A stretch of DNA of 41,096 bases. It comes from a virus. Its lineage: Duplodnaviria > Caudoviricetes. Under the pieces are notes generated by a model. The model searched no databases, was not told the DNA's origin, and saw nothing but the letters and a program-made list of their open reading frames with translations. Below, piece after piece: positions 1 through 41,096 of this stretch. Made by a program: the position numbers and the translations under genes. The stretch covers positions 1 to 41,096 of the IMG/VR virus record IMGVR_UViG_3300037419_001758. One strand, written 5' to 3'. Positions within the stretch are counted from its first letter, which is position 1. Every line of letters begins with the position of its first letter.

Positions 1-1
1 C

Positions 2-30
2 AGGATACGGGTTGCAAAAAAAATCTTCAA
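2..30 (-). promoter_or_regulatory. Leftward (PRM-like) promoter for the repressor, acting across the circular junction
   Basis: Minus strand reads TTGAAG (30-25) N17 TATCCT (7-2). If the end joins the start, the repressor ATG (41092) follows 5 nt later. Confidence 0.6.
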
Positions 31-37
31 AAAGCAC

Positions 38-66
38 TTGTCAGATGATCTTGCATCGCGGATAAT
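38..66 (+). promoter_or_regulatory. Rightward early lytic (PR-like) sigma70 promoter
   Basis: TTGTCA (38-43) N17 GATAAT (61-66), directly upstream of the first early gene. Confidence 0.75.
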
Positions 67-88
67 CTGGGTGTCAGATGATCTTGCA
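39..88. repeat. Two identical 17-bp quasi-palindromic operators TGTCAGATGATCTTGCA (39-55, 72-88)
   Basis: Exact direct repeat with dyad TGnnAGAT-G-ATCTnnCA. One copy overlaps the -35, the other the transcription start and first ATG. Confidence 0.75.
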
Positions 89-374
89 ACAGAGAGCCCG
101 GATGCCACACACGATCAAGCAAGCAGATTTTGACTTCCTGGTGGACCTGAACGCCTGGGTGGCGAGCGGGAAAGCGCAGGGGGCATACGCCGGGGAGATT
201 GGCGTGGCCGATGGCACCATCACCTACCGCTTGAAGGAGCACCGCCTGAAGTCCGAGCGCGGGGTGGGGCTGGTGGACCGGGAGACCGGTGAGACGTTCG
301 AGGCGCGCGTGGACAGCGGCTACTACCGCCTCTTCACGGCAGATGAACCCGCAGTAGAGGCAGCGGTCGCTTAA
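78..374 (+). CDS. Cro-like HTH DNA-binding protein (start may be ATG 102)
   Basis: First gene divergent from the repressor; HTH-like segment AQGAYAGEIGVADGTITYRLK. Confidence 0.55.
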   Translation: MILQQRARMPHTIKQADFDFLVDLNAWVASGKAQGAYAGEIGVADGTITYRLKEHRLKSERGVGLVDRETGETFEARVDSGYYRLFTADEPAVEAAVA

Positions 375-446
375 GGGCCGCTAAGACCAAACCGCCCCGC
401 ACCCAGCTTTGGACGGCAGGGGCGCGGAGCGGTCAAGGACACACGA

Positions 447-623
447 ATGATACCACGCATCTCTAGAAAGCGGAAAGGGCGGGTGGTGCGGATCGCGTTT
501 CCGCGCGTGGCCGTGCCCACCCGCGACTGCCGGCAGGAGCTGTGGACCGCGGTCCCGGCGCTCTACCTCATCCTCCACGGCGTTCTCCACGCCGTGCTCC
601 ATGCCACGTGGGGAGGCCGCTGA
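447..623 (+). CDS. Small hypothetical protein (58 aa, basic N-terminus, hydrophobic C-terminus)
   Basis: Own translation MIPRISRKRKGRVVRIAF...LHATWGGR; AAGGA upstream; TGATG coupling to the next gene. Below the ORF-track cutoff. Confidence 0.5.
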   Translation: MIPRISRKRKGRVVRIAFPRVAVPTRDCRQELWTAVPALYLILHGVLHAVLHATWGGR

Positions 624-802
624 TGGCTACCAAGACCTCTACCCGCAAGCGCCCGCGCGTCCAGGTGATTTACGTGCCCTGCCCGCCGGACCTCGCGCGC
701 ATCCAGCCGGGTCCCGGCACGGACCGCGCGGCGGCGGCGCTGCGGGCCTGGCGCAAGCCTCTGGACAAGGACGACCAGCGCGCGACGGAAGGCGGTGCCT
801 GA
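623..802 (+). CDS. Hypothetical protein (MATKTSTRKR..., 59 aa)
   Basis: GGAGG RBS; TGATG coupling at both ends. Confidence 0.6.
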   Translation: MATKTSTRKRPRVQVIYVPCPPDLARIQPGPGTDRAAAALRAWRKPLDKDDQRATEGGA

Positions 803-1164
803 TGAGCGAGACGAAGCACACGCCCGGGCCGTGGCGCGTTGGCCGCCCTGGCCCAAACGGCTGCCCACTGGTTGGCACGGAGCGCGGAGTGATGACCGCA
901 ATGGTGCCACTCAGCCTCAATCACCCTGCGGAACGAGACCGGGCGGTGGCTGATGCCCGCCTGATCGCCGCAGCACCGGACCTGCTGGCGGCTTGCGAGG
1001 AAGTTGCTGCTAAGGAAGGGTTCTGCATCTACGGAAGCTTGGAGCTTGCGCAGACGACTGACCTTCGGGAAGCCTATCAGCTTGGGTCCGCACACGCTTT
1101 TGAGCAGTGCGTCGAGATGGTCCGCACCGCCATCGCCAAGGCGACGGAAGGAGAGGCGGCGTGA
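802..1164 (+). CDS. Conserved phage early protein (KHTPGPW...ARLIAAAPDLL type)
   Basis: Recognisable HTPGPW and ARLIAAAPDLL motifs; coupled start at 802. Confidence 0.8.
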   Translation: MSETKHTPGPWRVGRPGPNGCPLVGTERGVMTAMVPLSLNHPAERDRAVADARLIAAAPDLLAACEEVAAKEGFCIYGSLELAQTTDLREAYQLGSAHAFEQCVEMVRTAIAKATEGEAA

Positions 1165-1439
1165 GCGACCCCATTTCCAACATCCGCCGCACCGGACGCG
1201 GCTCTCAGGTGGCTTACGACCTCACCTTCGCCTGCGGCCACACGCTGGACGGCTGCGGCAATGGTGACGCGCACCTGGAGCGGGACCGGAAGGACGCGCA
1301 GGGACCATGCTACCGATGCCGCAGCGCCGCCCGCCACGCGGCAGAGCAGGGCGATTACCGCCCGCTGGTGGCCTCGCAGCCGGAAGACACGCGGCGCCTG
1401 GTGGCGTCGATCCACGCGGGCGAGGAGGTAGCGGCGTGA
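1161..1439 (+). CDS. Hypothetical protein, possible Zn-binding (CGH...CxxC)
   Basis: GTGA overlap with the previous stop; GGAGAGG RBS. Confidence 0.65.
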   Translation: MSDPISNIRRTGRGSQVAYDLTFACGHTLDGCGNGDAHLERDRKDAQGPCYRCRSAARHAAEQGDYRPLVASQPEDTRRLVASIHAGEEVAA

Positions 1440-2017
1440 GCAGCGAGACCCCCTGCTACGCGTGGCACTACCTCGGTAATGATGGGAGGATTGCCACCTA
1501 CCACAGCTGCTGGAACGGTCTCCAGCCCCACAGCGGAGAGAAGGTGGAAGCGGGCAAGGTCTACCGGGTGGACGGCAAGATCATCCCCTGCCAGAACGGG
1601 CTGCACGCCTCAAAGCGGGCGCTGGACGGCCTGGAATACGCCAGTGGATGCATTATCTCCCGCGTGATCCTCTCCGGGACCGTTGTTGAGGAGAGGGACA
1701 AGGCGGCGGCATCCGAGCGAACGGTGCTGTGGGTAGCGGACGCCACGAAGACGCTCCACGAGTTCGCCGTGTGGTGCGCGGAGCAGGCGCTGCTGCAGGA
1801 GCGTGAGGCCGGACGGGAGCCTGACCCGCGCTGCTGGGCGGCGCTGGAAACGAAGCGGCGGTGGCTAACCGGTCAGGCAACCGATGAAGACCTGCACGCC
1901 GCCAGGGCCGCCGCCAGGGAGGCCGCCTGGGCCGCCGCCAGGGAGGCCATGAATGCCGAACTAGAGCGGCGGCTATTGCTTCTGGCTCCGGTTGACGCAC
2001 CGGCGGAGGTGGCCTGA
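1436..2017 (+). CDS. Conserved phage protein with CxxGLHAS motif and Ala-rich tetrapeptide repeats
   Basis: GTGA coupling; CQNGLHASKRALDGLEYA and AARAAAREAAWAAARE. Confidence 0.75.
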   Translation: MSSETPCYAWHYLGNDGRIATYHSCWNGLQPHSGEKVEAGKVYRVDGKIIPCQNGLHASKRALDGLEYASGCIISRVILSGTVVEERDKAAASERTVLWVADATKTLHEFAVWCAEQALLQEREAGREPDPRCWAALETKRRWLTGQATDEDLHAARAAAREAAWAAAREAMNAELERRLLLLAPVDAPAEVA

Positions 2018-2253
2018 TGGACCCGATGACCAGCTTTGCCTTGGGCGTCTTTGTCGGCGCCATCGCCACCTCACTGTTCGCCTGGATTGCGGCGGAAGGT
2101 GGGCGCCACGAAAACGCGGACCTCAACGCGACGTGGGGCGTGGCGCCGCCCGTGCAGCCATGCCAGGAGAGCGGGCAAATCGACGACACCAGCACGGTGG
2201 TCAACCTCGCCAAATTGCGCGAATTCGAAGTGCAGGAGGTCGCCCGTGCGTAA
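2017..2253 (+). CDS. Small protein with N-terminal transmembrane helix
   Basis: GGAGG RBS, TGATG coupling, hydrophobic FALGVFVGAIATSLFAWIA. Confidence 0.65.
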   Translation: MDPMTSFALGVFVGAIATSLFAWIAAEGGRHENADLNATWGVAPPVQPCQESGQIDDTSTVVNLAKLREFEVQEVARA

Positions 2254-2342
2254 CGACTTGCCCGCCACGGCTAATGACAAGGGCTGATGGTGGGCAGGAC
2301 CGCGGAGCAGCGAGACATAGCGGACCTAGCTGCTCCGCATCT

Positions 2343-2421
2343 GGGATGTGGTGGTCCTGGGAGCTTTTCAACACCTGCCAGTTAAGAGCGCTTCCAGCGG
2401 GCTTCGATGCCCGGCATCCCA
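2343..2421 (+). ncRNA. D-armless tRNA-like structured element
   Basis: Acceptor-like GGGATGT/GCATCCC+A; T-arm-like CGGGC-TTCGAT-GCCCG; long central stem CTGGGAGC/GCTTCCAG; intergenic. Confidence 0.45.
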
Positions 2422-2456
2422 TTGCAGTAATCTACCGACCGACGAGGGAGAGATGC

Positions 2457-2768
2457 ATGAACCGATTTTGTGAGACGCTGCGGCAAGTCCGAAATGGGGC
2501 ACTGGAGACGGAGATGAACGATGCCCTGCAGGAGTTGGTGCACGAGGTGGAGCGGACGGGGAAGAAGGGCAGCCTCACTCTCACCATCGAGGTGCAGCCC
2601 GCTGGTGAGGGGAAGCAGTTCGTCAATGGAGCAACGAAGGCCAAGCTCCCCAGCCCGACCAATCAAGCGACCCTTTTCTACGTGAAGGAGAACGGCGACC
2701 TCACGCGGCGCGACCCGCGACAGCCGGAGCTTCCTTCCTTGAGCATTGCATCCGGAGGTGCAGAGTGA
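2457..2768 (+). CDS. Conserved phage protein, usual upstream partner of DUF2303 (YfdP-like)
   Basis: GAGGGAG RBS; motifs TGKKGSLTLTIEV and G.LTRRDPRQPEL; adjacent to DUF2303. Confidence 0.75.
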   Translation: MNRFCETLRQVRNGALETEMNDALQELVHEVERTGKKGSLTLTIEVQPAGEGKQFVNGATKAKLPSPTNQATLFYVKENGDLTRRDPRQPELPSLSIASGGAE

Positions 2769-3574
2769 GCATGGAAGACACCCAGACCGAAGCCGCGGTA
2801 GTAGCGGCCCTGGCGGCGCGGCAGGTACAAAGTGTCGAGTCCGACATCGCGCCGCTTGTGCCGCTTGCGGCATTGCCGGCCGAGATGCGGATTGAGTCGC
2901 TAGAGAAATACATGCTCACTCCGCTCCGGACGCGGGCAAAGGCGACGTTCCCCGAGCCGGACAGCTTCACCCGTTACGTTAACGACTATAAGCAGGACTC
3001 GACGCGCATCTTCGCGGATGAAGCCGCTGCCCGGTTTTCCTGCATCATCGATTACCACGGCGCCAAGCCCCAGTTCTGCGAGCACACCGCCGCGCTCCAA
3101 CTGAAGCCCACGAAGGCATGGCTGGATTGGATGCAGATCCACAACCGCCAGTCCACCCAGGACAGCCTCGCGGAATTCCTGGAGGACCACCTGACAGAGA
3201 TCGCGCAGCCGGACGGTGGCACGGTAATGGATGCCGTGCGCTTCCTCACAGCGAAGAAGTCGGTCGACTTCAAGCGGGCGACCAACCTCACCAACGGAAC
3301 CATCGCTCTCGAGTACGAGGAGCAAATTGAAGCTCGCGGCAAGGGCAACGCGGAAATCCCCGCCGAGTTCACGCTGCTCATCCAGCCCTACGAGTACGGG
3401 GACAAGTTTCCGCTCAAGGCGCGGCTCCGCTACCGGCTGAAGGATGACAGGTTGACGTTCATCGTCAGCCTGGAGAAGCCGGAAGAGATCCTAAAGGTTG
3501 CATTTACCCAGGCGTCCCGCGCGGTCGGAGAGGCGGCCGGAATCACGCCGCTCCTGGGGAGTGTAGCCGTCTAG
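2765..3574 (+). CDS. DUF2303 (YfdQ-like) family protein
   Basis: Motifs SFTRYVN, IIDYH, QDSLAEFLED, IPAEFTLLIQPY, ARLRYRL. Confidence 0.85.
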   Translation: MSMEDTQTEAAVVAALAARQVQSVESDIAPLVPLAALPAEMRIESLEKYMLTPLRTRAKATFPEPDSFTRYVNDYKQDSTRIFADEAAARFSCIIDYHGAKPQFCEHTAALQLKPTKAWLDWMQIHNRQSTQDSLAEFLEDHLTEIAQPDGGTVMDAVRFLTAKKSVDFKRATNLTNGTIALEYEEQIEARGKGNAEIPAEFTLLIQPYEYGDKFPLKARLRYRLKDDRLTFIVSLEKPEEILKVAFTQASRAVGEAAGITPLLGSVAV

Positions 3575-3787
3575 GACCGAGTTCCCTGCTGCTTCGTCGT
3601 CTTGCGCGTGCAGCTTTCGGCGGGGTGGCCGGGACATCCCCTTCGCCCCCACGTGGGGCGTCCGGATCAGGTTTCCTTACGGTCGCTGCCGGAATAGGCC
3701 GGCGCGGCCACGGGTCTGGCGGTTTCTGGTTGTTTGGTTGCTCGTTCTCAAGCCACCTGATCCGGCTTTTCGTGGAGATTCACGCTG

Positions 3788-4132
3788 ATGGTTCCCTCAA
3801 CCAATGACCTGATCGACCGCCTGATCGCAGCGCCGGAGAAGCTGAACCGCTCCCGGCTGGCCTACCTGGAAGCCGAGTTCAGCCGCCGCCAGGTGGAGAG
3901 CCAGCTCAAGGACCGCGAGGCGCAGCTTCTGGCGTGCGCCGACAGTCCCATCGACGGCAAGAACGCCGAGCAGCGAGCCGCCCAGCTCCGGCGGCACACG
4001 GAGGGCGTACGTGGTGCGCTGTTGGCCGAGGAGCAGAACGCGGACCGCCTGAAGGCGCGCTTCCAGGCCGAACTGGACGAGTTCACGGCGCTGCGGGCGA
4101 TCTCGGCGCTGCTGGGCCGCCAGACGGAGTAA
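3788..4132 (+). CDS. Coiled-coil phage protein (GKNAEQRAAQL type)
   Basis: Helical heptad pattern, GC3-rich codons, GGAG RBS. Confidence 0.7.
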   Translation: MVPSTNDLIDRLIAAPEKLNRSRLAYLEAEFSRRQVESQLKDREAQLLACADSPIDGKNAEQRAAQLRRHTEGVRGALLAEEQNADRLKARFQAELDEFTALRAISALLGRQTE

Positions 4133-4230
4133 CGCTTTGCCCGCGCTCTGTCACTGACAGGCACTGAATAGCGGGCGAACCGAGGGCCGGCGGTTACCGG
4201 CCCACCCCTACCACGAGATGAGATGACGCG

Positions 4231-4806
4231 ATGAGTGACGAGTTGGAATGGACACTGAAGCCTGATTACGAGCTGCACCCGGCAGGGGAGTGGCGCGCGC
4301 AGTTTGTGGGCTGGGAGAAAGACACCCACGAGAAGTTCGGCATCCAAGTGAAGCTGACGTTCCAGACAGAAGTGCTCGATAGCGACGGAAAGCACCGCGA
4401 AATCAGCACTTGGGGCAAGCCTAGCCTCGCGCCAAAGAGCAAGGTCGCGCTGCTGATGATGGCGCTCAAGCCGGACTTCGATCCCAAGAAGCTCACCGAG
4501 GCGGAGCTCCGGCAGTTCAGCCGCGTGCTGGACGATATGTGCGGCGAGAAGCTCCGGCTGCAGATCGCCCACGAGCCCAAGAAGGACGCAAAGGACGAGT
4601 TCGTGGACCGCATCAAGGCGTTCCTGCCCTACCGCAAGGCGGCGGTGAAGACCGGCGGCTTCGACGACGATGCGGCGGAGAGCACCGGCGACAAGGCTGC
4701 CCAGACGCAGCCGAAGCAGGAGCCGGTAGCCGCCGGCAAGAGCTCTGGGAAAGCCGCCGCGAAGCCCGAGGAACCGCCCGTCGACCCGTTCGCTGGCGAG
4801 GACTGA
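4231..4806 (+). CDS. Probable single-stranded DNA-binding/recombination protein
   Basis: Beta-rich N-terminal domain (PAGEWRAQF...VKLTFQT), disordered acidic tail ending DPFAGED, directly upstream of the primase. Confidence 0.6.
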   Translation: MSDELEWTLKPDYELHPAGEWRAQFVGWEKDTHEKFGIQVKLTFQTEVLDSDGKHREISTWGKPSLAPKSKVALLMMALKPDFDPKKLTEAELRQFSRVLDDMCGEKLRLQIAHEPKKDAKDEFVDRIKAFLPYRKAAVKTGGFDDDAAESTGDKAAQTQPKQEPVAAGKSSGKAAAKPEEPPVDPFAGED

Positions 4807-4817
4807 TCCCTAGCCCA

Positions 4818-4842
4818 CGAGGGGGACTCGCCATCCCCCTCG
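4818..4842 (+). terminator. Hairpin, possible terminator
   Basis: CGAGGGGGA-N7-TCCCCCTCG followed by a pyrimidine run rather than a clean poly-T. Confidence 0.35.
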
Positions 4843-4878
4843 CTCTCTCTCCAGCTATCCGCTCCCACTGCTATCTGA

Positions 4879-7800
4879 ATGACTTCTCCTGCTCGCGATC
4901 TCCTATACTTGGCGCTCTTCGAAGGTAAGGAAGACCGCAAGCCGGTTCAGAAGGCATTGCCCTGGCCGAAGCTGGCTGACATCCTCTCCCACCACGACGA
5001 GCGGTCGGAGAAAGACGGCGCGCTCTTCTCGCCCACGCTCTACCGCAAGGGCGCCACGCGCAGCAAGAGCGGTGTGCAGTCGATCACCGCCTTCGTGCTG
5101 GACTTCGATACGGGCGTGGCGCCGGAGATGATCGCGCCGGCCTGGAGCCGCTGGGAGCACCTGATCTACAGCACGTTCAGCCACACGCCGGGGCAGCCGA
5201 AGTGGCGCGTAGTCTTCCCCCTGGCGGAAGAGGTGCCGGCGGAACAGTGGCCCCAGATCTACCGCAACCTGGCGCACGCGCTGGGGTTCGGCCATCCGGA
5301 TCCGTCCTGCAAGGACTGCTCGCGGATCTACTATCTGCCCAGCTGCCCGCCCGGAGCGGAGCGGTTCGCCCGCCGGAACGAAGGCGTGTGGCTGGAGCCG
5401 TTCAGCTTCCCCGCCGTGGCGGAAGAGAAGGCGGAGACCACAGGCGGCCCCATCGTCACGGTTAACCCGCACGATTTGACGGAGACGCTGCTTGCCCGCG
5501 CCCTGGACCGCGCCAGCGCCGAGGGACGGAACAACGCCGGGCTCTGGCTCGCGTGCCAGCTCCGAGACAACTGTTTTGACCGCGGCGCGGCGGAAGCGGT
5601 GCTGGCCGATTACCAGGCCCGCGTGCCGGACACGGGTTCCCCCTACACCTGGGAAGAGGCGCTGCACTCGCTGGACCAGGCGTTCGCCAGCGCGCCGCGT
5701 GAGCCGTGGGAGCAGGCGATCCCGTTCCCACTGGAGCGCGAGCCGGAGCAAGAACCGGGGAACGTAGTTACCGCATTAGCGGTGGTCTCCGCCGCGGTGG
5801 CGCAGCTGAAACAGGACCCGGGCGCCGTGATGGAGCCGGAGACGCTGGACGCGCTGAACCGGCTGCGACGCTGGGACCCGGCAAACTGGGCCCGGATCCG
5901 CGCGGAGCTGAAGAAGCACAGTGTCTCCCTCAAAGACCTGGAGCGCGCGCTGGAGCAGCGGCGGCCCCAAGAGGCGGCGGAAGAGCCGGAGAAGCGCCAG
6001 CGGCGCGCGGGCGATATGCTCGACGAATGCCCGGCGCCGAACCTGATCATTCCTTCGCCCTACGTGCTCCAGGAGCAGGCCACAGCGCGTCTGGCGGAAG
6101 GGGAGAACGGCAGCGAGCTGGTTCCGGTCACCCTGGCGCCGCTGCTGATCGTGGGGCGTGCACGGGAGACGCTCACCGGGCAGGAGCTGCTCTTACTGGC
6201 GTGGCGGTGGCCAGGGCGCCCGTGGGCTTTTCACATCGTGGACCGCGCCAGCGCCATCGTGGGACGCAAGCTGGCCGACCTGTCCAGCGTCGGGTTCCCC
6301 TACCTGGACAGCAACGCGCGGGACATCACGAGCTATCTGGCCCGCCTGGAGGCGGCAAACCACGCCACATTGCCCTGCGCGCGGGTGACCGCCCATCTGG
6401 GCTGGCAGGGCGATCCCGATGACGCGCCGTTCCTGCTGGGCACCACGCTGATCCAGCCGGACGGGACCATCGAGACGGCGGCACGCCTGGACGCGGATCG
6501 GCCGGAGGCGTGGGGTGAGCGCCAGGTGATGTTCCACGGCACCACAGAGGGGGAGCAGCAGATCGTCTCCGCCTTCCATAGCGCCGGCACCTTTGAGAAG
6601 TGGGCCCAGACCATCGCCTTGCTGCAGGAGTACCCTCGCGTGATGACGGCCTTCTACGCCGGGTTCGTCGCGCCGCTGCTGGAGATCCTGAAGGTCCCAA
6701 ACTTCATCATCGACCTGTCGCACAGCACCACCACGGGCAAGAGCACCAGCGCGCGCACTGCCGCCAGTATCTGGGTCGATCCGGACGAGAGGCGCCCATC
6801 CTCGGGCTTCTACACGTGGGACATGACGCGGGTGTTCATCGAGCGGCTGTCCGCCACCGCGTCACACGTGCCTACCTTCCTGGATGACACCAAGCGCGCC
6901 AAGTCCCCGCAGTTCGTGGCGGAAGTGCTCTATATGGTGGCGCAGGGTAGGGGACGCGGCCGCGGCACCATCCACGGCATCGCCCGCACCGGACACTGGC
7001 GCACGGTGCTGATCTCCACCGGCGAGCAGTCCGTTACCAGCTTCACCAATGACGGGGGCACCCGCACGCGCACCCTGGCAATCAAGGGGCTGCCGCTGAA
7101 GAAGCAGGACCGGGAGACGGACGCCCTCGCCAAGCTGGTCAACCAGCAACTCTGCGCCAACTACGGCCACGCGGGACAGCGGTTCATCCAGGCGCTCATG
7201 CAGAACCGGGAGCACTGGAACGACATCCGCGCGCTGCACGAGCAGTGGTCCGAGTACTACACGGCCCAGGTAGACGTGCCGGAGTCGGGCCGCCTCTCGC
7301 AGTATGCCGCCGCGGTGACCGTTGCAGGCGCGCTGGCCCACCAATACCTGGATCTGCCGTGGGACTACACCAATCCGATGGCGGAGATCTGGTCGGATGT
7401 GGCTCACGAGGCACAGGACGCGGCGGGTGAGGAGCGCGCGCTACGCGAGGTGATCTCCTGGGCCTACGCGCACGAGCGGACGTTCCACGGGCGCAGCAAC
7501 GCGGACATCTTCGGCAACGAGAAGATGCCACCGTCCAACAGCGGGCGCTGGGACGGCGAGGACTGGCAGTGGATCGGCTTTCACCGCTTCATTCTGGACC
7601 GCGTGCTGACGGAGCTGCACTACCAGCCGGAAGCGATCCTCACGGGCTGGCGGACGCGCGGCTGGCTGCACTGCGATGCCGGCGGCTTCACGACCCGCGT
7701 GCGCGTCGGGAAGGGGCTGCCCTACATGGTCAAGATCTGGCGCAGCGCCGTGGAAGCGGTCTACGGCGGCGAGACGGGGGAACAGGGGGTCACAGAATGA
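4879..7800 (+). CDS. Primase-helicase: AEP-type primase + PriCT-like region + DUF927/Cch-like helicase
   Basis: VLDFD and YSTFSH...KWRVVFPL primase motifs; EGRNNAGLWLACQL; HLGWQ; Walker A-like STTTGKST; Walker B-like FLDD; GRGRG; ISTGE; NYGHAG. Confidence 0.88.
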   Translation: MTSPARDLLYLALFEGKEDRKPVQKALPWPKLADILSHHDERSEKDGALFSPTLYRKGATRSKSGVQSITAFVLDFDTGVAPEMIAPAWSRWEHLIYSTFSHTPGQPKWRVVFPLAEEVPAEQWPQIYRNLAHALGFGHPDPSCKDCSRIYYLPSCPPGAERFARRNEGVWLEPFSFPAVAEEKAETTGGPIVTVNPHDLTETLLARALDRASAEGRNNAGLWLACQLRDNCFDRGAAEAVLADYQARVPDTGSPYTWEEALHSLDQAFASAPREPWEQAIPFPLEREPEQEPGNVVTALAVVSAAVAQLKQDPGAVMEPETLDALNRLRRWDPANWARIRAELKKHSVSLKDLERALEQRRPQEAAEEPEKRQRRAGDMLDECPAPNLIIPSPYVLQEQATARLAEGENGSELVPVTLAPLLIVGRARETLTGQELLLLAWRWPGRPWAFHIVDRASAIVGRKLADLSSVGFPYLDSNARDITSYLARLEAANHATLPCARVTAHLGWQGDPDDAPFLLGTTLIQPDGTIETAARLDADRPEAWGERQVMFHGTTEGEQQIVSAFHSAGTFEKWAQTIALLQEYPRVMTAFYAGFVAPLLEILKVPNFIIDLSHSTTTGKSTSARTAASIWVDPDERRPSSGFYTWDMTRVFIERLSATASHVPTFLDDTKRAKSPQFVAEVLYMVAQGRGRGRGTIHGIARTGHWRTVLISTGEQSVTSFTNDGGTRTRTLAIKGLPLKKQDRETDALAKLVNQQLCANYGHAGQRFIQALMQNREHWNDIRALHEQWSEYYTAQVDVPESGRLSQYAAAVTVAGALAHQYLDLPWDYTNPMAEIWSDVAHEAQDAAGEERALREVISWAYAHERTFHGRSNADIFGNEKMPPSNSGRWDGEDWQWIGFHRFILDRVLTELHYQPEAILTGWRTRGWLHCDAGGFTTRVRVGKGLPYMVKIWRSAVEAVYGGETGEQGVTE

Positions 7801-8057
7801 GGTTTTGTTCTCCTCTTAATTATTACAGTTCAGGCACGTGTTCCCCCTGTTCCCCCTGTTCCCCCCTGTTTTTCCATACGCGCGGGCGCGCGCGCGGAAG
7901 AATAAGGGACAACGCCGCCCTCCGCGTTTTTCCTCGCACATGCGAGAAGGGTAGGGGGAACAGGGGGAACAGGGGGAACAGCCGCGATTTCAGGCACAAA
8001 TTGTCTCTTTTTAGAGGGGAACAAATCCGCCTCCAGGGGGGAACGGTAGGGGGAACA
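7776..8057. repeat. Putative replication origin with iterons (GGGGGAACA / TGTTCCCCC)
   Basis: Tandem TGTTCCCCC x3 (about 7839-7866) facing tandem GGGGGAACA x3 (about 7954-7980), further copies at 7776 and 8016-8057, and AT-rich patches. Immediately after the primase-helicase. Confidence 0.75.
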
Positions 8058-8062
8058 CGCCC

Positions 8063-10876
8063 ATGACCGCACTGGCGGAATGCATTATCGCCGCTCCAGC
8101 ATCCGTGGGCGAGCGCATCTTCAGCGCGGACGGGCTCCTGGCCCAGCGTCTACCCCGCTACGAGGCGCGGCAGCCGCAGATGGACATGGCAGACCTGGTG
8201 GAGCAGCTCCTCCGGGACGGCGGCCAGGCGCTGGTGGAAGCGGGCACCGGGACGGGGAAATCATTCGCCTACCTGATGCCGGCGATTGAGAGCGGAAAGC
8301 GCGTGGTGGTCTCCACGGAGAGCATCCAGCTCCAGGAGCAGCTCATCCGGAAGGACCTGCCATTCCTGGAAGAGGCGCTGGGCCGGCCGGTCAAGTACGC
8401 CATCGCCAAGGGGCGCGGCAACTATTTCTGCGAGCGGAATACACTGGTCCAGATCCAGGAGAACCGCGCGAAGCTTGTCAAGACGGACTACGATACGGAA
8501 CTCCGCCTGGTGGCAGAGGGGCTGATCGGCGACTTCGCGGGTGATTGGGACGGCAACAAGGCCACGCTGGAGCGAGCGGTCCCCGACACGCTCTGGAGTG
8601 ACTTCGCCGGTGACGACTCCTGCTCCGGGGGGAAGTGTCCGCACGCGCTGGACTGCGCCTATATGCAGGCCAAGGCGAAGTTCGAAGACGCGGACATTAT
8701 CATCACCAACCACCACTACTACTTGCTGCACCACTACGTGCGGGAGCAGTCGGGCGGTGTGGTGTGTCTCCTGCCGGAGCACCAGATCTGGGTGGCGGAC
8801 GAGGCGCACACCCTGGCGGACATCGCCCAGAACGTCTACGGCCTGGAGATCCGGCAAGGCGCGCCCAAGCGGTTTGTGACCAAGCTTCTCCGGCAGCTCA
8901 AGGCGCTGAAGCTGGATCTGGACATCAAGTGGGACGTGCCGGCCATCGAAGAGCGCGCCGAGGAGTTCTTCGGCTGCTTCCGCGGCGCCCTGAAAGACGA
9001 GCAGCTCTGGGATGAATTCCCGGAAGCCATTCTGGCGGAAGCGCGCGAGGCCATGTCTCGCCTGGTGGACGCCATCGAGCCGATCCGCATCGGGCTGCAC
9101 CGACTGAAAGCGAGCCTGGCGGATGATGACCCGGACACCAGCCGCGCGCTGCGAATGCTGGCGATGAACGCCAATGGGCTGACGGATGGGCTGCGCCAGT
9201 TCTTTCAGCCGGCGACCATCTGGTGTCCCACGTGCCACGGTACGGCCCAGGATGAGGAGAGCGGCCACCTGTGCGCAGCGTGCGAGGGAACAGGCAGCAT
9301 CCCGGACCCGGACCCGCCGGTGCAGTATGTCGAGGTAACGTCGCGCAGCCGCAGCTATACCAGCGAGAAGCACGTCACCCTCCACCGCAAGCCGGCGGAG
9401 ACGCACCGGATCTTCCGCGGCCTCTACCAGCATCTCCGCACGGCGATCTTCACCAGCGCCACGCTGGCGGCCGGCGGCAGCTTCGGCCCGATTGCGGACG
9501 AGTTGGGCATCAACGCTTTCGACGTGGAGACGCTGCAGGCCCGCAGTCCCTTCCAGTACGCGGAGCAGGTGCGCGGCTACTTCCCCCGGACGGTGCCGGA
9601 CGGCAAGAGCCCGGACTACCATGACCGCCTGGCGGGAGAGGTGCTCCGGATCGTGGAGTGGACGGGCGGCCGGGCGTTCATCCTCTTCACCAGCAATCGG
9701 GACATGCGCGCCGTCCAGGAGCGGATCGAGTTCACCTGCCCCTACCCAGTGCTGATGCAGGGAGAGATGCCGAAGGACCTGCTCATCGAGCGGTTCAAGG
9801 CGGAGCCGTCCGTGCTGCTCGGCGTGCGCACCTTCTGGACCGGCGTCGACATTCCCGGCCAGGCGCTCTCCTGCGTGGTGCTGGTGAAGTTCCCGTTCCC
9901 ACAGCCGGAAGCGCCGCTGGTCAAGGCGCGGTGCCAGCGGATCGAGGCCCGGCGCCAGCGCAGCTTCGACGTCTACAGCCTGCCGCGGGCCATCCGGGAC
10001 ATTCAGCAGGGGTTCGGGCGCCTGATCCGCACGAGCACCGATCGCGGCCTCTTCGTGATCCTGGACAGCCGGCTGCACACCGCGAAGTACGCGCAGAAGG
10101 TGCTGCGGAGCCTGCCGTCCTTCCCCTACAGCGACCAGCTACCCAACGATTGGAGCCTGGACGATGGAACTGGAATTCACCCGTCCCAGCGGCAAGCGGC
10201 GGCCGAAGAGCCGCGAAGCACCGCCCGGCATACCAACGCAGCTCTCCCAGGCGCGACTGGACCGGTGCGCCAATCCGAGTCACACGTTCGCCCATCAGTT
10301 CCATCACTGGATTTTGAAGCTGACGCACGGACCGCGGACCACCCGGGCGATCCTGCTCCAGCGCCTGCGGAAGATCCGGCCGGAGATCGTGCGGCTGCGG
10401 CGAGAGACGCGGAACCCACCGGAGAGTTGGGACGGCCCGACCTGGGAAGCGGCACACGAGCGGCTGTTGACGCTCCTGGCGCAGCGAGCGGCGATCCGGG
10501 AGACGCTCCAGCGCGGACGGGTGTTGGACCTGCCCGATGGCGCTACCTAGATCTCTACGTGGATGGCTACTACTGCAACCGCGGCCCCGGAACGGGCGTG
10601 ATCGGCCTGAACGAGCTGCCGTTTGCCGACCGCAACGAAGCCCGCGCGCGGTGGGAAACGCTCTTCACGCAATACCAGCGGTTCAGCGCCCGCACGGCGT
10701 GGCTCTACGAAAACGAGGGCGATCCGGGGTGGGATGACAAGAGCGCGGCCACGGAGCGCAGCGCGGCGAAGTTCGGGCAACTCCTGGACGAGCTGGCGAC
10801 GTGGTGCAGCGTGACGGACGCAGACGTGGTTCAGCTGCTACAAGCGGCTCTGGAAGGGCCGGAGGAAGAGGCGTGA
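8063..10876 (+). CDS. dinG: DinG/YoaA-family SF2 helicase with Zn-ribbon insertion and C-terminal extension
   Basis: YEARQPQ; EAGTGTGKSFAYL; KGRGNYFC; Fe-S cysteines (CSGGKCPHALDC); DEAH; TSATL; FWTGVDIPG; QGFGRLIR. Segment 10166-10540 is probably in the wrong frame (see findings). Confidence 0.9.
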   Translation: MTALAECIIAAPASVGERIFSADGLLAQRLPRYEARQPQMDMADLVEQLLRDGGQALVEAGTGTGKSFAYLMPAIESGKRVVVSTESIQLQEQLIRKDLPFLEEALGRPVKYAIAKGRGNYFCERNTLVQIQENRAKLVKTDYDTELRLVAEGLIGDFAGDWDGNKATLERAVPDTLWSDFAGDDSCSGGKCPHALDCAYMQAKAKFEDADIIITNHHYYLLHHYVREQSGGVVCLLPEHQIWVADEAHTLADIAQNVYGLEIRQGAPKRFVTKLLRQLKALKLDLDIKWDVPAIEERAEEFFGCFRGALKDEQLWDEFPEAILAEAREAMSRLVDAIEPIRIGLHRLKASLADDDPDTSRALRMLAMNANGLTDGLRQFFQPATIWCPTCHGTAQDEESGHLCAACEGTGSIPDPDPPVQYVEVTSRSRSYTSEKHVTLHRKPAETHRIFRGLYQHLRTAIFTSATLAAGGSFGPIADELGINAFDVETLQARSPFQYAEQVRGYFPRTVPDGKSPDYHDRLAGEVLRIVEWTGGRAFILFTSNRDMRAVQERIEFTCPYPVLMQGEMPKDLLIERFKAEPSVLLGVRTFWTGVDIPGQALSCVVLVKFPFPQPEAPLVKARCQRIEARRQRSFDVYSLPRAIRDIQQGFGRLIRTSTDRGLFVILDSRLHTAKYAQKVLRSLPSFPYSDQLPNDWSLDDGTGIHPSQRQAAAEEPRSTARHTNAALPGATGPVRQSESHVRPSVPSLDFEADARTADHPGDPAPAPAEDPAGDRAAAARDAEPTGELGRPDLGSGTRAAVDAPGAASGDPGDAPARTGVGPARWRYLDLYVDGYYCNRGPGTGVIGLNELPFADRNEARARWETLFTQYQRFSARTAWLYENEGDPGWDDKSAATERSAAKFGQLLDELATWCSVTDADVVQLLQAALEGPEEEA

Positions 10877-11346
10877 TCTACATCGGCATTGACTGCGGAC
10901 TGGACGGCGCATTGGCCGTGATCGACGGGGAGCAGTTCCATGTGTGGGATACGCCCACTGGCAAGCTCACCAAGCGGGAGTACATCGCCCACGAGATGTC
11001 GGCACTGCTGCAGGCCTACCGGGTCGATGCGTTCCGACAGTCCTGCGCCTACATCGAAGCGGTGAGCGGTCGGCCAGGCCAGGGGACTGCTTCCGCACGC
11101 TCTATCGGCTTCGGACAGGGCGTCTGGATCGGCATCCTGGCGGCGCACGGCATTCCCTTCCAGATTGTGCAGCCCACGGCGTGGAAGCGCGAGTTCGGGC
11201 TGCTGAAAGCGGACAAGAACGGCAGCCGGCTGCGGGCGCAACAGCTCTTCCCCCAGGCGGCGGATCGGCTCCAGCGCGTGAAAGACGACGGTCGGGCCGA
11301 AGCCCTGCTCATCGCAGAATTTGCGCGGCGGAGGGCGGCCAAGTGA
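10873..11346 (+). CDS. RuvC-like Holliday junction resolvase
   Basis: IGIDCGLDGALA, YIEAV, PTAWK, DDGRAEALLIA; GTGA-coupled start. Confidence 0.85.
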   Translation: MIYIGIDCGLDGALAVIDGEQFHVWDTPTGKLTKREYIAHEMSALLQAYRVDAFRQSCAYIEAVSGRPGQGTASARSIGFGQGVWIGILAAHGIPFQIVQPTAWKREFGLLKADKNGSRLRAQQLFPQAADRLQRVKDDGRAEALLIAEFARRRAAK

Positions 11347-11386
11347 GCTTGCTGGATCCGATGACGGAAGAAGAGGGGGTGCTGGC

Positions 11387-11599
11387 GTGAAGCGCATTCA
11401 CAAAGACATTCTGGAAGCGCTGCGCCGTGGGGCATTTCTGTCCGCTCCTCGCGGCATCGAGAGCAGCTTTTCCCTGCGCGGTCCCAACTGCGTGTTCATC
11501 CGAGACGTGCGCTCTAGCACCGTGCGCGAAATGCGTCAGCTTGGGCTGCTGGATAGCCAGTTACAGCCTGCACCGGACGCCACGGGAAACGAGAAATGA
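11387..11599 (+). CDS. Hypothetical protein (VKRIHKDILEALRRG...)
   Basis: GAGGGGG RBS, GTG start, ATGA overlap with the next gene. Confidence 0.55.
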   Translation: MKRIHKDILEALRRGAFLSAPRGIESSFSLRGPNCVFIRDVRSSTVREMRQLGLLDSQLQPAPDATGNEK

Positions 11600-11985
11600 G
11601 CCAACCACTACCCACCCCTGGCCGCGAGCCCGTGATGGAGCAAGTGATCGTGGACCTGCGCGAGCGCACCCAGCGCGGGATTGAGACTTACGGTCGTCCG
11701 CTGGAAACGCACAACGGGCGAAGCGCCAAGCTGGACCGCTACCAGGAGTTACTGGACGCGGCCCAATACGCCAAGCAGGACCTGCTGGAAGAGGCCGACC
11801 TACTCCGCGCGCTGCAGCCGGTGGCGCGGCTGCTGTTTTCGGTGGTTCAGACGCGTGATCTGGAAACTGGCGAGCCTGTCCCTGGTGACCGAATTCTGTT
11901 CCGGAGCAATCACACGGATCTGACCATTGGACAGGCCCGGGCGTTCGTGTCAGCCGTTATCGAGCTGGAAGGAAAGGTGCTCTGA
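11596..11985 (+). CDS. Conserved phage protein, possibly all-alpha NTP-pyrophosphatase-like
   Basis: R...GIETYGRPL..HNGR...YQELLDAAQY pattern common in phage proteins; function inferred. Confidence 0.6.
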   Translation: MSQPLPTPGREPVMEQVIVDLRERTQRGIETYGRPLETHNGRSAKLDRYQELLDAAQYAKQDLLEEADLLRALQPVARLLFSVVQTRDLETGEPVPGDRILFRSNHTDLTIGQARAFVSAVIELEGKVL

Positions 11986-12231
11986 TGCCCCGGCCCAACG
12001 CGGGAACGAGCTTTCGCCAGCCGACCGGCCACCGCAATACGATCCGGCGCGGGGACGGAGATTCGGAAGTGCCCCGGTTGCCCGCGCCGGATCGTGACGC
12101 ACTTCGTGGTGTGTGCCGACTGTCGCCCGCGCCTGACACTGGAGACGCGCCAGAGGTTCCGGCGCAAGGGCAAGACCGGAGAGCGGGCCGTGATCCACGC
12201 CCTGCGCGAGTTGAGAGAGGAGAAGCCCTGA
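11985..12231 (+). pseudogene. Zn-finger protein (CPGC...CADC) split by a +1 frameshift at about 12057
   Basis: The ATG frame is coding-like to RRGD. The +1 frame then gives EIRKCPGCPRRIVTHFVVCADCRP...EEKP* ending in TGATG coupling. Confidence 0.55.
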
Positions 12232-12377
12232 TGCTTCAGATCATCGTGTTTCGGGATCGCTGGCTGGTGATCCGTGCGACGGACCTGGTAGGACCGCACA
12301 CCCTCGCCTGCGAGGTGCTGGGCACCTTCGACACGCTCAACGACGCGGAAGCGTTCATCGACCGAGGTGGGCAATGA
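12231..12377 (+). CDS. Small hypothetical protein (MLQIIVFRDRW..., 48 aa)
   Basis: GAGGAG RBS; coupled at both ends. Confidence 0.6.
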   Translation: MLQIIVFRDRWLVIRATDLVGPHTLACEVLGTFDTLNDAEAFIDRGGQ

Positions 12378-12904
12378 GCAACCGTATTGGGGATTGGATG
12401 CAGGTGGGGAGTGGCCCGTTTTGGCCGCTGGACCCGCGCCCGGAAGAGATCCATATCCACGACATCGCAGTGGCACTCTCTAACCTTTGTCGCTTCGGCG
12501 GCCACGTCCGGGAGTTCTACTCCGTGGCGCAGCATTCGGTGCACGTCGCCGCCCTTTGCGGTCCGGAAGATGCACTCTGGGGACTGCTGCACGACGCCAG
12601 CGAAGCCTACCTGGGCGACATCATACGCCCGCTAAAGCGCCAGGAGTGCTTTGCGGAATACCGGGCTGCCGAAGAACGGCTGATGGCCGCTATCTGCGCG
12701 CGGTTCGACTTGCCGCGGGAGATGCCAGAGAGCGTGCGGCGTGCGGACGAGATCATGCTGGCCACGGAAGCGCGGGATCTCAAGAACGTGGACCTGGAGA
12801 CGTGGACCGTGCGGGAAAGACCACGGGATACACGCATCAATCCCTGGAGCCCGGCGCGAGCATGGTTCGAGTTCGGGAAGTCATTTGAGGCGTTGACCCG
12901 ATGA
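12374..12904 (+). CDS. HD-domain phosphohydrolase (YfdR/YfbR-like 5'-deoxynucleotidase)
   Basis: DIAVALSNLCRFGGH...FYSVAQHSV...LLHDASEAYLGDI...ADEIMLATEARDL. Confidence 0.9.
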   Translation: MSNRIGDWMQVGSGPFWPLDPRPEEIHIHDIAVALSNLCRFGGHVREFYSVAQHSVHVAALCGPEDALWGLLHDASEAYLGDIIRPLKRQECFAEYRAAEERLMAAICARFDLPREMPESVRRADEIMLATEARDLKNVDLETWTVRERPRDTRINPWSPARAWFEFGKSFEALTR

Positions 12905-13226
12905 CGCCGGAGAGCAGGCAGATACTCATCCAGACGCACGCTGGCGCAAAGGTCGTTCAGGGCGAGGTGTTGGGGCTACTGGCGATCCATCCGGCGATCC
13001 ACCGTCACGGCTATACGGTGACACATCTACCCACAGGACGAGAGATGGGCCTGGCGCGGTGGGTGGTCACGCTGCCGTAGGCCAGGACGCTGTTGACAGC
13101 GCTTCAGCAGCTCGATTGGGATTGGGTGGACGACCGCAACACGATCCGGTGCGGGAAGCGGCGCGGCAGATCATTCGGGCGGTGTTGGAGCCGCCCATCC
13201 GGAGGCAGGTGGCGCGAGAGGAGTAA
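12901..13226 (+). pseudogene. Hypothetical gene interrupted by in-frame TAG (13078-13080) and a frameshift at about 13135
   Basis: MTPESRQ...YTVTHLPTG...VTLP*ARTLLTALQQLDWDWVDD, then in another frame DPVREAARQIIRAVLE...EE*; ATGA-coupled start. Confidence 0.55.
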
Positions 13227-13229
13227 GAG

Positions 13230-13475
13230 ATGCGGATCACGATTGAGCTGACGGAGAGTGAAGTGCGGACCATCGTGCGAGAAGCGCTGGGCACCCAGGG
13301 TTACCACGTTACCCGTGACGAGTGGATACACGACCGCAATGACCCGAACGGCAGCTATCGGGTGAGCGGCTACAAGACGGTGGTGGACAACCTGGCGGTG
13401 CCCAAAGCCCTGGGGCCTGGGGATGTGGTGGATGCAACCCTAGTTGATGAGCACGGCGGAGAGGTGGCGGAGTAA
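13230..13475 (+). CDS. Hypothetical protein
   Basis: GAGGAG RBS; MRITIELTESEVRTIVREAL; GC3-rich. Confidence 0.7.
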   Translation: MRITIELTESEVRTIVREALGTQGYHVTRDEWIHDRNDPNGSYRVSGYKTVVDNLAVPKALGPGDVVDATLVDEHGGEVAE

Positions 13476-13543
13476 CCCGCTGCCCGCGAACTTGGACCGG
13501 CGTCCAATGATAACGAATGATAACTTTTCGGCGCGGAGGGGCG

Positions 13544-13927
13544 ATGCGTATCGAGGTACGGCTGGTAGTCCGGATCTGCGAGTTGGCGGGGATCAAAGGC
13601 CGTCAGCGAGAGTGCTTCGAGCGCCTCTGCCAGGACCGGAGCGTGGAGGACGTGGGAAAGGAGCTGGGTATCTCCCCGCAGACGGTCTACAGCCACCTGC
13701 GGCGGGCCAAGTGGAAGGTGCGACGCATCCAGGCGGGACACGGCGAGCTGCGGCAGTGGTGGGAGCTGATCCTGGAGGAGTGCATCCCGAACGGCCAGAA
13801 CCCGGCACCGGCGACACCGCGATTTGAGCGGAACGATTACGGCGTGATGGAGCGGGTGAAGGTACAGGGGGCGCGTCCGCTGACCGTGGATGACCTGGTG
13901 GCGCCGTTCGAGGTAGAGGTGCGGTAG
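13544..13927 (+). CDS. Sigma70-region-4/LuxR-like HTH protein, probable late transcription activator or antiterminator
   Basis: RQRECF...SVEDVGKELGISPQTVYSHLRRA; GGAGGG RBS; last early gene before the late promoter. Confidence 0.75.
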   Translation: MRIEVRLVVRICELAGIKGRQRECFERLCQDRSVEDVGKELGISPQTVYSHLRRAKWKVRRIQAGHGELRQWWELILEECIPNGQNPAPATPRFERNDYGVMERVKVQGARPLTVDDLVAPFEVEVR

Positions 13928-13959
13928 GTAGCTCGCTTGTCCGGTTAAAAAACTTTCCC

Positions 13960-13988
13960 TTGCACGCTGTAATAAAAGCTGTAATAAT
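13960..13988 (+). promoter_or_regulatory. Late-operon promoter
   Basis: TTGCAC N17 AATAAT with extended TG; direct repeat GCTGTAATAA x2 (13966-13975, 13978-13987). Confidence 0.6.
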
Positions 13989-13995
13989 CCGGGTG

Positions 13996-14031
13996 AGGGC
14001 ACTGCGTCTAAAAGATGACAGTGCCCTTTTT
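13996..14031 (+). terminator. Intrinsic terminator directly after the late promoter
   Basis: AGGGCACTG...CAGTGCCCT followed by TTTT. Confidence 0.65.
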
Positions 14032-14199
14032 CGTGCGTGACCGTATTCGGGCGCACGTTTCGTTTTCGGGGACCACTCCGGAACGGCCGGCGGGACCGCT
14101 TCCCGCAAGTCGGCACAGTCCAGAGTGACTGCGCGCGGCGCTACCTAGCGGCTCACTCCGGTGGGTACTGCGTTCCGATCCCTTGAGTCCTAAAGTGCT

Positions 14200-14244
14200 T
14201 CAGCCCTCGGCGCCCGCGTGGTGACCGGGGGCTGATCTTTTTCT
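14200..14244 (+). terminator. Second intrinsic terminator in the late leader
   Basis: TCAGCCCTCGG...CCGGGGGCTGA followed by TCTTTTTCT. Confidence 0.6.
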
Positions 14245-14281
14245 GTTGTCCCGGCTGGAGGCCGGTGAGGAACCGGCCTGC

Positions 14282-14515
14282 ATGAAACTCGACACCGCGG
14301 CGCTGTTTACGCTGGTCGGCATCCTCGTGGTCCTGATCGGCAACCTGGTCACGCTCCTGATGGGCATTGCCCGGATGGAGGAGGGCCTCAAATTCATGGG
14401 CAAGCGCGCGGACGGGATCGACAAGCGCCTGAACGGCCACGACCACCGGATTGGAAAGCTCGAGATCGGGCACGGTGAGATGCGAGAGCGCCTCGGGATG
14501 AAAGGTCAAGGATGA
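14282..14515 (+). CDS. Holin-like/XhlA-like membrane protein
   Basis: One TM helix plus coiled coil (IDKRLNGHDHRIGKLE); GAGGA RBS; first late gene. Confidence 0.6.
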   Translation: MKLDTAALFTLVGILVVLIGNLVTLLMGIARMEEGLKFMGKRADGIDKRLNGHDHRIGKLEIGHGEMRERLGMKGQG

Positions 14516-14706
14516 ACACTCCGTTTTACTGCCAGCGCTCCTTCTGGGTGAGCGCGGCGGGCAACATCTCCGCGCTGGCGGCCCTCTGCGCGGCCAACGC
14601 CAAGCTCCACGGTCTCTACTTGGCTCTCGCCGCCGTAGCGACCATTTGCGGTAACCTGGGCAGCGTCATTGCGGAGCGGTCCGCGAAGGGAACGACCAAT
14701 GGCTGA
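14512..14706 (+). CDS. Putative holin (two hydrophobic segments)
   Basis: FYCQRSFW N-terminus resembles holin (W/F)Y.S..FW starts; 64 aa; ATGA coupled. Confidence 0.55.
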   Translation: MNTPFYCQRSFWVSAAGNISALAALCAANAKLHGLYLALAAVATICGNLGSVIAERSAKGTTNG

Positions 14707-15181
14707 TCTGCCTTCCCTCTTCTCCGGCATCCTATCGGGCGCGCTGGGAGCGCTGGACGCGAGTGAGAAGGCGCACCTCCTGGCCCACGTGCAGGCGGTC
14801 GAGAAGCTGGGCGGCCAGGTCGACCTCTCCGGAGTGCTAGACGCGCTCAATGGCGGCTGGCTGCCGGATTACTTCGCTGCAGCGGAGCTGAATGTGAGTG
14901 CGCAGCTCGCGATGAGCACCACGCGCCAGCAGGTAGTCCAGGCGCAGGGCGGGGTCAGCATCGGGCCGCTGCAGCTCACCGGTAGCCTGGCGGAGACGAC
15001 GGCGCGGGGTGAGAACACCAACGTGACGGTCACGTGCACCCTGGAGCGCCAGAGTCGCAGCAAGGCGGTGAGCAACGCCTTCGATGCCCTGCTCACCACG
15101 CCGGGACCATCCATCCTGCCGCAGACGCCCACTACGCCGGCACTGCCCACGGCGTCCGTCGTCTCCACTCCGCCGCACTAA
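14699..15181 (+). CDS. Hypothetical protein with DUF2589-like helix + Ser/Thr-rich beta-hairpin layout
   Basis: N-terminal amphipathic helix; alternating strands ELNVSAQLAMS / GGVSIGPLQLTGSLAET / NTNVTVTCTLER; closing helix; Pro/Thr tail. Confidence 0.55.
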   Translation: MADLPSLFSGILSGALGALDASEKAHLLAHVQAVEKLGGQVDLSGVLDALNGGWLPDYFAAAELNVSAQLAMSTTRQQVVQAQGGVSIGPLQLTGSLAETTARGENTNVTVTCTLERQSRSKAVSNAFDALLTTPGPSILPQTPTTPALPTASVVSTPPH

Positions 15182-15435
15182 TGGACACCTCGCGCATCAC
15201 GGACAAGGCACCCCTCCCTGACTACCTCAAGGCAGTCGCGGATGGGGTGCTGGAAGCTGTGCAGCAGATCGAGACGGCGTATCCGGGGTGGGTGGTGAAG
15301 ACCCTGGACGTGACGGTCCGGTGCGCGCTGCGTCCGGAGCTCTCCGCGGATGGCAAGAGCGTGGCCCGCATCTGGGCGGATATGGACGTGAGCCGCAGCC
15401 AGCAGGTGACGGAGATCACGCTGCCGTTGAGGTGA
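15181..15435 (+). CDS. Hypothetical protein with Trypco/DUF2589-like helix + beta-hairpin layout
   Basis: PLPDYLKAVADGVLEA...WVVKTLDVTVRCAL...VTEITLPLR; TAATG coupling. Confidence 0.55.
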   Translation: MDTSRITDKAPLPDYLKAVADGVLEAVQQIETAYPGWVVKTLDVTVRCALRPELSADGKSVARIWADMDVSRSQQVTEITLPLR

Positions 15436-15439
15436 CCCC

Positions 15440-15733
15440 TTGAAGCTCTTCTCTCGTTTCTCCCACTTCTCTCTTTTGCGCGCGCTGCTCCAGGCACGCC
15501 GCGAGATCAAGGACCTGACCATGACCCGTGACGAGCTACTCCAGAAGATTGAAGGCGTGAAGAGCGAGGCGACGGCCCTCCGTGCGGAGCGGGACAGCCT
15601 CGCCGCGCAGGTGACGCAGCTCCAGGCTGCGCAGGACCTCTCCGACGTGGGTGCGGCGGTGGATGGCATTGGTGCGGCACTCCAGCCGCAGCCGATCCAG
15701 GCTGCCGAACCGGCGGCGAACGGCGCGCAGTAG
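15440..15733 (+). CDS. Coiled-coil protein (start TTG 15440 or ATG 15521)
   Basis: Heptads IEGVKSEATALRAERDSLAAQVTQLQA. Confidence 0.65.
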   Translation: MKLFSRFSHFSLLRALLQARREIKDLTMTRDELLQKIEGVKSEATALRAERDSLAAQVTQLQAAQDLSDVGAAVDGIGAALQPQPIQAAEPAANGAQ

Positions 15734-15737
15734 TCCG

Positions 15738-15995
15738 ATGTGCGCCCACACGCTCCTCTCCAGCGCCTGCGCGATCCTGGGCCGGCTGCACGTGCTGTTT
15801 CCGGCTGCTGACTACGGGTTGATGCTGGAGCTGCGGGAGGAGGGCGTCGTGGTGCGCATCCAGCGCCGGGAGACGGGGAACCGCTACGCCGTGGCCTGGG
15901 AAGGGTTCCGGAGCCCGGAGAGCGTGGTGCGGTGCTTTGAGGAGTGGCACTGCACGGGCGAGCCGGATTGGGCCAACGTAGACGACGCGGACTGA
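15738..15995 (+). CDS. Hypothetical protein
   Basis: GC3-rich ORF ending at the bidirectional terminator. Confidence 0.6.
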   Translation: MCAHTLLSSACAILGRLHVLFPAADYGLMLELREEGVVVRIQRRETGNRYAVAWEGFRSPESVVRCFEEWHCTGEPDWANVDDAD

Positions 15996-16024
15996 AAAAG
16001 CCCCTCACTCGGAGGGGACTTTTT
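15996..16024. terminator. Bidirectional intrinsic terminator
   Basis: AAAAG-CCCCTC-ACTCG-GAGGGG-ACTTTTT between convergent genes. Confidence 0.7.
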
Positions 16025-16298
16025 CGTTCTTCTCCGGCCGGCCCCGGCGCTGCGGTTGGAACGCTTCCAGGTCGCTGACGGAGAACCAGAGGACAGGGCC
16101 ACGGGGCGTCTCCTCACGCAGGTGCGGCAGGCGGCCGGCGCGGGCCAAGCGGCGCACTTCCTGCACGGAGCGAGAGAGGAAATCCGCGGCCTGCGCGGTG
16201 CTCAGCTTATCCGCCGAGCCATAAGCGTTGCCCGCATCATCCACCCAAACCGGGATGCCGTAGGACGAGGCGGGATGATCGGTGGTCTGGCGGAACAT
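16005..16298 (-). CDS. Excisionase/HTH_17-like DNA-binding protein
   Basis: LSTAQAADFLSRSVQEVRRLARAGRLP...WFSVSDLEAF and an AT-hook-like RRGRP. Confidence 0.8.
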   Translation of the reverse strand: MFRQTTDHPASSYGIPVWVDDAGNAYGSADKLSTAQAADFLSRSVQEVRRLARAGRLPHLREETPRGPVLWFSVSDLEAFQPQRRGRPEKNEKVPSE

Positions 16299-16648
16299 CA
16301 GGCAACTCCCAGGATGTAGGCGGCGAGGATTTCGTTGTTCACTGCCGGGAAGCCCTCGGAATTCTTGCGGAGCAGGCCGTCCTCTGTCAGCGCGTCTCCG
16401 TCGATCACCAGCACCACGCCCTCGCCGCCGTTGAACTCATCGCGGACATATTCCGCCTCTTCGCGGTTGGCAGTCAGAGAGATCATCGCGCCGTCCTCGA
16501 AGAGGTAGTTCTCGTTCGCCTCGGTCCAGCGGTTGGCGATCCCCTGGGCCTCTTCGTCGGAGAGCAACCCGCGCTCCACCTGCGCCAGCAGGGACAGCAG
16601 ATCCTCTCCCTGGCGGTAGTTGCGATTGGTTGCGTGGTAGAGCGTCAT
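16298..16648 (-). CDS. Small protein with ADP-ribosyltransferase-like fold motifs
   Basis: TLYHAT, ISLTANREEA, VVLVID, EI.AAYI. Pattern typical of ART/Tpt1-like folds; GGAGA RBS. Confidence 0.55.
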   Translation of the reverse strand: MTLYHATNRNYRQGEDLLSLLAQVERGLLSDEEAQGIANRWTEANENYLFEDGAMISLTANREEAEYVRDEFNGGEGVVLVIDGDALTEDGLLRKNSEGFPAVNNEILAAYILGVA

Positions 16649-16679
16649 CGTCTTCTCCGTGCTTGCTGCTTACGTATTT

Positions 16680-16708
16680 ATTGTAGCGCACGGGAATTAT
16701 TATGTCAA
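16680..16708 (-). promoter_or_regulatory. Near-consensus sigma70 promoter of the moron
   Basis: TTGACA N17 TACAAT on the minus strand, overlapped by the imperfect repeat AGCGCRCGGGAAYTATT (16685-16701, 16708-16724). Confidence 0.8.
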
Positions 16709-16736
16709 GCGCGCGGGAACTATTTTCCGAAAATAA

Positions 16737-17327
16737 ATGCTGACCCTCACCAACGCGCTGATCGACAGCGCCCTCGCCCGGCTGGGCCTGCACCGACGCC
16801 AGAACGGCGAGACGGCGCTCCTGGGCATCCGCGGCAGCATCCCGCTGGATGGGCACACGATTAAGAACGGGCAGGATGCGCAGAACACCTATAACGACAG
16901 CGTCGTGGTTTACGGCCCTACTCTGCGCGTGTTCCAGGCCAGCGTGGACCCCGGAGCTACCTACACGGAGCATCCCGACAACCCACAGGGCTGTGCGCAT
17001 CTGCTGGATGGCTCCTACATGTACCAGTGGGGCGACCATAAGGGGCATCTGGCGCTGGTAGAGGCGAGCGAGGTGCGCATCTGGCGGGACCGCAACCGGA
17101 GCGGCGAGCGCACCGCTGATGACCCGGTAGAGACGGGGATCTTCGGCATCCACATCCACAGCGGCGGCCCTGGCCCCTACGTCGGCCCGTGGAGCGCTGG
17201 CTGTCAAGTTATTCGCAGTAACCCAGCGTGGGGCGGCGCGTGGCTCCAGTTCGTGCAGCTCCTCCAGCAGAGCGGACAGCACAGCTTTGCCTACACCCTG
17301 ATCGACGCCAAGGATTTGAACGGGTGA
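16737..17327 (+). CDS. Endolysin/peptidoglycan hydrolase, His-Cys (YkuD-like) WSAGCQV type
   Basis: LLGIRG, YND, SVDPG, WRDRNRSG, FGIHIH, WSAGCQV, FAYTLID. Confidence 0.75.
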   Translation: MLTLTNALIDSALARLGLHRRQNGETALLGIRGSIPLDGHTIKNGQDAQNTYNDSVVVYGPTLRVFQASVDPGATYTEHPDNPQGCAHLLDGSYMYQWGDHKGHLALVEASEVRIWRDRNRSGERTADDPVETGIFGIHIHSGGPGPYVGPWSAGCQVIRSNPAWGGAWLQFVQLLQQSGQHSFAYTLIDAKDLNG

Positions 17328-17328
17328 G

Positions 17329-17550
17329 ATGCCCTGGCGCCCCACCGAGTATGCGATGATCCGCTGCTGGGTGGACGGGCGCTCCTGGTGGTATGAGGAC
17401 CACGGCGCTACGCCCCGAGAGGCGCGGGTGCTGGCCTGGGCCGCGTGGTGGGCGCTCTCTCCGGCGCAGCAGCGGTTGGAGCTGGTGATCGTACCCCTCG
17501 CCGCGCCGGACCGCCCGTGCTACAGCGTGAGCCGTGAGCCGATTAGCTGA
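17329..17550 (+). CDS. Hypothetical protein
   Basis: Fills the gap between endolysin and terS; TGATG coupling. Confidence 0.5.
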   Translation: MPWRPTEYAMIRCWVDGRSWWYEDHGATPREARVLAWAAWWALSPAQQRLELVIVPLAAPDRPCYSVSREPIS

Positions 17551-18110
17551 TGGAACCCGAGAAGTCCTTGAACCCGCGTCAGAAGAAGTTCCTGGCGGCC
17601 TACCTGGTGAACGGCGGCAACGCGACGGCCGCGGCGCGGGAAGCGGGTTACGCCAACGCCAGGGTGGAGGGCTACCGGCTGACCCGCGTGCCGGCGATCT
17701 CCGCAGCCATCAAGGAGCACCTGGACGCGGCTGCAATGTCCGCGGAAGAGGTCCTGGCCCGGCTGGCGGACCATGCGCGGGGCGACCTCGCGGACTTCAT
17801 CGACATCGGGCGTTCGGGCCGTTGGAAGCTGGATCTGAAGAAAGCTGAAAAGCTTGGTCTGCTCCACCTGGTCAAGAAGATCAGCTACGACCGGAAAGGC
17901 AACCCGACGCTGGAGCTGCACGATGCGCAGGCGGCGCTCCAGCTCCTGGCCAAGCACCACGGCCTGCTGACGGAGAAGGTGGAGCACAGCGGTACGGTGC
18001 GGATCGAAGATGTCCTTGGCAGTCTTGACCCCGAGTCAGCAGCAGGAGTTCGCCGAGCGCTTACTGACGCTTTACGGCCCGGCGGAGGTGGAGCGCGCGC
18101 TGGGGAATGA
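17550..18110 (+). CDS. terS: Terminase small subunit
   Basis: LNPRQKKFLAAYL..GNATAAAREAGY...ALQLLAKHHGLL.EKVEHSG. Confidence 0.9.
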   Translation: MEPEKSLNPRQKKFLAAYLVNGGNATAAAREAGYANARVEGYRLTRVPAISAAIKEHLDAAAMSAEEVLARLADHARGDLADFIDIGRSGRWKLDLKKAEKLGLLHLVKKISYDRKGNPTLELHDAQAALQLLAKHHGLLTEKVEHSGTVRIEDVLGSLDPESAAGVRRALTDALRPGGGGARAGE

Positions 18111-19500
18111 GATCACGCTGCCGACCTTGTGCTCGTTCGTGGAAGCGACGGTGGTCTTCCAGCTTCATCCGTGGCAGCGAGACCACCTGTGCCCCATTCT
18201 GGAGCGGCTGCGGACAGAGCGGGGTTTGCGGATTGCGCTCCATGGTCCGCCGCAGTACGGCAAAAGCGTGATCACGTCGCAGCGGCTTCCAGCCTACCTG
18301 ATTGGTTGTGACCCCACTGCCCGCGTAGGGCTCGCCTGCTACAACGAGACGCACGCGACGGGGTTTGGGCAGGTCATCAAGGACTTGTTGTTGGGGCAGG
18401 AGTTTATAGAGTTATTCCCGGATGCGCGGTGTCGGATCACGAAGGATGCGCCTGCCGCACGATTTGCCACCGCAGGACGTCAGGCGCAAGCGGATGCACA
18501 ACCGTCCTTTCTAGCCATGGGGCTGCTCTCCGGCTTTACCGGCAAGGGCGTTGATCATCTCATCATTGACGACCCCTATAAGAGTGCGGACGACGCGCGA
18601 AGCGCCACGATCAACGAGAAAGTGTGGCGCTGGTGGAGCCAGACGGCCGGGCCCCGCATTCCGGACACTACCAATGTGGTAGTGATGTTCCACCGCTACC
18701 ACGAAGACGATTTTGCGGGGCGTCTGCTGCAGGAAGGTTTTGAATACGTGCGGTTTCCCGCCATCGCGGACACCAATCCGGACGGAAGCGATCCCACCGG
18801 ACGTCGAGTAGGGGAGTTGCTTTCACCGATGCGGTCCCAGGCGTGGCTTGATAAGCAGCGAGAGAGGGACGCCATCACCTTCGCCGGTCAGTTTCAGGGC
18901 ACGCCGCTCCCGGATGAGGGTGGCTTTTTTAATGCCGAGCGGTTCACACCGGTAGATGCTCTTGAGGTGCCAGCAGGGCTGCTGACGGTGCGGGCCTGGG
19001 ACCTGGCCGCCACGCAAGATGCGGGCGACTGGACCGTAGGCGTGAAGATGGGCATGGACGTGGATGGCGGCTTTTGGGTGCTGGATGTGGTCCGGGGGCG
19101 ATGGAGCACCGATCGGCGTAATCTGATCATTCGTCAGACCGCCGAGCAGGATGGGGTAGGGGTGGTAATTCACGGCCCACAGGACCCAGGCGCGGCGGGG
19201 GTGGAAGCGGCACAGGCTTTTGTCCGGCTCCTGCGTGGGTTCAAGGTGCGCACGGAGCGCGTGAGTGGCTCCAAGGCCGTGCGGGCTGATGCCTACTCGG
19301 CCCAGGTGAATGGCGGCAATGTGCGAATGGTGCGGGCGCCATGGAACCCGGCCTTTAAGGCGGAGCACAAAGCCTTCATCCCGGACAACGCCGCGGGGGT
19401 GGATGACCAGATCGACGCGGCGGCAGATGCCTTCAACCGCCTAGCGGGACGGCCACAGCGCAAGCCGGGCTGGAGAGGATCGACGGGTGGATATAGCTAA
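18010..19500 (+). CDS. terL: Terminase large subunit
   Basis: PPQYGKS Walker A; IIDDPYK Walker B; RAWDLAAT; GSKAVRA; DDQIDA nuclease motif. Confidence 0.95.
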   Translation: MSLAVLTPSQQQEFAERLLTLYGPAEVERALGNEITLPTLCSFVEATVVFQLHPWQRDHLCPILERLRTERGLRIALHGPPQYGKSVITSQRLPAYLIGCDPTARVGLACYNETHATGFGQVIKDLLLGQEFIELFPDARCRITKDAPAARFATAGRQAQADAQPSFLAMGLLSGFTGKGVDHLIIDDPYKSADDARSATINEKVWRWWSQTAGPRIPDTTNVVVMFHRYHEDDFAGRLLQEGFEYVRFPAIADTNPDGSDPTGRRVGELLSPMRSQAWLDKQRERDAITFAGQFQGTPLPDEGGFFNAERFTPVDALEVPAGLLTVRAWDLAATQDAGDWTVGVKMGMDVDGGFWVLDVVRGRWSTDRRNLIIRQTAEQDGVGVVIHGPQDPGAAGVEAAQAFVRLLRGFKVRTERVSGSKAVRADAYSAQVNGGNVRMVRAPWNPAFKAEHKAFIPDNAAGVDDQIDAAADAFNRLAGRPQRKPGWRGSTGGYS

Positions 19501-21154
19501 CGCCAAAACGCTCGCCGCGGCGCTCATCAACGTGCAGCGCGCCCCGGCCGGCTGGGAGATCGTCCAGCGGCTGGGGCAGGAGGCGCAGGCATACCATGAG
19601 CTAAATCCGTACCCCTACTTCCACTTCTCCGAGTGGAAGACAGAGGAGCGCGGCCCGTATCCGCGGTGCATGCCGTTCGTGCGGACGGCGGTCCTGCGCG
19701 GCGCCCGGTGGCTGTTCAGCAAGCCGGTGCAGATCAACGCCGGCCCCCAGCCGGAGCGAGGGGTGCCGCGCGATAACCCGCTGGAGGACTACCTGCGCGC
19801 GGCGTGGCAGGCGAACCGGATGCCCACGCGGATGGTCGCGGCGGCGGCCCGGGCCGCGCAGCAGGGCGGGATGGCGCTCAAGTTCGCATACGACAAGGCC
19901 GCGCCGGTGCCGCTCTCGTTCCAGACGCTAGCGGCCGATACCGTGCGGTGCTACTACCATCCGCACAACCGCAACCAACTGCTGATGGTGCGGGTGCAGT
20001 ACCCGTATCAGGACCCGGTGACTGGCAATTGGATGCTGTACCGGGAGGAGTGGACGGCGGAGGAAGAGGTCCACTACCAGCCGATTGCGGCACAGATCGT
20101 GCCGACGTGGATCAGCACGCCGCAGGGGAACGTCGCGGGGCTGCCGTACTTCACGGCGCTGGGGGACAACGCGCTGCCGGACAACTCCGGCGCGTGGGGC
20201 GAGCCGCAGCGAAAGCCGAACCCGTTCGGGATCATTCCGATCACGCCCATCAAGAACCTCGACGCGGATGATTGCGACGGCATTGGTGACCTCTGGGGGC
20301 TGTTCCGGGCCGTGGATCGGGTCAACCTGATCTATGCGCTGATGGACCGCAGCAACCAGTTCGATAGCCAGCCGAACCTGATTTTCCTGGACGTGGACGT
20401 GGATCAGCAGGAGGCGGACAAGCCGCTGGCGGCCGGTCAGCCGGCCAGCTTCAAGAGCGACGGGGACGCGCAGGGCGAGCGCAAGGGCCAGATCATCATG
20501 GCGGAGGCGAGCGGCAAGCTCCGGTCCGCGATGATGGAGCACGCGAAGGACCTGCGGAGTCAGATCCTGGCGGCCTGTTCGTCCGTGGAAGTCGACCAGG
20601 CCGAGTTCACAAACAAGGGCAACCTCACGCAGGCGGTGCTCGCGCAGCTCTACGGGCCGCTGATCGAGATCACCGACGAGAAGCGGAAGACGTACGGCGA
20701 GGACGGGATCTGCAAGTTCCTGGAGAGCGTGTGCGTCGGGCTGACCAACGCCGGGCTCCGGCTGCCGGAGTTCAAGGGCGTCAAGGTCGACGACCACGAC
20801 ACCTACGACGTGACCCTCAAGTGGGCTCCGTACTTCGCGCTGACGGAAGAGGAGAAGCAGACCGTTGTTAAGCGCCTTACCGATGAGGTGGATGCCGGGG
20901 TAATGACCACAGAGCGCGTGGCGGAACACGTCGCGCAGCTTGAGGGGATCGAAGATGTTGCCGCCTTCCTCAAGGAACTGAAAGATCGCGACAGCGATAC
21001 CGGCGGCGGTGAAGCGGACGACCCGATCAAGCTCTACCAGGGCGGTATCATCACGCGCAACGAGGCGCGAAAGATGAAGGGATTGGGGCCAGCACACCAG
21101 GCGGATAGCGGCCCCGCGCCAGACGATCCCGGAGCGGAGTCGCCCCATGTCTAA
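19487..21154 (+). CDS. Portal protein (SPP1 gp6-like)
   Basis: Position after terL, 555 aa, NPFGIIP, GIGDL, GNLT..AL..LYGPL...KR..YG. Confidence 0.85.
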   Translation: MDIANAKTLAAALINVQRAPAGWEIVQRLGQEAQAYHELNPYPYFHFSEWKTEERGPYPRCMPFVRTAVLRGARWLFSKPVQINAGPQPERGVPRDNPLEDYLRAAWQANRMPTRMVAAAARAAQQGGMALKFAYDKAAPVPLSFQTLAADTVRCYYHPHNRNQLLMVRVQYPYQDPVTGNWMLYREEWTAEEEVHYQPIAAQIVPTWISTPQGNVAGLPYFTALGDNALPDNSGAWGEPQRKPNPFGIIPITPIKNLDADDCDGIGDLWGLFRAVDRVNLIYALMDRSNQFDSQPNLIFLDVDVDQQEADKPLAAGQPASFKSDGDAQGERKGQIIMAEASGKLRSAMMEHAKDLRSQILAACSSVEVDQAEFTNKGNLTQAVLAQLYGPLIEITDEKRKTYGEDGICKFLESVCVGLTNAGLRLPEFKGVKVDDHDTYDVTLKWAPYFALTEEEKQTVVKRLTDEVDAGVMTTERVAEHVAQLEGIEDVAAFLKELKDRDSDTGGGEADDPIKLYQGGIITRNEARKMKGLGPAHQADSGPAPDDPGAESPHV

Positions 21155-21983
21155 CGGCGGCTTCATCAATGGCGGCGGAGGTGGTTTCTTCGTGGAGTCG
21201 GACCACCCGCGCGATGCCAAGGGGGAGTTCGCCAGCAAGGGCGGCTCGGGCGAGGATGGTTCGCCTGGTGGCAGACCCGGATCGGGTAGTGAGCGCGGCA
21301 AATCAACACAGCGGAGCCCCAGGGGCGCAGGTAAAAACGATCAAGGAAATGTTGCCAAAGCGACTGCCAAAGCGACTGCCACCGTCGATGCCAGCCAGAA
21401 GACGCGCGCAGCGGCCAAGGAATACTTTGGCCGCGAGATGTCCGACCGCGATTTTCAGGAGTTGATGGGTGCACCTGACGGTGCGCAGATTATGGTAGAC
21501 GCGCTGGATGGCGGAAACCTTGTATTTCACGTCCAGCACCCTCTCTACCAGCAGATGCATTTGGCATATGCCGTGCAAATGCCAAATGGTATGAAGTTCC
21601 TGCGATTGGAACTCTACCATCTGAAGGACAATGCCCCGGAAGGGATGGGCGCGCAAGCATTCGGGCAGTGGGTGAAGAAGGGCCGCGAACTGGGGCTGAA
21701 GGCGATTTATATCCCCACGGCGGCGCGCAATTCGCAGATGGTGGGATATTACGTTTGGCCGCGTTTTGGGGCTGATGAGGAAATACCGGAAGAGCTGATT
21801 AGCGAGCTTCCCGAGTCGCTGAAATCATGCAAAGACCTCTCCGATTTGATGAAATCAAAAGAGGGAAAAGAGTGGTGGAGAGCGAAAGGTATTACGACCA
21901 GTTGCGCGTTTGAATTAGATCCGGAAAGCGTCTCTTCCCAGATCTGGGCCGATTATTGCGCTGAAAAAGGCATCCCTCAATGA
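21147..21983 (+). CDS. Head-region protein with HPRDxxGxF N-terminus and GNAT-like C-terminal domain
   Basis: ESDHPRDAKGEFASKGG; Gly-rich linker; APEGMGAQAF (acetyl-CoA loop-like) and GYYVWPRFG; lower GC3. Confidence 0.6.
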   Translation: MSNGGFINGGGGGFFVESDHPRDAKGEFASKGGSGEDGSPGGRPGSGSERGKSTQRSPRGAGKNDQGNVAKATAKATATVDASQKTRAAAKEYFGREMSDRDFQELMGAPDGAQIMVDALDGGNLVFHVQHPLYQQMHLAYAVQMPNGMKFLRLELYHLKDNAPEGMGAQAFGQWVKKGRELGLKAIYIPTAARNSQMVGYYVWPRFGADEEIPEELISELPESLKSCKDLSDLMKSKEGKEWWRAKGITTSCAFELDPESVSSQIWADYCAEKGIPQ

Positions 21984-22156
21984 GCAAATTCACGGACCTC
22001 ATCCCGCAGATGGCGGAGGCCAGCGACAAGGTGGTTAAAGACCGGAGCGTAGGCGCAGTGGCGCAGCCGCTCACCGATGAGGACGAAGCGATCCTGGACC
22101 GCGCCTGGGAAAAGGTCAGCAAGCAGCAGGAAGAGTCTGAACCTTCGACCGAATAG
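21980..22156 (+). CDS. Small acidic protein (58 aa), possible immunity partner
   Basis: Own translation MSKFTDLIPQ...LTDEDEAILDRAWEKVSKQQEESEPSTE; ATGA coupled to the upstream gene. Confidence 0.65.
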   Translation: MSKFTDLIPQMAEASDKVVKDRSVGAVAQPLTDEDEAILDRAWEKVSKQQEESEPSTE

Positions 22157-22239
22157 CCGTCACCACCCAGGCCCAGGATGACGCGCGGCTGGAGAAGACG
22201 CTGGCGGTGAAGCAAGGAGCTGCAGATGGCGGGGACAGG

Positions 22240-22476
22240 CTAAATCACGTTAGGCCGCTTCCACTCGGGATGGCCAATAGCGTCCATGTAGCGGTTATGC
22301 ACGGTGAATAGAACGCGATAGGCACACATCAAACCAGGGTCGATGCCCCCATAAGGCGCTGTCGTCACCTTGTCTTCCAGCCATTTGAGAGCAACTTCGG
22401 TCTGGATGCCGTTGAAATCCGTCTCCGGGCAGTTGAACACCAGCTGAACGGTATCTTCCGCAGTTTGCGTTTCCAT
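22240..22476 (-). CDS. Hypothetical antisense moron protein (78 aa)
   Basis: Lower-GC ORF with GAGGAA upstream, occupying an otherwise empty gap. Confidence 0.5.
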   Translation of the reverse strand: METQTAEDTVQLVFNCPETDFNGIQTEVALKWLEDKVTTAPYGGIDPGLMCAYRVLFTVHNRYMDAIGHPEWKRPNVI

Positions 22477-22504
22477 ACTCGAATTCTATCGTTTTCCTCT
22501 CACG

Positions 22505-22533
22505 GCCTCGCCCGAGAGTGGGCGAGGCTTTTT
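22505..22533 (+). terminator. Intrinsic terminator before the scaffold gene
   Basis: GCCTCGCCC-GAGAGT-GGGCGAGGC-TTTTT. Confidence 0.7.
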
Positions 22534-22572
22534 CACGGCCCCCTGTGAGCCCATCGCAGAGACAAGGACAGT

Positions 22573-23112
22573 ATGAGCGAACCAGCAAACCCAACCCCGG
22601 CGGCTGAACCGGGAGAGAACAGCACGATCAAGCACCTGCGGGAGACCGCAGAGGCTGCGAACCGTGCCGCCAAAGAAGCCGCTGATCGCGCAGCCGCCGC
22701 CGAGGCCAAGCTGACCGAGATCGAGCGCGCCAAGCTGGAAGAGAACGAGCGGCTGAAGCTCGAGCTCGCCGACGCGCGCAAGATCGAGATGGAAGCCGCG
22801 ACCCTCCGCGATGAGCTGGGGCGCTACCAGAGCACCCTCCAGGCGCAGTATGAGGCAGAGCTCGCCGCAGTCCCCGAAGAGAAGCGCGCCCTTGTGGCCC
22901 AGCTCTCCGGTTCCGGCTCCTGGCCGGACCGCGTGAAGGCGCTGCAGGCCGCGAAGTCCCTGGCCGGCACCGCTCCGGCAGCGGCTGGCACGATCACGCA
23001 GCCGGGAACCGGCACCCCGCCGGCACCGGGCGCGCCTCCGCCGACCAAGCTGGACCCGAAGAACCCGCCCCGCCTCACGGACGTGTTCAACCGCAGCGCC
23101 GGGGGCGGCTAA
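22573..23112 (+). CDS. Capsid scaffolding protein
   Basis: Long Ala/Glu coiled coil (KLTEIERAKLEENERLK), Pro-rich tail, directly upstream of the capsid gene. Confidence 0.8.
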   Translation: MSEPANPTPAAEPGENSTIKHLRETAEAANRAAKEAADRAAAAEAKLTEIERAKLEENERLKLELADARKIEMEAATLRDELGRYQSTLQAQYEAELAAVPEEKRALVAQLSGSGSWPDRVKALQAAKSLAGTAPAAAGTITQPGTGTPPAPGAPPPTKLDPKNPPRLTDVFNRSAGGG

Positions 23113-23186
23113 CCCCGGCATTTGACGGCCACCCACGGGCCTAAACGTGGAGAAACAACACTCTCCATCAGGAAAGGCAACTCGTC

Positions 23187-24194
23187 ATGGCATATCCCAA
23201 TGCCCTCACGCTGGGTCAGTACGCGATCCAGTCCAATGATCCGCTCGTGGCGGCCGTCACGTACTCCCTGATCGACAACGGCTCCATCATGGCGCGCGAC
23301 ATCCCGTTCGTGCCCAAGAAGTCGCTGAAAATCAACGGCGTGCGGTGGGAAGGCAACCTCCCGCCGGTGAACTGGTCGCAGATCAACGTGGACCCCACGG
23401 TGGTCTCCGGCACGCCGACGCCATACGCGGAGTCCGCGTATCTGCTCCGGAACGAAATCCAGGTCGATAAGGTCCTGGTCGAGGAGGAGAACCAGATCTC
23501 CGACCCGCGCGCCACGCAGGTTGAGGCGTATCTGAAGAGCGCGGCGTACGACTTCAACAACAAGTTCGTCAACAACGACCACGTGACCGGCGACAGCAAC
23601 GCGATCGTCGGCATCCGCTCCCGGATCGACAACGGCGGCACCTTCGGGGTGCGGCCGGAGAACAAGATCAACGGCGGCGGCGTGGACCTGACCTCTACCG
23701 GTATGACGGCGGCCACGTTCAACTCCTTCATGGAGCAGCTCGACCAGCTCCTCTGGTCCGTGGACTCTCCGGACGGCGATAACGTGACCCTCTACACCTG
23801 CCGGCAGGTGCTCTGGCGCATCAACCGCGGTATGCGGCAGTTCGCCGGCCAGGGCGGCTTCAGCCAGAACCAGGACCAGTATGGCCGGGGCGTGACGCAG
23901 TACAAAAACGCCACTTTCCGGGATGCCGGCAACATGGCCGACCAGGTGACGCAGATCATCACCAACACGGAGACGAGCGCGGGCGCCGCGGGCAGCAGCA
24001 CCTACAGCTCGATCTACGGGGTGAACTTCGGCGAGACCCATATGTTCGGCTGGCAGTTCGGCAACCTGGTGGCGAAGGACCTCGGCCTCCGCAACGGCGG
24101 CGTGATCTACTCCACGCTGATCGACTGGGCGGGCGGTCTGGCGAACGCCTCCAACCGCTCCCTGGGCCGCATCTACGGCCTGAAGCTGGCCTAG
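23187..24194 (+). CDS. Major capsid protein (HK97 fold)
   Basis: 335 aa after the scaffold; IPF, EIQVDK, FNNKFVN.D...GIRSRI, SSIYGVNFG, SLGRIYGLK; strong RBS and strongly biased codons. Confidence 0.9.
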   Translation: MAYPNALTLGQYAIQSNDPLVAAVTYSLIDNGSIMARDIPFVPKKSLKINGVRWEGNLPPVNWSQINVDPTVVSGTPTPYAESAYLLRNEIQVDKVLVEEENQISDPRATQVEAYLKSAAYDFNNKFVNNDHVTGDSNAIVGIRSRIDNGGTFGVRPENKINGGGVDLTSTGMTAATFNSFMEQLDQLLWSVDSPDGDNVTLYTCRQVLWRINRGMRQFAGQGGFSQNQDQYGRGVTQYKNATFRDAGNMADQVTQIITNTETSAGAAGSSTYSSIYGVNFGETHMFGWQFGNLVAKDLGLRNGGVIYSTLIDWAGGLANASNRSLGRIYGLKLA

Positions 24195-24280
24195 CCAGCC
24201 TCCACGCACCACTCTCGGGGCGGCGTTCTGGTGGACTTTCTCCCGGAGCGCCGTCCGCTCCATTTCCGGAGGGTAATCTC

Positions 24281-24625
24281 TTGGCTTACGACGTCAATCT
24301 CCAGCTTCAGGCCAGCACCACGCAGACGGCGACCTTCAACTCGACCGGCGTGGACCTGAAGACCGGCACCCCGCGGCGCGGGCTGGTCGCGCGGCTGCTC
24401 GTCACCGCCGCGTCCGGCACCACGCCGACCCTGGACCTGCAGGTTCAGCAGAGTGCGGACAACTCCACCTGGTACAACTGTGCGGCCATCCCGACGCAGA
24501 GCGCCGCGGGGGAGAGCTTCTGCACGTTCGAGACCAGTATGCGGTATGTGCGGGCAAAAGCCACCATCGGCGGCACGACCCCGAGCTTCACGTATCAGGT
24601 AGATGTGAGCGTTTCGCGCCCGTAG
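24281..24625 (+). CDS. Capsid decoration/cement-like beta-sandwich protein
   Basis: All-beta, VTAASGTTPTLD, RYVRAKATIGGTTPSF; GGAGGG RBS with TTG start. Confidence 0.65.
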   Translation: MAYDVNLQLQASTTQTATFNSTGVDLKTGTPRRGLVARLLVTAASGTTPTLDLQVQQSADNSTWYNCAAIPTQSAAGESFCTFETSMRYVRAKATIGGTTPSFTYQVDVSVSRP

Positions 24626-24632
24626 CACCACC

Positions 24633-24690
24633 GGCCGGCGGGGGCGGCGCTCTAAGCCGCCGATGCGGGGTTCGACTCCCCGCCCGGCCT
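24633..24690 (+). ncRNA. D-armless tRNA-like element (58 nt)
   Basis: GGCCGG/CCGGCC acceptor; GGCGGC-GCTCTAA-GCCGCC anticodon-like arm; canonical GCGGGG-TTCGACT-CCCCGC T-arm. Confidence 0.55.
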
Positions 24691-24711
24691 TCTCACTCTC
24701 TCTAATCCCCC

Positions 24712-25410
24712 ATGCCCAACTACGCCGCGTGGCCCCTCATCGCCGACGTCAACGCCAAGCTCTCCGCGCTGGGCGTGACCCTGCGCGCGACCGTGGATGA
24801 TCCGTATCGCCAGAGCATCATTGACGGCGTGGCGGAGGAGATCACCCGGAGCACGCGCCGCACCTGGGTTGCGGTTTCGGAGACGCGGACCTTCGACGGC
24901 AGCGGGACGGGAGAGCAGGAGCTCAACGAGTTCGTCAGCCTGACCAACGTCTCGCTGCTCTACGCCACGAACAGCACCTTGATCGACCTCACGACGGGCG
25001 TGGTGGTGTTGAAAGAGGCCAACCTGCCGCAGACGCGGATCGCGCTCTCCCGCTCCCCGCTTCCGGGCTGGACGGGCGCGTGGTCGGACCAGTTCCCGCA
25101 GGGGCGCGGCAACATCAGTGTGACGGCCTCCTGGGGGTATGGCGCGACGATTCCCGTCAACCTGTGGACAGCCGCGCGCGACGAGATGGCCGTGCGCCTG
25201 GCGGAAGAGGCGCTCTTTGTGCCGGGCCAGAACAGCGCCGGCATTGCCACGGGCCGCCTGACGCAGTGGAAGAACGATACGGTCAGCCAGACCTACGAGA
25301 TGGTGGACCTGGACGGGATGCGGGTCACGAAGCGGTATGCCGACGCCGTGAAGTTCTACACGCGCCCGCTGGGTTCGCGGCTGCGGCGGTTCCGCGCACC
25401 GATGATCTAG
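24712..25410 (+). CDS. Head-tail adaptor/connector protein
   Basis: ETRTFDGSG and FPQGRGNISVTASWGY motifs; position after the capsid genes. Confidence 0.75.
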   Translation: MPNYAAWPLIADVNAKLSALGVTLRATVDDPYRQSIIDGVAEEITRSTRRTWVAVSETRTFDGSGTGEQELNEFVSLTNVSLLYATNSTLIDLTTGVVVLKEANLPQTRIALSRSPLPGWTGAWSDQFPQGRGNISVTASWGYGATIPVNLWTAARDEMAVRLAEEALFVPGQNSAGIATGRLTQWKNDTVSQTYEMVDLDGMRVTKRYADAVKFYTRPLGSRLRRFRAPMI

Positions 25411-25449
25411 GGGCTTTTGACTTTTTCGACAGGTTTTGAACACGCGCCC

Positions 25450-26304
25450 ATGAGCTTTCTCGACCAACTCCGCCACAGCACGCCGCTCTGGCTGCCGCCG
25501 CTCCTGCGCCGCCGCGAGTTCGATGATGGCTATGGTGTGGAGGGGTTCGGCGGCCAGCCGAATGCGAATAGCGCCCCGATCTGGACGCCGGCCAACCTCG
25601 GCGGCCTGTTCTACTGGCACGAGGCCGCGATCGGCTATGACTTCACGGACACGGCGCGGACCGCCGCGGCCAACGTGAATGATACGGTGGGTAGCGAGAC
25701 GGACCGCAGCAGCAGCGGGAACCACGTCTCGCAGGCCACGGTGGCGGACCGGCCGCAGCTGGTCCAGGTCACCAACGGGGGCGCCACGTTCTATGACCTG
25801 GCGTTCGACGGGACGGACGACTACCTCTCCCACCCAACGCCCGCGAATGGCGCGACGAGCGTCCTGTTCGGCTGCTTCGGGTTCCGGGCGGCGGATACCG
25901 TCAACGTCCGCACGCCGTTCTTGTATGGCAATGAGGCGAGCGCCGCGGCGCTCTACGCCGTGACCCGGAACAACAACCTGGGCATGGAGCAGTGGGGCGG
26001 CAACGCGGTCTCGTTCTTCAACGGCACGACCGGCAACATGGTAGCCGGCACGTATTACGTGGCCTCGTTCATCTATGACGGCACGAACCTGACCACCTAC
26101 CTCAACGGGACGCAGTCGAACCAGGCGGCGCGCAGCCTGTCGCTGGTTTCCAGCCTGCTCTACGTGGGCGCCATCCCGGAAGTCGCGACCTACTGGAACG
26201 GCAACCTGCCGATTCTGCTGCTGACGAGTACCGTGCCATCCAGCGCGGACCACGCGAGCGCCCGGGCCTATATCGGTAACAAGATCGGAGTCGCCACGCT
26301 GTGA
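25450..26304 (+). CDS. Virion protein with LamG/concanavalin-like lectin domain
   Basis: WTPANLGG, DRSSSGNHVSQ, FDGTDDYL, YDGTNLTTYLNG. Confidence 0.7.
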   Translation: MSFLDQLRHSTPLWLPPLLRRREFDDGYGVEGFGGQPNANSAPIWTPANLGGLFYWHEAAIGYDFTDTARTAAANVNDTVGSETDRSSSGNHVSQATVADRPQLVQVTNGGATFYDLAFDGTDDYLSHPTPANGATSVLFGCFGFRAADTVNVRTPFLYGNEASAAALYAVTRNNNLGMEQWGGNAVSFFNGTTGNMVAGTYYVASFIYDGTNLTTYLNGTQSNQAARSLSLVSSLLYVGAIPEVATYWNGNLPILLLTSTVPSSADHASARAYIGNKIGVATL

Positions 26305-26621
26305 GCATCTACACTCATCGCACGATCATCATCGTGCAGGCGTCGGACCAGGCGGCGGCCAACCAGGCGGCGGCGTCCATGCCGGGGGCCAGTCCCGCGG
26401 ACTTGCAGGCGTTTCACGTGGGGCTGTCCCCCGCGGGGCAGGCGCCGGCCACGCACTATTGGTGCAACAGCCAGTTCGACGACGCGCACCGGCAGATGGT
26501 GACAGGGCTGCAGGCGCAGTTCCCCACCGCGACGGTGGCGGATTACGACCTGCTGGACAATCCCACCTATCCGTCTACACTGCTGGCGAGCCTGGGCCTG
26601 CAGCCGATTGTGGGGCTGTAA
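26301..26621 (+). CDS. Hypothetical partner of the lectin-domain protein
   Basis: GTGA coupled; LSPAGQAPATHYWC motif. Confidence 0.65.
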   Translation: MSIYTHRTIIIVQASDQAAANQAAASMPGASPADLQAFHVGLSPAGQAPATHYWCNSQFDDAHRQMVTGLQAQFPTATVADYDLLDNPTYPSTLLASLGLQPIVGL

Positions 26622-26625
26622 GGGG

Positions 26626-27060
26626 ATGGCGCTCAACTTCCGCCAGCAGCAGGCGTACAACCATCGCTTTCAGGTGTGGCGGCGCGGCTTTACGGAAAAC
26701 CCGACGACGGGTGAGCGGGTCGAGGGGACGTACGCGTTGGTGGGCAGCACGCACCCCGGCCTCTACGGCTACACGCAGAACGACGACGACCCGAGCAGTG
26801 TGGGCAAGATCAAGCGCCGGACCGCGCTCACAGAGGACAAGCTGGAGTGCGAGGTGTCGATCGACATCCGCAGCACAGACCTGGTGCTGGACCTCTCGCT
26901 GGACAGTAGCGGCAGCCCGACCGCTAACCACGGACAGGTCCATCGCGTCGAAGGGCAGCCGCGGAAGTACCCGGACCAGGGGCTGATGGAGCTCAACTAC
27001 CTGACAGTGCAGTTGATGAGCGTGGAAGCGAACGAGATCCCCGCGGAGGTGCATCCGTGA
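26626..27060 (+). CDS. Probable head-closure (stopper) protein
   Basis: Size, beta-rich sequence and position in the neck cluster; AGGGG RBS. Confidence 0.55.
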   Translation: MALNFRQQQAYNHRFQVWRRGFTENPTTGERVEGTYALVGSTHPGLYGYTQNDDDPSSVGKIKRRTALTEDKLECEVSIDIRSTDLVLDLSLDSSGSPTANHGQVHRVEGQPRKYPDQGLMELNYLTVQLMSVEANEIPAEVHP

Positions 27061-27518
27061 CGCCGGACCTGAACCCATTTATCGCGGAGCTGCGGACGCT
27101 CGTTGCCGCTACCTGGCCCGAGGTTCTGCCGGACGGTCTCGGCGGCGGCGGCGGCGGCATCCTGGAAGCGGAGCACGCGGACAAGATCGAGTGGAAGACG
27201 CTCCGGCTGCCGTATGCCGTGATCCTGGTCACGGGAATGCAGCTCTGGGCGGATGGCCCGATGACGGCGCTCTGGTACCAGGTGACGCCGCAAATCTGGT
27301 ATGTGGCGGCGGTCTCTGGGCCGTCCAGCGGCATCCGCGCGAAGCTCAAGAGCCTGGCAGACGTGTTCTTTCCCACCGATCCGCTCACCACGGCGCAGCG
27401 CTGGCAGATGGGCGCGCCGCAGTGGGGCGATGATCTAAGGCCTAACCAGGTGTTTGCGGCGTCAGGGCACGAGGCGCGGGCCGGCGTGCTGCCGATTACC
27501 TGTGTGATTGGGAGCTAG
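27057..27518 (+). CDS. Probable tail terminator/completion protein
   Basis: LPYAVI motif; neck cluster position. Confidence 0.5.
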   Translation: MTPDLNPFIAELRTLVAATWPEVLPDGLGGGGGGILEAEHADKIEWKTLRLPYAVILVTGMQLWADGPMTALWYQVTPQIWYVAAVSGPSSGIRAKLKSLADVFFPTDPLTTAQRWQMGAPQWGDDLRPNQVFAASGHEARAGVLPITCVIGS

Positions 27519-27521
27519 ACC

Positions 27522-27944
27522 GTGGCCGGCCTGGACCAGCTTGAGCGCTTTGTCACCAACCTGGAAGGTGAGCTCACGCTGGCGGTCAACGACACACTCC
27601 ACGCCGGCTATGGGCTGGCGATCGAGTATTCCAGCGGCACCTACTCGGAAGACGACCTGGCGCGGCTGGACCATCCCTTCGCCACGCGCCACGGCTCCCC
27701 GCAGCTTGACCCGAGCGTGATCAACGTCAAGAGCGGCGACTTCCGCGCAGCGTGGCACACGGTCGGGCCGACGCAGGCAGCGGGCGGAGTGGCGGGGAGC
27801 ATCATCAACAATGATCCGAAGGCGCAGTTTCTCCAGGGGACACGGTTGATGTTTGCACGCCCCATTGATGATCGGATTGCGCATGAGCTGGCGCCGGTGT
27901 TCGAGGCGAATGTGATCCGCGCCGTTGTGCGCGCGGCAAGGTAA
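27522..27944 (+). CDS. HK97 gp10-like neck/tail-completion protein
   Basis: SGDFRAAW...N.P.AQFL.GTRLMFARP motif. Confidence 0.75.
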   Translation: MAGLDQLERFVTNLEGELTLAVNDTLHAGYGLAIEYSSGTYSEDDLARLDHPFATRHGSPQLDPSVINVKSGDFRAAWHTVGPTQAAGGVAGSIINNDPKAQFLQGTRLMFARPIDDRIAHELAPVFEANVIRAVVRAAR

Positions 27945-27956
27945 GGAGACGAACCC

Positions 27957-28172
27957 ATGAAGATACTGGAGCGACAGGATTTCCCCGGGGGCCTGGGCGG
28001 CAGCCATCCGCGCGTGCGGGTGGTGGAGATGGACGCGCTACCCGAGGTGAAGGAAGGCGAGCCGTGCCCTGATCTAACCCGCGTGGCGGATGACGTCATG
28101 CCGTTCGATTGGATGCCGGAAATCCACGCGCCCAAGGCGCCGGTGTATGTGGGGCCGGCGGAAACGAGTTAG
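27957..28172 (+). CDS. Hypothetical protein
   Basis: AAGGAG RBS; 71 aa. Confidence 0.6.
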   Translation: MKILERQDFPGGLGGSHPRVRVVEMDALPEVKEGEPCPDLTRVADDVMPFDWMPEIHAPKAPVYVGPAETS

Positions 28173-28174
28173 TC

Positions 28175-28294
28175 ATGGCCAAGGTTGAACCCAGCGACGA
28201 CCAGCGCGAGTTTATGCTCGTGCTCCGGCGCTCGCTTCTACAGATCATCCGCTGGATTGAGCGGAAATATGGTCTCGATAAGGACGGTGCCTGA
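28175..28294 (+). CDS. Small hypothetical protein (39 aa)
   Basis: MAKVEPSDDQREFMLVLRRSLLQIIRWIERKYGL; TGATG coupling. Confidence 0.55.
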   Translation: MAKVEPSDDQREFMLVLRRSLLQIIRWIERKYGLDKDGA

Positions 28295-28752
28295 TGCAGC
28301 CCCCGACCCCCCAAGAGCGGTTAACCGGACTCCGTAAGTTCCTGGACGATTTCCGCGCCGAGCTGACACCGTTCCTGGAAGCTGAAGAGGCGCAGCGGCA
28401 AAAGCATCCCCACATGTCACTCCCGTGGCAAATGGTGTTCCATCGGGTCCTCACCATCCAGGGGCAGATCGACGCGATTGGAACGGAAGTGTATGGCGCC
28501 ATCGACGTTCTGGTGAAAGCCGAAAAGCGCGCTCTGGAAGAGGAGTGCGAACGCCTCCGCCAGGAGCGCGAGAACGTCAAGCGCACCAACCGGCTTCTCT
28601 CTGAGGTGTTCGAGATGGAGAACCGCCGCACCCGCTTCCTGCGGCAATATGGCGATGGAGATCTCCACACGGCGATCTCTACCGCTTTGGAGCGCGGCAC
28701 CTTGCACCGCTACTTTCCCGATCGCCCCGCGAATAACGAAGGCGACGACTAA
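28294..28752 (+). CDS. Helical coiled-coil hypothetical protein
   Basis: 152-aa ORF with coupled start. Confidence 0.65.
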   Translation: MQPPTPQERLTGLRKFLDDFRAELTPFLEAEEAQRQKHPHMSLPWQMVFHRVLTIQGQIDAIGTEVYGAIDVLVKAEKRALEEECERLRQERENVKRTNRLLSEVFEMENRRTRFLRQYGDGDLHTAISTALERGTLHRYFPDRPANNEGDD

Positions 28753-28847
28753 CCGCACCGGCTAACCCCGGTGCTTTTTCTTATCCGGCTGCACGGTCCT
28801 GCCGTCCCGCCACTCCCGCGAGCCCCTTCCGCGCTCGCTCGTGAGGG

Positions 28848-29300
28848 ATGGCAATGCCCACGCTTCCTGTCTTTCTGGTCAATAGTGCCGGACCATTTTC
28901 CGCAGTCATCACCCCGCAGACAGTCACCGCGGGCGTCTTGGCCGATACCACGCCGGTGGCGACGATGACCGCCAGCCTGGACGATGTGTCGCTCGATTAC
29001 ACGGCCACCACCGAGGACATCTCCGCGATGACGAGCGGGCGCCGCAACCCGGTGATCACCGAGCGCGGCACTTCCATGACCGTGGGTGAAATCCTAAAGA
29101 CTTCCGGCAGCAATCTGCTGGCGGCGGCGGCCGTGGCCGGCGATTACTTCAAGATCGTCTTCACGCGCGGCGCCCAGGCATGGACCGGGTACTTCCTGCT
29201 CACCGGCTACAGCGAGAAGCCCAACGGCAAAGGGAAGACGGTCGGGACCGCGACCTTCGAATCTGTTGATCCAGGGACGGCAAATCCCACCTACGCGTAA
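28848..29300 (+). CDS. Major tail (tube) protein
   Basis: 150 aa, beta-rich, TTEDIS and WTGYFLLTGYSE; directly before the chaperone and tape measure. Confidence 0.75.
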   Translation: MAMPTLPVFLVNSAGPFSAVITPQTVTAGVLADTTPVATMTASLDDVSLDYTATTEDISAMTSGRRNPVITERGTSMTVGEILKTSGSNLLAAAAVAGDYFKIVFTRGAQAWTGYFLLTGYSEKPNGKGKTVGTATFESVDPGTANPTYA

Positions 29301-29311
29301 CCTACCGATCT

Positions 29312-29707
29312 ATGGCTAAAGCAAACCTCCAGGGAGTACCGCGCCCTGCCCGCGCGTTCGAAACGCGCGAATTCCCCCTCTCCACCGGTGAAACGCTGGT
29401 ACTTTCCCTGCGTGTGGCCGACCGCTTCGATGCACTGCGCATCAGCGCGAAGGCGCAGGAGTTGGTGGAGAGCCTCCACGGCAATTACTTCCCGCTGGCA
29501 AATGGAGAGGCGGTGCCGGTGGAACTGGGCGTGGCAAACGTCATCTGCGCGCTGGAAGTGATGCAGCCGGAGACGGTGGAAGACCCGTATTCCGCAGCCG
29601 ACTTCCTGGGGCTGCTGGTCAACTTCCCCCACACCTGGGACGAGGTATCGGCCTGGGCAACGGACTTGCAAGCGGGGGCCAATACGGAGCAAGCGGAAAA
29701 AAACTAG
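29312..29707 (+). CDS. Tail assembly chaperone (G)
   Basis: Between tail tube and tape measure; ends EKN* on slippery A AAA AAC. Confidence 0.8.
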   Translation: MAKANLQGVPRPARAFETREFPLSTGETLVLSLRVADRFDALRISAKAQELVESLHGNYFPLANGEAVPVELGVANVICALEVMQPETVEDPYSAADFLGLLVNFPHTWDEVSAWATDLQAGANTEQAEKN

Positions 29708-29922
29708 CCGAGGGGGCGTACGGACACTGGCTTCGCGCGGTCCTCATCAAGACGCGCTCCCACCCCGAGCCGATCCACTTCCAAAGCCTGGCGCTGTGGT
29801 CCATCAATGAGCGGCTGGCGGGACGCCCCGGCCTGGACCTGGACCCGCCGACGCTACATTGGACGGGTGACCTGTACGCGCTCGCCATCGCCGAGGGCAA
29901 GAAACGGCGCCCCGAGGAATAA
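29698..29922 (+). other. Programmed -1 frameshift site and G-T chaperone extension
   Basis: A-AAA-AAC at 29698-29704; the -1 frame is open and coding-like (LAEGAYGHWLRAVL...KKRRPEE*) to TAA 29922, 3 nt before the tape measure ATG. Confidence 0.85.
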
Positions 29923-29925
29923 CCG

Positions 29926-31383
29926 ATGTCCAGCCAGATGAACATCAACATCAACGCCACTGGCGTGGGCCAGGCCGTGGGGCAGATGCAGCGGCTAGTC
30001 ACGGGCGCGAAGCAGTTCCAGCAGGTGGTCAGTAATTTACCGGTACGAGCTAGCGGCGGCGGAAGCGCTTCCGGCAACCCGATCGTTCGGGCGCAGCAGG
30101 CGTCCGCGGGTCTGCAGGCGGCGCTGGCCGGCGGTAATCCTACCGCGATCTTCGGCGCGCAGCTCCAGCAGGTGCGGGCGCAGCAGAGCCTCCAGCGGGC
30201 GTTCGCGCAGGTAAACGGCCCGTCCTTCGGCTCCCGGATGAGTAGCTTCCTTTCTTCATCGCGGGTCGGGTTCGGCGCCGGGGGTTTCCAGGCGATGCCG
30301 CTGGTGGGCCAGCTCGGGAAGCTCTTCGGCGGCGGCGGTGCGGCCGGCGGCATCGTCATGGCCGGTGTGTCCGCACTCACGGCGTTTGTGGATCAGGTTC
30401 ACGCCGCCGCGGATGCGTTGACCCAGATCCGTAGCGCCGCGCTTATCAGCGGGGGCACGGCTCACAACATGGGCTTTTTCGGCGCTCTGGGCATCAGCGC
30501 AGGGCAGGTGCCGGGACTGGCGGGGTCTCTGCGCGGCCAACTTGCGGGCGGCTCTCCGTTCGCGATGGGTCAGGCGGGCCGGCTGGGGCTGCCGGGCATC
30601 GGCGTTCCTACCGCACTAGCCGGCGCTAATCAGGCGGCGGTGCTGGAGCTCGCCATTCGCAAGATCGCCGGGCTGGATACAGCGGAGAAGCGTCTAACTG
30701 CGGCACGCAACCTGGGGCTGGAATCTCTGATCCCGCAGATTGAGCTTTACGCACGCCACAAGAACGTGATCGACGCAGACACAAAGGCGCTGGAGCGGGC
30801 GGCCAACAGCAAGGCCACGCAGAACGCCGCCGACTTCATGTTCCAACTCGGGCGGGCGCAGACGATGCTCGGAACGTTCGGGCAGGAAGTGGCGGGGCCG
30901 ATCCTGGGCGACTGGTCGCGGGGGCTGGGCAAGCTGGCGGATGTGATGCGCGGCGGCTCGCGGTTCGCCTCGCTGTTCACCTACGGCATTCGTCAATTCA
31001 TCGGCACCGTGTTCCCGTTCATCGGCACACTGGACACGCTCTTAACCGGCATCGGCAAGGTCGGGCCGGCATTCAAGGCGCTGTACGGCTTCATTGAGGA
31101 GTTCATCAACAGCGTCATCGACAAGCTGCCAGACCCGATCAAGAACCAGATGAGCGGCTTCCGCCTGCCGGACTGGAAAGACCTGGCCGACCCGATCAAG
31201 GACCTGACCGGCGCGGTGCAGGACAACACGGCGGCGCAGAACGCGACGACAGGCGCCTTCAAGAACGGCACCTATGGCGGCGGCAGCCGGGCGCGGGGGG
31301 CGCTGCCGGGCGGGCTGAAGGGCCAGGCGTTTAGCCAAGCTGTGGCGGGTAATGCGCTGCGGCTGGGAGCATTCAGTCTCTAA
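29926..31383 (+). CDS. Tape measure protein (short, 485 aa)
   Basis: MNININATG start; Ala/Gly/Gln-rich helical sequence with hydrophobic segments; canonical position. Confidence 0.85.
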   Translation: MSSQMNININATGVGQAVGQMQRLVTGAKQFQQVVSNLPVRASGGGSASGNPIVRAQQASAGLQAALAGGNPTAIFGAQLQQVRAQQSLQRAFAQVNGPSFGSRMSSFLSSSRVGFGAGGFQAMPLVGQLGKLFGGGGAAGGIVMAGVSALTAFVDQVHAAADALTQIRSAALISGGTAHNMGFFGALGISAGQVPGLAGSLRGQLAGGSPFAMGQAGRLGLPGIGVPTALAGANQAAVLELAIRKIAGLDTAEKRLTAARNLGLESLIPQIELYARHKNVIDADTKALERAANSKATQNAADFMFQLGRAQTMLGTFGQEVAGPILGDWSRGLGKLADVMRGGSRFASLFTYGIRQFIGTVFPFIGTLDTLLTGIGKVGPAFKALYGFIEEFINSVIDKLPDPIKNQMSGFRLPDWKDLADPIKDLTGAVQDNTAAQNATTGAFKNGTYGGGSRARGALPGGLKGQAFSQAVAGNALRLGAFSL

Positions 31384-32069
31384 CGTGGCGGCGCCTGCGT
31401 GAACTCTACCCGCTGTCCGTCCTTCGTTCGTACGTCTATATCCGCCGGAAACACCGAGCCCGCCTCTGGCAGAGAGAACCCCTTGCCCTCACCCGGTTGG
31501 AGCGTGACGGCGTTGACTGCGGGCGGCTGGCTGAACCGCTCCAAAGGAGTAGCGCCTGCTGGCGGTTCTGGGGGCGGGAAGGCGGCGGCATGGGCAGTCG
31601 GCCTGATCCCGGTAGCCATTCCGTTTCGCTCGGTCAAGCTGACGCTGCGAGTGATTACTTGCACGTCTACCAGCGGCACGGAGCCGGTGTTGGTGATACG
31701 GCCCACGCCAGGAGCATACCAGCGAACCTCGGCACTCGGTTCGGTAGTGGGGGCGGCAGGGTGGTTGCCTGTTCCGCTTAGAGGGGTTGGTACAGTACTC
31801 ACCCCGTACTGCTGACGGGTGGCAGCGTTGTTCAGGATTCCGCATCCTAACGGCACCAGCACCAGCGCTGCCGCTAGTGCCGCCACCAATGCCACCGCCT
31901 TGACGGCGTTATTGCTTCGCCGCGCGTAAACTTGCTGGCTGTCCATCCGCTGCGTGCGCGGGTCCAATGGGGGCGCAATCGGGCGCGGGGCCAAGCACCG
32001 GAAGCAGGTATCCCGCTGCGGCATATTCGGCGCTCCGCACCGCTGGCACGTCCACCGCAAGGTATCCAT
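31380..32069 (-). CDS. Membrane protein with RanBP2-type Zn finger, TM helix and extracytoplasmic domain (moron)
   Basis: WTCQRCGAPNMPQRDTCFRC; TM AVALVAALAAALVLVPLG; GAGGGAG upstream; antisense to tail genes. Confidence 0.7.
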   Translation of the reverse strand: MDTLRWTCQRCGAPNMPQRDTCFRCLAPRPIAPPLDPRTQRMDSQQVYARRSNNAVKAVALVAALAAALVLVPLGCGILNNAATRQQYGVSTVPTPLSGTGNHPAAPTTEPSAEVRWYAPGVGRITNTGSVPLVDVQVITRSVSLTERNGMATGIRPTAHAAAFPPPEPPAGATPLERFSQPPAVNAVTLQPGEGKGFSLPEAGSVFPADIDVRTKDGQRVEFTQAPPR

Positions 32070-32142
32070 CTCGATCACATCTCCCTCAACGCGCTGAGTC
32101 CGGTATTGGATACGGCGCGGCCCTGATTCCTCCTCACCCTCT

Positions 32143-34689
32143 ATGAACGGCCCCACCGTCATCACGCCGAACGTCAACCCGTTCCTGATTATTGACGTGG
32201 ACGAGCCGCTGCAGACGCGGCCCGAATGGCACGTAGTGCGGGCCGGCAACCAGATCAGCCGAGTACCTAAGGCGGGCGCGAACGTCTCCAGCAACGTCAA
32301 CCTGCAGCTTGGTGGCGGATGGACCCTAGCGCCGCATGAAGACGACCTGACGCGGATCACGTCATCCTCTTACAGCGGCACCGTCTTGCAGTTGGCGGAT
32401 GCGAACGTGGCCTCCGGCTGGACCACGCAGAACACCTGGCAGGTGTCGACCGAGACCGGCATCGGCGCCAGTGGCTCCCTCATCTCTACAGGGGTGCCGG
32501 CGTTCACCAAGCGGGTGGCGGCGAGCGCTTCGTGGAACACGGAACTGTCCTCTGATCTGAACGCACTCCCCAAACCCACCCTTGCCACCGCCGACGTGCC
32601 CATGAATCGGGTGCTGGCGTCGGTGAAGACGTACGCAGAGAACGCCGGCTTCGCACTCAACATCGTCGTTCCGCCAGATAGTATCGGACAGGACACGCTC
32701 CTGTCGTTTTACTTCGGCGGGCCGGCACAGACGGGCACCTCCGGCAAGGTCGGCGGGCAGTTCTGCCTCACGCTACGCGGCTCTGGGGAAGCGCTCCTGC
32801 AGGAGTGGGACGGCAGCGCGTGGGCCATTCGCAAGCGGTTCCGGTGGATTAACGCGGAGCACGTCGGCAGCCTCGGCGTCTATACCGTCTGGATCTTCCC
32901 GTATGGCCGGGATACCATCACCATCCGCACGATGGACACGGCCATCAGCCCTGCGGATTCCGTGTTCGGGGTCGGCACCTTCGGCAATACCGCCGTCACC
33001 CTGGGCCTGGCCCCTACACAGCTCAAGCGCGGCGGCATGTTCTATCGGTCACTCGCCGCCAACACGGGGTACGCTCCCGGCTCGTTCATCACGGGCGCTG
33101 GACAGGTGCGGTTGGACGTGCGGCGCGACCTGCGGCCGCTGATTACCCTCGTTCACCTTTCCCCGCCCCTGGCCGGCGGCTCTTTGGTCGATGCCCCGTT
33201 CTGGATTCCCTTCCCCATCCCTGGCGGTACCACGCTGACGCTGCTGCAAAGTGCCGTCACCCCCAAAGACTCCACCATCGTCGCCAACCTGTACGACGCC
33301 AGCACCCACGCGGCACTCACGCCGGTCGGCACGAACAAATGGCATAGCAACGCCGGCCAGCAGCTCTACTACGCGAAGTTCGGGTTCACGCCGGACAGCC
33401 TGATTGAGCAGACGCCGGTGCTGTGGAAGTACGCCGTGCAGGTTGCCGCGGCGGCATCCGGCAGCCGCACCGGCACCAGCGCCGTCATCCCCATCACCGG
33501 CCTCTCCATCACCGGACCGGACCTGGACCCAACCCACGACACGGCCAGCGTCAACCTGCAGGACCCGGTAGACGCGTACCCGCTGCTGCGGACGCGGGCG
33601 CGGATGCACAGCCGCATCGGCGTGTTTGATGACCTCGGCACGCTCATCTCCGTGCCGTTTGAGGGCGAGATCCAGCGGGCCAACGCCGGGTATCGCGGCC
33701 ACACCGGCAGCGTCTACCCCTCTCCCGCCTGGCGCGAGTATGACATCACCCTGACCGGGATGTGGGCACGGCTGGCCGATCAGGTGAATACCTGCCCGCG
33801 CGACTACACCGTGGACGCGAACGGAAATCCCTGGACCGTCACCGCGGTTATCCGGGATCTGCTGGAGGTGCTGGGCTATCCGGCATCCATGATCGACGTG
33901 CCGGAGCAAGGCATCGTCCTGCAGCCGGCGACCGCTTCCGGTGGGAATGACCTAGTGTTGCTCCCTGGCGCGTCCTTCTCGGACTTCATTCTCAAGCTGG
34001 CCCGCGACTACCTGGGCAGCGTGTTTCTCTGGGACCCGAACGCCGGCAGTGCGCCGGGGATGTGGCGGCTGATCCCGAATCCAGGGCTGAACCCGACGAA
34101 CTTCCTGTGGTCCTTCCTCGACTCGCCGGGATCGGGATTGCTGGCCACTCACCCCACGAGTTACGCCGCGCAGACCACGTTCATCGCGAAGATGGACGGC
34201 CGCTCTACGTTCTCCTCGTACATCGCGCCTCCGGAGTGTAACATGATCCAAGTTGTGGGGACCGGAGGACCTGGGCCATCGGGCGACGGTGCAACACAGA
34301 AGTCAGTTGTATTGTATAACGCGAAATCTTTTGACTTTACGGGGCCGACATCAGACCCGACGCATCCTGATTATTTGGGCAGGTTCGTTCCCCTGATCTA
34401 TGTCGACAGTACTCTGATTGATGATGCCTCAATAGCATTCGCAGCACGGCGCCTATACGATCAAGTTGCTCACGCTCAAAAATGGCTGACCTGGACAAGC
34501 CCAATGGTTTTCGTTTCTCCCGCCATGACAGGTGACCCGCTTCAGACGCTATTACGCCCTCTGCGAGTAAATGATCCTGTGTACGTTTTGGGGGTCCCCT
34601 GTCTTATCCGGAGTTGCAATCCAGATCGCCAAGGGGGTGGAACAGCAGGCAGTATGCTGGCTCATTATGAGGCTCTAGCGCTGGCGTAA
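32143..34689 (+). CDS. Large tail tip/baseplate-hub protein
   Basis: 848 aa, beta-rich, first plus-strand gene after the tape measure. Confidence 0.7.
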   Translation: MNGPTVITPNVNPFLIIDVDEPLQTRPEWHVVRAGNQISRVPKAGANVSSNVNLQLGGGWTLAPHEDDLTRITSSSYSGTVLQLADANVASGWTTQNTWQVSTETGIGASGSLISTGVPAFTKRVAASASWNTELSSDLNALPKPTLATADVPMNRVLASVKTYAENAGFALNIVVPPDSIGQDTLLSFYFGGPAQTGTSGKVGGQFCLTLRGSGEALLQEWDGSAWAIRKRFRWINAEHVGSLGVYTVWIFPYGRDTITIRTMDTAISPADSVFGVGTFGNTAVTLGLAPTQLKRGGMFYRSLAANTGYAPGSFITGAGQVRLDVRRDLRPLITLVHLSPPLAGGSLVDAPFWIPFPIPGGTTLTLLQSAVTPKDSTIVANLYDASTHAALTPVGTNKWHSNAGQQLYYAKFGFTPDSLIEQTPVLWKYAVQVAAAASGSRTGTSAVIPITGLSITGPDLDPTHDTASVNLQDPVDAYPLLRTRARMHSRIGVFDDLGTLISVPFEGEIQRANAGYRGHTGSVYPSPAWREYDITLTGMWARLADQVNTCPRDYTVDANGNPWTVTAVIRDLLEVLGYPASMIDVPEQGIVLQPATASGGNDLVLLPGASFSDFILKLARDYLGSVFLWDPNAGSAPGMWRLIPNPGLNPTNFLWSFLDSPGSGLLATHPTSYAAQTTFIAKMDGRSTFSSYIAPPECNMIQVVGTGGPGPSGDGATQKSVVLYNAKSFDFTGPTSDPTHPDYLGRFVPLIYVDSTLIDDASIAFAARRLYDQVAHAQKWLTWTSPMVFVSPAMTGDPLQTLLRPLRVNDPVYVLGVPCLIRSCNPDRQGGGTAGSMLAHYEALALA

Positions 34690-34714
34690 ATGATAAAATT
34701 TCATTGGAGAGACG

Positions 34715-34948
34715 ATGCGCGACATTGATCTGGAACGAAAAGCGGTGCAGCGGTTGGCGTTGAAGCCGACCGGCATTAACCCGCGGCTGGACCGCATCTT
34801 CAGCGGCCAGGTGGGCAGCCTGCAGGCGGATGCGGCGATCATGGCGCTGCCGTTCCCGGTCGCCGGCCAGGCCCTCCAGGACCCGACCACCGGCGCCCTC
34901 TACGCGATGTATGACGTGGACACCTACGGCGCGACGTACGCCTCCTAA
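34715..34948 (+). CDS. Small tail-associated hypothetical protein
   Basis: GGAGA RBS; 77 aa; GC3-rich. Confidence 0.6.
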   Translation: MRDIDLERKAVQRLALKPTGINPRLDRIFSGQVGSLQADAAIMALPFPVAGQALQDPTTGALYAMYDVDTYGATYAS

Positions 34949-34951
34949 GCT

Positions 34952-36289
34952 ATGCCAGCCTCCGTTTTCGTGGTGGCGCAGACCACCTTCAGCGCGAACG
35001 GCACCCAGACGTTCAACCCGCCACAGGCGATACCTGCCGGGTCAATTCTGATCGTCCACTCGGATACGGGAGACTCGCTGGGGAGTCAGGTCACCACCTC
35101 GGACACGGCGAGCAACGTCTATACCACGGTCGGCGGCACGCGCCTTTGCCTTAACTGCAACGCGCTCTCCACCTCTGACACCATCACCTTCACCCTTTCC
35201 ATCCCCGCAGGCGGTGTGCAGAAGGCGTGTGTCGCGCTTATTGCCGTGGTGGGAGCGAAGACGAAGCGCACGCAGATTGGCGCCACCGGAGCGGGTGATT
35301 ACTATTACAACGCCACCGGCGCCACCTTCCGGAGTGGCGCGGGGTCTTACCCCTATTCACAAACGGCGGGAACAACCGCCGATCTGTCTGCAAACGGCAT
35401 CCCCACACCGCCTGGGATGCTGTTTATCATGCTGCCGCACACCCTGGCGAAGGATTCGGCGCCAGTCACGCAGCCCACGGACACGCCCTCGGGCAGCGGC
35501 TTTACTACCCTGCTCAACACGCTCGGTTATTCGTTTTTCGGCGCGATCAGCAATCAGGGAGCCTTCACCCTTAGCGCCGCTTACAAGCAAGTCACGGGCG
35601 ACGGGAACGGCACGGTGGCGAGCGGCACGATCAATACGACCGTAGCTGGCACTACCACCACGAGCTGGAACCTGTTCGGCTTTGTGGTCATGCCAGGGAT
35701 CTCCAATCCCTTCGCTCTTCATCCGCCCTTTCGCGGCTTCCGCGGCCTCTATTCCAAGGACGGCGACATCAAGGGTCGCTCCGCGTTCACTTCCGGACCG
35801 ATCTCCCTCGGCTCCGAATTCTCCATCACCGGCGGCACGAACGACAGCGAGCCCGCGGTGGCGTCCGGCACCCAAAAGGGCATCGCGGAGCGGTTGGTCC
35901 TGCTCTTCACACGCGGCACAGACGTCTACCTGTCCCACAGCGACGGTGACGGCGAGCCTGGCACCTGGAACACCCCTACGCTTATGTTCAGCGGCTGCAA
36001 ACACCCCGATATCTCGTACGACCGCACCAGCAAGACCTGGTTCTATTTGGCGCGGGAGACCAGCACCGGCCACCTGCTCGGTTCGATCCAGGGACCGGGA
36101 GACACGCCCCTTCCCGCGTTCACGCTCACGAATGACAGCGGGTCTCCGCTGGTGGTGGACGACGATACCGCGCGGGTGGCACCGGCAGAGGATGGTCCGC
36201 GCCGCTGGCGGCTGGCCGCGATGATCAGCGGGGCGTACACCGTGTGGAAGTGTACGGACGACGGGAGTTCGTGGAAGCAGGAGATTTGA
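34952..36289 (+). CDS. Tail/receptor-binding protein, Thr/Gly-rich with propeller-like C-terminus
   Basis: SDTASNVYT; Asp-box-like SHSDGDG..GTW and CTDDGSSW. Confidence 0.6.
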   Translation: MPASVFVVAQTTFSANGTQTFNPPQAIPAGSILIVHSDTGDSLGSQVTTSDTASNVYTTVGGTRLCLNCNALSTSDTITFTLSIPAGGVQKACVALIAVVGAKTKRTQIGATGAGDYYYNATGATFRSGAGSYPYSQTAGTTADLSANGIPTPPGMLFIMLPHTLAKDSAPVTQPTDTPSGSGFTTLLNTLGYSFFGAISNQGAFTLSAAYKQVTGDGNGTVASGTINTTVAGTTTTSWNLFGFVVMPGISNPFALHPPFRGFRGLYSKDGDIKGRSAFTSGPISLGSEFSITGGTNDSEPAVASGTQKGIAERLVLLFTRGTDVYLSHSDGDGEPGTWNTPTLMFSGCKHPDISYDRTSKTWFYLARETSTGHLLGSIQGPGDTPLPAFTLTNDSGSPLVVDDDTARVAPAEDGPRRWRLAAMISGAYTVWKCTDDGSSWKQEI

Positions 36290-36292
36290 TAG

Positions 36293-37192
36293 ATGGCGAC
36301 CGTTTACACCCTCATCGCGACCAAGTGCCCGGCCATCCCCGCGCGGACCACGTTCCTCGACTACACCACCGGCGCGGCGGCGCTGTATCCGGATGAGAGC
36401 ACGCAGGCGACCATCAGCAAGACGCGCGTCGGCGCCATCAGTAAGAAGGTCGAGGCGGCGTGTGCGGGAGGCACTGGTGCCTACGCCATCGACTACGGAC
36501 TGGCGCTGACGGACTCCGGCACCTCCCTGGTCCTGGCCGTGGCGACGGGGCAGGCGACGATTGATGGTCCGGTGATCCTGGGCACTGCGGGCACGGTAGG
36601 ACTGACGGACAATGTGTACAACTGGATCTACCTGCTGCAGAACGGGACGCTGACCAAGACCAGCAGCGCTACCGACACCCCGCCGGCCGCGCCCTCCTCC
36701 ACCTGCGTCTTCCTGGGCCGCGTGACCGTGGCTTCCGGCGCCATCACGCAGATCGACGGGTCCGGCGTGCTGTACTTCCGCGGCGGCTCTCTCTGCCGCC
36801 AGACCGGAGACGCCACGGTCCCCGGCGACACCCCGCCGTCGCTGTTGATCCTCACCCAAACCCTTGCCGGCCGCTATCTCTGGGACGGCTCCGCCTACGT
36901 GGCTCTCCGCAACCAGGATGGACGGCTTGCCAAGACCATCACCGATGCCAACTACACGTTAACCTCCACCGAGTATGTCAAGCGCATCCTCGCCATCTCC
37001 GGCACGCTGACCGCCGGCCGGGACATCGTTCTGCCGAACATCGACGGGTACGAGTACATCGTGTTCAACAACACGACCCAGATCCTCACGTTCAAGGTCA
37101 CAGGGCAGACCGGAGTCGCGGTGGCGGCGGGGAAGCGGGCCATCCTCTACTGCAACTCGGTCGATTACGTGCGGGTCACCGCAGACACGTAG
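36293..37192 (+). CDS. Tail fibre-like structural protein
   Basis: LAVATGQATIDG, LGRVTVASGAITQID, ISGTLTAGRDIVLP...VFNNTT. Confidence 0.65.
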   Translation: MATVYTLIATKCPAIPARTTFLDYTTGAAALYPDESTQATISKTRVGAISKKVEAACAGGTGAYAIDYGLALTDSGTSLVLAVATGQATIDGPVILGTAGTVGLTDNVYNWIYLLQNGTLTKTSSATDTPPAAPSSTCVFLGRVTVASGAITQIDGSGVLYFRGGSLCRQTGDATVPGDTPPSLLILTQTLAGRYLWDGSAYVALRNQDGRLAKTITDANYTLTSTEYVKRILAISGTLTAGRDIVLPNIDGYEYIVFNNTTQILTFKVTGQTGVAVAAGKRAILYCNSVDYVRVTADT

Positions 37193-37208
37193 GAAAGGAC
37201 AACCGAAC

Positions 37209-38189
37209 ATGCTCACCCGCTACACCCGCCAGATGGCGGGTTTTTTGTTGCTCTCCTTCGCCTTCGTCCTGGCCGGCTGCCCGACGGCGGTACCGGCCAA
37301 ACCCCTATCAGCGCCCGATCAAAGTGTGCAAAAATCAACCCAAGCGCCAGCGGTGCAATTCCTGTGGTATTGGGGTCCGCCCTCGCCACCGCCGGATGTC
37401 GCGCAGCTCCGCGCAGCCGGCATCACCGGGATTCTGGGACCGGCGGCCAACAGCCTGCACTTCCAGGTGCAGAACGGGCCGCTCTCCCTGGACGACGCCC
37501 GCGCCGACATCAAGCCGCTGGTCGACGGTGCGCAGGGCCTTCCCGTGTGGCTGGCGGTGGGCGCCGTAAAGCAGGGGACCGTCTCCCCGCCGACGCCTCC
37601 GCGCACGTTCTGGGACCCTAGCGACCAGGCGCAGCGATCGATGGTGTTAGCCAACCTGGGCAACGTCTCACGCGCGGCGAAAGAGCTGGGCGTGGCGGCG
37701 CTGGGCTTCGACACGGAATCAATGGTGCCAGGCCCGCAGGTCTACGCGGACGGGTCAGCGCAGCAGCTTCGCTCCATCGGCGCAGACTGTGCCCAGGCGC
37801 TCCGGAGCAACTACGGCGGGGTGCAGCTCTTCGCGCTGGGGCCGCTGGCGGGGGCTCCGGACGGGTTCCGGAAGGTGTGGCACGGATTCACTGCTGCCGG
37901 CAACGTGGTGTTCTTCACGGAGGACACCTACGGCCTCTCCGGCATGGACCCGAAGGGCGTGCGGCAGGCGCTCTCCCGCTGCGCAGATGTCACCGGGGCC
38001 AAGAGCCCTGCGGCAGGCTGGTATGCCAGCACGAAGGCGCCGAACGTGCCGCAGTGGTTTCAGGCCGCCACGCCGCAGCTTCAGGCGGCGGCGAAGGTCA
38101 GTCCCTACGTGCTGGTCTACCGCGAAGGGACGATGCAGCCTCCGGAGTGGGACGCGCTGGGCCGGACGCTGCACGCGGTGCAGCAGTGA
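37209..38189 (+). CDS. Lipoprotein with TIM-barrel glycoside-hydrolase-like domain
   Basis: Signal peptide II FLLLSFAFVLAG|C; alternating beta/alpha pattern; LGFDTE acidic motif; AGGAAAGG RBS. Confidence 0.65.
   Translation: MLTRYTRQMAGFLLLSFAFVLAGCPTAVPAKPLSAPDQSVQKSTQAPAVQFLWYWGPPSPPPDVAQLRAAGITGILGPAANSLHFQVQNGPLSLDDARADIKPLVDGAQGLPVWLAVGAVKQGTVSPPTPPRTFWDPSDQAQRSMVLANLGNVSRAAKELGVAALGFDTESMVPGPQVYADGSAQQLRSIGADCAQALRSNYGGVQLFALGPLAGAPDGFRKVWHGFTAAGNVVFFTEDTYGLSGMDPKGVRQALSRCADVTGAKSPAAGWYASTKAPNVPQWFQAATPQLQAAAKVSPYVLVYREGTMQPPEWDALGRTLHAVQQ
37224..37246 (+). terminator. Terminator-like hairpin inside the 5' end of the lipoprotein gene
   Basis: ACCCGCC-AGAT-GGCGGGT followed by TTTTT. 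Confidence 0.55.
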
Positions 38190-38194
38190 GGCAG

Positions 38195-38242
38195 TTATCA
38201 ATTGTAATACAGGCGCTTCACCGGTCGTATTTCAAATGGTAA
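38195..38242. other. attP-like site of the serine integrase
   Basis: AT-rich imperfect inverted repeat TTATCAATTGTAATAC / GTATTTCAAATGGTAA (13/16 match) around a 16-bp spacer, at the integrase 3' end. Confidence 0.7.
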
Positions 38243-39725
38243 AAGACCAGTGCGGGCGCAGGACCAAGTCGCGCCCGCGCTCCCACTCCTCCACGGTGAA
38301 GTGACGCGCCAGGCCCAGGAGGGACGCCCGCTGGCGGGGATAGGTGACACCGTGGGCCAGCTCCGCCCGAATGGCGGCCACCAACCCCCGCATCTCATCC
38401 CGCGCCAGCAGCGTCTCCGTGCAGCTCTCCAGGCGCGTGGTCAGCGCCGCTTCTCGCGCTTGTAGCGCTCCCTCGTTACTGCGTAGGGTGGAGAGAGCGG
38501 AGCGCACCTCGCCCTCATCCGCCAGCCCTTCGGCCAGGATCGTCAGCAGTCGTTTCCGCCCCTGCCGCAGCTCCGCTAACTCCTTGCGCACGGCGGTCAA
38601 TTCGTCCTGCTCCTGCCGTCCCACCTGGGGCGCGGGACTGGCGGCCAGCACCCTTTCCAGTGCGTCCGGATCATGGATGACCGTTTCCGCGTGCCGCCAG
38701 GCCACGGCATCCGCCTGGGCGCAGGGGATCTGCGGTAGTCCGCAGTGCGCCTCGCCGCGAAAGACGCGCCGGGGGTCGGTCTGGGACGTGCAGCGGTAGT
38801 AGGAATAGGTGCCGTAGCCGCGGTAGACGGTATAGGCGTCCAGCGTCTTGCCGCATCTCCCACAGCGCAGCAGCCCGCGCAGCAGGTAGTCGCGGCGGGT
38901 ATTGCGGGTGGCCCGCCGCTTTCGCTCCGCCGCCAGCGCCCGCGCCTGGTGCCACGTCTGGTCATCCACGATGGCCGGCACCGGATGGGTGATCGTCTCG
39001 CGCGGACCATGCACCCCGTAATGGTGGACACCGCGGTAGTCGGTCATGCTCAACATCCGCGTGATCGCCGCCGGTTGCCATTCCGCGCGCCCGTTTCGCT
39101 GGAGCGCGCCGCGGCGGTTCAGCTCGCGGGCGATGGTGAGGCCATTCTGACCCGGCTGCAGGTAGAGCCGGTACACCTCGCGCACCACGGCGGCTTCGAC
39201 TTCGTTGATGACCAGCCGCGCCTCGCGCCCCCGCCCTTCCACGCGGTAGCCGTAGGGCACCACGCCGCCCAGCCAGCCCCCTTCCCGCGCGCGTCTTCGT
39301 GACCCTTCCGTGGTGCGCTCCACGATGGAGTCCCGGTCCATCTCGGCCTGGCCCGCCAGGATGGTCAGCAGGAAGCGGCCGGCAATCGTGGTGGTGTCGA
39401 TGGGCTCACTGATGCTCCGCACGTGGACGCCGCGCTGCTGGAGCGTGTGGACGTTGTTCAGGATGTGCCGCGCGCCGCGTCCCAGCCGATCCACCTTGCG
39501 GACGTACACCACGTCACCAGGCCGCGCGTATTCCAGCAGCTTGGCCCCTTCGGGACGCTCTTCCAGCGGCACCGTACCCGTGGCGCTGTCGTCCAGGAAC
39601 CATTTGTCGCAGACGAGCTGCGAGGAATGGAAGAAGCCGGTCAGCAGGTCCACCTGCATCTGGATCGTCTCCCGCTCTCTTTGCTCGTCCGAAGAGGTTC
39701 TACAATAGATGAGATTCCGGATCAT
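38232..39725 (-). CDS. int: Large serine recombinase (integrase)
   Basis: IYCRTSSDEQ catalytic Ser; VDRLGR; GGVVPYGY; EAAVVREVY; YLLRGLLRCGRCG Zn ribbon; YYRC; coiled coil. Confidence 0.95.
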   Translation of the reverse strand: MIRNLIYCRTSSDEQRERETIQMQVDLLTGFFHSSQLVCDKWFLDDSATGTVPLEERPEGAKLLEYARPGDVVYVRKVDRLGRGARHILNNVHTLQQRGVHVRSISEPIDTTTIAGRFLLTILAGQAEMDRDSIVERTTEGSRRRAREGGWLGGVVPYGYRVEGRGREARLVINEVEAAVVREVYRLYLQPGQNGLTIARELNRRGALQRNGRAEWQPAAITRMLSMTDYRGVHHYGVHGPRETITHPVPAIVDDQTWHQARALAAERKRRATRNTRRDYLLRGLLRCGRCGKTLDAYTVYRGYGTYSYYRCTSQTDPRRVFRGEAHCGLPQIPCAQADAVAWRHAETVIHDPDALERVLAASPAPQVGRQEQDELTAVRKELAELRQGRKRLLTILAEGLADEGEVRSALSTLRSNEGALQAREAALTTRLESCTETLLARDEMRGLVAAIRAELAHGVTYPRQRASLLGLARHFTVEEWERGRDLVLRPHWSFTI

Positions 39726-40225
39726 CGGTGGTAGTTCTCCAGGCGCAGGCGCAGCTCTTCCGGCGTGCATCCCGACCGCGCCAGGATGGCGGCTTCATCC
39801 TCAAAGCCCTGCGTCATAATCACCTCCCAGGGCAGCTTCCAGGCCAGCACGAACCGGCGCACCTCGGATTCGTTGCACTGGTCCTCCCGGATCTCGAACT
39901 TCGGCCCGAGCATCCCGCCCAGGCGCATCCCCGAGAGGAAGCAGTGGCCCAGCTCCTCCAGCAAGTCCGCGGTCATCTGCTCCTCACTCTGGCGCGTGGA
40001 GATCACGATCAGCGCCCGCTCTCCTGGTAGCGCCCAGGTGAAGCTCTTGGGCTCCTCCGCCAGCTCCACTTCGATCTTCCCCTCGCACATCGCCGCCCAG
40101 GCCAGCCGCCACACGTCCGGATCCTGGGGGAAATCCGCCATCCGCAGCACCCACCGGGCGTGTGCTGCCCACTCCTCCGCCGTTAATCCCATCCGTCGCA
40201 CCGTAACATCCTCGCCAGTCGCCAT
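39722..40225 (-). CDS. ImmA/IrrE-family metallopeptidase (anti-repressor type)
   Basis: LLEELGHCFL (HExxH variant), downstream E..V..F...W.LP; lies between repressor and integrase. Confidence 0.7.
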   Translation of the reverse strand: MATGEDVTVRRMGLTAEEWAAHARWVLRMADFPQDPDVWRLAWAAMCEGKIEVELAEEPKSFTWALPGERALIVISTRQSEEQMTADLLEELGHCFLSGMRLGGMLGPKFEIREDQCNESEVRRFVLAWKLPWEVIMTQGFEDEAAILARSGCTPEELRLRLENYHR

Positions 40226-40337
40226 TAACTAGCAATCTTATGTTTGCATTTACGGTACGCGACAACCTTCCGGGAGTGTCAATTGGTGCCGAGGAGGCGC
40301 TGTGAGGAAAGTCTGCTATGCTTCCACTAGAGAGGCG

Positions 40338-40571
40338 ATGATAATGACCCTGGCCGAAGCCATCACTGTGCTGAACCAGAGACGCCATCGCGGCGCCGAA
40401 TGGAGCGTTTATTCGATGGCGCCCCAGAGGGAGTTCGCTGTGGGGTACTCCGTCGGCCAGCCCGCGGTTGAGCTCACTCCCTTCGAAGCAATAGCGGTCG
40501 CCGAGAAGTACACGCGCTTGCCCCCAGAAATCGGCTGGACCGAACTGGAACCTCTACTGGCGGCGTGGTAG
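40338..40571 (+). CDS. Hypothetical protein
   Basis: GAGAGG RBS; extended -10 TGcTATGCT at 40314-40322. Confidence 0.55.
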   Translation: MIMTLAEAITVLNQRRHRGAEWSVYSMAPQREFAVGYSVGQPAVELTPFEAIAVAEKYTRLPPEIGWTELEPLLAAW

Positions 40572-40636
40572 AACTCACGGCGTGTAGAAACCGCGCGCAA
40601 CGAGCTGCTGAAGGGTGTATTCGCCCATACCGGCGA

Positions 40637-41092
40637 CTACATTACCGGCCGCCGTGGGTCCCCGAACAGGCCCTGCTCCACGCGGCGCCGCATCCCCGCC
40701 ACGATCTCCCGCGCCTCGTCCGGTCCCTTGATGCTGCGCACGCCGCCGCTGAAGTGGGGGAGCGGGATGGGGAGGTGCGGGTAGTCGGCCTGGAGCCGGC
40801 GGAACTCCTCATAGAAGGTGTCCGCGCCGTCAAGGGTGGCTTCGGCTGCGGTGTCTTCCACCGGCTCATAGCCGTAGAGCTCTAACCACTCGTTTACCGG
40901 CAGCCTGAAGCCGCGCGCGAACGCTACCACCTTGTCCATCCGGACAACCTCGCCCGACCGCATCCGGCCCAAGGTATCGATGTCGATCCCCGTGCGGATA
41001 CGTGCCTGGCGCAGGCTCAAGCCGTGCTCCCGGATTACCCTGTCTACTGCTTCCCCTGCCGCCTGGTTGATATGGGACATAGTGGCCGTCAT
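40637..41092 (-). CDS. XRE-family HTH phage repressor
   Basis: GLSLRQARIRTGIDIDTLGRMRSG...VVAFARGFRLPVNEWL; divergent from the cro-like gene across the junction. Confidence 0.8.
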   Translation of the reverse strand: MTATMSHINQAAGEAVDRVIREHGLSLRQARIRTGIDIDTLGRMRSGEVVRMDKVVAFARGFRLPVNEWLELYGYEPVEDTAAEATLDGADTFYEEFRRLQADYPHLPIPLPHFSGGVRSIKGPDEAREIVAGMRRRVEQGLFGDPRRPVM

Positions 41093-41096
41093 CAGA

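What the first reader, a model, noticed from the sequence alone, without database searches (positions are those of the whole stretch)
14282..15995. Atypical lysis cassette with two beta-hairpin DUF2589/Trypco-like proteins: candidate new membrane-disruption system
Seen: two holin-like genes are translationally coupled to 14699-15181 and 15181-15435. Both have an N-terminal amphipathic helix followed by long alternating polar/hydrophobic strands (GGVSIGPLQLTGSLAETTARGENTNVTVTCTL; VVKTLDVTVRCAL...VTEITLPL). A coiled-coil protein follows. I see no Rz/Rz1 spanin lipobox here. Recalled by eye: this layout resembles DUF2589 and Trypco-type small proteins, and Ser/Thr-rich alternating hairpins typify beta-pore formers. 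Inference: a two-component oligomeric beta-barrel replacing spanins, or a lysis-released toxin.
Basis: inference. Interest (0 to 1): 0.75.

Follow-up and report, generated by a model that had tools for sequence, protein, structure and literature searches.

The report
Phage lysis operon with barrel-pore proteins
A bacterial virus with no recognisable outer-membrane-bursting (spanin) genes carries, coupled to its holin-like genes, two small unstudied proteins distantly resembling a known ring-shaped bacterial pore toxin, so it likely uses a predicted barrel-shaped pore to help burst its host, a mechanism not found in the papers searched.

Summary
The genes are real and coupled as described. A (14699-15181) is predicted to be two helices, one 27-residue-per-strand beta-hairpin and a proline tail. 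Across 29 aligned sequences the hairpin tip has one hydrophobic face. A is a remote, minimal DUF2589-like protein. B (15181-15435) is Trypco2-like. Both fall below Pfam cut-offs. Trypco is Pepco, a shown beta-barrel pore toxin, but no trypsin-like protease motif was found here.

A and B are adjacent in 3 of 3 loci with DNA: behind holin-like genes in 2, alone on a chromosome in 1. A second prophage puts weakly similar genes between a close relative of that holin-like gene and a 63%-identical lysin. No consensus lipobox lies in either lysis region, and the likely host class has Omp85. Canonical DUF2589 operons had a muralytic enzyme downstream in 4 of 9 loci. This scan noted the DUF2589-lysis link before on other DNA (four notes).

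Best reading: a lysis accessory in which A likely forms a membrane-perforating barrel (0.5). The target membrane, oligomer and B's role are untested. Rivals: lysis-released toxin, death/defence module, soluble scaffold.

The parts
13544..13927 (+). Sigma-70 region-4/LuxR-type HTH protein just upstream; likely late-gene regulator (inferred from position)
   Evidence: Pfam Sigma70_r4_2 E 6e-8; PHROG sigma factor E 2e-5
14282..14515 (+). g1, 77 aa, one TM (11-29) plus coiled coil; holin-like or holin accessory
   Evidence: Kyte-Doolittle 2.6; same-shaped gene in first position in L005 and L021; no holin family hit
14512..14706 (+). g2, 64 aa, hydrophobic; holin-like; overlaps A by 8 bp
   Evidence: 22-28% identical to the genes in the same position in L005 and L021, which are 60% identical to each other
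14699..15181 (+). A, 160 aa, minimal DUF2589-like long-hairpin protein; predicted barrel subunit
   Evidence: AlphaFold2 pLDDT 73, pTM 0.44: helices 4-37 and 43-51, strands 62-88 and 91-117, helix 121-133; amphipathic tip conserved in 29 sequences
15181..15435 (+). B, 84 aa, Trypco2/Pepco-like fold; partner gene of A in all three loci with DNA
   Evidence: AlphaFold2 pLDDT 88; Atlas TM 0.64 to a Trypco2 cluster; profile E 2.6e-4; follows A in L005 and L006
15440..15733 (+). C, 97 aa coiled-coil protein without TM (alternative ATG at 15521); not seen in the related cassettes
   Evidence: Only weak coiled-coil Pfam hits; no TM; absent between B-like gene and lysin in L021
15738..15995 (+). D, 85 aa, unknown; not seen in the related cassettes
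16001..16017 (.). Bidirectional intrinsic-terminator-like hairpin closing the cassette
   Evidence: Found on both strands
16005..16648 (-). Two inverted genes (HTH_17 protein and an unknown one) with an 11-of-12 sigma-70 promoter match; likely an insertion that split the cassette from the lysin
   Evidence: no such genes between B-like gene and lysin in L021
16737..17327 (+). Probable endolysin, 196 aa, no signal sequence or TM
   Evidence: phrog_3000 (unknown function) E 4e-37, phrog_33083 (endolysin) E 5e-13; 63% identical to the gene in the L021 prophage; no Pfam or PDB hit
17550..18110 (+). Terminase small subunit; start of the packaging module that follows the lysis region
   Evidence: Pfam Terminase_2 E 6e-20

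Best explanation
A and B are conserved genes translationally coupled to the holin-like genes of a phage with no recognisable spanin, and A likely assembles into a Pepco-type beta-barrel ring whose hydrophobic tip is predicted to perforate a host membrane during lysis, with B a likely partner ring or regulator. Steps: (1) late co-expression with g1/g2 (overlaps shown; expression inferred). (2) Each A gives one long hairpin to a ring of roughly ten subunits (hairpin predicted; ring and its size inferred from Pepco). The base packs on the helices, the polar middle is an exposed stem, and the 9-residue tip (about 30 angstrom) is the membrane belt (pattern shown; insertion inferred). (3) A, B and the lysin have no signal or TM, so they would reach the periplasm only through holin lesions. 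With inner membrane and wall already covered by holin and lysin, the open job is the outer membrane; I put that target at about 0.3 overall and an inner-membrane, holin-assisting pore at about 0.2.
For: Hairpin model and conserved one-faced hydrophobic tip: outward positions 80, 86, 88, 91, 93, 97 are 79-100% hydrophobic, the facing ones 0-17%. Remote kinship to DUF2589 and Trypco2 with shuffle controls. Pepco forms 9-11-mer beta-barrels with hydrophobic exterior, amphipathic basal helices and a proline-rich tail. g1-g2-A-B order repeats in L005. L021 prophage has g1-like, g2-like, long-hairpin gene, B-like gene, lysin, terminase, with the same 8-bp holin overlap. No consensus lipobox in either lysis region; the single one in the whole window is a 326-aa lipoprotein far away. 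Omp85 in 5 of 5 genomes tested from the likely host class. 4 of 9 canonical DUF2589 loci have a same-strand muramidase, lysozyme or SLT gene within about 3 kb downstream.
Against: In L006 the A-B pair stands alone among host genes; no PHROG lysis or terminase hit in 15 ORFs from 20 kb around it. Kinships are weak: hhalign probabilities 39% and 43%; no member of either family passes a Pfam cut-off; A to Trypco2 only E 0.036, tied by 1 of 30 shuffles; DUF2589 to Trypco2 not detected. The L021 genes match only weakly (hairpin half to DUF2589 E 0.002, to A's family E 0.28; B-like to B's family E 0.013). g1/g2 match no holin family. A and B are acidic (net -5, -2), unlike the cationic disruptin. 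A 20-strand barrel in the outer membrane would be a porin-sized hole and need not destroy it (inference). Other lysin loci in the phylum show no A or B. 5 of 9 DUF2589 loci had no confirmed muralytic neighbour, and no background rate was measured. The genome is 86% complete.
Confidence: 0.5

Rival explanations
1. A and B are cargo, not lysis machinery: a pore-forming toxin made late and released by holin-lysin lysis (as in type 10 secretion) to hit neighbouring cells or grazers.
For: No signal peptide; stem-and-tip hairpin is the layout of secreted beta-pore toxins, and the weak fold hits to the hairpin were such pores (lysenin Z 5.0, rmsd 5.9 over 54 residues; Foldseek E at best 0.08). Stand-alone chromosomal copy (L006) and a cassette beside a host helicase gene (L005) fit domestication. 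Lysis cassettes release toxins (PMC10847048, abstract).
Against: No receptor-binding domain and no immunity gene seen. Placement between holin-like gene and lysin in L021 is the core of a lysis cassette. The fold hits are not significant.
Confidence: 0.2
2. A and B are a Pepco-like death or defence module (abortive infection, superinfection exclusion or lysis timing by depolarising the inner membrane on a trigger) that rides in the late operon.
For: Pepco is a defence effector. A has a variable proline-rich tail like the one removed from Pepco. In L006 a peptidase-like gene and an Avs1a-like MBL gene (E 1e-7) lie 1.7-5 kb away on the other strand.
Against: No trypsin-like motif in the window, L005, L021 or the 20 kb around L006, against 3 of 6 true Trypco2 loci. 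Coupling to holin-like genes implies late expression, which suits defence poorly. The tail is absent in some homologues.
Confidence: 0.15
3. A and B form a soluble ring or scaffold with no membrane activity (for example a virion or assembly part, or an adaptor for the lysin).
For: Long hairpins also build phage collars and secretion rings; lower-collar proteins and TraT were among the non-significant fold hits. The hydrophobic tip could pack on another protein ring, such as B.
Against: No PHROG or BFVD match to a virion protein. The genes lie upstream of the terminase in the lysis region and also occur outside phages. The window has a separate full set of head and tail-region genes.
Confidence: 0.15

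Closest known systems
Pepco (Trypco1/Trypco2, PF19631) protease-activated beta-barrel pore toxin; bioRxiv 10.1101/2025.11.14.688446 (passages and section 8 read); named in PMC7159879 (passages read)
   Same: Small cytoplasmic protein of amphipathic helix plus beta strands; B matches the Trypco2 profile over 54 columns; A has the helix, hairpin and proline-tail layout.
   Different: No adjacent protease or sensor; two different genes instead of one; in a phage lysis operon; A's hairpin is longer with a polar stem; B ends right after its last strand, with no tail.
DUF2589 (PF11655) operons, function unknown
   Same: A aligns colinearly with the long-hairpin DUF2589 copy (hairpin tip Gly-x-Gly-Pro turn, last strand, C-terminal helix); such operons are also multi-gene and often sit by muralytic enzymes.
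   Different: A lacks the inserted beta-subdomain and scores under the Pfam cut-off; its partner B does not match the second DUF2589 copy or the helical partner (E 0.2, 0.12); direct coupling to a holin-like gene.
Spanins (Rz/Rz1, u-spanin); PMC6139136 (passages read)
   Same: Position after the holin, next to the endolysin, in a phage of a likely diderm host.
   Different: No lipoprotein, no TM anchor in A, B or C; predicted beta-barrel rather than membrane-fusing coiled coil.
Disruptin gp28 of phage phiKT; bioRxiv 10.1101/515445 (abstract read)
   Same: Candidate outer-membrane disruptor in a spanin-less phage.
   Different: gp28 is a 56-aa cationic amphipathic helix; A and B are acidic, larger and beta-rich.
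Type 10 secretion lysis cassettes; PMC10847048 (abstract read)
   Same: Holin plus wall hydrolase linked to proteins without signal peptides.
   Different: Here the cassette is in a phage with head and tail genes; no known toxin cargo.

Membership tests
DUF2589 (PF11655) | Score above the Pfam gathering cut-off | tested here: not met
   0 of 29 aligned A-family sequences hit PF11655 at E <= 1
DUF2589 (PF11655) | Remote homology: colinear helix, long hairpin, closing helix | tested here: met
   Atlas 0.91 with 28 of 30 hits in DUF2589 clusters; hhalign to 8 long-hairpin members E 3e-4, probability 39%, above 25 of 25 shuffles and the reversed profile. Weak, superfamily level only.
Pepco/Trypco2 (PF19631) | Score above the Pfam cut-off | tested here: not met
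   Best E 0.042 in 2 of 14 B members; 0.084 in 2 of 29 A members
Pepco/Trypco2 (PF19631) | Same fold | tested here: met
   For B: Atlas TM 0.64 over 76 residues (score under the Atlas's naming bar); hhalign E 2.6e-4, above 30 of 30 shuffles. For A: inconclusive, E 0.036.
Pepco/Trypco2 (PF19631) | Encoded next to a trypsin- or caspase-like protease | tested here: not met
   Trypsin-like motif absent from window, L005, L021, L025; present at 3 of 6 control loci. Motif scan only; no protease Pfam among 50 window ORFs.
Pepco/Trypco2 (PF19631) | SDS-stable 9-11-mer barrel, toxic after tail cleavage at a conserved Ile | not testable with these tools
   Needs a full ring model or experiment
Two-component spanin | Outer-membrane lipoprotein with lipobox plus TM-anchored coiled-coil partner | tested here: not met
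   0 consensus lipoboxes in 138 and 116 starts (window region, L021). A relaxed scan gave 4 window sites; the only lipoprotein-like one is a +1-frame ORF inside the lysin gene whose hydrophobic stretch is broken in L021. C has no TM.
Unimolecular spanin | Lipobox plus C-terminal TM with a periplasmic domain between | tested here: not met
   The only consensus lipoprotein in the window (37209, 326 aa) has no second TM
Disruptin | Short cationic amphipathic peptide | tested here: not met
   A net -5, B net -2
Disruptin | Complements a spanin-null lambda | not testable with these tools
   Bench test
Holin (g1, g2) | Match to a holin family | tested here: inconclusive
   No Pfam, PHROG or NCBIfam holin hit; XhlA E 0.35 for the L005 g1 relative; size, TM and position fit
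Virion structural protein | Match to known head, tail or baseplate proteins | tested here: inconclusive
   No PHROG hit; BFVD best E 0.009 (A) and 0.04 (B) to uncharacterised proteins; PDB best Z 5.8 and 3.1

The most novel reading that the evidence does not exclude
A third way for phages to break the outer membrane, beside spanins and disruptin: a Pepco/DUF2589-type beta-barrel pore made in the lysis operon, passed through holin lesions and inserted from the periplasmic side. The same superfamily would then serve bacteria as an anti-phage suicide pore and phages as a lysis pore, and the widespread DUF2589 operons would be domesticated lysis or release modules.
Probability: 0.3. Interest if true: 0.88.

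Novelty: new variant of a known kind. Interest (0 to 1): 0.68.

Why it matters
How spanin-less phages get through the outer membrane is an open question: 91 of 677 phages had no spanin in PMC6139136 (passage). This pair is tiny (160 and 84 aa), coupled to holin-like genes and directly testable in the standard lambda spanin-complementation assay. It also offers a mechanism for DUF2589, which appears in 2 papers of the library searched (the one passage read is a table entry) and whose accession appears in none. A search for Pepco with phage and barrel returned only the Pepco preprint itself. The preprint's supplements could not be seen and may bear on whether phage-borne or DUF2589-like members were already noted.

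Tried and rejected
Complex prediction of 3 A plus 3 B: no verdict (score 0.21, mark 0.32); it is no evidence either way, and A's self-assembly was not scored. Fold searches: nothing significant for A (PDB Foldseek best E 0.08; VIA best Z 5.8 to helices, hairpin barely tested; BFVD best E 0.009) or B (Z 3.1; E 0.04). A versus B profiles: only the first helix aligns, probability 4%, so they are not recent paralogues. The idea that B is the short DUF2589 copy was rejected (8 of 25 shuffles scored as well). Viral-contig scans: 6 of 8 aimed at A, B or the holin-like gene's relatives gave nothing, one gave a 22-residue match, and the lysin scan gave the same phage plus two distant phages. Metagenome scan gave two matches of 25-31 residues and the genome scan one of 24 residues in Arthrobacter; these short matches were dropped unexamined. 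GenBank phages and plasmids: no relative of A or B (B not searched in plasmids). The context of most family members could not be fetched; shared longest-contig lengths (12674, 6278, 1663, 45155) hint that more A-B pairs exist. C/D as an overlapped spanin pair: rejected, C has no TM and D no signal peptide. In one search one of the seven Trypco2 profile rows was extracted in the wrong frame; the result stands on six true rows. R-body link recalled from memory: not supported by the passages read in PMC13689365.

Full report
Setting. The window is a 41,096-base virus record, 86% complete. It holds replication genes, terminases, portal, major capsid, connector and tail-region genes and a recombinase-like ORF near the end (38232-39770, minus; serine-integrase look judged by eye). 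The finding lies between a sigma-like regulator (13544-13927) and the small terminase (17550), the usual place of a lysis cassette.

Observation. Six genes run g1, g2, A, B, C, D from 14282 to 15995, with 4-, 8- and 1-base overlaps among the first four. A bidirectional terminator follows, then two inverted genes with their own promoter match, then a 196-aa gene that matches phrog_3000 and the endolysin phrog_33083. Its His/Cys motif recalls L,D-transpeptidase folds (from memory; no Pfam or PDB hit). No consensus lipobox occurs among 138 starts in 13900-17600; the whole window has one among 1609 starts, a 326-aa lipoprotein at 37209. A relaxed scan for unusual lipoboxes, prompted by PMC6139136 (passages), gave four sites. 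One is a +1-frame ORF inside the lysin gene; its hydrophobic stretch is broken in the related prophage, so I treat it as chance.

Protein A. It has 27 relatives at E <= 0.001 among 1.84 billion representatives. AlphaFold2 on 29 sequences gives helices 4-37 and 43-51, a hairpin of two 27-residue strands, a helix 121-133 and a disordered proline tail (pLDDT 73, pTM 0.44). Column averages split the hairpin in three. The base alternates (mean hydropathy 2.6 against -1.7). The middle is polar on both faces. The tip alternates again (2.2 against -1.0; 2.8 against -2.1), with Ser/Thr/Gly/Gln on the polar face. About nine residues per strand is bilayer thickness (inference). The ESM Atlas places A with DUF2589 (0.91; 28 of 30 hits; such scores arise in 4-10% of shuffles). 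A profile of eight long-hairpin DUF2589 proteins aligns colinearly at E 3e-4 and beats 25 of 25 shuffles. Pfam itself does not detect it.

Protein B. It has 13 relatives among 90 candidates. The model is confident (pLDDT 88): helix 12-33, strands 42-54, 61-67, 77-83. Atlas structure neighbours include a Trypco2 cluster and a DUF2589 cluster, both TM 0.64. A small Trypco2 profile aligns at E 2.6e-4 and beats 30 of 30 shuffles (one of seven rows was mis-extracted). Trypco1/2 were named as trypsin-co-occurring domains (PMC7159879, passages). As Pepco they were shown to form SDS-stable 9-11-mer beta-barrels that kill after removal of a proline-rich tail (bioRxiv 10.1101/2025.11.14.688446, passages and section 8; supplements not seen). 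No trypsin-like motif lies near our loci, against 3 of 6 control loci.

Neighbourhoods. DNA was obtained for two further A-family loci, both in one small class of bacteria: 2 of 401 genomes sampled from the phylum and 2 of 8 in the class. Their gene style suggests Armatimonadota (my inference; no call names the taxon). Omp85 is present in 5 of 5 genomes tested. That this class hosts the window's phage is inferred from the shared A, B and lysin. L005 repeats g1-like, g2-like, A, B beside a host helicase gene, and the contig ends 150 bases later. L006 has A and B alone among host genes. The genome of L005 also holds a prophage contig, L021, found with the lysin (63% identity). Its order is g1-like, g2-like, a long-hairpin gene interrupted by a short run of N, a 99-aa gene, lysin, two small genes, terminases and a portal-like gene. 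Its g2 is 60% identical to that of L005 and overlaps the next gene by 8 bases as in the window. The two middle genes are not found by the A and B models. They match only weakly: hairpin half to DUF2589 E 0.002, 99-aa gene to B E 0.013. If they are remote members, the slot between holin and lysin was filled twice by this superfamily. More distant lysin relatives occur in 10 of 401 genomes, mostly among host genes, and only these two genomes have A.

Canonical DUF2589 loci. I viewed nine (one genome, seven plasmid or chromid records, one gut contig; one further plasmid hit was not fetched). Four have a same-strand muralytic gene within about 3 kb downstream: two N-acetylmuramidases, one phage lysozyme overlapping the second DUF2589 gene, and one SLT-domain protein (24 selected ORFs). 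No background rate was computed. After this, a look-up showed four earlier AI notes of this scan reporting DUF2589 cassettes beside lysis genes on other DNA; none combining Pepco/Trypco with holin was found. They agree but are not independent proof.

Mechanism. I read A-B as a lysis accessory (0.5). A likely forms a barrel with a hydrophobic belt; B, of the same broad fold but without a long hairpin, likely caps, nucleates or restrains it. Holin and lysin account for the inner membrane and wall, and no spanin is seen, so the outer membrane is the open target (0.3), with an inner-membrane pore next (0.2). Against this stand the stand-alone copy, the weak statistics, the unproven holins and the lack of any oligomer evidence. 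A lysis-released toxin (0.2), a death or defence module (0.15) and a soluble scaffold (0.15) remain.

Verdict. A and B are not members of DUF2589 or Pepco by those families' cut-offs or protease linkage, but likely work like a Pepco-type barrel. New variant of a known kind; interest 0.68.

Noticed in passing
window 15440-15511: With the TTG start, C begins with 24 residues of net charge +5 rich in Phe/Leu, loosely like a cationic membrane peptide, but its helical moment is low (0.44); an ATG at 15521 would omit it. Both starts have a ribosome-binding-like site.
   Followed up: partly
window 16849-17061 (+1 frame inside the lysin gene): 70-aa ORF with a basic start, short hydrophobic stretch, non-consensus lipobox-like Cys and proline-rich remainder, resembling an embedded o-spanin; not conserved in L021.
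   Followed up: yes
window 37209-38189: 326-aa lipoprotein with a consensus lipobox and no family hit, between the tail region and the recombinase; a possible moron.
   Followed up: no
window 21147-21983: 278-aa gene between portal and scaffold-like gene with only a weak PHROG hit; glycine-rich start then a globular domain of unknown kind.
   Followed up: no
L006 10405-13811 (minus): Peptidase-like gene followed by an Avs1a-like MBL gene (NCBIfam E 1e-7): looks like a protease-MBL defence module, 1.7 kb from the stand-alone A-B pair, with repeated palindromic elements between.
   Followed up: partly
L022 9041-10000, L023 9994-10983, L032, L035-L037: The phage lysin family also occurs as 300-360-aa chromosomal genes among host genes, with an extra C-terminal part.
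   Followed up: no
L038 389-2328: Three small membrane-protein genes followed by a distant relative of the lysin, with no A/B and no phage genes in the 3.6 kb seen: perhaps a domesticated lysis cassette.
   Followed up: no
L005 1858-2064 and L021 4686-4901: Both g2 relatives have a lipobox-like Cys in the middle of their first hydrophobic segment; probably a TM helix, not a signal peptide.
   Followed up: partly
L047 1670-3650: Two PatG-domain genes just upstream of a DUF2589 pair in Vibrio aquimaris.
   Followed up: no
L042, L045, L046, L047: A conserved 87-118-aa gene with no Pfam hit (one copy tested) directly follows the DUF2589 pair in four proteobacterial loci.
   Followed up: no
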